Source of the DNA: Octopus vulgaris
Taxonomy: Eukaryota
DNA length: 64,000 nt
Assembly (NCBI GenBank): GCA_951406725.2
Contig: OX597822.1
Location: forward strand, 30,380,001-30,444,000
Direction: 5' to 3'
Made by a program: the position numbers and the translations under genes. Of this stretch, positions 1 to 64,000 are shown in pieces; the stretch's first letter is position 1; each line of letters begins with the position of its first letter. A model generated the notes under the pieces. That model was not told the DNA's origin, searched no databases, and saw nothing but the letters and a program-made list of their open reading frames with translations.

Positions 1-14
1 CAGCTACGTCTTTC

Positions 15-374
15 GTGATACTCTTAAAGCCAGAAACGTTTCAGCACACCCTCGTACTGATGAGTAACAACAACGCACAAAATATAAATTTTCATTTAAA
101 AACAGCTTCATATAACCATTATCCATGTCACATACATAATGTCACAAAACATGCAACATACCTGTTAAATATGATTTGGACGTTGAAAGAAGGCAGAATA
201 AGCGAACCTCAGATAGAACGGAAAATTATTTTTAAAGCCAAAACATACAGAGTACGGGGTATGAAATGTGAACTATGTATTACTGAGAAATTATACAATC
301 AACATCTTCCTGTATACACAAGCAATATTTTGCACTCAAATATTTCAAAGAAGAGCGACTATCTGTCACAGTAA
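15..374 (+). mobile_element. Decayed C-terminal end of a Penelope-like element (GIY-YIG region tail)
   Basis: ORF text IWTLKE..RKIIFKAKTY..KCELCITEK resembles the W-x-LK..W/K-I..A..Y..CxLCxxEK tail of invertebrate PLE proteins; recognised by eye only. Confidence 0.5.
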
Positions 375-828
375 CCCAACCAGGATAGCCCTTCTCCTAA
401 ACGTGAAATCTGAACATACATAACACACAAACTCCACACAGACCAAATATGCCCCAATGACGAACTACCTCAGCACACAAGTATTAGAACACTATACCCA
501 GAATAAAAACAAAATAATGCAAATAAATTGACCATACAACAATGTGCCCAAAGACAAAACGATGAGAGACAAACATCCAAAAGTTGCCAACGAAGTGTAG
601 CGTAACTTGATCATCTCCGCGAATACCTTTCTGCAAGTGATCGGCTTGAAAATTTGTTAAGATACTATGATATTTTCCTCTTTTTCTTAACATGAAACCA
701 ATGGAAGCTTTAATTCACAAATAAAGAAATTATATCCAACAATGCGGTGTTGAGTACACACTTTCATCCTTCGACATTTACGTATACATACGTACATACA
801 TACATACATACACACACACACAGACACA

Positions 829-917
<89 letters not shown>

Positions 918-1680
918 GAGTTTGTGTGATTGCGTATATAAGAATATATTAATTAATGAAATTAATCAATGAAACCTACTCTGACTTTAACGTTTTATTA
1001 TTTACAATTACACATTATGATAATAGAATATTATGCCTTTATTTTGATAAAAAAAAACTAGTACTTCCATGCGTTAGGCAATCATCAGGTTTATGTAATA
1101 GTAGAGGCAGTTGTGTTCCACAGTTGACAATTCACACTCACACACACGCGCGCGCATTTTGTTCTGTAGTTCCATTTGAGGATGAGAAGCGCTGGAATAT
1201 GTGCTTGCTTCTGGTAATTTTCCCAATTTGAATTATGATGTAAAGTTGTAGCACAAGCAATAGCCCATCTCAGATTTGAAGGGCGGCACTCCGCTTTGGG
1301 TCTCACTCGAGCCTTGTAGAAAACTAAGTCTAAATATGTAAGGAGCAGTCTCTAGGGTCCAGTGTTTCCGTATCGGGAGAAGCCAGCAGAAAACGTTAGT
1401 GATTGCGAGACATAACATTTGTTGCGACGTTCATTGGTTTTTGGTGCGCGTTGACGAATTTAGGTTGTCGAATAAAAATCTGTAGGCTTAATTCGGCAAA
1501 TTCGAATCTCTTTTAATATATGATCTCCGCAGTATGTTACAATAGATAATTTAGCATATACACGCAGGGTTACGGCAATGCTTTTATGTGAAACAGAAAA
1601 GATGGTCTGTAGGAAGAAATAGCACTTTGTTCACGATCATTCTACGATTTATTTAGTAGACGGAAACTGAAAGAAGCCCG

Positions 1681-1733
<53 letters not shown>

Positions 1734-4009
1734 TATAAGAAGGGATGACCACTAAGTGGACATCCAATATGCTAGAAATAGATCACCTACGATCTAACCA
1801 CAAAGGAAAAGAATGTTCTCTAGAAAAATTCAGCATACACCAGAACATAAGCAGGTAAGTCTGGTTGGGAAATAACTTTACCAATTAGACATTAAAATGG
1901 ACTTGGATTTAATTGACTCCACACACTTCTTTTTAATTAAGAAAGATACTTTATTGGTGTATATTTTGCATCAACGTGATTTCTTATCTGATTCTACTGT
2001 ACGGCACCTTGGACATGTGCCTGCTATCAAGGTGTTGCAAACGAAATTCAGTAGGCAGAAAATGTGCAGAATCCTTCAAAATGACCGCTTCAAATTTGGG
2101 AAGGTAATCTTAACCCGTTTCATTGTTTAACAACACCACCTGCCTCTTGCATGTATTTAGCGGAGTACACTCGGTGATTGCAAATATTCGGGCCGGGTTT
2201 CTTTTCTAAGGACAACTTTTCCTTTCTTCCCACCAATCCTAAAGGTTCTAGGGAATTACACATGCAATTAGATGCACAGTGCAACTGCATGGAAGATTTT
2301 TCAACATACATATAAAACAATTAAAGAACTTCTGAGCCATTATCTGATACTAATTAATGACAGGAAGAGTAGTACTACATTAGTTGAGTGTTTAAATATT
2401 TTGGGAAGAATAGTTTAACAAAGTAGCTATTTACTATCGACAGACAAATTTTTAAAACATTTTTACGTTTGATAAAATTTAAAATCGTTGTTTCGAATCA
2501 TTCTTTTCTACGTTTTGTGTATATTATTTTGAGAAAAGAAAAACAAAGCGAAAATTAATATATGCAATCATAATCTTTTTTAAAGCAGTATGTAATATAC
2601 AAATACTAACGAGAAAGCTGTTTACTTTTGGACTGCTGTGCATTGGTAAGTTTGTAAAAAAAAAAAACCAAAGTGAACACTTTAAGCAATCAGAGTGAAC
2701 GGTACTTAACCTTTTCCCCTAGTGATAGCAACCACTTATTTCTTCGTAGTTGACAGTTTTAATTTTAGCTCGTATTCAACCAGTAAAAAATATTTGTGGT
2801 TTCAAATCATAGTATCATTCTATTTTGGAACTGTTCATGAATTCACATGGATCGGAAAAAATTTGAATTTTAAGAGTTGATGTACCTTTGTACTAACATA
2901 CTATCTCCGACAATATTGTCCTCGTGTAGTTTATTGTACATAATTAGTTCTGGCGGAGTTTTCTCCCCTTCAAGCTAACTATTATGGCTAGAAATCATAG
3001 GGATATAAACGAAGGGAAATGAAGTAAGTCAATGAAGAATCGAAATTATGTCTCAGATTCGGTTGGCGAAGACTATGCAATAACTATATAATAACTTAAT
3101 CAGACGTTTGCAATCGTTGTATCTCGACACAACTATGAGCCGTGTATAGCCCTCAGGATATTCAGAAAACTGCATCACATTGGGTATTAGTACTGCGTGC
3201 GTCCATCTATGTTCTTAAACAGTTTTAATAGCTGTTGTTAGATATAACGTTTGATATACCATCAGCATTTACGATATTATTCAGTGTGCCATGATTTGAA
3301 AAATCTTTGGGCTGGATGATAAAATGAACACCAGGACAAATTTGCAGTCTTGGAGAAAAGACCTCGTTTTACGCCCAGCGTTTATTTATCTATTCATTTA
3401 TATATTCAATAGCAAAGCTATTGATAATTTAAACCATTGCCAATTTACATTTCCTAAACTAACAAATGTGGATATTCTTTAACAATGCAGTTTTATTATA
3501 ATCCGGTTTATACTGAAGCAGTCCCCTCTATTCTTGCATCAAATAAAATAATTTAATTTGATTAGCGAGGAAGTTTAACTTAGCGAGAGGTCATTTTAGT
3601 AAAATTGATAGTAAATCTGTTTGGGTTTCGAAACAGGCAAGCAGCTTTCTGCGCCTTTTCCATCCAGAGTTTTCAGTCAATATACTATAAGTTATTTATA
3701 GCTCAATTCGCTTCAAGATACATCTTAAATAAAGACTCCCTTTTATATGTCTTGATGCTTTTACGTTAGTATTCTTAATACAATGTAATTTGATTTGATT
3801 TGTTTAATATTTCTTTCTAATACAAGAAACTCATAACTATTTTCAAATCATCAATATAAGCAAAGAACGAGATGTTGTTGCCTTGTTTTAATCTCCATTT
3901 ATTTATGATTTAGATACAAATGAAATTTAAAAATAGTAAGGATCCTTAATTAGATGTAATATTGATTGTAAATATTTTCAAAAGAGAAAGACCATAGTTG
4001 AATACCTTC

Positions 4010-4265
4010 CCCAAGCAATTTCGTGGAAGGTGTTAGTCGATTGCATCGACCCAAGTACTCAGCTGGCACTTACTTTATCAATACCGAAAAGATGAAAGGC
4101 AAAGTCGATCCTGGTAGAATTTAGTGTCTTGAAAGTTTTGATTCCAAATTTTGGCAAGTGTCCAGCGATTTCCACCTCGATGGAATTCAAACTCAGAATG
4201 TATAGACAAACGAAATGCCGATAAGCATTTTGCCTGGCATGCTCACGATTATGCCAGCTCACTAC
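4010..4265 (-). mobile_element. SINE type C (Meta-domain-like), diverged
   Basis: Reverse complement of GAGCTGGCA...GTCGACTTTGCCTTTCATC...GATAAAGTAAGT, shared with the copies at 41688, 51408 and 57792. Confidence 0.7.
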
Positions 4266-4409
4266 CTTTAGTGTCTTAGAAATATTGACAAGAGTACAAG
4301 CGAGGATGGATTGTGCAAAGCTCGTGATACATAGTGACGCTTAGTAGTGGTTATATCAAATTGTTCGGCAGTATGGCATTCGTTCTATAAGGCACACAGG
4401 GTCTAGTAG

Positions 4410-4627
4410 TGGAGGCGTAATGGCCCAGTGGTTAGGGCAGCGGACTCGCGGTCATAGGATCGCGGTTTCGATTCCCAGAGCGGGCGTTGTGAGTGTTTAT
4501 TGAGCGAAAACACCTAACACGTGTCTGTGGAGTGCTCAGCCACTTACACGTTACTTTCACGAGCAGGCTGTTCCGTTGATTCGGATCAACCGGAACTCTC
4601 ATCGTCGTAACCGACGGAGTGCTTCCA
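4410..4627 (+). mobile_element. tRNA-derived SINE type A, internally deleted
   Basis: Head GGAGGCGTAATGGCCCAGTGGTTAGGGCAGCGGACTCGCGGTC..GGTTTCGATTCCC (A and B boxes) joined directly to the tail CGTAACCGACGGAGTGCTTCC. Confidence 0.85.
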
Positions 4628-5244
4628 CAGGGTCTGGTATACAAGAAAAGGAAGCAGTCATATGTCCGTGTTGGCCAGCGCGATAATTCCCTGTGATGGA
4701 AAGGTCCTTTCTTCGATAATTATCTCCGTTGGGTTAAGTTTATTTTAAACTCCTTCATGGATGGCCTTGTATTTATAAGAGATTAGCTGAAAAATTTATC
4801 CTTATGTTCAGAATTATAAATAAATTTTCCCCGGTTGAATAAGATATATATTAAGCGTTACATATGTAAATAACAAAATATAGAGGCAACTATTTTGAAA
4901 TAACAAATGGCTCTCAGACTAAACTAGTATTAGCAGATTACTGTCTTAGTGATAACATCATTCTTGTTGTCTTGAATAAGCTGTAAATGTGCAGCGTAAA
5001 TTAATAACAAATCTAACGTGGCGGCTGCACTCTGTGTAATTAATGAGTGCTTCATGAGATTTCGTTGGTAGGTTCATGGTAATTCCTTCTTGGTTGAATT
5101 CTGGTGAATTGAACATCTTATTAAGTTACCATTTCAAAGATAACCTGAATGAAGACAGAATCTTCAGTAATGATATTAGAACCGCTAAACACGTTGTACA
5201 ATGGATATATGCACACGTTCATAAATTCGGATATAGGTATAACT

Positions 5245-5293
<49 letters not shown>

Positions 5294-5630
5294 TACGCAC
5301 ACATCCACACACATACACACATACATGTATCATTGGATATTACCAATCAACTTGTAGTAAACTAACAGAAATTTTTATTGATGATGGGACTCTAAAGAGT
5401 GACATTTAACGATAATGTTGATCTGAGGTGGGGTCGGTGGCCTTAGGTCTCGCTTTTAATAGCTTATCCAACCATATATATATATATATATATAAATATA
5501 TATATATATCACCGTGATCACCGTGACCAACCAGGCTATCAGATGCTGCTACACATCGCTGGTCACAATGCGCTTCGCATTGTTTTAGCCTTCAAATGAC
5601 GCCACCTCGCTGACGCCACCTCGCGAGAAA

Positions 5631-5669
<39 letters not shown>

Positions 5670-5722
5670 ATGTGTATATATATATATATGTATGTATATA
5701 TATACATATATATATATGTATG

Positions 5723-5775
<53 letters not shown>

Positions 5776-7006
5776 AATATATATATTTTATATGAGTGTG
5801 TGTGTGCTCAAGTACAAATTATACTATATGTAATAACTTTAGAATTAAAATAGCAACGGCCAACAGACGAAAAACAATGCAGAGGCACATGGTGTTATGG
5901 ACATAATGACACAAACTCACCTTAACACACTTGCGAATATATTTATAACTAACTAAACACATGTACACACAGATTCCACTTATATGTCTTAGACATACAT
6001 ACTCAGAAATACTCACTATAACAACAAAAAGTAAAAAGAGAAAAATAAATGAAATGAACAAAGTACAAATATAAAAGAGAAATGAAACACTTAGCAAAAG
6101 AATGAAATACTTGTAAAAATCACGGATGTCGGGGCGCCCTACTTCCGGCCACGATATTAGCACTAACAAAACCAGCAGTATTAACCTGTTCTGCATATCA
6201 CAGATGCCTTTGACTACAACAGCGTGTGTAAAAAGCAAAGCAAAATCGTAAATTTAAACGAATGTTAAACACCGTAATTCTTTAGACAGAATCAGCTGTA
6301 TCTATATACGTAATTTTCATATAAAGAAGACTACGAATCATGCAAAATATATGTATCAGGCTCTTCACACTTTTTGGATATGTTTACAGTATTTTTCTGA
6401 ATTCTTCACATGCTAGTAAGTACTGCTAATTAATAATCAAATATTTTCCTGCATTATCTATGTCGATTGTTAGAAATGAACGAAAGATGTTCGTGCTCAC
6501 TCTGTGTTCGTACGAGTTTGTAAATAATTTTGAATGAAATCTCACAATGTACATTTGTTTTTGCCATTAAAAAAATTTTTTTTTCAGAACATGTTAGTAA
6601 TATCTCATACTCTGAATAATGATTCATTATTAACAGTTAAATTCTTGCTCGGCAATGCTTGGGAGTTAATTCTTTAGACATAATTTCATTCAGCGTATAT
6701 ATATATATATAATGCTTCTTCTTTGTCGGAAGAAATACACATACGCGCTCGAATGTACACATGGACATACGTATATTCAGTTCTCTCTCGCGTTCTCTCT
6801 CTCGTTCTTTCTCTATGTATTTGTGTAATTGTGTGTATGTATGTGAATATATGACTACACATACATACGTATCCATCCATCAATCAATCCTGTCTCCCAT
6901 CCATCCATCCATCCATCCATCCATCCATTCATCCTCACATTTATATATAAATATATGTATATATATGCATACATGCTTTGTATATCTATGAGTGTATATT
7001 TATATA

Positions 7007-7062
<56 letters not shown>

Positions 7063-7083
7063 TGTACATACATACATGCATAC

Positions 7084-7128
<45 letters not shown>

Positions 7129-7183
7129 TATATATATGAACATAATATAGATATTCAAAAATGTATGTATGTGAGTATATGTG

Positions 7184-7215
<32 letters not shown>

Positions 7216-7249
7216 TGTATGTATGTATGTATGTATGTGAGTATGTGTG

Positions 7250-7281
<32 letters not shown>

Positions 7282-7308
7282 TGTATGTATGTATGTATGT
7301 ATGTATTG

Positions 7309-7690
7309 TGGAGGCGCAGTGGCCAGTGGTTAGAGCAGCGGACTCGCGGTCATAGGATCGCGGTTTCGATTCCCAGACCGGGCGTTGTGAGTGTTTATTG
7401 AGCGAAAACACCTAAAGCTCCACGAGGCTCCGGCAGGGGATGGTGGTGATCCCTGCTGTACTCTTTCGCCACAACTTTCTCTCACTCTTACTTCCTGTTT
7501 CTGTTGTACCTGTATTTCAAGGGGCCGGCCTTGTCACTCTCTGTGTCACGCTGAATATCCCCGAGAACTACGTTAAGGGTGCACGTGTCTGTGGAGTGCT
7601 CAGCTACTTACACGTTAATTTCACGAGCAGGCTGTTCCGTTGATTCGGATCAACCGGAACCCTCGTCATCGTAACCGACGGAGTGCTTCC
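7309..7690 (+). mobile_element. tRNA-derived SINE type A, full length, inside a (TATG)n tract
   Basis: Near-identical to 53439-53820 and to the reverse complement of 22940-23324. Confidence 0.92.
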
Positions 7691-7864
7691 ATTCCATTCC
7701 ATGTATGTATGTATGTATGTATGTATGTATGTATGTATGTATGTATGTATGTATGTATGTATGTACACACATATGAATGCACATGCACGCACTCACACAC
7801 ACACACACACACACATATACTAGAATAGATACCCGTCCTTGCTCGGAATTGAAATGCCATAGGT

Positions 7865-8222
7865 TTTTTTGGTTTACTTGTTTCAGTCATGTGACTGTTG
7901 CAATGCTGGTGCACCGCCGTTGATCGAACAGCTTGACCACAGGATATATTCTTTATAAGCCTTGTACTTATTCTATTAATGTCTTTTGTCAAAACGCTAT
8001 GTTATTGCAACGTAAACACAGTAACATCGGTTGTGAAGCATTGGTGGGGGTACAAACATAACAGACATACACACATACGCATACACACGCACACGCACGC
8101 ACACACGCACGCACATACACATACACACATACACACACAAATATACACATATATGCGACAGTCTCCTTTCACTTTCCGTGTACTAAATCTACTCACAAGG
8201 GTTTGGTCGGCCCGAGGCTATA
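7865..8222 (-). mobile_element. SINE type B, diverged and partial
   Basis: TTACTTGTTTCAGTCATGTGACTG..GCACCGCC tail and GGTCGGCCCGAGGCTATA body. Confidence 0.75.
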
Positions 8223-8225
8223 ATA

Positions 8226-8280
<55 letters not shown>

Positions 8281-8339
8281 TTATATATGTACCCATATAT
8301 ATATGTGTTTGTGTGTGCGTGTGTATATGTATATATATA

Positions 8340-8505
8340 TAGGAGCAGTAGTGGCTGTGTGGCAAGTAGCTTGCTTACCAACCGCATGGACCTGGGTTTA
8401 GTTCCATTGCGCGGCACCTTCGAGAAATGTCTTCAACTATAGCCTGGGGCCGACGAAATGTTTTTGAGTGAATTTGGTAGACAGACACTGAAAGAAACCT
8501 GTCAT
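8340..8505 (+). mobile_element. SINE type B, 5' part
   Basis: GTGGCTGTGTGGCAAGTAGCTTGCTTACCAACC head. Confidence 0.75.
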
Positions 8506-8656
8506 ATATGTATTTATATAAGGCGGAGTAGATGAAACAGGGACAACTGATGAAGGAAAATATACTTTATGCTGCATGTCTCGTATCTCTGTTTGTTTCT
8601 TTCGTTGCCCCTCACCCCAAAGTTAGTTTTCTATGTTTTGTTTTTGTGCTTTCGTT

Positions 8657-8729
<73 letters not shown>

Positions 8730-8787
8730 CGAACATATATATAAATACATAGGGACACTAATATATATATATATACATATATATATT

Positions 8788-10159
8788 GTTGGCATCCTTT
8801 TTGTCTCGGGAGACAATGGAGTTGCGGCATAAAATAGTCTAGTCCGGCTTTTACATCTCATGTCCTGATACATTTCCTGCTGTGGCTGTGTAGTCCTATC
8901 CAGGACAAACACTCCCTCTGGCTGGTACCGCAAATGTAGCGAATACTGTTTCTAGCTGGTTGTAATGCCATAGTTTCTTGTTGACGTCTTCTCTTGTTTT
9001 TCCATTTCTCCTCTCTCTCTCTGTCACTCCTTTTTATTCCCTCTTTTACGGTACGTCGCCAATCTCCACGGTTGACGGCAACTGCTTCCCAACCGCTAAT
9101 ATTGATGTTGCAGGCCTCCATGTCCCTTTTGCAAACATCCTTGTAACGTAAGAACGGGCTACCCACAGACCTAGTACCCTTAGCAAGCTCTCCGTAGAGT
9201 ATGTCCTTCGGGATTCTGCCATCTTTCATACGGCTAACATGCCCAAGCCATCTCATACGTCTTTGTGTGAGGAGTGCAAACATGCTTGGTATTCCTGCTT
9301 GCTTGAGGACATCTTTGTTGGGGATATGATTCTGCCATTTGATGCGGAGGATTTTCCGGAGGCAGCGCAGGTGAAAGATGTTTAGGCGACGCTCTTGGCG
9401 TGTGTATAGCGTCCAAGTCTCACTTCCATACAGTAGAGTGCTAAGTACACATGCCTGGTAGATCTTCATTTTCGTGGTCTTGGTCAGCTTATTGTTATCC
9501 CATGCCCGTTTGGTGAGTTGGGCCATCGCAGCAGCTGCCTTGCCAATGCGTATATTGAGCTCAGCGTCAAGGGATAGGTTGTAGGTGACGGTAGAGCCAA
9601 GATAGGTAAACTTCTCCACCTCTTGTAATCTGTGGTCTCCAATATGTATGTTTGGGATGTCCGATGTAGCCTGACCCATGATGTTGGTCTTCTTAAGGCT
9701 GATAGCTAAGCCAAAGTCGTAACATGCTTGCTCAAAACAGTTAATGAGCCTTTGGAGGGCTTCTTCTGTGTGTGATACCAGAGCGACATCATCAGCAAAT
9801 AGCAACTCCTTGATCAGGACGTTTCTGATTTTGGTCTTGGCACGCAGGTGCGAGAGAATGAACAGTTTCCCGTCACTTCTACTGTGCAGAAACACTCCAT
9901 CATCTGATGTCTGAAAGGCATGTGAGAGTAAGAGCGAGAAGAAGATGCCAAATAATGTAGGAGCAAGGACACAACCTTGCTTTACCCCGTTTTTTATTTG
10001 GAAGGCGGCTGATGTTGAACCATTGTGCTGTATGGTGCCTTGCATATCATCATGGAAAGACTTGATGATCCTCAGCAGCTTTGGTGGACATCCGATTTTT
10101 TGGAGCAGGATGAAGAGGCATGTTCTGCTTACCGAGTCAAAGGTCTTTGTTAGATCAAT
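8788..10159 (-). mobile_element. RTE-clade LINE, 3' part (RT core to C-terminus plus 3' UTR), uninterrupted ORF
   Basis: About 430 aa open: DLTKTFDSVSR, GVKQGCVLAPTLF, LLFADD, FTYLGS, LLYGSETW, RWLGHVSRM, GRIPKDILYGEL, CLSWIGLHSHSRKC; RTE-type tail CCATTGTCTCCCGAGACAAAAAGGATGCCAAC. Confidence 0.95.
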
Positions 10160-10491
10160 GTGTGTGTGCGTGTGTGTCTGTCTGTCTGTTTGTATGGGTG
10201 CATCACTGAAACTCGATAACTCTCCAATCTTCTTCATTCGAATTTTACATATACTTTATTTAGTGTTCATAGAGTGCCATGGGCCAAAAAAAAAAAAAAA
10301 TCCTCAACGACTTGCCTAATGCGAACTCGAAGCAATTTCTTCTCTCTTACACTGTTTCGGTATTAAATGTCAAATGTGAAACAATATCTCTATTGTGATG
10401 TGATATAATATTTTCCTATAATATGGTTTCAATTTCAATTACTTTTATTATGCATATATAGGCATGTTCGTTTATGTGTGTGTGTGTATAG

Positions 10492-10829
10492 ATGAAGTTA
10501 ACAGCAGAACTCGAAGCAATTCAACGAAGCTACACTAAGAAGATCGTCTCAATACAACATATCGGCTACTGGGAAAGACTGAAAGTATTAAAACTCTTCT
10601 CCCTGGAGCGAAGGCGGGAGAGGTATGCAGTGATATACATCTGGAATATCCTGGAGGGTCTTGTCCCAAACTTTGGCATTCAATGTTACCCCAACAGCAG
10701 AACGGGGCGCCACTGCATGGTACCAAAGTTCTCAACATCACCATCAAAATACAGGACCAGATACTGCAGCAACTTGGGTTTCAGAGGACCACAGCTCTTC
10801 AATATCCTTCCTAAATGCCCGAAAGACCT

Positions 10830-10832
<3 letters not shown>
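10492..10832 (+). mobile_element. CR1-like LINE ORF2 C-terminal fragment
   Basis: [42 protein letters not shown]; near-identical to 37502-37660. Confidence 0.85.
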
Positions 10833-10910
<78 letters not shown>

Positions 10911-10914
10911 TATA

Positions 10915-11075
10915 GGCGCAGGAGTGGGCAGCTGTGTGGTAAGTAGCTTGCTAAACAACTACATGGTTCCGGGTTCAGTCCCACTGCGTGGCGTCTTGGG
11001 CAAGTGTCTTCTGTTATAGCCCCGGGCCGACCAATGCCTTGTGAGTAGACGGAAACTGAAAGAAGCCTGTCGTAT
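10915..11075 (+). mobile_element. SINE type B, 5' part
   Basis: GGCGCAGGAGTGG..GGTTCCGGGTTCAGTCCCACTGCGTGG..TTGGGCAAGTGTCTT. Confidence 0.85.
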
Positions 11076-11076
11076 A

Positions 11077-11150
<74 letters not shown>

Positions 11151-11197
11151 TATGTATATATGTATGTATGTATATATATATATTATATATATACATA

Positions 11198-11233
<36 letters not shown>

Positions 11234-11443
11234 TGCATATATATATATATAACTAATGTAGGATAAAAGTCTTTTCGGGATAAAATCTCATTAAAGGTTA
11301 AATTTATCAATAATTTACAAAATAAGGGCAAAAGAAAAGTTCTAAAGCCAAATATGCCGAAAAAAAGACAAAAATTGTCAATAACCATTATAATTTATGC
11401 GTCTCGAAACAAACCGATAGAAATTTCTAAAAAATCCGTTATT

Positions 11444-11500
11444 ACCGTATTGGTCCCAATTTCGGGGTTAATTCATAAGAATTTTCCCCTCTTCAGCGAT
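11444..11500 (-). ncRNA. Type I hammerhead ribozyme motif
   Basis: Minus strand ATCG-CTGAAGA-GGGGAAAATTCTTATGAATTAACCCC-GAAA-TTGGGACCAA-TA-CGGT: intact core and three pairable stems. Confidence 0.8.
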
Positions 11501-11799
11501 AAATACATTAGATATAAGTGAAATACTTACTCATACCCATGGAAAAAGCAAGCACTAAGTCTCGAGCAGACCTAAGTACCCCAAATATATCCAAAATAGA
11601 AAATCTTCGGCACATCTCGAGACACGTGTGATTCGAACTAGAAACTTTCACAGAGTGAGAGAATCCGGAAGTGAACACTATTCAATTTATAACTAATGTA
11701 GGATAAAATGTTTTTCGGGAAAAAATTTTATCAATGGCCAGCATATCAAAAAATACTTTAAAAGGTTAAATTTATCAATAATTTACAAAATAAGGGATT

Positions 11800-12377
11800 T
11801 ATGCCGGTTTGAAGAAGGCCCTCGGTCCATCCGCAACCAAATCAGCCCCTCTGAAATCAACTACAGGAGATCTCATCAGGGATCAAAGCAAGCAAATGGA
11901 TAGATGGGTGGAGCACTACCAGGATCTCTACTCACGGGAGACTACAGTGGCTGAGACTGCAGTCGAGAGTGTCAAGATCTTGCCAGTCATGTGCGAACTT
12001 GACAGTCCGCCATCTATAGCAGAGCTCACCAAGGCTATTGACTCCCTAGCAAGAAACAAGGCTCCAGGAAAAGACAGCATCCCCTCAGAGATCATCAAAG
12101 CCGGCAAAAACACCATCCTGCTTCGGCACCTTCATGAGCTAACATCATTACGCTTTACAAAAACAAAGACGACCGTGGTGATTGTAACAATTACCGTGGA
12201 ATATCTCTTCTAAGCAATGTTGGAAAGATCTTTGCCCGCGTTATCCTGGCCAGGCTACAACTACTTGCTTCTCGAATCTATCCGGAATCGCAGTGTGGCT
12301 TTAGAAGAAGCAGATCAACTATTGATATAATATTCTCCATACGCCAACTTCAGGAGAAGTCCAGAGAGCAGAAAATG
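11800..12377 (+). mobile_element. RTE-clade LINE fragment (linker plus start of RT), frameshifted
   Basis: RWVEHYQDLYS, KAPGKDSIPSE, then in another frame DCNNYRGISLLSNVGKIFARVIL..PESQCGFRRSRSTIDIIFSIRQLQEKSREQKM. Confidence 0.92.
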
Positions 12378-12494
12378 ACACACAAACACAAACACACAGT
12401 TTCTCAGTTTTATATATTTATATTTTTCATTATTTCGTGTCAAAAGTGAAACAAAATTATCTCTCTATATATATATGTTCTATTCTTTTATATG

Positions 12495-12745
12495 TTGAAG
12501 TCCAATGACTATGGCCATACTGGAGCACAACCATTGTAATCATCTTTCCACTTTCCACCTTCGTCGGAGCGGCTTTTAGTGATAGATGGAGTTCGCTGCT
12601 ACTGCCCTCTTTTGAGTTTCTTGCTTAGATATTGGCTCATCCGGGATCTTGGCAAGCCAGAGGTCAAGTTCACGTTTGAAAACGTCTACATCCACTCCAT
12701 GGAGGCTACTCAGATGCTTCGGCAGACAGTTAAACAGCTGTGTAA
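12495..12745 (-). mobile_element. CR1-like LINE 3' end
   Basis: QLFNCLPKHL..GVDVDVFKRELDLWLAKIPDEP..ANSI followed by a GGTTGTGCTCCAGTATGGCC tail. Confidence 0.8.
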
Positions 12746-12950
12746 ACATATATTCATGTATATACATATATATATTTACTTATCTATATATATATTTATT
12801 TATATATGCCTGTATATATGTGTACATATATATATATATTTATATGTATCTATATACGTGCATAATCATAGATGTATATGTAAAGATGTATATGCATATA
12901 TGTATCTATATATATGTATATAATATATAAATGTATGAGTATATATATAT

Positions 12951-13350
12951 ATCACGTCACGTGACCGACCAGGCTATCAGATGTTGCTACACATCGCTGG
13001 TCACAATGCGCTTCGCATTGTTTTAGCATTCAATGACGCAACCCTGCTGGCTAAGCGAGCAGGCCTACAGAAGAAAGAGTGAGAGATAGTTGCAGAGAAA
13101 GAGTACAGCAGGGATCGCCACCACCTCCTGCCAGAACCTCGTAGAGCTTTAGGTGTTTTCGCTCAATAAACACTCGCAATCCCTGCTGTACTCTTTCGCC
13201 GCAACTATCTCTCACTCTTTCTTCTGTAGGCCTGCTCGCTTAGCGAGCGGGGTGGCGTCATTTGAAGGCTAAAACAATGCGAAGTGCATTGGGACCAGCG
13301 ATGTGTAGCAACATCTGATAGCCTGGTCGGTCACGGTGCTCACGGTGATA
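12951..13350. repeat. Inverted dimer of a SINE type A variant (tails outward)
   Basis: 12951-13115 is the reverse complement of about 13180-13350; the same tail occurs at 5508-5620. Confidence 0.85.
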
Positions 13351-13431
13351 TGTATCTATATACATGTATAATCATAGATGTATATGCAAAGATATATATG
13401 TATCTATATAGTTATATACAGAGATTTATAC

Positions 13432-13476
<45 letters not shown>

Positions 13477-13484
13477 TCTATATC

Positions 13485-13522
<38 letters not shown>

Positions 13523-13737
13523 TCTATATCTATATATATGTATATATATAGATTTATTGATCTATCTATAGATTTATATGTATCCATATGCATATATATA
13601 TATATATATATCCGTTTACATGCATGTATATTTGTAGATGTATATATATATATATGTATACATATATTGATATATACATATATATGTATATATACTTATA
13701 TATATATATATATATATACACTTTACTTCGATGTTTT

Positions 13738-15775
13738 GATAAGTTTCAACCCTGGCCATGTTAAGTTAATAGCACCACCTAGCATTCATTCAAATCAGGA
13801 ATCGCACAACATTGCCCATTCAAGGAGAGAGTTGGTGTTTTGGGAGACGTTTCCGGGTGTAGGAGGTTTATATGGCTGTTTTTGAAGAAATTTGTCCATA
13901 GAGTATGATTCATGTTGTGGTCGGGTAGTACAGCTTCCAAGTCTTGTTTGTATCTTAAAGGTGATGCGAACATCATTTGAGCAATGTTGATGGAATATTT
14001 TCCACATCACACAGATGATGTAGCGCTCACAGCAGCGTTGGTGAGAATAAAACTTGAGCCTTTCTAGTCGACCCCCAATTGCCAAATCCTGTGATGCCAT
14101 CTATTTCTTTTGTAATTGATCTTTTAGTTGCTTCAATTTTCATGATACTTCGTGTGGGGAGACCACAGTGGACAACAGTATTCAAGATGGGGTGGGGCAA
14201 AAGTAGAGAAGAGAAGGATAATTGTTTGGATATCTCTAGACCGGAAAGTTCTGAGAATCAAGGTGTAAATTCTGCAGGTCATGTCAACTTTGCTATTTAT
14301 ATGAGAGGCCCAGATTATGTGGTACTTCCGAGTGTCTGATGTTGGATACGATGAGAGTTTCACCTGAAGTAAAGGAGTGCGGGAGTTTCAGGGTATCCTC
14401 TTTTCCGAAGTGGATTAATTCAAATTTGTCCTTGTTCAGCAGTATATTATTCTTTTCCGCCCATTAGATAATGGCCAGTAGATCTGACTAAAGGCATGCC
14501 TGGGTCACCCACTTCATTGATGACCTTTTGGATCTTGGAAGCATCTGCAAAGATTCTTATGTTACTGTGCATGATGGTGTGAGTAATGTCATTGATATGG
14601 ATAATAAATAGAAGTGAGCCCAACACAATGCCTTGGAATACCACTAGTGACTTTGGCTGGGCTAGATTTTACTCCTTCGACTACAACCCTTGATCCATTG
14701 TAGTAATTTTCCAGAGACACCAGTATTGGATTGTTTTTTCAAGAAGATCTTATGATGCACCCTGTTAAAGGCCTTGCTGAAATCAAGGTAGATGACATTC
14801 GTATTCTAGCCCTCTCCCAAAGCTCTCAAAATGTTATCAAGTTGATGGAGGACCTGCGTTAGGCAGTTCCTTCCATTACGGAATCCATGTTGGTTGGGGT
14901 TCAGCAGTCTGTTGCTTTCAAGGAATTAGGTTATCCGTGATCTCACCACCTTCTCAAATACTTTTATGATAGGAAAGGTGAACGAGATCGGCCGGTAGTT
15001 CAGTGCAAGGGACTTGTTTCCCTTTTTAAAACTGGGACAACAGGCTGGGACAGAAAATTTTGAGGAATATAACCAGCGTCCAATGAGTTCCTCCACAGAT
15101 TAGCAAGAGGAGATGCAAGTTGGTGTCGACACACTTTCTGGACACAATAAAGGAACCTATCAGGGCCTACTGCTGAATTGCTTTTAATTTAGTTTATTGC
15201 CGCTAAGACATCAGGGGCGCTAAGCAATATGTTCGATATAGTTTGTTGAAGATTAACATCGCTGATACAGTCTAGACCGATCATATCAGGATTGCTAACA
15301 ACCAGAGTAGTACTGTTTCTGCAGTATCTCACTCATGGTTTTGGCATTATCTTGGAGATTGCCAGCAGTGGAGACAGTGACCTTGTGTTTTTTCGCAAAA
15401 GAGAACACTTTGGAGTTCAGTTTGATTTTCTCAACAGCCCATTTCTCCTCAGGTATTTTATGGTTATTGATGAGGGTCTTCGTGAATTGTTGGTGGTTAT
15501 ATTTTTTTGATTCGAGCAGGCTGATAGCCGTCGAATTTATGTGTAACTGTTGGTAGTATATCAGTTTGCAAATTTTTTTGTTTGTTCTTTTTATTTTTCT
15601 GATAATCGTTTTTTTCTGTTTTGGGGAATTCTGCACTTAGTTTTCTTCACAGTTCTTGATGGTGTATGTTTAGCACATATGTTTGTGACAGTATCCACAA
15701 AGATCTGCCAAGATATTTTGATGCTTGAGGCGGTGTGTGTATATGTGAAAGACCAGTCAGCATGTGATAGATCGT
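13738..15775 (-). mobile_element. Degraded CR1-like LINE (RT domain to 3' end)
   Basis: Fragments NPNQHGFRNGR, YLDFSKAF, QGIVLGSLLFIIHINDI, IFADASKI, LEYCCPLWSP, RLKFYSHQRCCERYII; many stops and frameshifts. Confidence 0.88.
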
Positions 15776-15778
15776 CTA

Positions 15779-15875
<97 letters not shown>

Positions 15876-15994
15876 TGTGTTTGTGTAGGTGTGAGTGCGT
15901 GTGTATATATATGTATATATTATTTCATTCTTTTATTTGTTTCAGTCATTTGACTGCGGCAAAGGTGGACCAGCATATATATATATGTATATAG

Positions 15995-16110
<116 letters not shown>

Positions 16111-16402
16111 TGTGTATATGAATATATGTATGCATGTATAATCAACCGAAATTGCGAAGATAGTCTGGTACTCTGCTGAGGAAAGAAAACTTCGAATGAC
16201 TCGTCCTTGTTTTCTTTGTATCGTCTATCTGGATGTTTTGTTGTCCCATTTTTGTATCACCTAGCTGTCCAGATGTTTTGCGTTCTTGTCCTATTTTGTA
16301 ATATATATATATATATATATATATATACTTTGATACTTTGATACTTTGATAGGTTTCGGCCATTATTGGCCCAGGCCATGTCTAACTTAATAGCACCACC
16401 TG

Positions 16403-16450
<48 letters not shown>

Positions 16451-17286
16451 TAGAGACAGAGAGACAGAGAGAGAGAGATGGGGGAGAGAGATAGATAGAG
16501 AGAGAGAGCTGATGATGCTATTAGACCTGTTGAACTATCTATGTTACTGCTGTTAATATTATCAATTAAAAACATTCACTGCTGATGATATTAACAATAG
16601 TAACATTCTACTTCGAGTGTAAATACGCGAATGTTTTTGCCCATATATATATCTTGCACCACGTGGATCGGCTTGGCGCAAAACAAGCCATAACACTTGC
16701 AAAATCGTTAGCGCGTCGAATAAAATGCCATGCATTATTTGTTCTGATTCTTTACGTCCTGTGTTTAAATATTGCCGAGGTCAACTTTGACTTTCGGGTT
16801 TTTTGTGAAGGTCCTTCAAATAAAGTAGTAGTTGATTAAATCCACGCATTCGAATTTATCAACTACGTTGTATGACTGTTCAAAATATTAACGTCTTTAT
16901 AATTGTGTGTTTATATTACAATTCATTTTACATTACTTAATACGCACATGCACACGAACTAAGAACTACGCACGCACGTGCACACAGACACAGACACACA
17001 CACACACAGACACACACAAACATACACACACATGCACACGCACACACACACACACGTGTGCTGTCCCTCCTCTCCGCTCGCAGAAATTATCGTACAAGTG
17101 TACACAGGAGCACATCGATTAGTGGCTGTAACCGAATCGCTCCTCAAGAATTGCTTGTACCATAAAGCTGCTGGTATCATTAGCGTTATCGGATAGGGTA
17201 GTATAATTTGCGATGAAAGGGATACTTTTATACTTAAATTTAGACGACTGTAAGGTCCTTGTACGGCTATGGCAAATGTTTTCATT

Positions 17287-17323
<37 letters not shown>

Positions 17324-17751
17324 AATGTATATATGGTCAGTTTAACGGCTGTTTGTTGAGTGGTTCAAAGGAAAACAAAGTGAACTTTTTTTATATCTCG
17401 TACTAAGGGGAATTCGTGACAAGCAGCAAGAGGAAGATTATTTTGCTTGTTGTTTTTCTTTTTGTTTTTTTTGCATCCACTTAAGTAATAAGAATACAGT
17501 TGGTTTCAATGACACGTAAACTAGCTCAACTCATATCTCTTGTCTGCGACTTACAGATATCGCTTGGGAGATTTATTTCAAAGTGGGTAGCACTTACTTT
17601 CTCATTTTCTTTTTTTTTTTTTTTTGCTTTGTTTAAGTGATTTTTTTTTTAGGGTTTTATTATCAACTATTAGTTCATTTTTGAAATCAAGATACGTAAA
17701 TGTCTCTAGTTGCGTTGACGTCTAAAGCTAAAATATGGCCTGCATCATATT

Positions 17752-17835
<84 letters not shown>
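17752..17835. repeat. (CTAT)n microsatellite
   Basis: Direct reading; similar tracts at 20517-20595 and 59376-59480. Confidence 0.97.
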
Positions 17836-17977
17836 CTATCTGTCTACCTTTCTGTCTCTCTATCTATCTATTTTCATATATATACTGTGTGTATGTGTAT
17901 ATATATATGTGTGTATTTGTGTATACACACATACACGTACATAAATACATACATACATATATATACATATATGAATG

Positions 17978-18055
<78 letters not shown>

Positions 18056-18097
18056 GAGATGAGAGAGTTGGTATGTGAAAGCACGTGGTTGGATGTA

Positions 18098-18316
18098 TAA
18101 AAGACAAAATAGAGTGAAAAAACTACAGAAGACTTGTGTTATATGGTTAAAGAACGTATTTAAATCGTTATGTTAGAAAAAAGGTTATAAAATTTTGCGT
18201 ATAGTAACATTGTTACGCAAAATTTTATAACCTTTTTTCTAACAACGATCTAAATATTTTCTTTAAGCATATAACACAAGACTTTCGTAGTTTTTTCATC
18301 CTATTTTGTCTTTTAA
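18098..18316. repeat. Imperfect long palindrome with arms of about 100 bp
   Basis: TGTTAGAAAAAAGGTTATAAAATTTTGCGTA versus TACGCAAAATTTTATAACCTTTTTTCTAACA, extending out to AAAAGACAAAATAG/CTATTTTGTCTTTT. Confidence 0.85.
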
Positions 18317-18724
18317 ATGTTAAGGTAGATACAAAAATTTAACATTAAACAAAGTTACTTAAAACATGTTAATGGAGTATATGTATTTATTAAGTTTTAG
18401 AAGGAAAAGGTTGATAGCGAAATCAAAGTTTTAGCTTTCTTACTTAAGACCATGATTTATGTTGATACTGCTGGGGTTTATATAATGTTTGGCAGTTTGT
18501 ATTTTTATAGGTGGATCAGTGTGTATGATTACTGGGCGAATGCTTGTACATAATACAATTGGTCACACAAAATAGATTTGAATGACGTTAAATATCATGT
18601 TGGTGTTACTAGCTTTCTATGAAGAAAATTTTAAACAGAATTTTTTAGGAATTATTGGATTCAAGAGATTATGTTACGATAAAGGTTTTAGCTGTCTATA
18701 ATCTGTTTCTTCTTTATCTTTCAT

Positions 18725-19115
18725 CTTTTACTTGTTCCGGTCATTAGACTGCGGCCAGGTTGGGGCAATGCCTTCCAGAATTTTTTGTCGAATGAATCGA
18801 CCCCAGTACTTTTAAATTTTTTTAAAGCTTGGTAGTATTTTATCGATCTCTTTCCCGAACCGTTAATTTATGGGGACGCAAATACACCGGTTGTCAAGCG
18901 ATGGTGGGGGACAAAGACACGAATTTATTGAAATATATATACACATATATACGACGGGTGTCTTTCAGTGTCTGTCTACCAAAGCCATTGGCAAGGCTTT
19001 AGTTGGCCAGAAGCTATAGTAAAAGGCACTTGCCCAAAGTGCCACGCAATGAGACTGAAACCTGAACCTTGTGGCTGCGAAGCAACTTCTTACCACACAA
19101 CCACAACTGCGCCTA
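18725..19115 (-). mobile_element. SINE type B, diverged full length
   Basis: Colinear with 20620-21010. Confidence 0.8.
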
Positions 19116-19482
19116 GCTATTTATATTTTATTAGATGAGTGTTGACAAATGCATGCGTGTAAATACTGTCCGTTTCCTATAATTCCAGATTAATACATAA
19201 GGATGATGCTTTTTCCATAAATATTTGAGTCTATAAGAATGTATAAATGTATAGACAATATACCAATACATATATATGCAAGAGTATCTATGTAAGTATC
19301 TATGCAGGTACATTCATACACATACATATATACATATACAAACATACATACACAAAGTCAGAATCAACAACTCATATACCTCACCCGTATATATATACAT
19401 ATACATATGTATATATTAGATAATAAAACGAATGATTTATGCCTGGTAGCTTATTGGAAAAGCACGATCACAATATATATAT

Positions 19483-19849
19483 ATAAGCAAAATAAGATAG
19501 AAAGTGCTAAATTAACTTTATCATTAAGAACATTTTAGTACCGGTTTCAGTCTATACGACTTTTTCAACATAAAGTAGGGCATGAAAAACAATTAAATTG
19601 TGGAAAAATGAAATGAAATGTTTTTTAAAGAACATTTCATTTCATTTTTCAAATATTTAAAAAAAAAAACCATCTAATTTAATTTTTTAAATATTAAAAA
19701 AAAAATTTCATTTAATTTTTCGACAATTTAATTTTTTTTCATGCTTTACGCTCTAAGTTGAAAAAGTCGCAAAGTCTGAAACCGGTACTAAAATGTTGTT
19801 CATGATAATATTATTTTAGCATTTTCTACCTTGTCTTATTTTGCTTATA
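19483..19849. repeat. Imperfect long palindrome with degenerate hammerhead-like motifs in the arms
   Basis: AACATTTTAGTACCGGTTTCAG versus CTGAAACCGGTACTAAAATGTT; outer ends ATAAGCAAAATAAGA/TCTTATTTTGCTTAT. Confidence 0.85.
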
Positions 19850-20516
19850 CATGTCAACTCGTGGTTCCTTTTCAACCTTCTACAACGGAAATATTGCAAA
19901 AACATAACAAACAGAAAATGTGTAGCTTGTCACTCAACTGGAGACTAGAGAAGGAAAGATAGAAAGTCAGAACGAAGAAAGAATCAAAGAATTGGGGAGG
20001 AAAAGGGAGAGAAAGAGAATGGCACAGAGCAAAGGAAAGGCAAAGAATGAGAAAGCCACACAAACAGATGTCGCACAGAAAAATATTCTTAGAATATTTT
20101 ACGAATGAGTAAAAAATCAGGAATGCGTAGCGTTATATAAACATATTTCAAAAATTTAACGTAAACACAACGAACGTAGATATTCCAAAAGCATAACAAA
20201 CGAAAAATGTGTGGCATATTCTATATTCTATTATGACCTGAATATGACACAAATTTACATATTTACTTCCACGCCTCACTGATCATAAAGCAATAAAAAA
20301 AACCCTACATCAAACCGAAATAGATCACTTAATATAACTTTATATCAATTCACACCTTATAAACACATTTACATTCTATCCTCTTCTACTCCATTACTTC
20401 ATATAGACTACCTATACGGCATCTAATTACCATTCCCATTATTTCACCTATCAAAAAATCAGCCTTCTAAGGATATATACCCGCCACCCAACAAAAAAAT
20501 GAAGCCATTCAGTCTC

Positions 20517-20594
<78 letters not shown>

Positions 20595-20619
20595 ATTTCT
20601 TTCTTTCTTTCTTTTTTCT

Positions 20620-21011
20620 TTTACTTGTTTCAGTCATTTGACTGCGGCCATGCTGGAGCACCGCCTTTAGTCGAGCAAATCGACCCCGGGACTTATTCTT
20701 TGTAAGCCCAGTACTTATTCTATCGGTTTTGCCGAACCGCTAAGTGACGGGGACGTAAACACACCAGCATCGGTTGTCATGCAATGCTAGGGGGACAAAC
20801 ACAGACACACAAACACACACACATACATATATATATATATACATATATACGACAGGCTTCTTTCAGTTTCCGTCTACCAAATCCACTCACAAGGCATTGG
20901 TCGACCCGGGGCTATAGCAGAAGACACTTGCCCAAGATGCCACGCAGTGGACTGAACCCGGAACCATGTGGTTGGTAAGCAAGCTACTTACCACACAGCC
21001 ACTCCTGCGCC
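20620..21011 (-). mobile_element. tRNA-like SINE type B, full length
   Basis: Near-identical reverse complement of 30776-31190. Confidence 0.92.
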
Positions 21012-21022
21012 TTATGTATGTG

Positions 21023-21059
<37 letters not shown>

Positions 21060-21062
21060 GGG

Positions 21063-21119
<57 letters not shown>

Positions 21120-21273
21120 GGGTGTGTGTGATTGTGTATAGAAGAACATATTAATAAACGGAGTTTCAACCTTGTCTGATTTTTACGTTTTATTTACAAT
21201 CTTATAGTGATATAATATAATATAATATAATAAAATAAAATAAAATAATAGAATGTTAAATGTTCATTCTGAT

Positions 21274-21318
21274 TGAACTAGTACTTTCATGCATTAAATT
21301 CTGCAATCTTCAGGTTCA
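21274..21318 (-). ncRNA. Type I hammerhead ribozyme motif (left arm of palindrome)
   Basis: Mirror image of 21463-21507. Confidence 0.7.
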
Positions 21319-21462
21319 TGTAGTAGTGGTGACAGTCATGCTTCACAATTTTTGACTGTAGCGAGATGATTAAATCTGTGCCTTAAATACTGTATTTAAG
21401 GCACAGATTTAATCATCTCGCTACAGTAAAAATTGTGAAGCATGACTGTCACCACTACTACA

Positions 21463-21507
21463 TGAACCTGAAGATTGCAGAATTTAATGCATGAAAGTAC
21501 TAGTTCA
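21463..21507 (+). ncRNA. Type I hammerhead ribozyme motif (right arm of palindrome)
   Basis: TGAAC-CTGAAGA-TTGCAGAATTTAATGCAT-GAAA-GTAC-TA-GTTCA; stem I TGAAC/GTTCA; self-complementary stem III AGTACT. Confidence 0.72.
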
Positions 21508-21710
21508 ATCAGAATGATCATTTAACATTCTGTTATTTTATTTTATTATATTATATTATCTTATAGTATATCATTATAAGATTGTAAATAAAACGTAAAA
21601 ATTAGACAAGGCTGGAACTCCTTTTATTAATATATATATATGTAGTGGACGCTGGAAAAAGTATAAGTATTTGTGAAGGAAATCTAATTCTCGCCGACAA
21701 CTATGATTGT

Positions 21711-21755
21711 CACACGCTGACGAGAGGTCAATACCTCGAAACTCGAGTCCGTGTG
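21711..21755 (+). ncRNA. Canonical type I hammerhead ribozyme motif (GUC site)
   Basis: CACACG-CTGACGA-GAGGT CAAT ACCTC-GAAA-CTCGAG-TC-CGTGTG: 6-bp stem I, 5-bp stem II, palindromic stem III; predicted cleavage after 21749. Confidence 0.9.
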
Positions 21756-21915
21756 TATCATAAGTTGAAGACGGGAAGGATGACTTCCCTTTGCAAATAC
21801 TGACAGGACACAGAAAGTGTGTCTATGGCCAGCTGGAGGAGTGTGTCCTCCTGGGGCTAAAAACTACAGTAGCATCCACCCTTAGGGGTAGCCATATTGA
21901 GATGGCAAATATACG

Positions 21916-21953
<38 letters not shown>

Positions 21954-22281
21954 TGAAATACACAATGGGACAAGAAAGCAAATCATCCGGACAGCTAGGT
22001 CATACAAAAAGGGGCAACAAAACATCCAGATAGACGATACAAAGAAAACAAGGACGGGTCATTGGAAGCCCTCTATCCTCAGTGAAGCATCAGATTATCC
22101 TCGCAATTTCGGCTGATTATTGTTGAGATTGATCCAATCTGGCCAGCCCTAAGGAAAAACTAAGTTAACAGCATTAGATTCCTTGGAAGAATGCAACGAA
22201 TATATACAAAAAACAAGGACGGAAAAAACGGACAAAGTTACACAAATATAAATACAATAAAAATAATAACATAATATATAT

Positions 22282-22440
22282 AGTGGCTGTGTGGAAAGTA
22301 GCTTGTTTACCAGCCACACGGTTCCGGGTTCAGTCCCACTGCGTGGCACCTTGGGACAGTGTCTTCTACTATAGCCTCGGGCCGACCAAAGCCTTGTGAG
22401 TGGATTTGGTAGACGGAAACTGAAAGAAGCCCGTCGTATA

Positions 22441-22482
<42 letters not shown>

Positions 22483-22693
22483 TGTGTGTGTTTTTGTGTC
22501 TGTGTTTGTCCCCCCAGCATTGCTTGACAACCGATGCTGGTGTGTTTACGTCCCCGTTGCTTAGCGGTTCGGCAAAAGAGACCGATAGAATAAGTACTGG
22601 GCTTACAAAAGAATAAGTCCCGGAGTCGAGTTGCTCGACTAAAGGCGGTGCTCCAGCATGGCCGCAGTCAAATGACTGAAACAAGTAAAAGAG
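22282..22693 (+). mobile_element. SINE type B
   Basis: Head to tail GGCGGTGCTCCAGCATGGCCGCAGTCAAATGACTGAAACAAGTAAAAGAG. Confidence 0.92.
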
Positions 22694-22939
22694 TATATAT
22701 ATCAAAATGACGTGTTCGACATCTGGGCAGTACCATTCAATCCGGTGGAGTCAACAGCACTGAAATAAGAGTTGTTTGGGAACAAACATACCAAACAAAC
22801 TTTGAAACACATTTACCTTATGTACAACAGTATCAGTAAAAAAATTCAGTAAGTAAATCAATAACCAACTCTTAAATATGTAACTAAACAGAAACCAAAC
22901 ATTTTATTCCCTTCAATCATCCATAGTATAATATAGAAG

Positions 22940-23324
22940 TGGAAGTTCTCCGTCGGTTACGACGATGAGGGTTCCGGTTGATCCGAATCAACGGAACAGC
23001 CTGCTCGTGAAATTAACGTGTAAGTGGCTGAGCACTCCACAGACACGTGTACCTTTAACGTAGTTCTCGGGGATATTCAGCGTGACATAGAGAGTGACAA
23101 GGCCGGCCCTTTGAAATACAGGTACAACAGAAACAGGAAGAAAGAGTGAGAGAAAGTTGTGGTGAAAGAGCACAGCAGGGATCACCACCATCCCCTGCCG
23201 GAGCCTCGTGGAGCTTTAGGTGTTTTCGCTCAATAAACACTCACAACGTCCGGTCTGGGAATCGAAACCGCGATCCTACGACCGCGAGTCCGCTGCCCTA
23301 ACCACTGGGCCATTGCGCCTCCAC
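22940..23324 (-). mobile_element. SINE type A, full length
   Basis: Reverse complement of 53439-53820. Confidence 0.92.
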
Positions 23325-23448
23325 AATATAGTAGTAAAAACGTAATAACCGCATTCATTCAATATAAATATAGGCAATATCTATCTATATATATATGTAT
23401 TTATATATGCATTGTATATATGCATTGTATATATGCATTGTATGTATG

Positions 23449-23492
<44 letters not shown>

Positions 23493-23849
23493 GGGTGAAG
23501 ACTCTCTTCAGTCATAAGTGACCATGCGATTGCACCTAGAAAGTTCCCCTCTAAGACACAAGCCCATGCAAGGTTGTTTTATGGAAGACCAGTAGTCACC
23601 AATGCAAACCAGCCTCCCCGCTCCACGACACTGATGTTGTCCAAGGGAAAGGCAAAGGCCGATACAGCTTCGCACCTTGAAGTAGCAACTCATTTCTACA
23701 GCTGAGTGAACTGAAGAATTGTGCAAAAAGTGTGCTGCTCAAGAACATAACGCACAGCCCGATCCGTGAATCGAACTCACTACCTCATGATTGTGAGCCA
23801 GACGCTCTAATCATACATATATATAGGTTTACATGTCTATGCATGTGTG

Positions 23850-23919
<70 letters not shown>

Positions 23920-23964
23920 TGTGTGTGTGTTTATATATGTATGAATACCTACCTGCCAACATAC

Positions 23965-24300
23965 AAAGTTCTATATTTAAGAGATGAGGAATTATGTATA
24001 TTATTTACATTATTTACATTTGGCGGATGTTTGTCCTCATCTTTTTGTTGTTAACACATTTTGGCTGATATACCCTCCAGCCTTCATCAGGTGTCTTGGC
24101 GAAATTTCGAACATGGATTCTCATTCCTAAGGTATTTTTCGATTTTATTATTATCTTTTTTATTCATGTCAGTGCTTGTAATCAAACTCAGAATCTTGGG
24201 GTTAGTAGCCCGAGCTCTTAACCACTACTGCATATGCCCGTGGGAAATTACGGAGTGAATTTTAGGGCTTATAAATGTAATATTTTCCTATCCTTCCTTA
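23965..24300 (-). mobile_element. tRNA-promoter/hammerhead short element (copy 1, core partly decayed)
   Basis: Reverse complement of the 40900-41280 family. Confidence 0.8.
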
Positions 24301-24304
24301 ATAC

Positions 24305-24535
24305 CTCTTTCTTTACTACCCACAAGGGGCTAAACACAGAGAGGACAAACAAAGACGGACAAATGGATTAAGTCGATTATATGGACCCCAGTGTGTAACT
24401 GGTACTTATTTAATCGACCCCGAAAAGATGAAAGGCAAAGTCGACCTCGGCGGAATTTGAACTCAGAACGTAGCGGCAGACGAAATACTCCTAACCATTT
24501 CGCCCGGCGTGCTAACGTTTCTGCCAGATCGTCGC
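24305..24535 (-). mobile_element. SINE type C (Meta-domain-like)
   Basis: Reverse complement of 41688-41915. Confidence 0.88.
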
Positions 24536-25316
24536 CTTGATACCGGTTCCCATATACTACTCATATCTGCGCTAGGTCTGCTTAGGATGTTGTTGTGCCC
24601 TAACATATATGCTGCTTCTTTTAGTTTTCGTATTTTCCAGTGGTTTTCTCTGTCTATTATTTTAACTTCATCCCACAGGAGGAGGTGCTCTTCATTTTTT
24701 TCATACATGATCAGCTATACCCGATTTATCTCCTCGTGTCAGAGCTTTGCTATGTTCATCTACCCTTATTTTCAGGGGGCGGCATGTATTTTTTTTTTGT
24801 ATAACCTACCACAGCTGCATGGGATGGAGTACATGCTGTGTTTGGTCATATTCTCTTCTATTGGTGGTTTTACTCGCAGGAGATATTTGCGAAGTGTTGT
24901 ATTACACTTGAATACTGTCCTGATGTCATATGGGCCGCACATCTTTTGTATGTTTTCGGAGAGGCCTTTCACATAGGGTAGACAGACTGTGGACAATCTA
25001 TTGGTTTCATCGTCTCTTTTTTTTTTTCATAATTGGGGTGGGTAATATGCTTTTGGAGTAGTTGATGCTTAATAGATTGTTATTGACCTTGGTCATTTCT
25101 TCGTGGTGTGTATTACGATCGCTACTTATATTCTTTGCACGATGTTTTAGGCACTGAGCAATCTCTCTCTTTACGCTGTATGGATGGTGGGAAATTGAAG
25201 TTGAGGTGTCGTCCAATGAAGGTCGGCTTGCGGTATACGGATGTCCTGAATCCATACTTAGTGCGTGTTATTAATACGTCCAGGAATGCTAGCTGATTCT
25301 CTTTTTCCTTTTCCAT
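24536..25316 (-). mobile_element. Penelope-like element fragment (end of RT, linker, GIY-YIG endonuclease)
   Basis: LAFLDVLITR..TSVYRKPT, LPYVKGLSENIQK..VFKCNTTLRKYL, YSIPCSCGRLY, LWDEVKIIDRENHWKIRKLKEA; frameshifted. Confidence 0.92.
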
Positions 25317-26249
25317 TGTTTTTTTTTCCTTTTCCGTTGTGTTTTTCCTTTTCCATTGTCTGTTTCCCTTTCCATTGTCTTTTTACTATTCTAAGTGGTG
25401 TTAGATCATGTGACCCCTAAGAGTTAGTCACATTTAGGTGGCAAATATACTGCACGATATATAGAGTAAATCTACCCCCTCAAAAAAACCCCAAAAAACC
25501 CCAAACAAACGAAGAACAAACACAAAAAAACAACAACGCGTGGACGTAGTACATGCAAAGTATTAGCAGATGCTCAGGGAAGGAAAGAAGAGTAAAGCTG
25601 TAAAGCTCTTCTTCTGAAACAGGAGAGAGAGAAAAGTCCAAGAGAAAAGGAAGACGGAGGAAAAAAATAATCGCTAGCATTCACATGTCGTTACATCTTG
25701 AAATATATATATATATAATTGAATAAGATAGAGTCAACAAGGAGTACGGTTAGACAGTTATTTTCTAAATACTACACATGTTTCCATACAACAAATTTCT
25801 TCAGAGATACAGGAATTTTATTATGCAACGGTTTACCTGTAAAATGGAATACAGTTGTATTTCTTCAGGTGATATTCAATTGCTGTCCCCATTAGTTACA
25901 AAACCTTCGACTTCGATGCTAGTACATCCATCTGCCTTGCTTGAATTTAGTAGACGGCGGCAATTTCAAATCACTTACTGTTAACGCGTGCTTCTGCGTG
26001 TCTGGTATGAGTGTATTAGATGTTGTGGCTGTTTATTTTGTTCCTCATGTTAGCATGCATATGTGAAGTTTTATTATCCGACCTTCATTATTCGATGGTC
26101 CAGAGATACACATAGCCTCTCCCAGATATATATATTCATGCATGCATGCATGCCCATGTACACACGCAGATACACGCACATGCATATATATATATATAGA
26201 ACTATGTAAATTTAAATTAATGTATGTAGGAAGAAATCTGACATATATG

Positions 26250-26288
<39 letters not shown>

Positions 26289-26353
26289 ATGTGTGTGTGT
26301 GTGTGTATGTATATATATGCATATATATATATATATATACATACATACATACA

Positions 26354-26432
<79 letters not shown>

Positions 26433-27059
26433 CTCTATACGTTTCAGCACTGTCTGTGGCCTGTGGCTATGCTGTAGCAAATCATCTTTGCTTGTCTCAG
26501 TTTAGAGTTTAGTGTTCTTGGTAATTTGGTGGGGTTGTTGTTGCAGTTATTTAGAGCAATACTGGTCAGCTCTGACACGGGTATACGTATTTTCAAAATA
26601 GTCAGACCAGCACTCTCCATTTGTCAATCATATTCGCACATTACTATGCTTGGGTTCAGGTAGATTTAACTGCTATTTCTAGAATATCAAATCTCCGTCT
26701 ACATAGAGGTTCCTTCATAGAATCGGAGAATGTTGCGTGTATTGGCCACATACCCACTTTTGTGTTAGAGGCAGGAGATGAACTGGTTATACAGATTTTG
26801 TACTCCTTTTGACGTGGAAATATTTTCTAAACACCAATATATTACCTGTAATTGGTTTCTGTGTTGGTCTCAACGATAAATAAAACTATTCCATTTATTC
26901 AACCAAAGAAATTGCCTATCCGTTCTGTTATATAATGTAAATTTTTGGGAATTCCGAAACCACATGTACCCGTAATGTAGCCTATTCATGAGTTAAAAAT
27001 AAGAGCAATACAATCACTGCAACTTAATAATTTTCCGTTGCAGGTACAGCTCATGTGAT

Positions 27060-27740
27060 AGGCTTCTACACATCCTCCGTCACCTAAATCCACCTAAATC
27101 CTTGTTCTTGATCAAGATCTGTGAAACTTCCTCTCTGTTTTCAAAGTTGAGTCTTTCTTTTCTTTGCTGTTGAAAGACTTATAAGACTTGCCAATTTTTT
27201 AGAATAGTCAGACTTGTTCATCACCACTGTAGCATTTACCTTGTCCGCTAGAAATATTACGATGGAATTGTCACTCTGTAGTCTTCTGATAGCGAACTTT
27301 TTCTTCCTTAGTAATGCTTCGTTTGAGAAATTTCGCTTTTCTAGTACCTGTCTCACTTTCCACCTTAGTTCATCTCCCTGAGCTTTTGGTATCTTTATGG
27401 CTATCACTTCATTAGGGGCTATTATGTCCAAGTATAGAATGCGCTTGATGTTTGTCGCAAAGTTGGGACCTTTGTGTAGTACTTCTTCATCAGAGCTTTC
27501 TAAATGTCAGTTATTTACATTAATTACTGCTTTCACAGGTGGGTGACGGACTTCAGTCTTCATGCTCTGACCTTTGAGTTTCATAAACTTCTTAAACCGG
27601 CGTGTCTTCACCATTTCAAATTTTTTCACGTATGACTTTTCTAGATCTTGTTGGATTATCTTTCTACCATCATCTCTGGCTATTTTCCTAAGTAATGAAG
27701 ATAAACCTCTCTTTGATTTCGTTATTTAGTTGATGTTTTT
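27060..27740 (-). mobile_element. Penelope-like element N-terminal/pre-RT fragment
   Basis: AIRRLQSDNSIVIFLADKVNATVVMNKSDYSKKL matches the PLE DKG motif; upstream LHKGPNFA-like motif. Confidence 0.8.
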
Positions 27741-28214
27741 TCCAACGGTTGTAATGGATCCTCTCACATTTATACCAATAATCAGTGCACTTGCTTTTGT
27801 AAATAAATACCTAAGTTACAATCTAGATACGATAGAGATTTCAGAAAAAGAAATCAACCATGTAACTCGCACATTACAAATACAGTCTGTAAGTCGAACA
27901 GTGAAAGTGTGGAAAATTTTCCTCGGGTATAAAACGTGACGTTAGTATCTACTTTCCAAAGATGGAGATTTGTATCTTTGTAAGAAACAAGCTCCTTCTA
28001 CAGAGGAAGAATTAAAATAATTAAAACAGAACTCGAGCGCGCAAGCACACGCACACATCCACATACGTATACAGCTACACACACACGCACATATACATAA
28101 CACAAACACATACGTACAAATGTATATATATATATATATATATGACATTTCATTATGATATCTTGTAATTTTGCACATATTTATAATTCATTCTATTTCA
28201 TTTTATTTCTGCAG

Positions 28215-28665
28215 TTCGTCATGGACGTAATTTAATATGGGCTGGTCGACCTTTAGATTACGACCGAGCTTCCATAGTTGGTATTGAAGGTGACCCAGAT
28301 AAATGGGTCCTTGACAAGAAAATGACTGTTAGGCAGATAAGTGCTCCGTCGCGTATGTGGCACTTCCGGAGTTTGGCATACTCTTATTCGACGAAGTACT
28401 TATACTGGAGTGAATCAGGACTAAAACGAATACAAGGTCTCGTTCTCGATGGATATAAGAAAGAGACAGATAACATATTTACTGGAACATCTGCTGAAGT
28501 TGACGGCTTAGCTGTCGACTGGATTTCGGGCAATGTCTATTGGACTGACGCTATATATAACTGGATTATGATGGTGCCGCTGCGGCCGAACCAAAAACGA
28601 TTCAAGATTGTAACTAAAGTGGGACTTGATAAGCCCCATGGGATTGCTGTATTACCACAAAAAGG
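28215..28665 (+). CDS. LRP-like protein, visible exon 1 (YWTD propeller 1, first part)
   Basis: ttctgcAG acceptor, GTGAGT donor; YLYWSE, VDGLAVDWISGNVYWTD, GLDKPHGIAVLP; intron phase 1 in, phase 2 out. Confidence 0.95.
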
Positions 28666-30004
28666 GTGAGTATTTTTCAATTATTTCTGATTTAGGATCA
28701 TCGGATTATAAATTCGCTAGATACTGCATTCAGTATATGAAAAGTTCATACAATCATACACACATATATGAATGAGAATGCATGCATATGCATGTGTAAG
28801 TATAGTGATATATGAAGAAATTTATATACAGGATCCGTTCAAAGGAAAATGCACACTAGTGATAGACGGATCATTAATTTTGAGTGACTAAAAATTCTAC
28901 TTCGTATATAGTCTACTACTCCCGTTTGTTTAATTAACCATACGTATATTGAAGATGCAGATGGATTTAAAAGAAGCGCACATTTAAAAGTGCCCCCATG
29001 CCTTGAATATCTGGTATGATCTGACTCGATGAATGAAACCTTGATTTCTGAGCTGACGTTGACCTGGGTGGGTATTAGGGTGTGATGAATAAGGATGGCA
29101 ATTTACTGCGCTTCGAGTAGAGGTGACGTATCATGAGTTAGTAATTAGATTCACTGTGCCCCACCTCGCAGCCATCAAACATAAGTTATTCCTAGATTGA
29201 AGTAGGAATTCTCAAAAAGAATATGTCATAAACCAGAGAGTAACGAAACAAATTGTCAGTAAGCAAAGAATAAATAAATAAATAATTATTGCATGGTTGG
29301 AGAGGTTCCAGTTGTGTCCGATTTGGTGTCGTGGTTATATATAATAGAAGTTTCTGTGCTCTTTCGTACTGCTGGAGCGAACCATACTTTCAGTAGGTGC
29401 TGAAATCGTTATGATTTATGGTTGACAGCTGATGAAGGAAGTATCATGCAGTGGCAACTGTATATATTATATGAGTGTGTGTTTGTGTGTGTAGCTGCGT
29501 ATGTGTGCATAAACAATGGATAGTGTGATATCTGAAGCATAATATATCAAGGAAAATGACAGTGTGGTCATGGCTGGAACACTTTGAGACAAACCTGCTC
29601 AAGACTAAACGGGCAACAAGTACCACCATTACCCCACCACCAGCGTTAGCAACACAAATTCTACCACTACCACTATCACAACAACAACAACAGGAACAAC
29701 AACATTAGTACAGTATACTATTAATAAATACTCTGGGGCTGAGACCCATAAAGCGCACCTTCGGCAGTGTCTTGTAAGGAAGCCGTGAGGAAACTCACGC
29801 ACGCTATTATGACGACAGTCTCTTCATAACATTTTCCTTTCTTTTTTTTTTAATGAGAAGATAACAACTTTTGCAACCAAATAAATCTTCCTTCTTCGCC
29901 TTCGTGTTGGCAAAACTTAAAAAGGTTACAGCTACCTAAAATTTCATTAAAAATGGCGTCCTTTTTAATCATCATAGTAATTAGAAACGGGTAATATGAA
30001 AGAT

Positions 30005-30245
30005 GGAGGTGCGTGGCTTAGTGGATAGGGTGTTGGACTTATGATCGTAAAATTGTGGCTTCGATTCCTAAACCGGGCGACGCGTTGTGTTCTTGAGCAA
30101 AATACTTCATTTCACGTTCTTCCAGTCCACTCAACTGGCAAATACGAGTGATCCTGTGATAGAGCAGCGTCCCGCGCAGGTGGAGAATATATACGTCATG
30201 AAAACCGATAAATCGGCCCTATGAGTCTTTATGACTCGAAAACAA
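30005..30245 (+). mobile_element. Old tRNA-headed SINE related to type A
   Basis: GGAGGTGCGTGGCTTAGTGG..TTCGATTCC..TGTTCTTGAGCAAAATACTT. Confidence 0.7.
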
Positions 30246-30349
30246 CCTTTATCCCTTATCATTTCTGAATATGAATGAGAAATTTAATCTAAAGACAGAT
30301 ACTGAAATAGCAAGAAATTCATTTAAGAAAATATCAGGCATAAAAAAAC

Positions 30350-30640
30350 GTCGCTCTTTTCAAGCCCAGCCAGGCTCATGGGCCCGGTTTCTGTGGCGTA
30401 TGTGTCCCCCCTCCCCAGCTAGACGGGGCGCCAATCAATCGCAGCGTTACTCAAGAAACAGGAAGAGAGAGTGAGAGAAAGTTGTGGTGAAAGAGTACAA
30501 CAGGGGTCGCCACCACCCCCACCAGAACCTACAGGTCTTTTTCGCTCAATAAACACACACAACGCCCGTTCTGCCAATTGAAACCGTGATCCTCCGACCG
30601 CGAGTCCGCTGCCCTAACCACTGGGCCATTGCGCCTCCAC
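30350..30640 (-). mobile_element. SINE type A head with an alternative tail
   Basis: Type A head at 30640-30540, then a tail unrelated to the 7309 and 53439 copies. Confidence 0.8.
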
Positions 30641-30775
30641 AATATCAGTCATACTAACATTAAAATCATTAATACTACAACCAGAAAGAGAATATTAAAA
30701 ATCTCATGCTATTAATTTTTATCTCTGAGGTTGAAACATTAGCAAAAGTATTATTAAATAAAATAAAGAGTAATA

Positions 30776-31190
30776 GGCGCAGGAGTGGCTGTGTGGTAAG
30801 TAGCTTGCTGACCAACCACATGGTTCCGGGTTCAGTCTCACTGCGTGGCATCTTGGGCGAGTGTCTTCTGCTATAGCCCCGGGCCGACCAATGCCTTGTG
30901 AGTGGATTTGGTAGACGGAAACCGAAAGAAGCCTGTCGTATATATGTATATATATGTATATATATGTGTATGTGTTTGTTTGTCTGTGTTTGTCCCCCTA
31001 GCATTGCTTGACAACCGATGCTGGTGTGTTTACGTCCCCGTCACTTAGCGGTTCGGCAAAAAAGACCGATGAATAAGTACTGGGCTTACAAAGAATAAGT
31101 CCCGGGGTCGATTTGCTCGACTAAAGGCGGTGCTCCAGCATGGCCGCAGTCAAATGACTGAAACAAGTAAAAGAGTAAAGAGAGTAAAGT
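30776..31190 (+). mobile_element. SINE type B, full length
   Basis: GGCGCAGGAGTGGCTGTGTGGTAAG head, CORE-like TTGGGCGAGTGTCTT segment, (GTAAAAGA)n tail. Confidence 0.93.
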
Positions 31191-31254
31191 CTTTTGAGTT
31201 GTGAGCATAGAGAAGAGTTTTCAAAATGTAATGACAAAACACAGAACGAATAAT

Positions 31255-31820
31255 CATTTCTACTCTTGGCACAAACCCAGAAATTTTTGGGAAGGGGCCA
31301 GTCGATTAGATCGACCCCAGTACGCAAATGGTACTTAATTTATCGACCCTGAAAGGATGAAAGGCATAGTCGACCTCGGCGGAATTTGAACTCAGAACGT
31401 AAGGCCGAGAATATTTTAAAAGACGCTAGAGATCTTTATCTTTTTACTTGCTTTAGTCATTAGACTGCTGCCATGCTGGGGCACCGCCTTGAAGAATTTT
31501 CGTCGAACGTATGGACCCCTGTGCTTTTTTTTTCATGCATGGTATTTATTTTAATAGTCTCCTTTGCTGAATCACTAAGTTACGGGAACGTAAACACACC
31601 AACACCGGCTGCCAAAAGTGCTGGTGGGAGACAATCCAAAGCGCGCACACACACGCACACACACAACAGATTTCTTTTATTTTCCGTCTACCAAATCCAC
31701 TCACAAGACTGGTCGGCCTGAGGCTATTGCAGGAGACATTTGCCCAAGGAGTCATGCAGCGAAACTGCGCCCAGAATTATGTGGTTCGGAAGCAAACTTC
31801 CTACCACAGAACAACGCCAG
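31255..31820 (-). mobile_element. SINE type C fragment (31255-31400) plus diverged SINE type B (31440-31820)
   Basis: Family-diagnostic motifs on the minus strand. Confidence 0.75.
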
Positions 31821-31949
31821 TGCTAAACATGTAAGCAGAAAAAAATAATGTTTTACAGAGAGCGTTAATAGAAAACAGAATAAATGAGAAGAGGAAAATA
31901 AAAAAAAGAAATTTGAATAGTGTGGTTGGATGTTAGAAAAACTGACAAT

Positions 31950-32148
31950 ACAGTTCTATACTTAAGAGATGACGAATTCTGTACATCATTTTCATTATTT
32001 ACATTATTTATATTCGACGGATGTTTGTCCTCATCTTGTTTGTTGTTAACACAACGTTTCGACTGATATGCCCTCCAGCCTTCTTCAGGTGTCTTGGGGG
32101 AAATTTCGAACCTGGGCTCTCATTCCTAAGGTATTTTTCGATGTTATG

Positions 32149-32212
<64 letters not shown>

Positions 32213-32277
32213 TAATAATAATAATAATAATGATAATAATAATAATGATAATAATAATAATAATAATAATAATGATG

Positions 32278-32314
<37 letters not shown>

Positions 32315-32590
32315 CAATAATAATAATAATAATAATAATAATAATTATTATTATTATTATTATTATTATTATCATCATTATTGTTATTATTATTGTTCAG
32401 GTTACTGCTTGGAATCCGACCTCGGAATCTTGGGGTTAGTAACCTGGGCTCTTAACCACTACGCCATATGGAGTGAATTTTAGGGCTTATAAATCTAATA
32501 TAAGGCTGGAGGGTATATCAGCCGAAACGTTGTGTTAACAACAAACACGATGGCAAATATATATCGAATGTAAATAATGTAAATAAAACT
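31950..32590 (-). mobile_element. tRNA-promoter/hammerhead element (copy 2) with expanded (AAT)n and an inverted partial 3' duplicate at 32502-32590
   Basis: Minus strand GACAC-CTGAAGA-AGGCTGGAGGGCATATCAGTC-GAAA-CG-TT-GTGTT at about 32047-32093; A and B boxes at about 32410-32462. Confidence 0.82.
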
Positions 32591-32619
32591 GGACAATGTT
32601 AAAATACAATGAATATATA

Positions 32620-33045
32620 GGTGCAGTGTTGCTGTGTGGTAAGAAGCTTGCTTACCAACCACATTGCTCCGGGTTCAGTCCCACTACGTGGCACCTTGGG
32701 CAAGTGCATTCTACTATAGCCTCGGACCGACCAAAGCCTTATGAGTGGATTTGGTAGACAGAAACTGAAAGAAGCCTGTCGTATATATATATGTGCGTAT
32801 GTGTGTGTGTTTGTGTGTGTGTTGTGTGTGTGTGTGTGTCTGTCTGTCTGTTTGTCCACCCACCATCACTTGACAACCGATGTTGTTGTGTTTACGTCAC
32901 CGTAACTTAGGGGTAGGGCAAAAGAAACCGGATGAATAAGTACTAGGCTTACGAAGAACACGTCCTAGGGTCGATTTGTACGACTAAATGCGGTGCTCCA
33001 GTATGGATGCAGTCGCATGACTGAAACAAGTAAAAGGATAAAAGG
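32620..33045 (+). mobile_element. SINE type B
   Basis: Colinear with 30776-31190. Confidence 0.88.
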
Positions 33046-33154
33046 ATAAATAAAGGATATAAGAATGGCAGATGAAACAGATATGATGATTACATGGTGC
33101 TTAAATTGCTGAGAACAAAGGGTAACCGCTGCTGCCGAGGCTATTGTTGTTGCA

Positions 33155-33198
<44 letters not shown>

Positions 33199-33264
33199 CG
33201 ATGATGATGTTGTTGATGATGATGATGATTGATGATGATATGTATGAACGTATGAATGTATGTA

Positions 33265-36145
33265 TGTCATTCAGTTTATTTCAAGATTTCTTGCCAATGG
33301 AGAAAGAACCGGTTTCTAACCTAGATCCAAAGCTCCTTCATTGGAATTTCAGCATCAACAACAGGGTAGTTTTGTATGTATGTATGCATGCATGTATATG
33401 TTCAGATTTGTATGTTTTGCTTTACGCATGTATTCTCACTCATATTGTTGCATATCTAAACATTATCGTATATATTTAAATGATAAACTTCTAGCAAGTT
33501 TTACAGATTTTTACACTTCCAATGATGGATTGGATCTGTAGTCTTCGAATTAGCTTTTTTCTTCCTAGTATTGTGAAGCCTAATTTCTCAAGATTGATAT
33601 TTAGGCAGTGTGTTACATATCCCCGGGCTCCAATAATTACTGGTATAAACCTGAACTTGTAATCTGGATAGAGTAACTCCAGATTTCTCAATAGTTCAGC
33701 ATAGGTGTTCGCTTTTTCACTGATCTTTATGTTAACATCCACTGGGCATCTAATTTCCACAACTGTTCACAGTTTCTCTTCTCTATCCCAAATCGTTATA
33801 TCAGGTCATTTGTGCTTACATTTTATTGAGATCTTCACTGGTACATTTCACCATATTCCTTTTTATTATGAGTGGCTATGGCATTTACCATTATTGTGTG
33901 CTCTTATTTCTTTGCCCTCGGGATTATCCTTCTGACAGATTTCATTAGCCGTAATGATATTTTCGGACAACTGCTTATAATTTTCAGTGTGAACTCCACA
34001 ATGTCTGCACCGGTTGTCACATTTTACGGTTTTTTCAGCATCTCTGTCCCTTTTGTTCGTCAGGTATTTGGTTGATATTTCCTGTTCCTGGATTACAAAC
34101 GCATATCCTTCAAAGTGGGAGGTAGTAATCCGGCTATTCGTCCATGATAAACTGCTATGATGATCGATGTTACTATCATCACGGAGCTTTCTACTTACAT
34201 ATTCATGTATAGTTTTCTGCTCATATAGGCTCTGTTTTATTTTCTTTATTCGGCTGTAATATTCTTAAGTAACATGTGTTTTGTTACTGGTGTCATTGTA
34301 AGACATATTTTCATCCACCCCTAGATACCTGTAACATTCTTCTTCAGATACAGGGGAAACTGTCAAATCATTGATGGAGATGTTACTAGTCTGGTTTATA
34401 GTTTTCCACCTTTTCACAACCACATAACAACATTTATCCTGACCAAACTCCAACACTACATCCTTTGAGAATGTTGTAACTAGGTCAAGACTTTTTTTTC
34501 ATCTGATGCATATTCGTTGCATGAAGTTTTAAGTCATCCACAAAGAAACAGTTTGTAATTTTGGTATTTCTGTTTCCTTGTGATTCAGTGAGATATCCTT
34601 CAAACTTTCTTAATATGAATGACAAAAGGTTTACAGAAAATATAAACAACATCAGAGTTGTTGTAGCAAGTTGAATGGCTTCTGGCATACATGAGTGGGG
34701 AACAGAGTCAAAGGCTTTCTTGACGTCTAGCCACATTGAAACTAGGTTCCTCATGTGCTCTCGCACTTCTGACATAACCGTTTTGTTGATCAACAATTGC
34801 TCGGTACTTCCTCAGACTCCCTTCTTCCCAGCCGCTTGTTCTGCTGTGATAATGTTATTGGTTTCACAATGGTCCTAGAGCAAGAGGGTTAAATATCTTA
34901 TACATTAAGTTCTGGCATGCAACTGGCCGGTAGGTTTTTGCCATGTGGGTGGTTCTGCATTTGGAGATCAATTTTGTCTCTGCCAGAGCTAACTAGTGTG
35001 GTATGCTACTGTTCCCAATGAAAGCTTGCTGGTACAGATTGATAAGATATGGTCGGTAGAATGTTAGCTTCTTGTACCAATATCCAACAAGCAAGTCTCT
35101 TCCAGGTGCTTTTCCATCCTGGAATTTCTAGATCACAGATGCAAGAGTTTCACAATCAATGTTGTATGTCTTGGATGTAACACGAAGCCATAACTTTTTC
35201 GGATTTATTCCAGCCACAGAGCATCTTGGTTAAATTCCTTCTCTTCACTCCAGATTTTCCTCCAGAAAGAGTCTATGTCTTCTCCGTGATGTTTATTGCT
35301 CCTCCTCTCATGTCTCTGTATACTGCTGCCTGGTTGCGGTTAAATTTTTTGCTTATTGTTCTTCGCTCGGTTATTTTCTTTTGATGCCGGAGTTTTTCAC
35401 TGACAGCTTTTACCCCTGCTGGAGGGTAACCAATTTGCAATTGAGTGTCATCTTTTTGCTGTCTCCAAGCATAATTTCTATCTTCTTCTATACCTTCTTT
35501 TTGTGGGACGTATAGTGGTTTGCTTGTTTGCATACAATAAGCATCATTACTGATTGATGGTCTTCCGTAAACCAGTTATCTTTTTCTCGGTCTTCAAAAC
35601 CCATGATGGTACTTTCTTTGTTATTTCGGTTTTGTTTACTTTTTGAATATCGTTCATGTACTGTTTTACAGTAATAGCCAGAGCATATAGACAGGCGTTA
35701 ATCTACCAATATCTGGGTTCATCACACTGTTGAAATACTCATCACCAATTTCGTTAACAGCTTTTAATACCGTATCTGGTGCTTTTTGACTTACTTTGGT
35801 AGAGAATACGCTCTCCTCGAAAGAGCCCTTCAAAGCGAAGTTATTTTATCTCGGAAAATTTCAGTAAGGGCACATTTCATAGGCATATAATCCTGACTAC
35901 CACTTCTACTACAATAATCGTTGTGGTTATGCCTGCTATTTACCATAGTCGTAGCAGGAGGCTGTGGCCAGTTACTTGAGCCAGTAATGTAGTTTGGTTG
36001 ACAGGCGCTATGGAATCTGTTGGAATGTCGCTAGCTACGAAACCACGTCGTGACCTTATATTCACGCTTTCGTTTTTGTTTATAGAGTTGGGAAGAAGGT
36101 TACTTTTCGATTTTTTAAATAGTTAGTTACTAACGTTTTTTCTTT
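33265..36145 (-). mobile_element. Degraded RLE-type non-LTR retrotransposon (R4/Dong-like)
   Basis: LLINK..WLDVKKAFDSVPHS, FFVDDLKLHA, LEFGQDKC, YRYLGV, and restriction-like endonuclease region EIRCPVDVNI..EKANTY..FIPVIIGARG. Confidence 0.85.
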
Positions 36146-36146
36146 C

Positions 36147-36470
36147 TATGTATGTATGTATGTATGTATGTATGTATGTATGTATGTATGTATGTATGTA
36201 TGTATGTATGTATGTATGTATGTATATATGTATGTATGTATGTATGCATGAATGCATGTATGTATGCATGTATGTATGTATGTATGTATGTATGTATGTA
36301 TGCATGTATGTATGTATGTATGTATGTATGTATGTATGTATGTATGTATGTATGCATGCATGCATGTATGTATGTATGTACGTATGTATGTATGTATGTA
36401 TGTATGTATGTATGTATGTATGTATGTATGTATGTATGCATGTATGCATGTATGTACGTACGTACCTACG
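36147..36470. repeat. (TATG)n microsatellite
   Basis: Direct reading. Confidence 0.98.
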
Positions 36471-37501
36471 GATATAACATCGAAAGTGTTTATTGTAAGA
36501 CAAGCAGTCTTACAAGTGCAAAATAACTCAAAAAGTTGTGAAGGGTATTTGATGAAACTTGCAGAAAAAGATGGTAATGACACACGGAACAGATGATGAA
36601 ATTTCGGTAGTGATCCGGTAATTTTTATACATTCTTGAAGGATTTTCATTTCTTATATTTACTTTACATGAAGTATTACAATCTTGCGTTCTTTGATTAT
36701 CTCCCTTGAAAACACGTTCATCATTTCCACGTAACCTATGATGGCATTGCTGTTTCCAAAGTTTATTTTCGTTTCTCTCTTAGTAATTTTACTCGCATAT
36801 CTATCTTAAAATGAGCTGCTTGGCGGAGGTTTGCGGAGGATGACATGACAAGCCTTTGCTCCCTCTACCGCCGCTGTGAGATCCATATCTGTATGATGTG
36901 GAAAATATTCCATCAACGTTGCCCATCTTTAAAATTTGTCCGAGGCTTGTATTTCTGTTTTTAAAGGTTTTTTTTTTATCATATGGCTGTGTTATTTCTT
37001 TTTACCCCCGCCAAGGAGATTATGTTTTTGCCGGCGTTGATTTGAGAAATTGGCCGATTTTCAGCATGCGTGTATATGGGTGAACATGAGCTGCTTGGGG
37101 GAGGTCTGCCCTCTCCGAGTGCTTTTCTAGTTTTGACATTGAAATTCTATATAGTGAATAGCAGATTGCGACGAAGTTGTTCATACATACGTATCGCTTT
37201 GTATTAATGACCACGTCGCTTCTAATACTCATATATATCAAGCAAAGTATTTCTTACGTTGATGTTCAGCCTTGATGTCATATCAAATATTTTGTTTAAA
37301 TTTCTTGCAGCTTATTGTCGTGCTGTAAAGCTATATACCCGTATTCGCTACTTCCCTTGTTTAAACGTTATCTGCCCAAAAGACAGCTGACAGTCTTGTT
37401 TTCAGCTTGATTTATGACGGAATACCCCGGTAACTGTAGTTACAAGATTAGTACTTTTTAATTTTAGGATTAAGCTTATCACTACTTAGATATTTTTGTT
37501 A

Positions 37502-37900
37502 TTTTTGGCATTGAAAGTTACCCCAACAGCAGAATGGGGCGCCACTGCATGGTGCCAAAGATCCCAACATCACCATCAAAATACAGGACTAGATACTGCA
37601 ACAGCTTGGGTTTCAGGGGACCACAGTTCTTCAATATCCTTCCTAAATGCCCGAGAGACCTTCATGGTGTGGATGTGGCTTTCTTTCAAACTAATCTGGA
37701 TGTCTTCTTGTCAGGGGTTCCAGATGAACTTACCTCTCGGCAGGAAACACAGATGCGGGCAGCGGCGTCGAACTCCCTTGTTGACCAAGTGCCACGTATC
37801 AGAGGTGGTTTCACATACTAGTGTAGCACAATCAACGGTGGTGCTCCAGCATGGCCGCAGCTTTCGGGCTGAAACATTTTAAAGGATTTAAGGATTTAAT
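37502..37900 (+). mobile_element. CR1-like LINE 3' end with UTR
   Basis: GRHCMVPK..GPQFFNILPK..VPDE..AASNSL, then GGTGGTGCTCCAGCATGGCCGCAGCTTTCGGGCTGAAAC and short tandem tail repeats. Confidence 0.88.
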
Positions 37901-38312
37901 GCATTAGTTCAATGGTTCTTCTTTGGTCATTTTCTCTTGCTTTCCCCAAAGACAGTTTGTATCTGAGTATACTATATTTAATGCATGATTCGTTAGTTTA
38001 ACCAAGGAATTTCTCCTTAGATATACACAACACACTTGAGGACTTTAGTGGCGAACATGATCTCATTGCTGTCTTCATAATATTTATTGTTAACCTCGCT
38101 GGTCATTGTCAAGGAGGGTGCAACTATGACGAGACATGAGCTGTCACGTTTTGTCAACTTTTTACGTGGTAGTTTAGTATCCTAATGAATCATTTTGCGC
38201 GTAAAACTATGTCTTAATATCAATGACAACTTAATGTTTTGTTCAATTAAAACTGGTGACAATATTAGGCTTTGTTTAATATATACATACATATATTACT
38301 TACATACATACA

Positions 38313-38349
<37 letters not shown>

Positions 38350-38472
38350 ATATATATATATATATATATATATATGCGTGTATGTGTGCATACGTATATA
38401 TACATACATGTGTATGTTCGTATGTATGCATGTATGTATACGTATACGTATGTGTAAATTTATATACATACG

Positions 38473-38561
<89 letters not shown>

Positions 38562-40137
38562 GGGGAGAATTCACAAAAAAGCAAAAGAGGAAGACAGGTG
38601 GTGTAGACAACAAACAGATGTATTAGTATAACGCTCGGGAAGTGAAGAAGTCTTTAACGTTTCGAGCCTTGCGTATACATGTTTATATATATACATATAT
38701 ACATGCACGCGCACACAAACACACATGCATACCCACACACATACACGCATGCATACACACATGCATATATATATATACATATATGGGACTTGAAAACAAT
38801 TTCAGTTATGTAAATATTAGAGAAATTGTTGATATCAATAAATTAGTCATTGAGCTGCGCCCATACTGGAACAGTGCTTTTAAGGATTTCCATCTATCAA
38901 ATCGATCCACAATACCTTTTTTTACAAACTTTGGAACTTATTCAAAGAAACTCTTGTATTCCGAAATCATTATGGTGACAGAAACAAAGTAACATCTGTT
39001 AGTCAAGCTGTGAGACACGACCACAAGTGCACATATACACACATTTACACACACATGAACACACACACACACACACATACATCACAGACCAAGACACTTA
39101 TTCAAAGTGTCATGTGGTTGAACCGAACCCCAAACCATGCGACACCGAGGTGAAATTCATAGCCACAGCACCAGTCTGACTCTATATTCCTAGAAATATA
39201 TGCGTTCTTGAAGTCCTAAGTTTTCAATTTTTTATATTGTTTAACACATGCTTTAATATGCAACCAATACCTGTTTTTTACTATCTTCGGTCGCATTGTT
39301 TACAGAGACGTGTTCGTATACGAAACGTCGTAACTTTCAGTGATGGCTTTGAATTCTATACAAAAATCTATAGTTTATCACTTAAAAACTTAGCGTAATA
39401 TATCACATAATAGGATACTGAAGAGTGAAGGTAAGTTGTATTTCAAATTCTCTGATAAATTTTGATTTCTAGTTAGGAATATGTCCCATTGGAGCAGCAC
39501 GAACATAACCGATATTTTAACAATCAGAACTCACCCACTAAAAGCTCCATTCCTTTTTTTTTATATTTTACTTATATCAACCATTTGACTGTGGCCATGC
39601 TGGAGCACCATCTTAAAAGATTTTTTTAGTCGAAGAAATCGACCCCAGGACTTATTCTTTGTAAGTCCAGTACTATTTTTGCCGAACTGCTAATTTACGT
39701 GGACGTAAACACATCAACATCGGTCCTCAAGTGATAGTGGGAGGACAAAGACAGACACAAACACACACACATAAATATATATACACATGTATATGCCTGT
39801 CATCTCTTATGTCCCTGCCGTAAGGATTCGCTTCCACTCACGCCAGCTTAATTTACTTCGTCCTTAGTCAAAAGACACCTGTTGTTAATGTACTGTTATT
39901 TGCATTTGTATTTGTGTACCATTTCTCCGTTTTTTTCCGTCCTTGTTTTCGTATACATTCGCTGCTTTCTTCCAAGGAATGTAGTGTTCTTAAATTTTCC
40001 TTGAGGTTGGCCAGAATGGAGCAATCTCGAGTATAACCAGCCGAAATTGCAAGGAAAATTTGGAACTCGACTGATGAAAGAAAATTCAGGATGACTCGTC
40101 TTTGTTTTTTCTTGTTCCTTTTTTGTATTCTTTTACT

Positions 40138-40246
<109 letters not shown>

Positions 40247-40454
40247 ATTAATATAGGATGACCTAGCATATATAAAATGTCAATAGACAACATATTTATT
40301 TTCTGTATAAAATTAGTGTACATTTAAACACAAAAGAAGCGACCCTTAACAGACAGCCTTACATGCTAGAAGGAGTAGTCAAAATAGCCAAAACCACATT
40401 TTAAAGCAATTTCGAAGTGAATGAAAAATGAAAAAAAATGACCTTGTTTTTTAC

Positions 40455-40524
40455 AGCCATACCTAGATTTCGAATCTAAATAGCAAATAAAATTATTTGC
40501 TTAGCGAAATTCTCATCAGTGGCT
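40455..40524 (-). ncRNA. Type I hammerhead ribozyme motif with long stem II
   Basis: Minus strand AGCCA-CTGATGA-GAATTT..AGCAAATAATTTTATTTGCT..AGATTC-GAAA-TCTAGG-TA-TGGCT. Confidence 0.82.
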
Positions 40525-40899
40525 ACGCCAAAAAGCTAACATATAACTTAGAGACAGAATAACACGTGTCTCATCATTATATATTAAAATCTTTCAAATT
40601 CACCGCGCAAGCGCGGTTTCAATCGGCAGCAAATGAAAAGTGTCGAATTAACTTCCGAAATTTCTAAAATCATATTCATAACTTCATACAGGATAGCAAA
40701 ATTTTAGAAATTTCACTACCAGTGGCCTAGCATGTATGAAAATAGACAACATATTTTCCATTTAAAATTAACGTACATTTAAACACAAAAGAGGCGACCC
40801 TTAACAGGCAGCTTTACATGCTAGAAGGAGCAGGTAGGCCACTGGTAGTGAAATTTCTAAAATTTTACTATCCTATATAAATTTATGAATATAATTTTA

Positions 40900-41280
<381 letters not shown>

Positions 41281-41383
41281 CAAGGTATTTGTTTTAAATA
41301 TCAGTTGTTTATTTTGCATAATTTATTTGCTATTTGTTGATTGGCAATATTGGTTAATACTTTTGTTCTTGTTTAAACTAAAG

Positions 41384-41636
41384 GTACTTATTCTGGTGTG
41401 ACTGGGGTGCAAATCCTAAAATCGAAGTGTCAGATCTGATTGGCAACAACCGGCGTACTATTGTCAATTATAACATGCGAAGGCCACGTGGATTAGTCAT
41501 TGATGCTAAAGAAAGCAAGATCTACTGGGTTGACGATGGCCAAGATACAATTGAATGTATTCAATTCAACGGACGTGCGAGACGAATCATTGTAAAAGAT
41601 CCCCAAGCGGATTTCTATGGAATAGCTTTGTACAAG
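41384..41636 (+). CDS. LRP-like protein, visible exon 2
   Basis: aAG acceptor, GTAAGT donor; YLFWCDWGANPKIE..RRPRGLVID..KIYWVD..FYGIALYK; phase 2 in, phase 0 out. Confidence 0.95.
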
Positions 41637-41687
41637 GTAAGTCTTATGCCATGGTTTCCTCTTTATTGTAACAGAATAACTGAAGAC

Positions 41688-41915
41688 AGCGAGCTGGCAG
41701 AAACGTTAGCACGACGGGCGAAATGCTTAGTGGTATTTCGTCTGCCGATACGTTCTGAGTTCAAATTCCGCCGAGGTCGACTTTGCCTTTCATCCTTTCG
41801 GGGTCGATTAAATAAGTACCAGTTACGCACTGGGGTCGATATAATCGACTTCATCCGTTTTTCTGTCCTTGTTTGTTCCTTCTGTTTAGTCCCTTGTGGG
41901 TAGTAAAGAAATAGG
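41688..41915 (+). mobile_element. SINE type C (Meta-domain-like)
   Basis: GCGAGCTGGCAGAAACGTTAGC..GTTCAAATTCCGCCGAGGTCGACTTTGCCTTTCATCCTTTCGGGGTCGA..AAGTACCAG. Confidence 0.9.
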
Positions 41916-42967
41916 TAACAGAACAAGGAAATTATTTCGCTTTTAAGCGATTATATGTATGAAATGAATACGAAACAAAACTTAATCAACAATTGCTTGT
42001 ATAATTACAAGGTTTGTGGAGAGAGAGAGAGAGAGAGAGAGGGGAGGGAGATGAGATTGTGGTATGTTGATACTTTTTGATTCCGTTTTTATGAGTATTA
42101 ACGGAATATTTGTACGGAATATTAGGTTCAGCTTGATATCAAAGTTTTATAAATATCTCGGCTCACGGTATAGCTAATCGTATTCTATTCTACGGTGTTC
42201 ACCAATATATACATTATAATATATATTTACTGTAAGTTGCCCTCATGAACATTTGTACTCCTATTCAAGTATCGGCAACACTAAACTCCCTCGTGAGTCG
42301 CTATTTAATCTGAAATCTATAGTAATATCTGGAATCTACAGTACGAGTCGCGTTTCTCGGTGCAGACTCTGTTGATGTCAGACACTGAATTAAAATTCTA
42401 TACTTCTAATTTCTTCGTGAAAGTCATCGATAGAAGTCAACAAGTGGACTCAACAAAGCTTTTATTGTCGTCGCATCAACGATGCAAGATGTAGCAAGCA
42501 AACACCCTCTGGTTACAACGAAAATACATGATATAACTGTTTATGCCTGTCTGACGGCGCTGCATCTTAATTTTAAGAGAACATTCAGTACCAAACCTTT
42601 CAGATAAAGGAAAAACTGATTATTATATATGTGATATATCTGTAACTCGCACAACTTCCTGATTTAACGTCAAGAACAACTTTGACGACAGAACCGATCA
42701 GGATATCGTTAAAATATCGACATTCTTCAGAGTCTGTTTCCTCTGAACTTGAGAATATTGCATGGGAAGAAAATGACGATGATGGATCGCAGGATTATAT
42801 CACTCAAATTGGTACGAATCAACCGAACTTAGCAGAAAATAAAAGAAATTAGGTAAGAAGTCGAGTATGAATAAGTTTGAAAGTAAATAGCTTCAAATCT
42901 ATTCTTGGTTTACTTAGGACATTAACAAATATCATGTTTCGTTATTTGCTTTGAAAAGACATTAAGC

Positions 42968-43530
<563 letters not shown>

Positions 43531-44345
43531 TTGTGTTCATATAGTTTTAGTAACAAGTATGAAAACGTATTCTCTGCCTGCCATTTATGTTCATTGTTAT
43601 GGAAACTCCCTAAATTTGGTTAAGATACAATAACAAATATCGAACTACTCCACAACACCTTCGGGCCTATTCAGAGCGGTTAATCTGCCCCAAACGACGT
43701 GCCTTCTTTAAGAGCATCAAGGTGGATGAACAACACAAAGGCTGTGGTAAAATAATTATCTCAAACAGCAGAGAAATATTTTGATTTATAAATTTGAACA
43801 CACCAAACCATATATGTGCAGCAGTGCATCATTGAATGCCACGTGCAATTTCAAATATGCTATTCGATTGGCTATACTCAAAATAATACAACCAATCACA
43901 AACAAGCTCAACAAATACCTCTAGGTGAATACTGTGTATGTTATAAAACAACTAGATAATCAGTTACAGCAACCACAGAAATTTACACTGACTTCTGAAA
44001 TAAAGGATACTTTGAAAGTGTTCGGAGATGCGCTGACAAAGGTGAAATTACCGAAGAAATCATCGAAGGAACACGATTTTCATTCAATGATGGAAGAGAT
44101 TAATATGGTTTATTTAGATTGTGGTAAATATAATTTTAATTATACTGAATAATGTGTTCAACAGTCTGAAGTCTCTGAAGATTTTCTGTCTGAGATATTG
44201 TAGGTAGGGTCCCAGATACGCTGCAATAGTGTTCTGGTCTTGAAATGCAATGGGTGGAAGATCGATTATTTTCAATTATATAAAAATCACTGAACAGATT
44301 CATAGCATAATGGGAATGTTAGGGGAAGGCTTCATCTTTATCATA

Positions 44346-45245
44346 CGAGGTCTGATCAATAAGTATCAAGACTGTTGCCATAGTAATGAAGCTGAAGCAT
44401 GCAGAGTAAAGCCGCTTGGCAAAGATTGCTTTGAACACTGCTGTGCATGTGCACGAAGTTTTGAGGTTCTAGCTCAATTCTCCTGTTTACAGCAGTGCTT
44501 GGAAGGTAGGTGTGTAGCGTGTGATCGTCGCATTGACTACGACAGAGAAAGTTGTTATGGCGATAGCTACTCAGAGACCTACACAAAGTTGCAGAAAGTG
44601 TATGGAGAGGAGTGTATGAGCCGCACACAAGTATATGAGTAGTTCAGACGTTTACCAAGATGGCCGAAAAAATGTCGATATTGACGAAAATTATGGGAGA
44701 GCCAGGACCAGCAGAACTGAGAAAAACATCGCAGATATGCAGGCAGTTGAGAGAGGAAATCGTCGAATCACCATGTGTGAGTTATCGGAGGATATGAAGA
44801 TTAGTTACGGTTCAGTTCAGTCCATTCCATTATCACTGAAGATTTGAGTATGAGACGCGTGACTGCCGAGTTTGTGCCAAAACAGCTTTCAGCTGACCAA
44901 AAAGACACTCGGGCTGCAGTTGTACAAGATGTCCTTGATTGTGTCGACAACGATGAAAATCTTTTGAAAACTTTGCGTAGGCCTCTGAGCAGGTATCGCT
45001 AAGCTTTTGGCTAAATTTGATGCAGGTTCTCAGCTCAACCTCCTCTGTCACTGTCAATGCGACGATCACACGCTTCACACATTCCTTTCAAGCACTACTG
45101 AAAACAGTGGAAGCGAGCTAGAACGTTAAAACTTAGTGCACACGTACAACAGAGTACAAGGTCAATCCGTGCCAAGCCCCGTCACTTTGCGTGCCTTAGT
45201 GTCGTTACAATGATAACAGTCCGGATACTTATTGATCATACAACG
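44346..45245 (+). mobile_element. Non-autonomous mariner-like element
   Basis: TA-flanked TIRs of about 29 bp (CGAGGTCTGATCAATAAGTATCAAGACTG / CAGTCCGGATACTTATTGATCATACAACG); decayed transposase N-terminus SETYTKLQKVYGEECMSRTQVYE..GRARTSRT..RRIT..FVPKQLS. Confidence 0.92.
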
Positions 45246-45749
45246 TATATTTTCGCTTGTCATTATCGTTGGATAAAAAAGCAGTCGTAACGTACCTAAT
45301 ATGATGAACTCGGTAATTTTCACGAATAAAGACTGTATCCATATGGAGAAGAGGTAAACATTATTGAACAATGCTTATATCAAACAGGCAGTAACACAGA
45401 ATTCTGAAATAGGCATTCGAGTCCCAATCAATATTGCACCTCGCCGATTGTTGATACTTATCTGTAAATCAGCAGCAGAATTTCTATCGCTTCATAGTAT
45501 GGGTGGAACAATGTTGTTACAAAGTAAATGTAATATGCTTTTGTCGAATATAAATAAATTTCTTTATAGATAGTCTAACTGAGTGAGCAGAAATGAGGAA
45601 TGTGTAGGTAGAAAGAAATAGTAAAACGAGAGGTTCTTAGGCTGAAAGTAGGGCGTTGCTTTCTAAGTTGGAAGATTTCCTTAACACTAGAATGCAGGAC
45701 TTTATAGATGGCGATATAAGCAGGGAGTATAAAACTTGACAGTGACAGT

Positions 45750-45846
45750 GACTTGACAGTGTCGCATTGACAGTGACAGTGGACTTGACAGTGTCGCATT
45801 GACAGTGACAGTGGACTTGACAGTGTCGCATTGACTGTGACAGTGG
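45750..45846. repeat. Tandem repeat, 32-bp unit x3
   Basis: GACTTGACAGTGTCGCATTGACAGTGACAGTG starting at 45750, 45782 and 45814. Confidence 0.95.
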
Positions 45847-46021
45847 AAATGATGTGCTACGACCTTCGGGTTTCCTAGACAACGAAAAAATGCTTCAGCA
45901 ACGATCGCCCAAAACATGTAGAAGCTAGTAGTAGCATGAGCCCTTGATTTTTTGTGTAGAAATCTTTAAAATATTCATCATGTATCAATAATAAAGTAAT
46001 TCCTCAATAGGCAATAGTATC

Positions 46022-46437
46022 TCTTTTACTCTTTTACTCTTTTACTTGTTTCAGTCATTTGACTGCGGCCATGCTGGAGCACCGCCTTTAGTCGAGCAAC
46101 TCGACCCCGGGACTTATTCTTTGTAAGCCCACTACTTATTCTATCGGTCTCTTTTGCCGAACCGCTAAGTGACGGGGACGTAAACACACCAGCATCGGTT
46201 TTCAAGCAATGATAGGGGGACAAACATAGACACACAAACACATACACACACACATATATATAAACATATATACGACGGGCTTCGTTCAGTTTCCGTCTAC
46301 CAAATCCACTCACAAGGCATTGGTCGGCCCGGGGCTATAGTAGAAGACACTTGCCCAAGGTGCCACGCAGTGGGACCGAACCCGGAACCATGTGGTTGGT
46401 TAGCAAGCTACTTACCTCACAGCCACTCCTGCGCCTA
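46022..46437 (-). mobile_element. SINE type B, full length
   Basis: Reverse complement of 30776-31190. Confidence 0.93.
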
Positions 46438-47199
46438 TAAAACGGTTATCATAAATATTTGACCTTCTTGACAGAGCTGCATAAAATCTGATCATGGTTT
46501 TAAGTTCTAACTTACACTTCTTCGAATAAGCATTGTTTTATTCGTAGCTACCCATTTACATGGTGAGGAATGATAAGCTTTGACATGAATTAATTCTTAA
46601 AATAATATAGTGTTTGTTAAGATATCTTGATTGGCACATTGAGCACGTTAACACACTTCTTAACTCACTGGAAACAGTTTAACTTGTCCGCTTTTTTGTT
46701 TATATTTTGAAGGTTAATAAGTATGCGTCGCCATGGAATTTACTTCGTTCCATTATCTTTGCTTTGGCCATGGTAAGACGCGAGTAAAAAATGTCAAATG
46801 AGCATCGTTCAATAATTTATCACATGTAGACGTAAGGTTGATATGTTGTAAAAAAAACAAAAAACATTGGGTTATTTCAGCTAAATAATAAGATTCTATA
46901 ATTTAGAGAAATGGGGATTGTGAAGATGTATTGTTCATAATTTCCTTCTGAAATTGGAATCCTTAGTAAAACAGAAAAAATGGCTACAACTAAGATTCGG
47001 TATTTAAACTCGGCCAAAATTTATATTTTTTCTTGAAGATGTTATCGATTTTCAAACACCAACGACTAAAATTCTCGATTTAGGAAACCAAACTTGATAT
47101 TATGAATGGATTTACACTTGAATGAACTATATTAAATATTGTTTTTCAGAAACCGATTTTATAAAAGACAAATCTAATGAATTATGGGTTGATTTTCAG

Positions 47200-47350
47200 A
47201 ATATATTATTTGTAACAGAACAGAGCCTTTCCGAAGGTCATTTAAATGTATACAGCAAGCTAAATGGCAAACTTATTATCAGCTACACACTGAGTCATAT
47301 ACCTTACGGGATTATTATGTACGATGAAACGACGCAGCCTGGCAATTCTG
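47200..47350 (+). CDS. LRP-like protein, visible exon 3 (last blade of propeller 1)
   Basis: ttttcAG acceptor, GTGAGT donor; NILFVTEQ..PYGIIMYDETTQP; phase 0 in, phase 1 out. Confidence 0.9.
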
Positions 47351-49192
47351 GTGAGTAGTCTATCAATTTCTGGTGTTAATTTTACTCACTGAGATCTCAT
47401 ATAAGAAAATATATTTGTATAACGATCGTGAAAAGGTTTTTTAAAAGTCCGCTAAAATTTTTTTTATAAGTGATCCTGTCATTTAGCTGTAGATAATGTT
47501 GTATGATTACAAAGTTCTCTGAATTTAGCAGATATATAACACGCTAATTGATAAGTATTTTAACTACGCTAAATAATGTATTCATCAGTCAGATAGCATA
47601 AGCCTGCATATTAATTCATACAAGTTTGAGAAATTGTAGTAGTGTTCCATATAGAATGCAATAGCATTTTGGTCTTGAATTCTATTGAGGAGTAGATCGA
47701 TTATTTTCTGGTATACTAGATTACTGAAAAGATTCATAACGTAATATGAATGTTGGAAAAAAGGTTCCAACTTCATCATATATATCCGCTTGTCATTATT
47801 GTTAGATTGAAAAGCAATCGTAACATTTCTAATATGACAAACGAACCCGGTAACTTTCCGTAATTAAGACTATATTCATGTAGAGAAGAGGTAAACACTG
47901 TTGAACAATGTTTATGTCAACCAAGTGAAAGCACGAGATTCTGAAAGAGGACAACAGAGTCCCAATTAACTAAAATTGAAAATGAGCAATATGTTAAAGG
48001 GTAGAATAATTGGATCGTTGACAGACGACACAGTCACAACTCCGACGTGGTATTTAAGAATCTGCATATTTTGACGAAGTTGGACAATTTGGAATTGTTT
48101 TCTTTGATGATGTCTACATTAATTCTGAATATAGATTTGTCAATATGAAATAGATGAAAACATTGTAAATCTCAATAAAACATAGAAATTGATATTTTTG
48201 TTTATAACATTAATGGTACCACAGCATTGATTAAGAGAATAAAATTGCCGGGTAACTTTATAAGAACATAGCATCTCATTCCATTGTACTTAAAAAACTA
48301 AGAATTATTATGATGTAGAAAAGCGTGGCCTAGTTGACAGGAGGAGTGTCTCATGCACAAAAGTCATGGGTTCAAATCCAAGAGCGGTCAACGCGTTTGT
48401 TACTTGATGAAGGCAATTCTGTTTACCTTGCTTCAGCCTGTTCACTTCTAATGTTAGGTTGCTAGTTCATACTCTTATCTGGCTCTCTATAGCTGCCACA
48501 TCCTTGATGCTTTGCTGATTCGAAAGGGAGCCTATTTCGACTCGCAAGTGAATAGGCTCCTGAAGGATTAATGAAAGCATTCTACATACTCGCAAGTGAC
48601 AGCTTGCTGTACAATACTCAGTATATTGTTAAACTACTTGGAAAATATGTTGGAAAACAGCAATGAAGATTTATCTAAAATTCCTTAATACTTCTAGCAC
48701 GGTATCGACGACATGTTCTTGTAATCGCTCTTATATGTATTTTACAAGTGGGGGTCACCATTTGCCAACATTCATACGTTTAGTGCAAGAAAACACTTTT
48801 GATATTACTATAACTATCCTATTAGAGGTCGTGGATTGGGGAAATCGTTAGTGTCGAACAAAATGCCTTGCGGTATTTGTACTGGGTCTTTACATTCTGT
48901 GTTTCAAAACCCACCGAGGTCAGCTTTGCCTTTTACTCTTTCAGGTTCAATAAAATAAAATAATGAAGTATTGTGAACGTCATAATCGTATGTTTCCTTC
49001 CTTCTAAACTTCCGGCTTTCGTCCATTTTAGAAAGATTTCTTATATATATGTCCCTTATAACCTCAGCAGAAAACCAATTTTTAAAATTTATATAACCCT
49101 TCTACACTGTTTTTATCAGTGTTATCGTCTTTAATTCATTCATTGCATTGTTTCAGTTAATACGTTTAAACAAATGTATGTTATTTCTGTAG

Positions 49193-49309
49193 AAATATGT
49201 GATGCTCTCGAATGTGAACATTTTTGTGTCCACAATCCAATCATGGGTCCTGCCTGCCACTGTAGTGAAGGATACAAGTTAAATATCACGGACCATCGGA
49301 CATGTAAAG
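49193..49309 (+). CDS. LRP-like protein, visible exon 4 (EGF-like domain)
   Basis: ICDALECEHFCVHNPIMGPACHCSEGYKLNITDHRTCK (6 Cys); AG/GTGAGA; phase 1-1. Confidence 0.95.
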
Positions 49310-49602
49310 GTGAGAACATCACCCTATCTGACTCATTTGCATGTTTATAACATAAAGTATTCGGAATAAATGAAAAATATTTAAACTCTTTTATATACAT
49401 TTTGAAACTTTGCTCTCATTCTTTTTAACACCGCCCTTAAACATCTGCCTGGAAGTTTGATTAAAGGTTTTCTAGTCGATACCATCTCGCTTGTTCTTTT
49501 TGAGACATAAACTATCTACCTGCACTATTCGTTGCATTCGTTGTGATTTGAGATTGACTGCTATTTACAGCATGTCTAGAGATGATGTAAAAGGGTCCTT
49601 TG

Positions 49603-49990
49603 TTACTCTTTTACTCTTTTACTTGTTTCAGTCATTTGAATGTGTCCATGTTGGAGCACCGCCTTTAGTCGAGCAAATCGACCCCAGCAGCATTTATTCT
49701 TTATAAGCCTAGTACTTATTCTATCTGTCTCTTTTGCCGAACCGCTAAGTTACGGGTACGTAAACACACCAGCATCGGTTGTCAAGTGATGGGGGTTCAA
49801 ACACAGATACACAAACATGTACATACACCTACATATATATATATATACATACATCTATACGACGGGCTTTTTCAATTAAGGCTAGGGTCGGCCTGAGGGT
49901 ATAGTAGAAGACACTTGCCCAAGGTGCCACGCAGTGGGACTGAACCCGGAACCAGGTAGTTGGTAAGCAAGCTACTTACCACACAGCAAC
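49603..49990 (-). mobile_element. SINE type B
   Basis: Family head and tail on the minus strand. Confidence 0.88.
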
Positions 49991-50374
49991 TTACTAATTG
50001 CATGTGTTCTGACTTCCGATTTTATTCATTTAAACGTCTACTTTTATTTCATTAATTGTTTTTTGTCCTAAGTTTATTCCTCTACATTCATGCAAATTGA
50101 TTCGACTGAGAAGCCACTGCAGGCAATGCATCACTGCATCTTGCATAGTGGATAGATCAACGTTAGCTTCTTTCCGGAGATCTTGTTTCCTACCATGTGA
50201 TAGAATGATTAGTGTTATTTCTTTCGGCTTTCTGCGCAGTGTACTAAAATCCTGCTGATGTCAACTTAGCCATTTCATACTCTGGAGAACGATAAAGTAA
50301 ATACAGCAAGCATCTTGACTGACAGGGAGATGTTGTGACCTGGCTAACGCCGGTGAGCTTATTTTGTTATCGCG

Positions 50375-50670
50375 AAGGCGCATGGGTTAGTGGTTAGGGT
50401 ATTTGGCTCTCGATCGCGAGGTCGTGAATTCGATTCCCAGCGGTGCCTTGTGTCCTTGAGCAAGACACTTTATTTCATGTTGCTCCAGTCCAGTCAACTG
50501 GCAAAAATGAGTTGTACCTGTATTTCAAAGGGCCAGCTTTGTCACATTCTGTGTCACACTGAATCTTTCCGAGAACTATACATGTTTGCAGAGTGCTCAG
50601 CCGCTTGTTCGTTAATTTCACGAGCAGGCTATTCCCTTGGTGAATCAACTGGGACCCTCATCGGGGTGCC
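50375..50670 (+). mobile_element. Diverged SINE related to type A
   Basis: GGCGCATGGGTTAGTGGTTAGGG..TTCGATTCCC..GTGTCCTTGAGCAAGACACTT..GTTAATTTCACGAGCAGGCT. Confidence 0.75.
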
Positions 50671-51355
50671 ATTCATAAAGTTATCTGATTCGTTAATTGT
50701 AGTATCTTGATAGCATCAATGAAAAGATAGAATTAAAATATGCCCTTGCACTAAAGTGTGGTAAACATTAGAATGGAAAGGAGGTGGCAAAACAGACACC
50801 CCTGCTCTCCCCGCTGGTGGATTATCGACTTGTATTTAAAGCGTACATGAAATTAAAACGAAAGAAAAATATGAACAGTACATAAAGAAACATGATTTAT
50901 GAATTCATAACCTTGCTGAATATAGTCTACAGTAATAACATTGCAGAAACGAATTTTAACACCAGTTTCTATAACGTGAGCAACCGAGCATGAAGTGAAG
51001 TGGAAACAGAATGCAGATGAAAACCTTCGGAAACTGTCGATAATTCAAATATATATAAGGGAAAAAACTCCGAAGAGACAAGGGAGACTACTTTATCCTT
51101 TTTATTTTTCCACCTTTTTTTCTTTCCCCTCATAATAATTGGTTTTAACATGGGATGGTTTAGCAGAAACTTTAGAACAAAATGAATTGTGCTAGAATTT
51201 CCCCGTTCTTTATGTTTTTAGTTCAAATCCACCTGACGACAGCATTGTATATTTCGTATTTTCAGATATACAGTTAACCAGTTGTTTGCACTTTGGAGGA
51301 AATCTCATAAACCAACAATATAAGATTAACATAAAAGAAAACAATGAAACTATTA

Positions 51356-51406
<51 letters not shown>

Positions 51407-51407
51407 G

Positions 51408-51620
51408 GTGGCGAGCTGGCACAATCGTTAGCACACCGGGCGAAATGCTTAGCGGCATTTCGTCTTTCTTTACGTTCTGAGTTCAAATTCCGCCGTGGTC
51501 GACTTTGCCTTTCATCCTTTCGGGTGTCGATAAGTTAAGTACCAGTTGCATACTGGGATCGATCTAATTGACTGCCCCCACTCCCCCAAAATTTCGGACC
51601 TTGTGCCTACACTAGAAAAG
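51408..51620 (+). mobile_element. SINE type C between (ATT)n tracts
   Basis: Type C head and core; (ATT)n on both sides. Confidence 0.88.
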
Positions 51621-51679
<59 letters not shown>

Positions 51680-51744
51680 CCTCATTATCATTATTATCAT
51701 TATTATTATTATTATTATTATCATTATTATTATCATCATTGCAG

Positions 51745-52020
51745 TTGATTCTCAATTCCCCCAGCCTTACCATGTGTATTCCATGGAGGAAGGAATATGT
51801 TCATTCCCACCGAACCTGGCTGATATCGATCTGGAAAACATGACGCTAAGTAAACAATGCTTTCTTTTGGACAACAAGGGATACCTGGCACTGGGGATGC
51901 ATGCTCGCCGAGACACCTTATATTTCTCAACCAACAATACAGACAAGTGGATCAATAGAGTCCGTATGGAGTATGGTGCTTCGTTTGAAGATCTAATCGG
52001 TGGTGTGGGCATTGTTAGAG
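51745..52020 (+). CDS. LRP-like protein, visible exon 5 (start of propeller 2)
   Basis: ttgcAG acceptor, GTAAAT donor; 276 nt open; LALGMHARRDTLYFS..INRVRM..GVGIVRG; phase 1-1. Confidence 0.9.
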
Positions 52021-52186
52021 GTAAATATGTTACACTTTTATTTATTTGGTGAAATAGCTTTAATCATGCAATTACAGTCCACGTTATGGTCAAAGTTTTG
52101 CTGCTCTCCACCACTCAGTCATAAACTTTTATTAATTTCTTAGGTACCTACAAACAAAATTATGGTATATGATAGTAACATGTTGT

Positions 52187-52585
52187 GGATCTTTTCGGTT
52201 TGAACGGCAGTTTTTTTTAGCGGTGTCATATGAAATTGTCACCCATAATTATGACCCTAGTATCGATCTATTGCATTTCAATCTGTTTTAGGGTTGGTTA
52301 GGGTTAGGGGTGGCGGGGAAGGGTATCTTTTTTTCTTCACAAATGTAAATAAACCCAATCTGTTTCTTAAACGAGGGACATATTCATACGGCACAGAATG
52401 TTTACCTCAATAGACGTCAGTAATTAGTTGAAATTGCAGAAATTGAAGACAAAAACAACAAATATCTTACAAACTATAGAATTTTCTCAATAAAGCCAAG
52501 GGAAAAAGATGTTTTATAAACACATTCTATCAGTATACGAAGTTTAAAATTTTTTTTAAAACTGCCGTTCAAACCAAAAAGATCC
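52187..52585. mobile_element. MITE with GG-terminal TIRs and an 8-bp TSD (Merlin-like signature)
   Basis: TIR GGATCTTTTCGGTTTGAACGGCAGTTT / AAACTGCCGTTCAAACCAAAAAGATCC; CATGTTGT at 52179-52186 and 52586-52593. Confidence 0.9.
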
Positions 52586-53099
52586 CATGTTGTTTCTCAT
52601 ATGCGAATGTGTGTATATAAAATTGAACTGAGGCAAAGTGAATTATTTTTAAATGTAAATCACAAGCAGCGTGAAATGAGATTGCAGTGAACTGGCCTCA
52701 AAATATGGCCCCCTTTCATTTACGCACATTACTGCATATTTGCATGTAAGACGAATGTCAGCTTAGGTGGTGAGCGATTCCATTTACTGCGAATCAAAAT
52801 CATAAGCAGTAAATACATACCTTGATACTGTGTGGACTAAGATCACCGTTGAAAGGCCCCTGATATTTAATTAAATGTTAACACTTGTGGTATGCAAACC
52901 ATTAGCTCATATTTTATGTAGCTTCTGTACTTGTTGAGTATATAAACATATTGGCTGCTTGTTTCTCTGAGATTGGTCAACTTTATTAGACACCTCTGAT
53001 GAGAATCCTAATATTCGAAAATCGATTAAAATTTTTAATCACCTCTACAACCTACAGAAATTTAGGTAAATTATCCCTGTTTATAAAACTTCTGTATAG

Positions 53100-53430
53100 G
53101 TGCCTTTCATTTTTCCAGGTCGATAAATTAAGTCCCAATTGAGCGGTGGGTTCGATGTAATCGACTTACCCTTTCTCCGAAGTTACTGGCCTTGTACCCA
53201 ACTTTGAAACCATCAAGAAGGCGGTGAGCTGGCAGAATAGGTAGCATATCAGACAAAATGCTTAGAAATATTCCATTCGTCCACACGTTCTGAGCTAAAA
53301 TTCCGCCAACGTCGACATTGCTTTTCGTGGTCGTTGAAATCAGTACCAGTTGGTCACTGGCGTTGATATAGTCGTCTTGCCCCTTCTCACCAAATTTTAG
53401 GCCGTGTGCCTATAGTAGAAAGGGCTATTA
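53100..53430 (+). mobile_element. Two diverged SINE type C pieces
   Basis: TGCCTTTCAT..GTCGATAAATTAAGT and GGTGAGCTGGCAGAAT..GTACCAGTT. Confidence 0.7.
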
Positions 53431-53438
53431 TTATTATT

Positions 53439-53820
53439 GGAGGCGCAATGGCCCAGTGGTTAGGGCAGCGGACTCGCGGTCATAGGATCGCGGTTTCGAT
53501 TCCCAGACCGGGCGTTGTGAGTGTTTATTGAGCGAAAACACCTAAAGCTCCACGAGGCTCCGGCAGGGGATGGTGGTGATCCCTGCTGTACTCTTTCACC
53601 ACAACTTTCTCTCACTCTTACTTCCTGTTTCTGTTGTACCTGTATTTCAAAGGGCCGGCCTTGTCACTCTCTGTGTCACGCTGAATATTCCCGAGAACTA
53701 CGTTAAGGGTACACGTGTCTGTGGAGTGCTCAGCCACTTACACGTTAATTTCACGAGCAGGCTGTTCCGTTGATTCGCATCAACCGGAACCCTCGTCGTC
53801 GTAACCGACGGAGTGCTTCC
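53439..53820 (+). mobile_element. SINE type A, full length, inside (ATT)n
   Basis: Near-identical to 7309-7690. Confidence 0.93.
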
Positions 53821-53823
53821 ATC

Positions 53824-53881
<58 letters not shown>

Positions 53882-53894
53882 TTCCATGTAACAG

Positions 53895-54048
53895 GCATTG
53901 TTCTTGACTGGATTTCATCAAACCTCTACTGGACTGACAGCCTATATCGAACTATAAATGTGGCACGAGCAGATGGCATGTACCAACAGGTTCTGATTGA
54001 TTCGGATTTAGAGAATCCTATTGGAATTGCTGTACATCCTGGTAAAAG
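53895..54048 (+). CDS. LRP-like protein, visible exon 6
   Basis: acAG/GTAAGT; [27 protein letters not shown]; phase 1 in, phase 2 out. Confidence 0.96.
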
Positions 54049-54488
54049 GTAAGTGAAACATACATCCATACCAGTAAACACCATTAGAGACAGTTTGCAG
54101 TTACTGAATAAGATTAGTGTAATGACTTTAAAATAAGTGAAAGGAAACAAGGTATCATTACATTTTTAAGTGATTGTCTTTATTTAGTTACTTTACATAG
54201 TGAGTTCAAATCTAAACGTGTTAGCTCACTTTTGCTTTTCATGTTTCTGGGAGTCTCGAGGAATAAGATAACAATCAAGTACTCCTATTAATTCGATGTT
54301 TTCGATTTTACCATTCTTCAAAATTGAAGGTAGGTCTTAGAGCGTCGAACGAGATGCATTGAAATATTTGTTCCGTCAGGTCAGGTCCTAAGTTCAAATC
54401 TCGTCGTGACCTACTTGAATGGTAGATTTAATCTGTAATCTTATTTTATCATCCTCATCTCGTCCGTGGGTGTCTTAGCCACTTTCTA

Positions 54489-54541
<53 letters not shown>

Positions 54542-55200
54542 ACTGTTTCGGAAGCCCTTCAGCGTATTATGGACGTCGCCCCTTTCCCCCCAGCCTAAAA
54601 CTCACAAAAATTATTTTAAAGTCATATTCTGTAGGAGGTTTAAACTTCACACTACAAGTAGATGCTTTTGTCCATATATGGCATCATAAAGAAATTACTG
54701 ACGCGTATATCTTTTAGATCCTAATTAAAGAATGGTGAAGATTTAAAGAAATGTCTTGATGACAGATTTTTATACTTTTGAAAGAAAGAATTTAAAACCT
54801 AATAATTATGGCTCTGCTTTTGCTGAGCAGGGAAGAAGTAATTCCTAGCAGAGAAACCTGGACGAAATGCTGGCAACAGAATAAATTTCGTTAAAGGTTC
54901 AACTGCGAGAAGTGAAGAGGATTACAAATTAATTCCAACACTCAAATGATGACTGAATCAAAAAGAAAGCTGCTTGGATCATCGATCGTTTATTTACCTC
55001 TTTGATAGTGACGAGAAATCGAAACTGTAAAAATCAGAAATTATGTTTCCATTCACGAGACAGAGTAGGAAGGTCTATCGGACTCTTGGTTTCTAATATA
55101 ATATATTATTTGAAGAAATTCTTCAAATTTTAGGAATATAGTTATGCATTACATGTTGAATGAGTCATCAATTTATTTTACATATCGATCTATATTGCAG

Positions 55201-55335
55201 CAAGTTATTTTGGACAGATGCTGGAAAGAAACCTAAAGTGGAATGGTCTTACCTTGACGGTTCAGGGCGGTCATTGATAACAAACCAAGATCTTGGCTCT
55301 CCATCTCACATCCACATTGACTTTATGAAAGACAT
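55201..55335 (+). CDS. LRP-like protein, visible exon 7
   Basis: ttgcAG/GTAAGT; KLFWTDAGKKPKVEWSYLDGSGR..DLGSPSHIHID; phase 2-2. Confidence 0.95.
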
Positions 55336-55537
55336 GTAAGTAGACCTAAAACAAATAAACCGTCAACAAATAGACTTATCAACGGTTGACCGACCCAAAC
55401 AACTACGGAAACAAACACGATTCATACATCTGTTTTAACAAACATTCAAAATTACAATATTAACTACATATTGATATTTTCATTATACACACACACACGT
55501 GTGTGTGTGTGTGTATGTGTGAACACACAGACACGCA

Positions 55538-55585
<48 letters not shown>

Positions 55586-55636
55586 CATATACTTACATAC
55601 ACGCACATATATAATTATACCATTGTATATATATAC

Positions 55637-55699
<63 letters not shown>

Positions 55700-55744
55700 G
55701 AAATGTATATATAATGCATATATGTATATATACATATATACAAA

Positions 55745-56262
55745 TACAACTTAGATGACTTAGATTGGTCTCGGCCATTATCGGCCCAGACCATGACTTA
55801 CTCAATAGCACCACCTGGAAAAGTCTTTTAGTTAATCATTCAGGATACCATGGGCCACTAAAGCAGAGAGTTGTTGTTGGTTGTGACGTATCCAGGTGTA
55901 GGTGGTTTATCCGGTATTTCCTAGAGGAATTTGTCCAGGTACCGTTTGAAAGTTGTAAGGTCATTTTCTACTTTAATTTCTTTGGGGATAACATTGAAAA
56001 GTACAGGACCATTTGCAGTGAAGAAATTGTGTCGCAATGTTCTTATATGATGTGATCTTGCATTTTGTAGAGGACGCATTGCACGGGAGCTTAGTCTTGG
56101 GTGAACTGTAAACATAATGCCGATATCATATGGATAATATTGGTAGAATATTTTCCACATGGTCCAAATAATATATCGCTCAAGGTGACGTTGCAGAGAA
56201 TAGAACTTCAGCTGTTTAAGGCGAGCCCAATAATCAAGTCCAATCATGCCATTAATTTTTTT
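55745..56262 (-). mobile_element. CR1-like LINE 3' end (family of 13738-15775)
   Basis: LDYWARLKQLKFYSLQRHLERYII..GPVLFNVIPK..FKRYLDKFL; tail CCAGGTGGTGCTATTGAGTAAGTCATGGTC..GGCCGAGAC. Confidence 0.88.
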
Positions 56263-56301
56263 TTCTGATTGATATATATGTATCTATATATGTATATATG
56301 C

Positions 56302-56370
<69 letters not shown>

Positions 56371-56573
56371 TGTGTGTGTGTATGTGTGTGTGTGTGTGAT
56401 TACACATTAGTAATTGAATAGGTATTTATTATTAGCATTTCTGTAATTGACAGACTTGAAAGGTTGTGAAAACATTACAACAAATATATCCGAAGAACAA
56501 TTAGATATGTTTTGAAATATAAAATCCATTAAACTTCTTTTTCTTGACATATTTCTTCTTTTATTCTTTCCAG

Positions 56574-56700
56574 TTTATACTGGGCCGATTCTGCTTTGGG
56601 AAACGTGAAAGAATACAATTTCTCAACAGAAACCATTACAGTTTTGGTTCCAAAGAATAGTGGAATCCAAGGATCGATATACGGCATCAGCATATTCCAG
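56574..56700 (+). CDS. LRP-like protein, visible exon 8
   Basis: Long pyrimidine tract, cAG/GTTAGT; LYWADSALGNVKEY..IYGISIFQ; phase 2 in, phase 0 out. Confidence 0.95.
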
Positions 56701-56795
56701 GTTAGTGGATTTCAAAATTTGTGGTTTTACTATATTGTTAGTTTTTCTAATAAGGCCTTATAGCTTGATAATTTGAAATCCCAGTAATACAGGGG

Positions 56796-56892
<97 letters not shown>

Positions 56893-56959
56893 TGTGTGTG
56901 TGTACCGTTGGCGATTTTTTTCCTCTGTCTTCCCTTCTCTGGATCTTTCCTTCTCCTAT

Positions 56960-56994
56960 GTTTCCGACGAAGAGCTCCGCTCGAAACGTTAAAC
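56960..56994 (+). ncRNA. Minimal hammerhead-like motif (core variant CCGACGA)
   Basis: GTTT-CCGACGA-AGAGCTCCGCTC-GAAA-CG-TT-AAAC; related decayed copies on the minus strand near 25590 and 38650. Confidence 0.55.
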
Positions 56995-57236
56995 CCTCCT
57001 TCTTTTCTTCTTTCCTGAGCGTCCAATAATACTATATTTGTTCCACGTCCTCACGTTGTTGTGTTTTTTTTGTGCTACACCTTATAGAAGTTGGGGAACC
57101 GATTATAGCAGTCATTCGATCAATTCCTAGCAATGTCTGAAGAAGGAATTTTTATATTCCCAAATATTAAAACAGGCTATGAATTATTAAATTATAACAG
57201 TTATTATAGTCCAATCTGCATTGTTGTGCCATTCAA

Positions 57237-57300
<64 letters not shown>

Positions 57301-57643
57301 AACTACAAGGCTTGCCCTTTGAAATACAGTATTACTCATTTTTGGGAACTGAGTGGACAGTAGCAACGTGAAATAAAGTTATTGCTGAAAGAAACAAAGT
57401 ACCACCGGGAATTGAGCTCACGATCTTAGAACTGCGAGCTGAATATCTAACCATTAAGCCACGCGCCTTCACAGAAGCACCACACCACCTTCAGCAAGTA
57501 CTTGCATTTCAACGGGCCAGCCCTGTCACCTTCTAAGAAGTACGTTAAGGCTGTTTCGTTCATCAGATCACATGTACCCCCACGTCGTCGTAACTTACGA
57601 TGCGTTGCTTTATATATATCTGTATATATATAAAGCAAGATGT

Positions 57644-57700
<57 letters not shown>

Positions 57701-57791
57701 TGATTGTAGTTTATGCACATCTACAAATTAGCACGCATGTCGCTCATTATTTTGTAAACAATGTTTCAAAACTGTTCATGTTTTCGAAAGG

Positions 57792-58022
57792 AGCGAGCTG
57801 GCAGAAACGTTAGCACGCCGAGCGAAATGCTTACCAGTATTTCGTCTGCCGTTACGTTGTGAGTTCAAATTCCGCCAAGGTCGACTTTACCTTTCATCCT
57901 TTCGGGGTCGATAAATTAAGTACCAGTTATGCACTGGGGTTGATGTAATCGACTTAATACCTATGTCTGTCCGTGTTTGTCCCCTCTATGTTTAGTCCCT
58001 TGTGGGTAATAAAGAAATAGGT
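57792..58022 (+). mobile_element. SINE type C
   Basis: Colinear with 41688-41915. Confidence 0.9.
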
Positions 58023-58770
58023 ATGACTTTCACATCTTTGCGGGAGAAGGTAGGCTTCTCTATTCCTGTTACAAAACTTACTTCCGGTTGCCAAATTTGC
58101 TTCAATTGATGGTATTACTAGGGTAGGAGGTGGTGGTGGGACAGTGGCAGGGGCAAAGGCGTGCAAAAACATGTATGCAATAGGTGTATGTACGTATATG
58201 TTTGTGTGTGTGTATGTTGCCCATATATATAAACTTAGTTGTGATCTGAACATAACCGCTTTTCACACAGAAGATCGGGGGCCCTTTTGGGCGTTCTATT
58301 TTCATTGCTGGAAGGGTTCTCAACCCATGGGCAAAGTGGGGTTACATGAAAAAAAAAAAACAAAAAAAAAACAATCGATGAGTGGAAAAAATCGAGAAAC
58401 CGATTCCTTATGGGATTTCCCAATCAAATTGTCAGCAAAATTGCAGCCAAAAGTTTACCAATTTCAACGGATTTCACTCAAATTTGATGTCGATGTTACT
58501 TAGTTTGCTTTGAAATAAAGAGTTTCATTAGCTTAATAATCCTAACTTAATCCCAAGCAAAGCCGGGCTATACTGCTAGTAAGAAATAAGGATTTATTGC
58601 TTATGTATGTATCACAATTACTGTGACCCATAATGGTAAAACGCGTGTAGAAACTATACAATATAAACTTGTGTCTATTATTATTTCTCCTACATATGCT
58701 CCGTAATTCATAGAAGTTACTTAAAACTATACAGTTACAATAACACTAGCAGTTGCACGTTTATTTATAC

Positions 58771-59225
<455 letters not shown>

Positions 59226-59374
59226 AAAACAAACAAATACATACATATACATACATACATATATATATGTGTGCATGTAAACACATATATAGGTTTATAT
59301 GTGTATTTTTATTTATGTATGCATATATATGTGTGTGTGTGTTTGTGTATGTGTGTGTGTATATTTATGTACAC

Positions 59375-59428
<54 letters not shown>

Positions 59429-59900
59429 CCATCTATCCATCTATCTATCTATCTATCTATCTATTTATCTATCTATCTATACATACATACATAGATGCTT
59501 GATCCAGTAACTCGTGCGTATCCTTAAAAGTTTTTAAGGAGAAAATACACGTTGCATCATCCCTCTCCTTAAACACTCAGATATATGTAAAGAAAACTGG
59601 CCCCACCATTGATTAATATCTTGATAGGTATAATTTTTGGCCTAAGTCAAAGTAATTCATTGTACATTAATTTTGCTGGTTAGCCTTATGGTCAGCTTTA
59701 ATCGATTAGACCAATATCCAAGAACTACTTCCTCCTCTTGCAAACAGTAGGCTCTGATTTTTAAGGGAAGTATTTGAGTACTATTTCTCGCAAGTCGAAG
59801 CATAGTGTCGATGCTCCCACGCCGGCTTATATTTCAAGACATTTATCGCAAGTGTGTGAGGTATATATGAATATATTAACACATGTATCCTTCATTATAG

Positions 59901-60057
59901 GATTACCTTATATGGACAGATTACACAACCTCAAGGAACGGTATTCATGTAGCACGGCTCGATAGTCTGGATAAAGTTCGCGACATAATGCATCCTGAGT
60001 TTGGTAGAGCTCGTGACCTCCTGACCTTTGATGCTTCAAACCAGCCAGACTTTGAAA
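59901..60057 (+). CDS. LRP-like protein, visible exon 9 (last blade of propeller 2)
   Basis: atAG/GTAGGT; DYLIWTDY..ARDLLTFDASNQP; phase 0 in, phase 1 out; the next EGF exon is expected beyond the window. Confidence 0.93.
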
Positions 60058-61027
60058 GTAGGTAGTATATGTTTGTTCTTGTGGTTCATATTTGCTATTT
60101 AGTAAATGTCAAGAGAGAGGAATGGCCGTGGTGGCGATGACTTTTCAAAGAATTGTTTTGGAATTGGTCTAATTTGAACTTTTAAAGAAGATTTTCATTT
60201 CATAACCTTTAAGAAAGGTTTGTTTCTTATTTCTAAATTTAATATCAGAATATGTATACACTAGTGTACTTCGAAAGAAGACAAGTGGTTTTAGTCCACT
60301 GAAGTAGCTGCTGCACATTAAGGGCAAAATCAAAGGGATACCAAACTTAGAGACTTTTTCAACTTATACCAGTAAGATCCCTTTCAAGAATATTGGTTTA
60401 CTATCACATTCTAGCTGATTATATATAGAAGTAAGCAATGAAGTCGAAAATACATGGTGTTTCACTTCATGGCCAGCTTGACCTATGTATTGAAAGTGCC
60501 AATGGAAAAGTGTATTCTGTACATGTCAGGCAACATGAATGCTTCTTTTTACGACTCCTCTCCAAAATGTACGAGTTTCAAATTCAATTCAAGACCTTGA
60601 ATACTCAATGGCGTTGATTATTAACTTCTCTAGAAAAACGTGATTTATACACATGTTACAATTTGGCTTCAATGTAGGAGAGTAATCACCATTAAGTTAT
60701 GCAGTTCCAACTAGGAAAATTGCATCATCAGTAATGAAGCTTTCTGGTGCTTTTCTGACTTCCGTTTTCATTAAAAAAACTCCAGCATTCAAAAGATTTT
60801 CAGTCGTTTGGAAAATGACGCATGGGTTTATTTGTGCTCAAGTCTGGAGAATGATGCCCAGTGGGATGCAATAGTCTGAAGATTTTGTGACTCAAAAAGC
60901 CAAGGGTTTTAGAGCTCTTTTTGCTAATTTGTTAAAATGTTATGAACCATCCAAATGTGCTTCCGTTTTCGCTCTTTTAAAAATTATTAGTGGAATAACT
61001 GATTAATCTATGTGCGTATGTTGGTGT

Positions 61028-61089
<62 letters not shown>

Positions 61090-61161
61090 GGAGTAAACAC
61101 ATAAATGTGAAACAAGGTGGAAAAAAAGAGTACTCAAATACCAGTGGTAGAGTAATGTGCT

Positions 61162-61322
61162 TTATTTAAAGCAGCAGAAAATTCAACAAAATCTGTTACT
61201 CTGAGTTTCTCGTTGCCGTTCATCAGACAGTTTTTGTTAGAATCTAACAAAAACTGTCTGATGAACGGCAACGAGAAACTCAGAGTAACAGATTTTGTTG
61301 AATTTTCTGCTGCTTTAAATAA
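61162..61322. repeat. Near-perfect palindrome with arms of about 80 bp, each carrying a hammerhead-like motif
   Basis: TTATTTAAAGCAGCAG...TTTTTGTTAGA-A-TCTAACAAAAA...CTGCTGCTTTAAATAA; the right arm contains CTGT-CTGATGA-ACGGCAACGA-GAAA-CTCAGAG-TA-ACAG. Confidence 0.92.
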
Positions 61323-61514
61323 TATATATATATATATATATATATACAAAATTTAGAGGACTGAACACTAAAAGTGGACAGCCTATACCCTAGATATAGA
61401 CGTCAAAATCGCTATTTTCCACGAATAATGTGTTCTCAAGAAAAAACTCAGCAAAAAACCAAAGTGTAAAAATAAGCAACTCAAAAGAAAATATACGAAA
61501 TAAAAAACGATTAC

Positions 61515-61589
61515 CTATGTACTAATTAGTTTCACTTGTTAATATTTACGTATATGGATACGCAAACATCTGCAAGATCATCAGCATTG
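61515..61589 (-). ncRNA. Type I hammerhead ribozyme motif with long stem II
   Basis: Minus strand CAATG-CTGATGA-TCTTGCAGATGTTTGCGTATCCATATACGTAAATATTAACAAGT-GAAA-CTAATTAG-TA-CATAG. Confidence 0.78.
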
Positions 61590-61709
61590 TCTGTCGTTTA
61601 CAAAATACAATTTCCAGAACTAGATACAGAATGCTCAACCGAAATCCAGCATGTATAAAGTTCTACAAATTATATTTATGTGTATCTTTCAATTGCCTTT
61701 ACAGCAAAT

Positions 61710-61778
<69 letters not shown>

Positions 61779-62092
61779 GTGCAAGAACGACTGTGTGGTT
61801 GAGAAGTTTACACAATGTTTTTGTATGTGCGCATCCATCCACATATGATGTCAATGCTCTTAAATTTTAATTTTTTCTTCTTGCCATAAGAAATATAAAT
61901 ATGAGTAATATCCACCCCCTTAAGTGTCATGTCCCCTACACTATTCATAGTTCTGAACTTTTTCTTTTCTCTTAAATTATCTACTACGGCTTTCGATACA
62001 TATAACTTTTCTATAACGCTCCAGTAGCGGATGAAGTAAGTAAATACCCACTCATCTTCATATTTTTATTTATTATTTTTTAAAAATTATAT

Positions 62093-62226
62093 AGTGGCTG
62101 TATGGTAAGTAGCTTGCTTACCAGCCACATGGTTCCGGGTTCAGTCCCATTGTGTGGCACTATAGTCTCGGGCTGACCAAAGCCTTGTGAGTGTATTTGG
62201 TAGACGGAAACTGAAAGAAGCCCGTC

Positions 62227-62268
<42 letters not shown>

Positions 62269-62495
62269 GTGTGTGTGTGTGCATGTTTGTGTGTCTGTGT
62301 TCGTCCTCCCAACATCGCTTGACAACCGATGCTGGTGTGTTTACGTCCTCGTAACTTAACGGTTACGATAGAATAAGTACCTGGCTTACAAAGAATAAGT
62401 CCTGGGGTCGATTTGCTCGACTATAGGCAGTGCTCCAGCATGGCCACAGTCAAATGACTGAAACAAGTAAAAGAGTAAAATGAGTAAAAGAGTAA
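62093..62495 (+). mobile_element. SINE type B
   Basis: Family head and tail. Confidence 0.9.
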
Positions 62496-63179
62496 CTGTC
62501 TTTTAGTAACTACCTTATAAAATATCCTTCTACAAATTTAACTACATTCCGTAATATTACACTTATCTTCTATAAAAATTTTACACGTTATTTACATGAA
62601 ACATTGTTATTGTAAAGTTTATAATTTATATACCACCAACTATTCATAATTGCTATTAAACATTTTTAAAAACTGATATCTAAGCCGTATTGATTATTGA
62701 CGGTTAAATATAAATATTTAGTACCCAGTATTTAAAATTCCATACTCCCTTATCTGGTTAGTCTTTTTCCATTAAATACAACCCTCCTATTTTTTTTTAC
62801 TTCATATATGGGATTTTAAAATCACCTCCTTTATACTTATCTATTGAAAGAATGTAACCCTTATTAATTTTTTATATATAACAGCACCCAACTGAGACCC
62901 TTTAGTTTTGTTTTAAATAGACATGACTCCAAGAACAATTACACATTACGAACACCATACCCATGTAATTCTAACGTTTTGTTAGCTTTTTTGTTTTCCT
63001 TAATTTTTGCTACTGACGAATACTTTTTGACAACCCAGATTCTTAAAATGAATTTATTGTCTTTCTGTATGAAACAATCCTATTGCAACGGAATAAAAAT
63101 AATTTCAATCCATATTAACATCTAATCTCCTCCATTTACGAAACATATGATCGACTTTGTTGAACTTTGTTTTAAAAGT

Positions 63180-64000
63180 TAAGTCATATGCTTAATATAC
63201 GCTGTATTCAGTCAAACCAACAACTTAATAGTAGTTGGGCTCTACAGACCACCCCAAACTTCAAGGAATGCCTCAATAACATAAAGTGTTTCATTCAGCA
63301 GTATCAATCTGACAACATCTTAATGATGGTGGACTTCAATCTCCCTGGAGTTGACTGGTCTACAAACAGTCTGCCGCCAGGTTCTTCTGTCTCAACCCCT
63401 GACAGGGAGGCAGTTGAATTGCTTCATGATTTCATGGATGATTTCTTCCTGTCCCAACTGGTGGTCGAACCAACGAGATGTCACAAAAACGTCCTAGACT
63501 TAATTTTCAGCAATCACACTGACACTATCCACAATATTGCAGTGGAGAAAACTCTACTCTCTGATCATGACATGGTTCTCTGTGATCTGAGATTTCACCG
63601 GCCAAAATGCAAAACAAACGTCATCCCTCTTGTCCATCCATTTGACACTATGGATTTCCACAACGCAAACTGGGAAGCGATCAGTAATGATCTTGCACAA
63701 GCCGATTGGTCCTTCACGCACACATACACACCCACTAACATCAAAAACATCAAAAAGTCCTGGCAGTCATTTGTAGACACCATTACGAACATATGTGCAA
63801 AACACACCCCATTAAGATCTGCAAACAAATCTAAGTGCAGAATCCCTAGAAATAGAAAAGCTCTCATCAGGAAAATTAAAAGAATTAACAAAAAAATCAA
63901 CAAGCTGAAATACTGTCAACAGCAACATACCAACCTGATTGCCATCACGTCACTAGAGATTAAAAACATAACCTCCAAAACAACATGGTGTTTATCATCA
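63180..64000 (+). mobile_element. CR1-like LINE ORF2, APE endonuclease region, running off the window
   Basis: VVGLYRPP, DFNLPGVDW, FLSQLVVEPTR, LDLIFSN, LSDHD; downstream IRKIKRINKKI matches 15550-15775. Confidence 0.9.

Follow-up and report, generated by a model that had tools for sequence, protein, structure and literature searches.

A canonical hammerhead motif in an intron of Octopus vulgaris lies within an incomplete copy of an abundant ~353-nt repeat family, likely a non-LTR retrozyme

The window (all 64,000 nucleotides of the Octopus vulgaris stretch analyzed) holds the first two coding exons of an LRP4-like gene, both on the plus strand, and the first coding intron between them (6416-28214; 21.8 kb) contains the hammerhead unit described here (Table 1). 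Exon sequence from 28217 to 28663 is 100% identical to LRP4 isoform X3 of Octopus sinensis, and one exon 1 residue differs from that record. The original prediction placed the hammerhead in the sense orientation of an intron, provided that an LRP-like transcript starts upstream of it, and the two flanking exons bear this out. The left boundary of the unit was taken from loose contig ends and the right boundary from the start of the (TA)n tract. An earlier description of a ~280-bp unit at 21640-21920 flanked by (TA)n was thus right as to a repeat-flanked unit, but its bounds are now 21644-21919, and the 5' (AT)n tract has only about six repeats. Both flanks are AT repeats, and no unique target-site duplication can be distinguished; in non-LTR retrozymes such duplications, when present, are longer than 4 bp. 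The motif had also been said to follow immediately on the palindrome to its left, but it starts 77 nt past the palindrome end (21633).

Table 1. Features of the locus, with window coordinates and the basis of each call.
Feature	Coordinates	Strand	Basis or remark
First coding exon, LRP4-like gene	6340-6415	+	Protein mapping
Palindrome (~95%), two head-to-head arms, separate family	21148-21633		Repeat and structural scans
Short (AT)n tract between palindrome and unit	21630-21643		Sequence reading
Unit: incomplete copy of the likely retrozyme family, 276 bp of ~353-nt monomer	21644-21919	+	Contigs of runs, folding
Predicted long rod extending stem I, ribozyme at its tip	21661-21803	+	Folding
Canonical type I hammerhead	21711-21755	+	Direct reading, Rfam match, structural scan
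Loop II drawn as 6 nt	21728-21733	+	Last A (21733) is the predicted partner of U21756
(TA)n tract, likely insertion target	21920-21954		Directly after 3' end of unit
Broken Penelope-like ORF (reverse transcriptase end and endonuclease region)	24270-25385	-	Homologues
Family-related 3' end only	25415-25455	+	32/41 identical to unit, same end point
Second coding exon, LRP4-like gene	28215-28666	+	Protein mapping

The unit has a GC content of 46% and stop codons in all six frames. It folds stably (z = -6.3; 0/200 shuffles were equally stable), but the reverse strand scores alike (z = -6.05), and folding stability therefore does not mark a strand. The unit contains no exact match to the consensus Pol III A or B box, its 3' hairpins fit no Rfam family, and exact-pattern scans for relatives yielded none in metagenome contigs and none in viral contigs; a single bacterial match, to the 25-nt pattern only, was taken as chance. 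A short terminal inverted match (21643-21651 with 21914-21921) was considered as the mark of a DNA transposon, a reading that was rejected because family contigs continue past both ends of the unit.

Read directly, the motif consists of a 6-bp stem I, all Watson-Crick (21711-21716 with 21750-21755), the core CUGAcGA (21717-21723), GAA at 21738-21740, and a 5-bp stem II (21724-21728 with 21733-21737) capped by a 4-nt loop; Rfam draws the same stem II as 4 bp with a 6-nt loop. An 8-nt palindrome (21741-21748) occupies the helix III region, and C17 of the GUC triplet is at 21749. From C17, the cut is predicted 3' of C21749, the same position that was originally expected, and direct reading confirmed the stem and loop lengths given at that time. 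The core CUGANGA, GAAA, UH, and three helices, open at helix I, all conform to a type I hammerhead. The bases for a contact between loops I and II are also present, in that U1.7 (U21756) is unpaired and the last A of loop II is A21733; an A21733-U21756 contact is predicted. This type of contact has been described, and its necessity questioned, in PMC11875169.

Compared with Rfam family RF00163 (Hammerhead_1), 21711-21755 aligned without gaps over positions 1-45 of 45. The score of 32.2 bits narrowly misses the gathering threshold of 34; the E value was 7.8e-6 when 1.2 kb was scanned and 7.9e-7 when 121 nt were. The entire window gave no RF00163 match at that threshold. The consensus, which we take to be of the Schistosoma Sm-alpha type, has the same stem lengths, a loop II ending in AAUA, a GUC triplet, and likewise an 8-nt palindrome at the helix III position, whereas the stem sequences differ. 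The structural scan was controlled by 300 block-wise dinucleotide shuffles of the window: two strict motifs (stem I at least 6, stem II at least 5) were found in the window versus none in each of the 300 shuffles, three with a palindromic stem III versus 0/300, and five loose motifs versus a shuffle mean of 0.017. The hammerhead is not a chance match; direct reading, gap-free alignment, and shuffle controls agree on the textbook GUC hammerhead with an intact core that was first reported.

The original prediction did not recognize that the unit is a dispersed, incomplete copy of a family whose members are arranged head to tail. At least 67% of sampled words were found in 20 of the 24 listed runs (10 studies, eight organism labels), and four of the 24 (X2, X3, X16, and X18, the last two being RNA by guess only, as none of the listed runs is on record as RNA) were aligned to 21400-21925. 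No position with an accumulation of molecule ends was reported in these alignments, an observation that carries no information on cleavage. X2 alone placed 3,161 contigs, mostly 90-99% alike, on this stretch, which includes one palindrome arm; contigs give no copy number, but the family has many copies. In record 9 of X18 (383 nt), letters 1-29 correspond to 21861-21889 and letters 137-382 to 21644-21889; the contig thus closes on itself with a period of 353 nt. Joining of family members head to tail, as a DNA tandem or as a circle, fits this one cyclic contig of one run, in which a DNA tandem and an RNA circle are indistinguishable; the joint table of X18 omitted rows near repeats. Loose ends in X2 and X16 stop at 21644, where they have a common 12-letter lead-in that is absent from the window, and two X16 contigs continue past 21919 with sequence not found in the window. 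The X16 loose ends support the 353-nt cycle, being consistent with some 76 additional letters. Over 21644-21889 (246 nt), one X3 contig shows no difference from the window, and loose ends in X3 and X18 revealed sister sequences with the same 3' half and other 5' halves. Overall, the family is abundant in Octopus, is ~353 nt long, and is non-coding. In X2 and X16, contig depth was higher in the 3' half than in the 5' half, although contig depth cannot rank parts. X18 record 10 and X3 record 26 have only about 21773-21823 in common with the unit; the former is 351 nt long, carries a hammerhead-like 3' strand just upstream, and is perhaps a second retrozyme family.

By simple arithmetic, the window copy holds about 78% of the 353-nt monomer, lacking about 76 nt and one base near 21889; the missing ~76 letters had no match within the window. 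The copy begins 106 nt before the cut site and ends 170 nt after it, and the site is intact. No tandem of the unit is found at this locus, the core plus palindrome occurring once in the window, and the two or more hammerhead units that Li et al. expect of an active copy are not seen here. The window copy is a solo derivative and no source locus.

Variation within the family was scored at positions differing in at least 5% of some run. Twenty-one positions in 21644-21889 were variable, and the six inside the hammerhead were N7 (21721) and five in stem-loop II. The 30 positions that make up the core, stem I, and helix III had none of them (P = 6e-4 when the motif alone is considered), with the caveat that the position classes were chosen after seeing the data and that the variants are unphased and related; relative to the whole unit, the lack of core variation reached only P = 0.057. 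A21725>G and T21736>C, each in five contigs of X16 but unphased, would replace an A-U pair by G-C. C21737>A was commoner than its would-be partner G21724>T (43,560 versus 19,167 in X2, and 60.6 versus 4.8 in X16), so that the pair at the foot of stem II may be mismatched in one subfamily. The motif has five CpG sites: two beside core guanines vary at C and not at G, and three in stems I and III are not among the listed variable positions. The sparing of the core, together with the 246-nt identity, would suit recent spread under selection for cleavage.

The palindromic stem III had been claimed to favor dimer-dependent cleavage. By nearest-neighbor folding, two copies of 21696-21770 are predicted to form, unconstrained, a strand-swapped double hammerhead at -53.1 kcal/mol, versus -48.4 (2 x -24.2) for two single copies; a single copy favors a misfold 5.9 kcal/mol below the hammerhead fold, and its helix III pairs have near-zero predicted probability, all of these energies leaving out the tertiary core of the hammerhead. 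Folding thus favors the dimer, and cleavage that is helped by dimerization is likely. A palindromic stem III is nevertheless not special, because it is found in the RF00163 consensus, because the usual metazoan form is a helix III of 1-2 bp with a small palindromic loop (PMC4209133), and because related motifs cut as monomers: the invertebrate form consists of two base pairs and a tetraloop, and the cleavage rates measured for monomeric retrozyme clones were about 0.8 per min in coral and about 0.1 per min in mussel (PMC7229834). The palindrome is therefore the ordinary layout of such families. Eight of nine frog dimer elements assayed did not cut, according to the Li et al. preprint (10.64898/2026.07.22.740005). 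The most likely behavior of 21711-21755 would be slow cleavage as a monomer, helped by a dimer. A second copy of the palindrome 21741-21748 as a partner in cis is not present within the window, and a cis heterodimer with a hammerhead of the neighboring palindrome was rejected, as the two helix III palindromes form no duplex (0.0 kcal/mol).

That neighboring palindrome (Table 1) is a separate element with its own worn hammerheads, which the original prediction did not recognize. The hammerheads, at 21463-21507 (+) and 21274-21318 (-), have a 6-nt palindromic helix III that mismatches that of the unit, UA at the cut site, and a U-U mismatch at the foot of stem II; X3 and X16 family contigs carry C at 21469, the core U4 position. 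The element has its own contigs and loose ends, with no bridge to the unit among the contig pieces listed, and a relative at 973-1125. Its arm lacked cover in X18. Rfam microRNA matches around 21325-21456, all below cut-offs, reflect the palindrome and were set aside.

A further repeated element occurs at 40896-41278 (+), 23967-24270 (-), 31951-32500 (-), and 32502-32586 (+). It has a tRNA-like head (B-box match at 40941, although ARAGORN calls no tRNA), an AT-rich spacer (in two of the copies, a long AAT microsatellite), a minimal hammerhead, and a tail common to the copies. Because two of its copies follow the end of a Penelope ORF, the element may represent a terminal repeat of Penelope in which a Pol III promoter precedes the ribozyme. 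Minimal hammerheads in the window are at 41148-41193 and 32048-32093, and Penelope remnants with such hammerheads occur in the same window as the unit, a co-occurrence also known from the species of PMC7229834. Hammerheads with a hairpin helix III and a long stem II were seen at 40453-40526 (-) and 11442-11502 (-); both are antisense to the LRP4-like gene, and neither has a second copy in the window. In addition, 61162-61330 is a 99% inverted pair of short arms with a hammerhead-like core in each.

A link between the family and Penelope is suggested by the short stretch at 25415-25455. In a window-wide test of its likeness to the unit, one of 200 shuffles reached the score, which is modest, but by eye 27 of 30 letters also matched an X16 loose end. 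The stretch ends at the same base as the unit, is likewise followed by AT-rich repeats, and faces, head to head, the broken Penelope-like ORF at its 5' truncation. A reverse transcriptase-bearing homologue matches that ORF with 77% identity over 35 residues and 52% over 174; Pfam found no families in four Penelope fragments, and the Penelope identity thus rests on homologues. The abutting of a family 3' end on a Penelope ORF is a lead, from a single junction, that would point to Penelope as the mobilizing enzyme, but it is possible that the two pieces inserted independently. The window has similar twin arms at 21148-21633, 32501/32502, and 61162-61330; Penelope insertions typically include truncated copies in inverted orientation (Craig et al.). 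The unit itself showed no significant likeness to the Penelope terminal repeats of the window, as 34 to 237 of 1000 shuffles reached the score, the best likeness being 34/1000 with only four window pieces available to compare; nor was there significant likeness to any of eight targets (Penelope 3' regions and other hammerhead elements). Animal retrozymes have been described as having no conserved motif that points to a partner (PMC7761336). A 19-bp unit repeated 4.6 times (25296-25384) is placed precisely where the Penelope ORF is truncated on its 5' side and is possibly due to template slippage as the element inserted. A second broken Penelope-like remnant, 27100-27780 (-), has an N-terminal region and a degenerate DKG motif.

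Among known systems, the retrozymes of Mytilus galloprovincialis (Cervera and de la Pena 2020, PMC7229834) are close in size, at 350-390 bp versus 353 nt. Like the Octopus family, they have a canonical type I hammerhead, are non-coding with GC under 50%, strongly self-paired, and arranged head to tail, and Penelope elements are found in the same genome. The differences are the cephalopod host, the single 78% piece without a tandem in the window, and the fixed-looking 3' end at (TA)n; the likeness is drawn from published descriptions. The GC content of the unit is above the published retrozyme limit of "<45%" (figure legend) but below that of "<50%" (text). Vertebrate retrozyme monomers (Li, Clavereau and Pollet 2026) are similarly dispersed solo copies, regarded as offspring of tandem sources, often intronic, and proposed in the preprint to be moved by Penelope. 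Of the 57 families in that survey, 24 had matches among known elements, which were almost all Penelope; the unit, in contrast, had no significant match to the Penelope elements of the window. The window copy is under the 80% "full-length" bar used there, and no molluscs were among the animals sampled. Minimal Penelope hammerheads have in common with 21711-21755 the type I topology, a palindromic helix III, the dimer model, and dispersed single copies, but their helix II is 7-8 bp and their helix I 4-5 bp long, they carry an additional base following position 9, and helix III is very short or absent; none of these minimal traits is present here. The hammerhead is canonical and non-minimal, the unit is non-coding, low in GC, and strongly self-paired, and, at the family level, the monomer length of 353 nt (from one cyclic contig) lies within the 150-450 nt range for head-to-tail units. 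The testable features of non-LTR retrozymes are thus found at the level of the family, and by analogy retrozyme function is likely.

We therefore favor, with a probability of roughly 80%, a reading in which a canonical hammerhead lies in an incomplete copy of a ~353-nt head-to-tail repeat, likely a non-LTR retrozyme and probably copied by Penelope. Tandem source loci would be transcribed, the hammerhead would cut the transcript into 353-nt monomers, and these would be ligated to circles and then copied back into DNA, probably by the Penelope reverse transcriptase; we infer transcription, cleavage, and circles from work on mussel, coral, and axolotl. To judge by its anatomy, the template of the window copy was likely a circle or an uncut multimer, because the copy runs through an intact cut site and has both of its ends at other positions. 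Copying would have proceeded from a fixed 3' point (21919) at the (TA)n target and halted about 76 nt short. Having a single hammerhead, this copy can by itself release neither monomer nor circle. At most it would nick the LRP4-like pre-mRNA, at a slow rate as a monomer and at a higher one if the palindrome paired in trans with another family RNA.

The unit might instead be a terminal repeat (pLTR), truncated on its 5' side, that belongs to an autonomous Penelope-like element, with the hammerhead processing the element's own transcript. Type I hammerheads, some with a small palindromic helix III, do occur in Penelope pLTRs (PMC4209133), most insertions are 5'-truncated (Li et al. preprint), and the family 3' end at the truncated end of the Penelope ORF (25385-25455) is where an inverted copy of the element's own end would be expected (Craig et al.). 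However, a 353-nt cycle leaves no room for an ORF, and there is none at this locus; the motif is canonical, with a 6-bp stem I and no extra base before stem II, rather than minimal; and the 3' region that comes after the 24-25 kb Penelope remnant, 23967-24270, is a different one, has a minimal hammerhead, and is present in the window in four pieces, none significantly like the unit. We consider a pLTR origin unlikely.

Two other explanations accept the repeat family but not its present mobility through RNA, or not its passivity in the host gene. A hammerhead satellite that propagates as DNA or has lost its activity, with no circles today, would account equally well for the cyclic contig, which can arise from DNA tandems; the Li et al. 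preprint also proposes local tandem amplification from Penelope ends, and eight of its nine dimers were inactive. A solitary copy that ends at (TA)n and shares 246 nt without a difference with a contig from another run, in a family whose variation spares the core, makes such a satellite very improbable. Adoption of the hammerhead by the host, as a regulator of splicing or turnover of the LRP4-like pre-mRNA of the kind proposed for amniote intronic hammerheads, has the sense orientation in the first coding intron and the intact core and U1.7 in its favor, and domesticated intronic hammerheads have been described (PMC6155905). This is nevertheless one of very many copies, its letter-for-letter match to a contig of another run indicates that it inserted recently, at least six further hammerhead-like motifs are present in the window, in either orientation, and about 44% of frog retrozyme copies lie in introns. 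A regulatory role is hardly to be expected, and the copy is probably an intron passenger.

Returning to the non-LTR retrozyme reading, the hammerhead motif itself is ordinary, and retrozymes were already known from mussels and corals. In the literature searched, which included few subscription papers and not the invertebrate supplement of PMC7229834, no description of a cephalopod retrozyme was found, and this Octopus family would extend retrozymes to the cephalopods. Which reverse transcriptase moves animal retrozymes is a question that the fusion of a family 3' end with a Penelope ORF addresses; the link to Penelope is testable because two pieces have an identical end point in front of AT repeats, that 3' part recurs in sister sequences, and one piece is fused to the end of the ORF. 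A near-consensus copy is also a ready construct for an assay of monomer versus dimer cleavage. A bolder version is that Octopus harbors an active superfamily of ~350-nt retrozyme circles that differ in their hammerhead halves and whose common 3' terminus primes Penelope reverse transcriptase into (TA)n, with 25385-25455 being a two-template insertion. We regard this as doubtful, but, if true, it would name the enzyme and priming site for animal retrozymes, and abundant circles could pair with and cut many sense intronic copies in trans.

Two other features of the intron may be mentioned. Inverted SINE-like repeats about 1.3 kb apart (20617-21003 and 22282-22692) bracket the palindrome and the unit, and this pair together with the palindrome could form long double-stranded RNA in the intron. 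Farther to the left, 8858-10255 (-) is a 465-codon open frame that was judged by eye to be a LINE (RTE-type) reverse transcriptase-like fragment.
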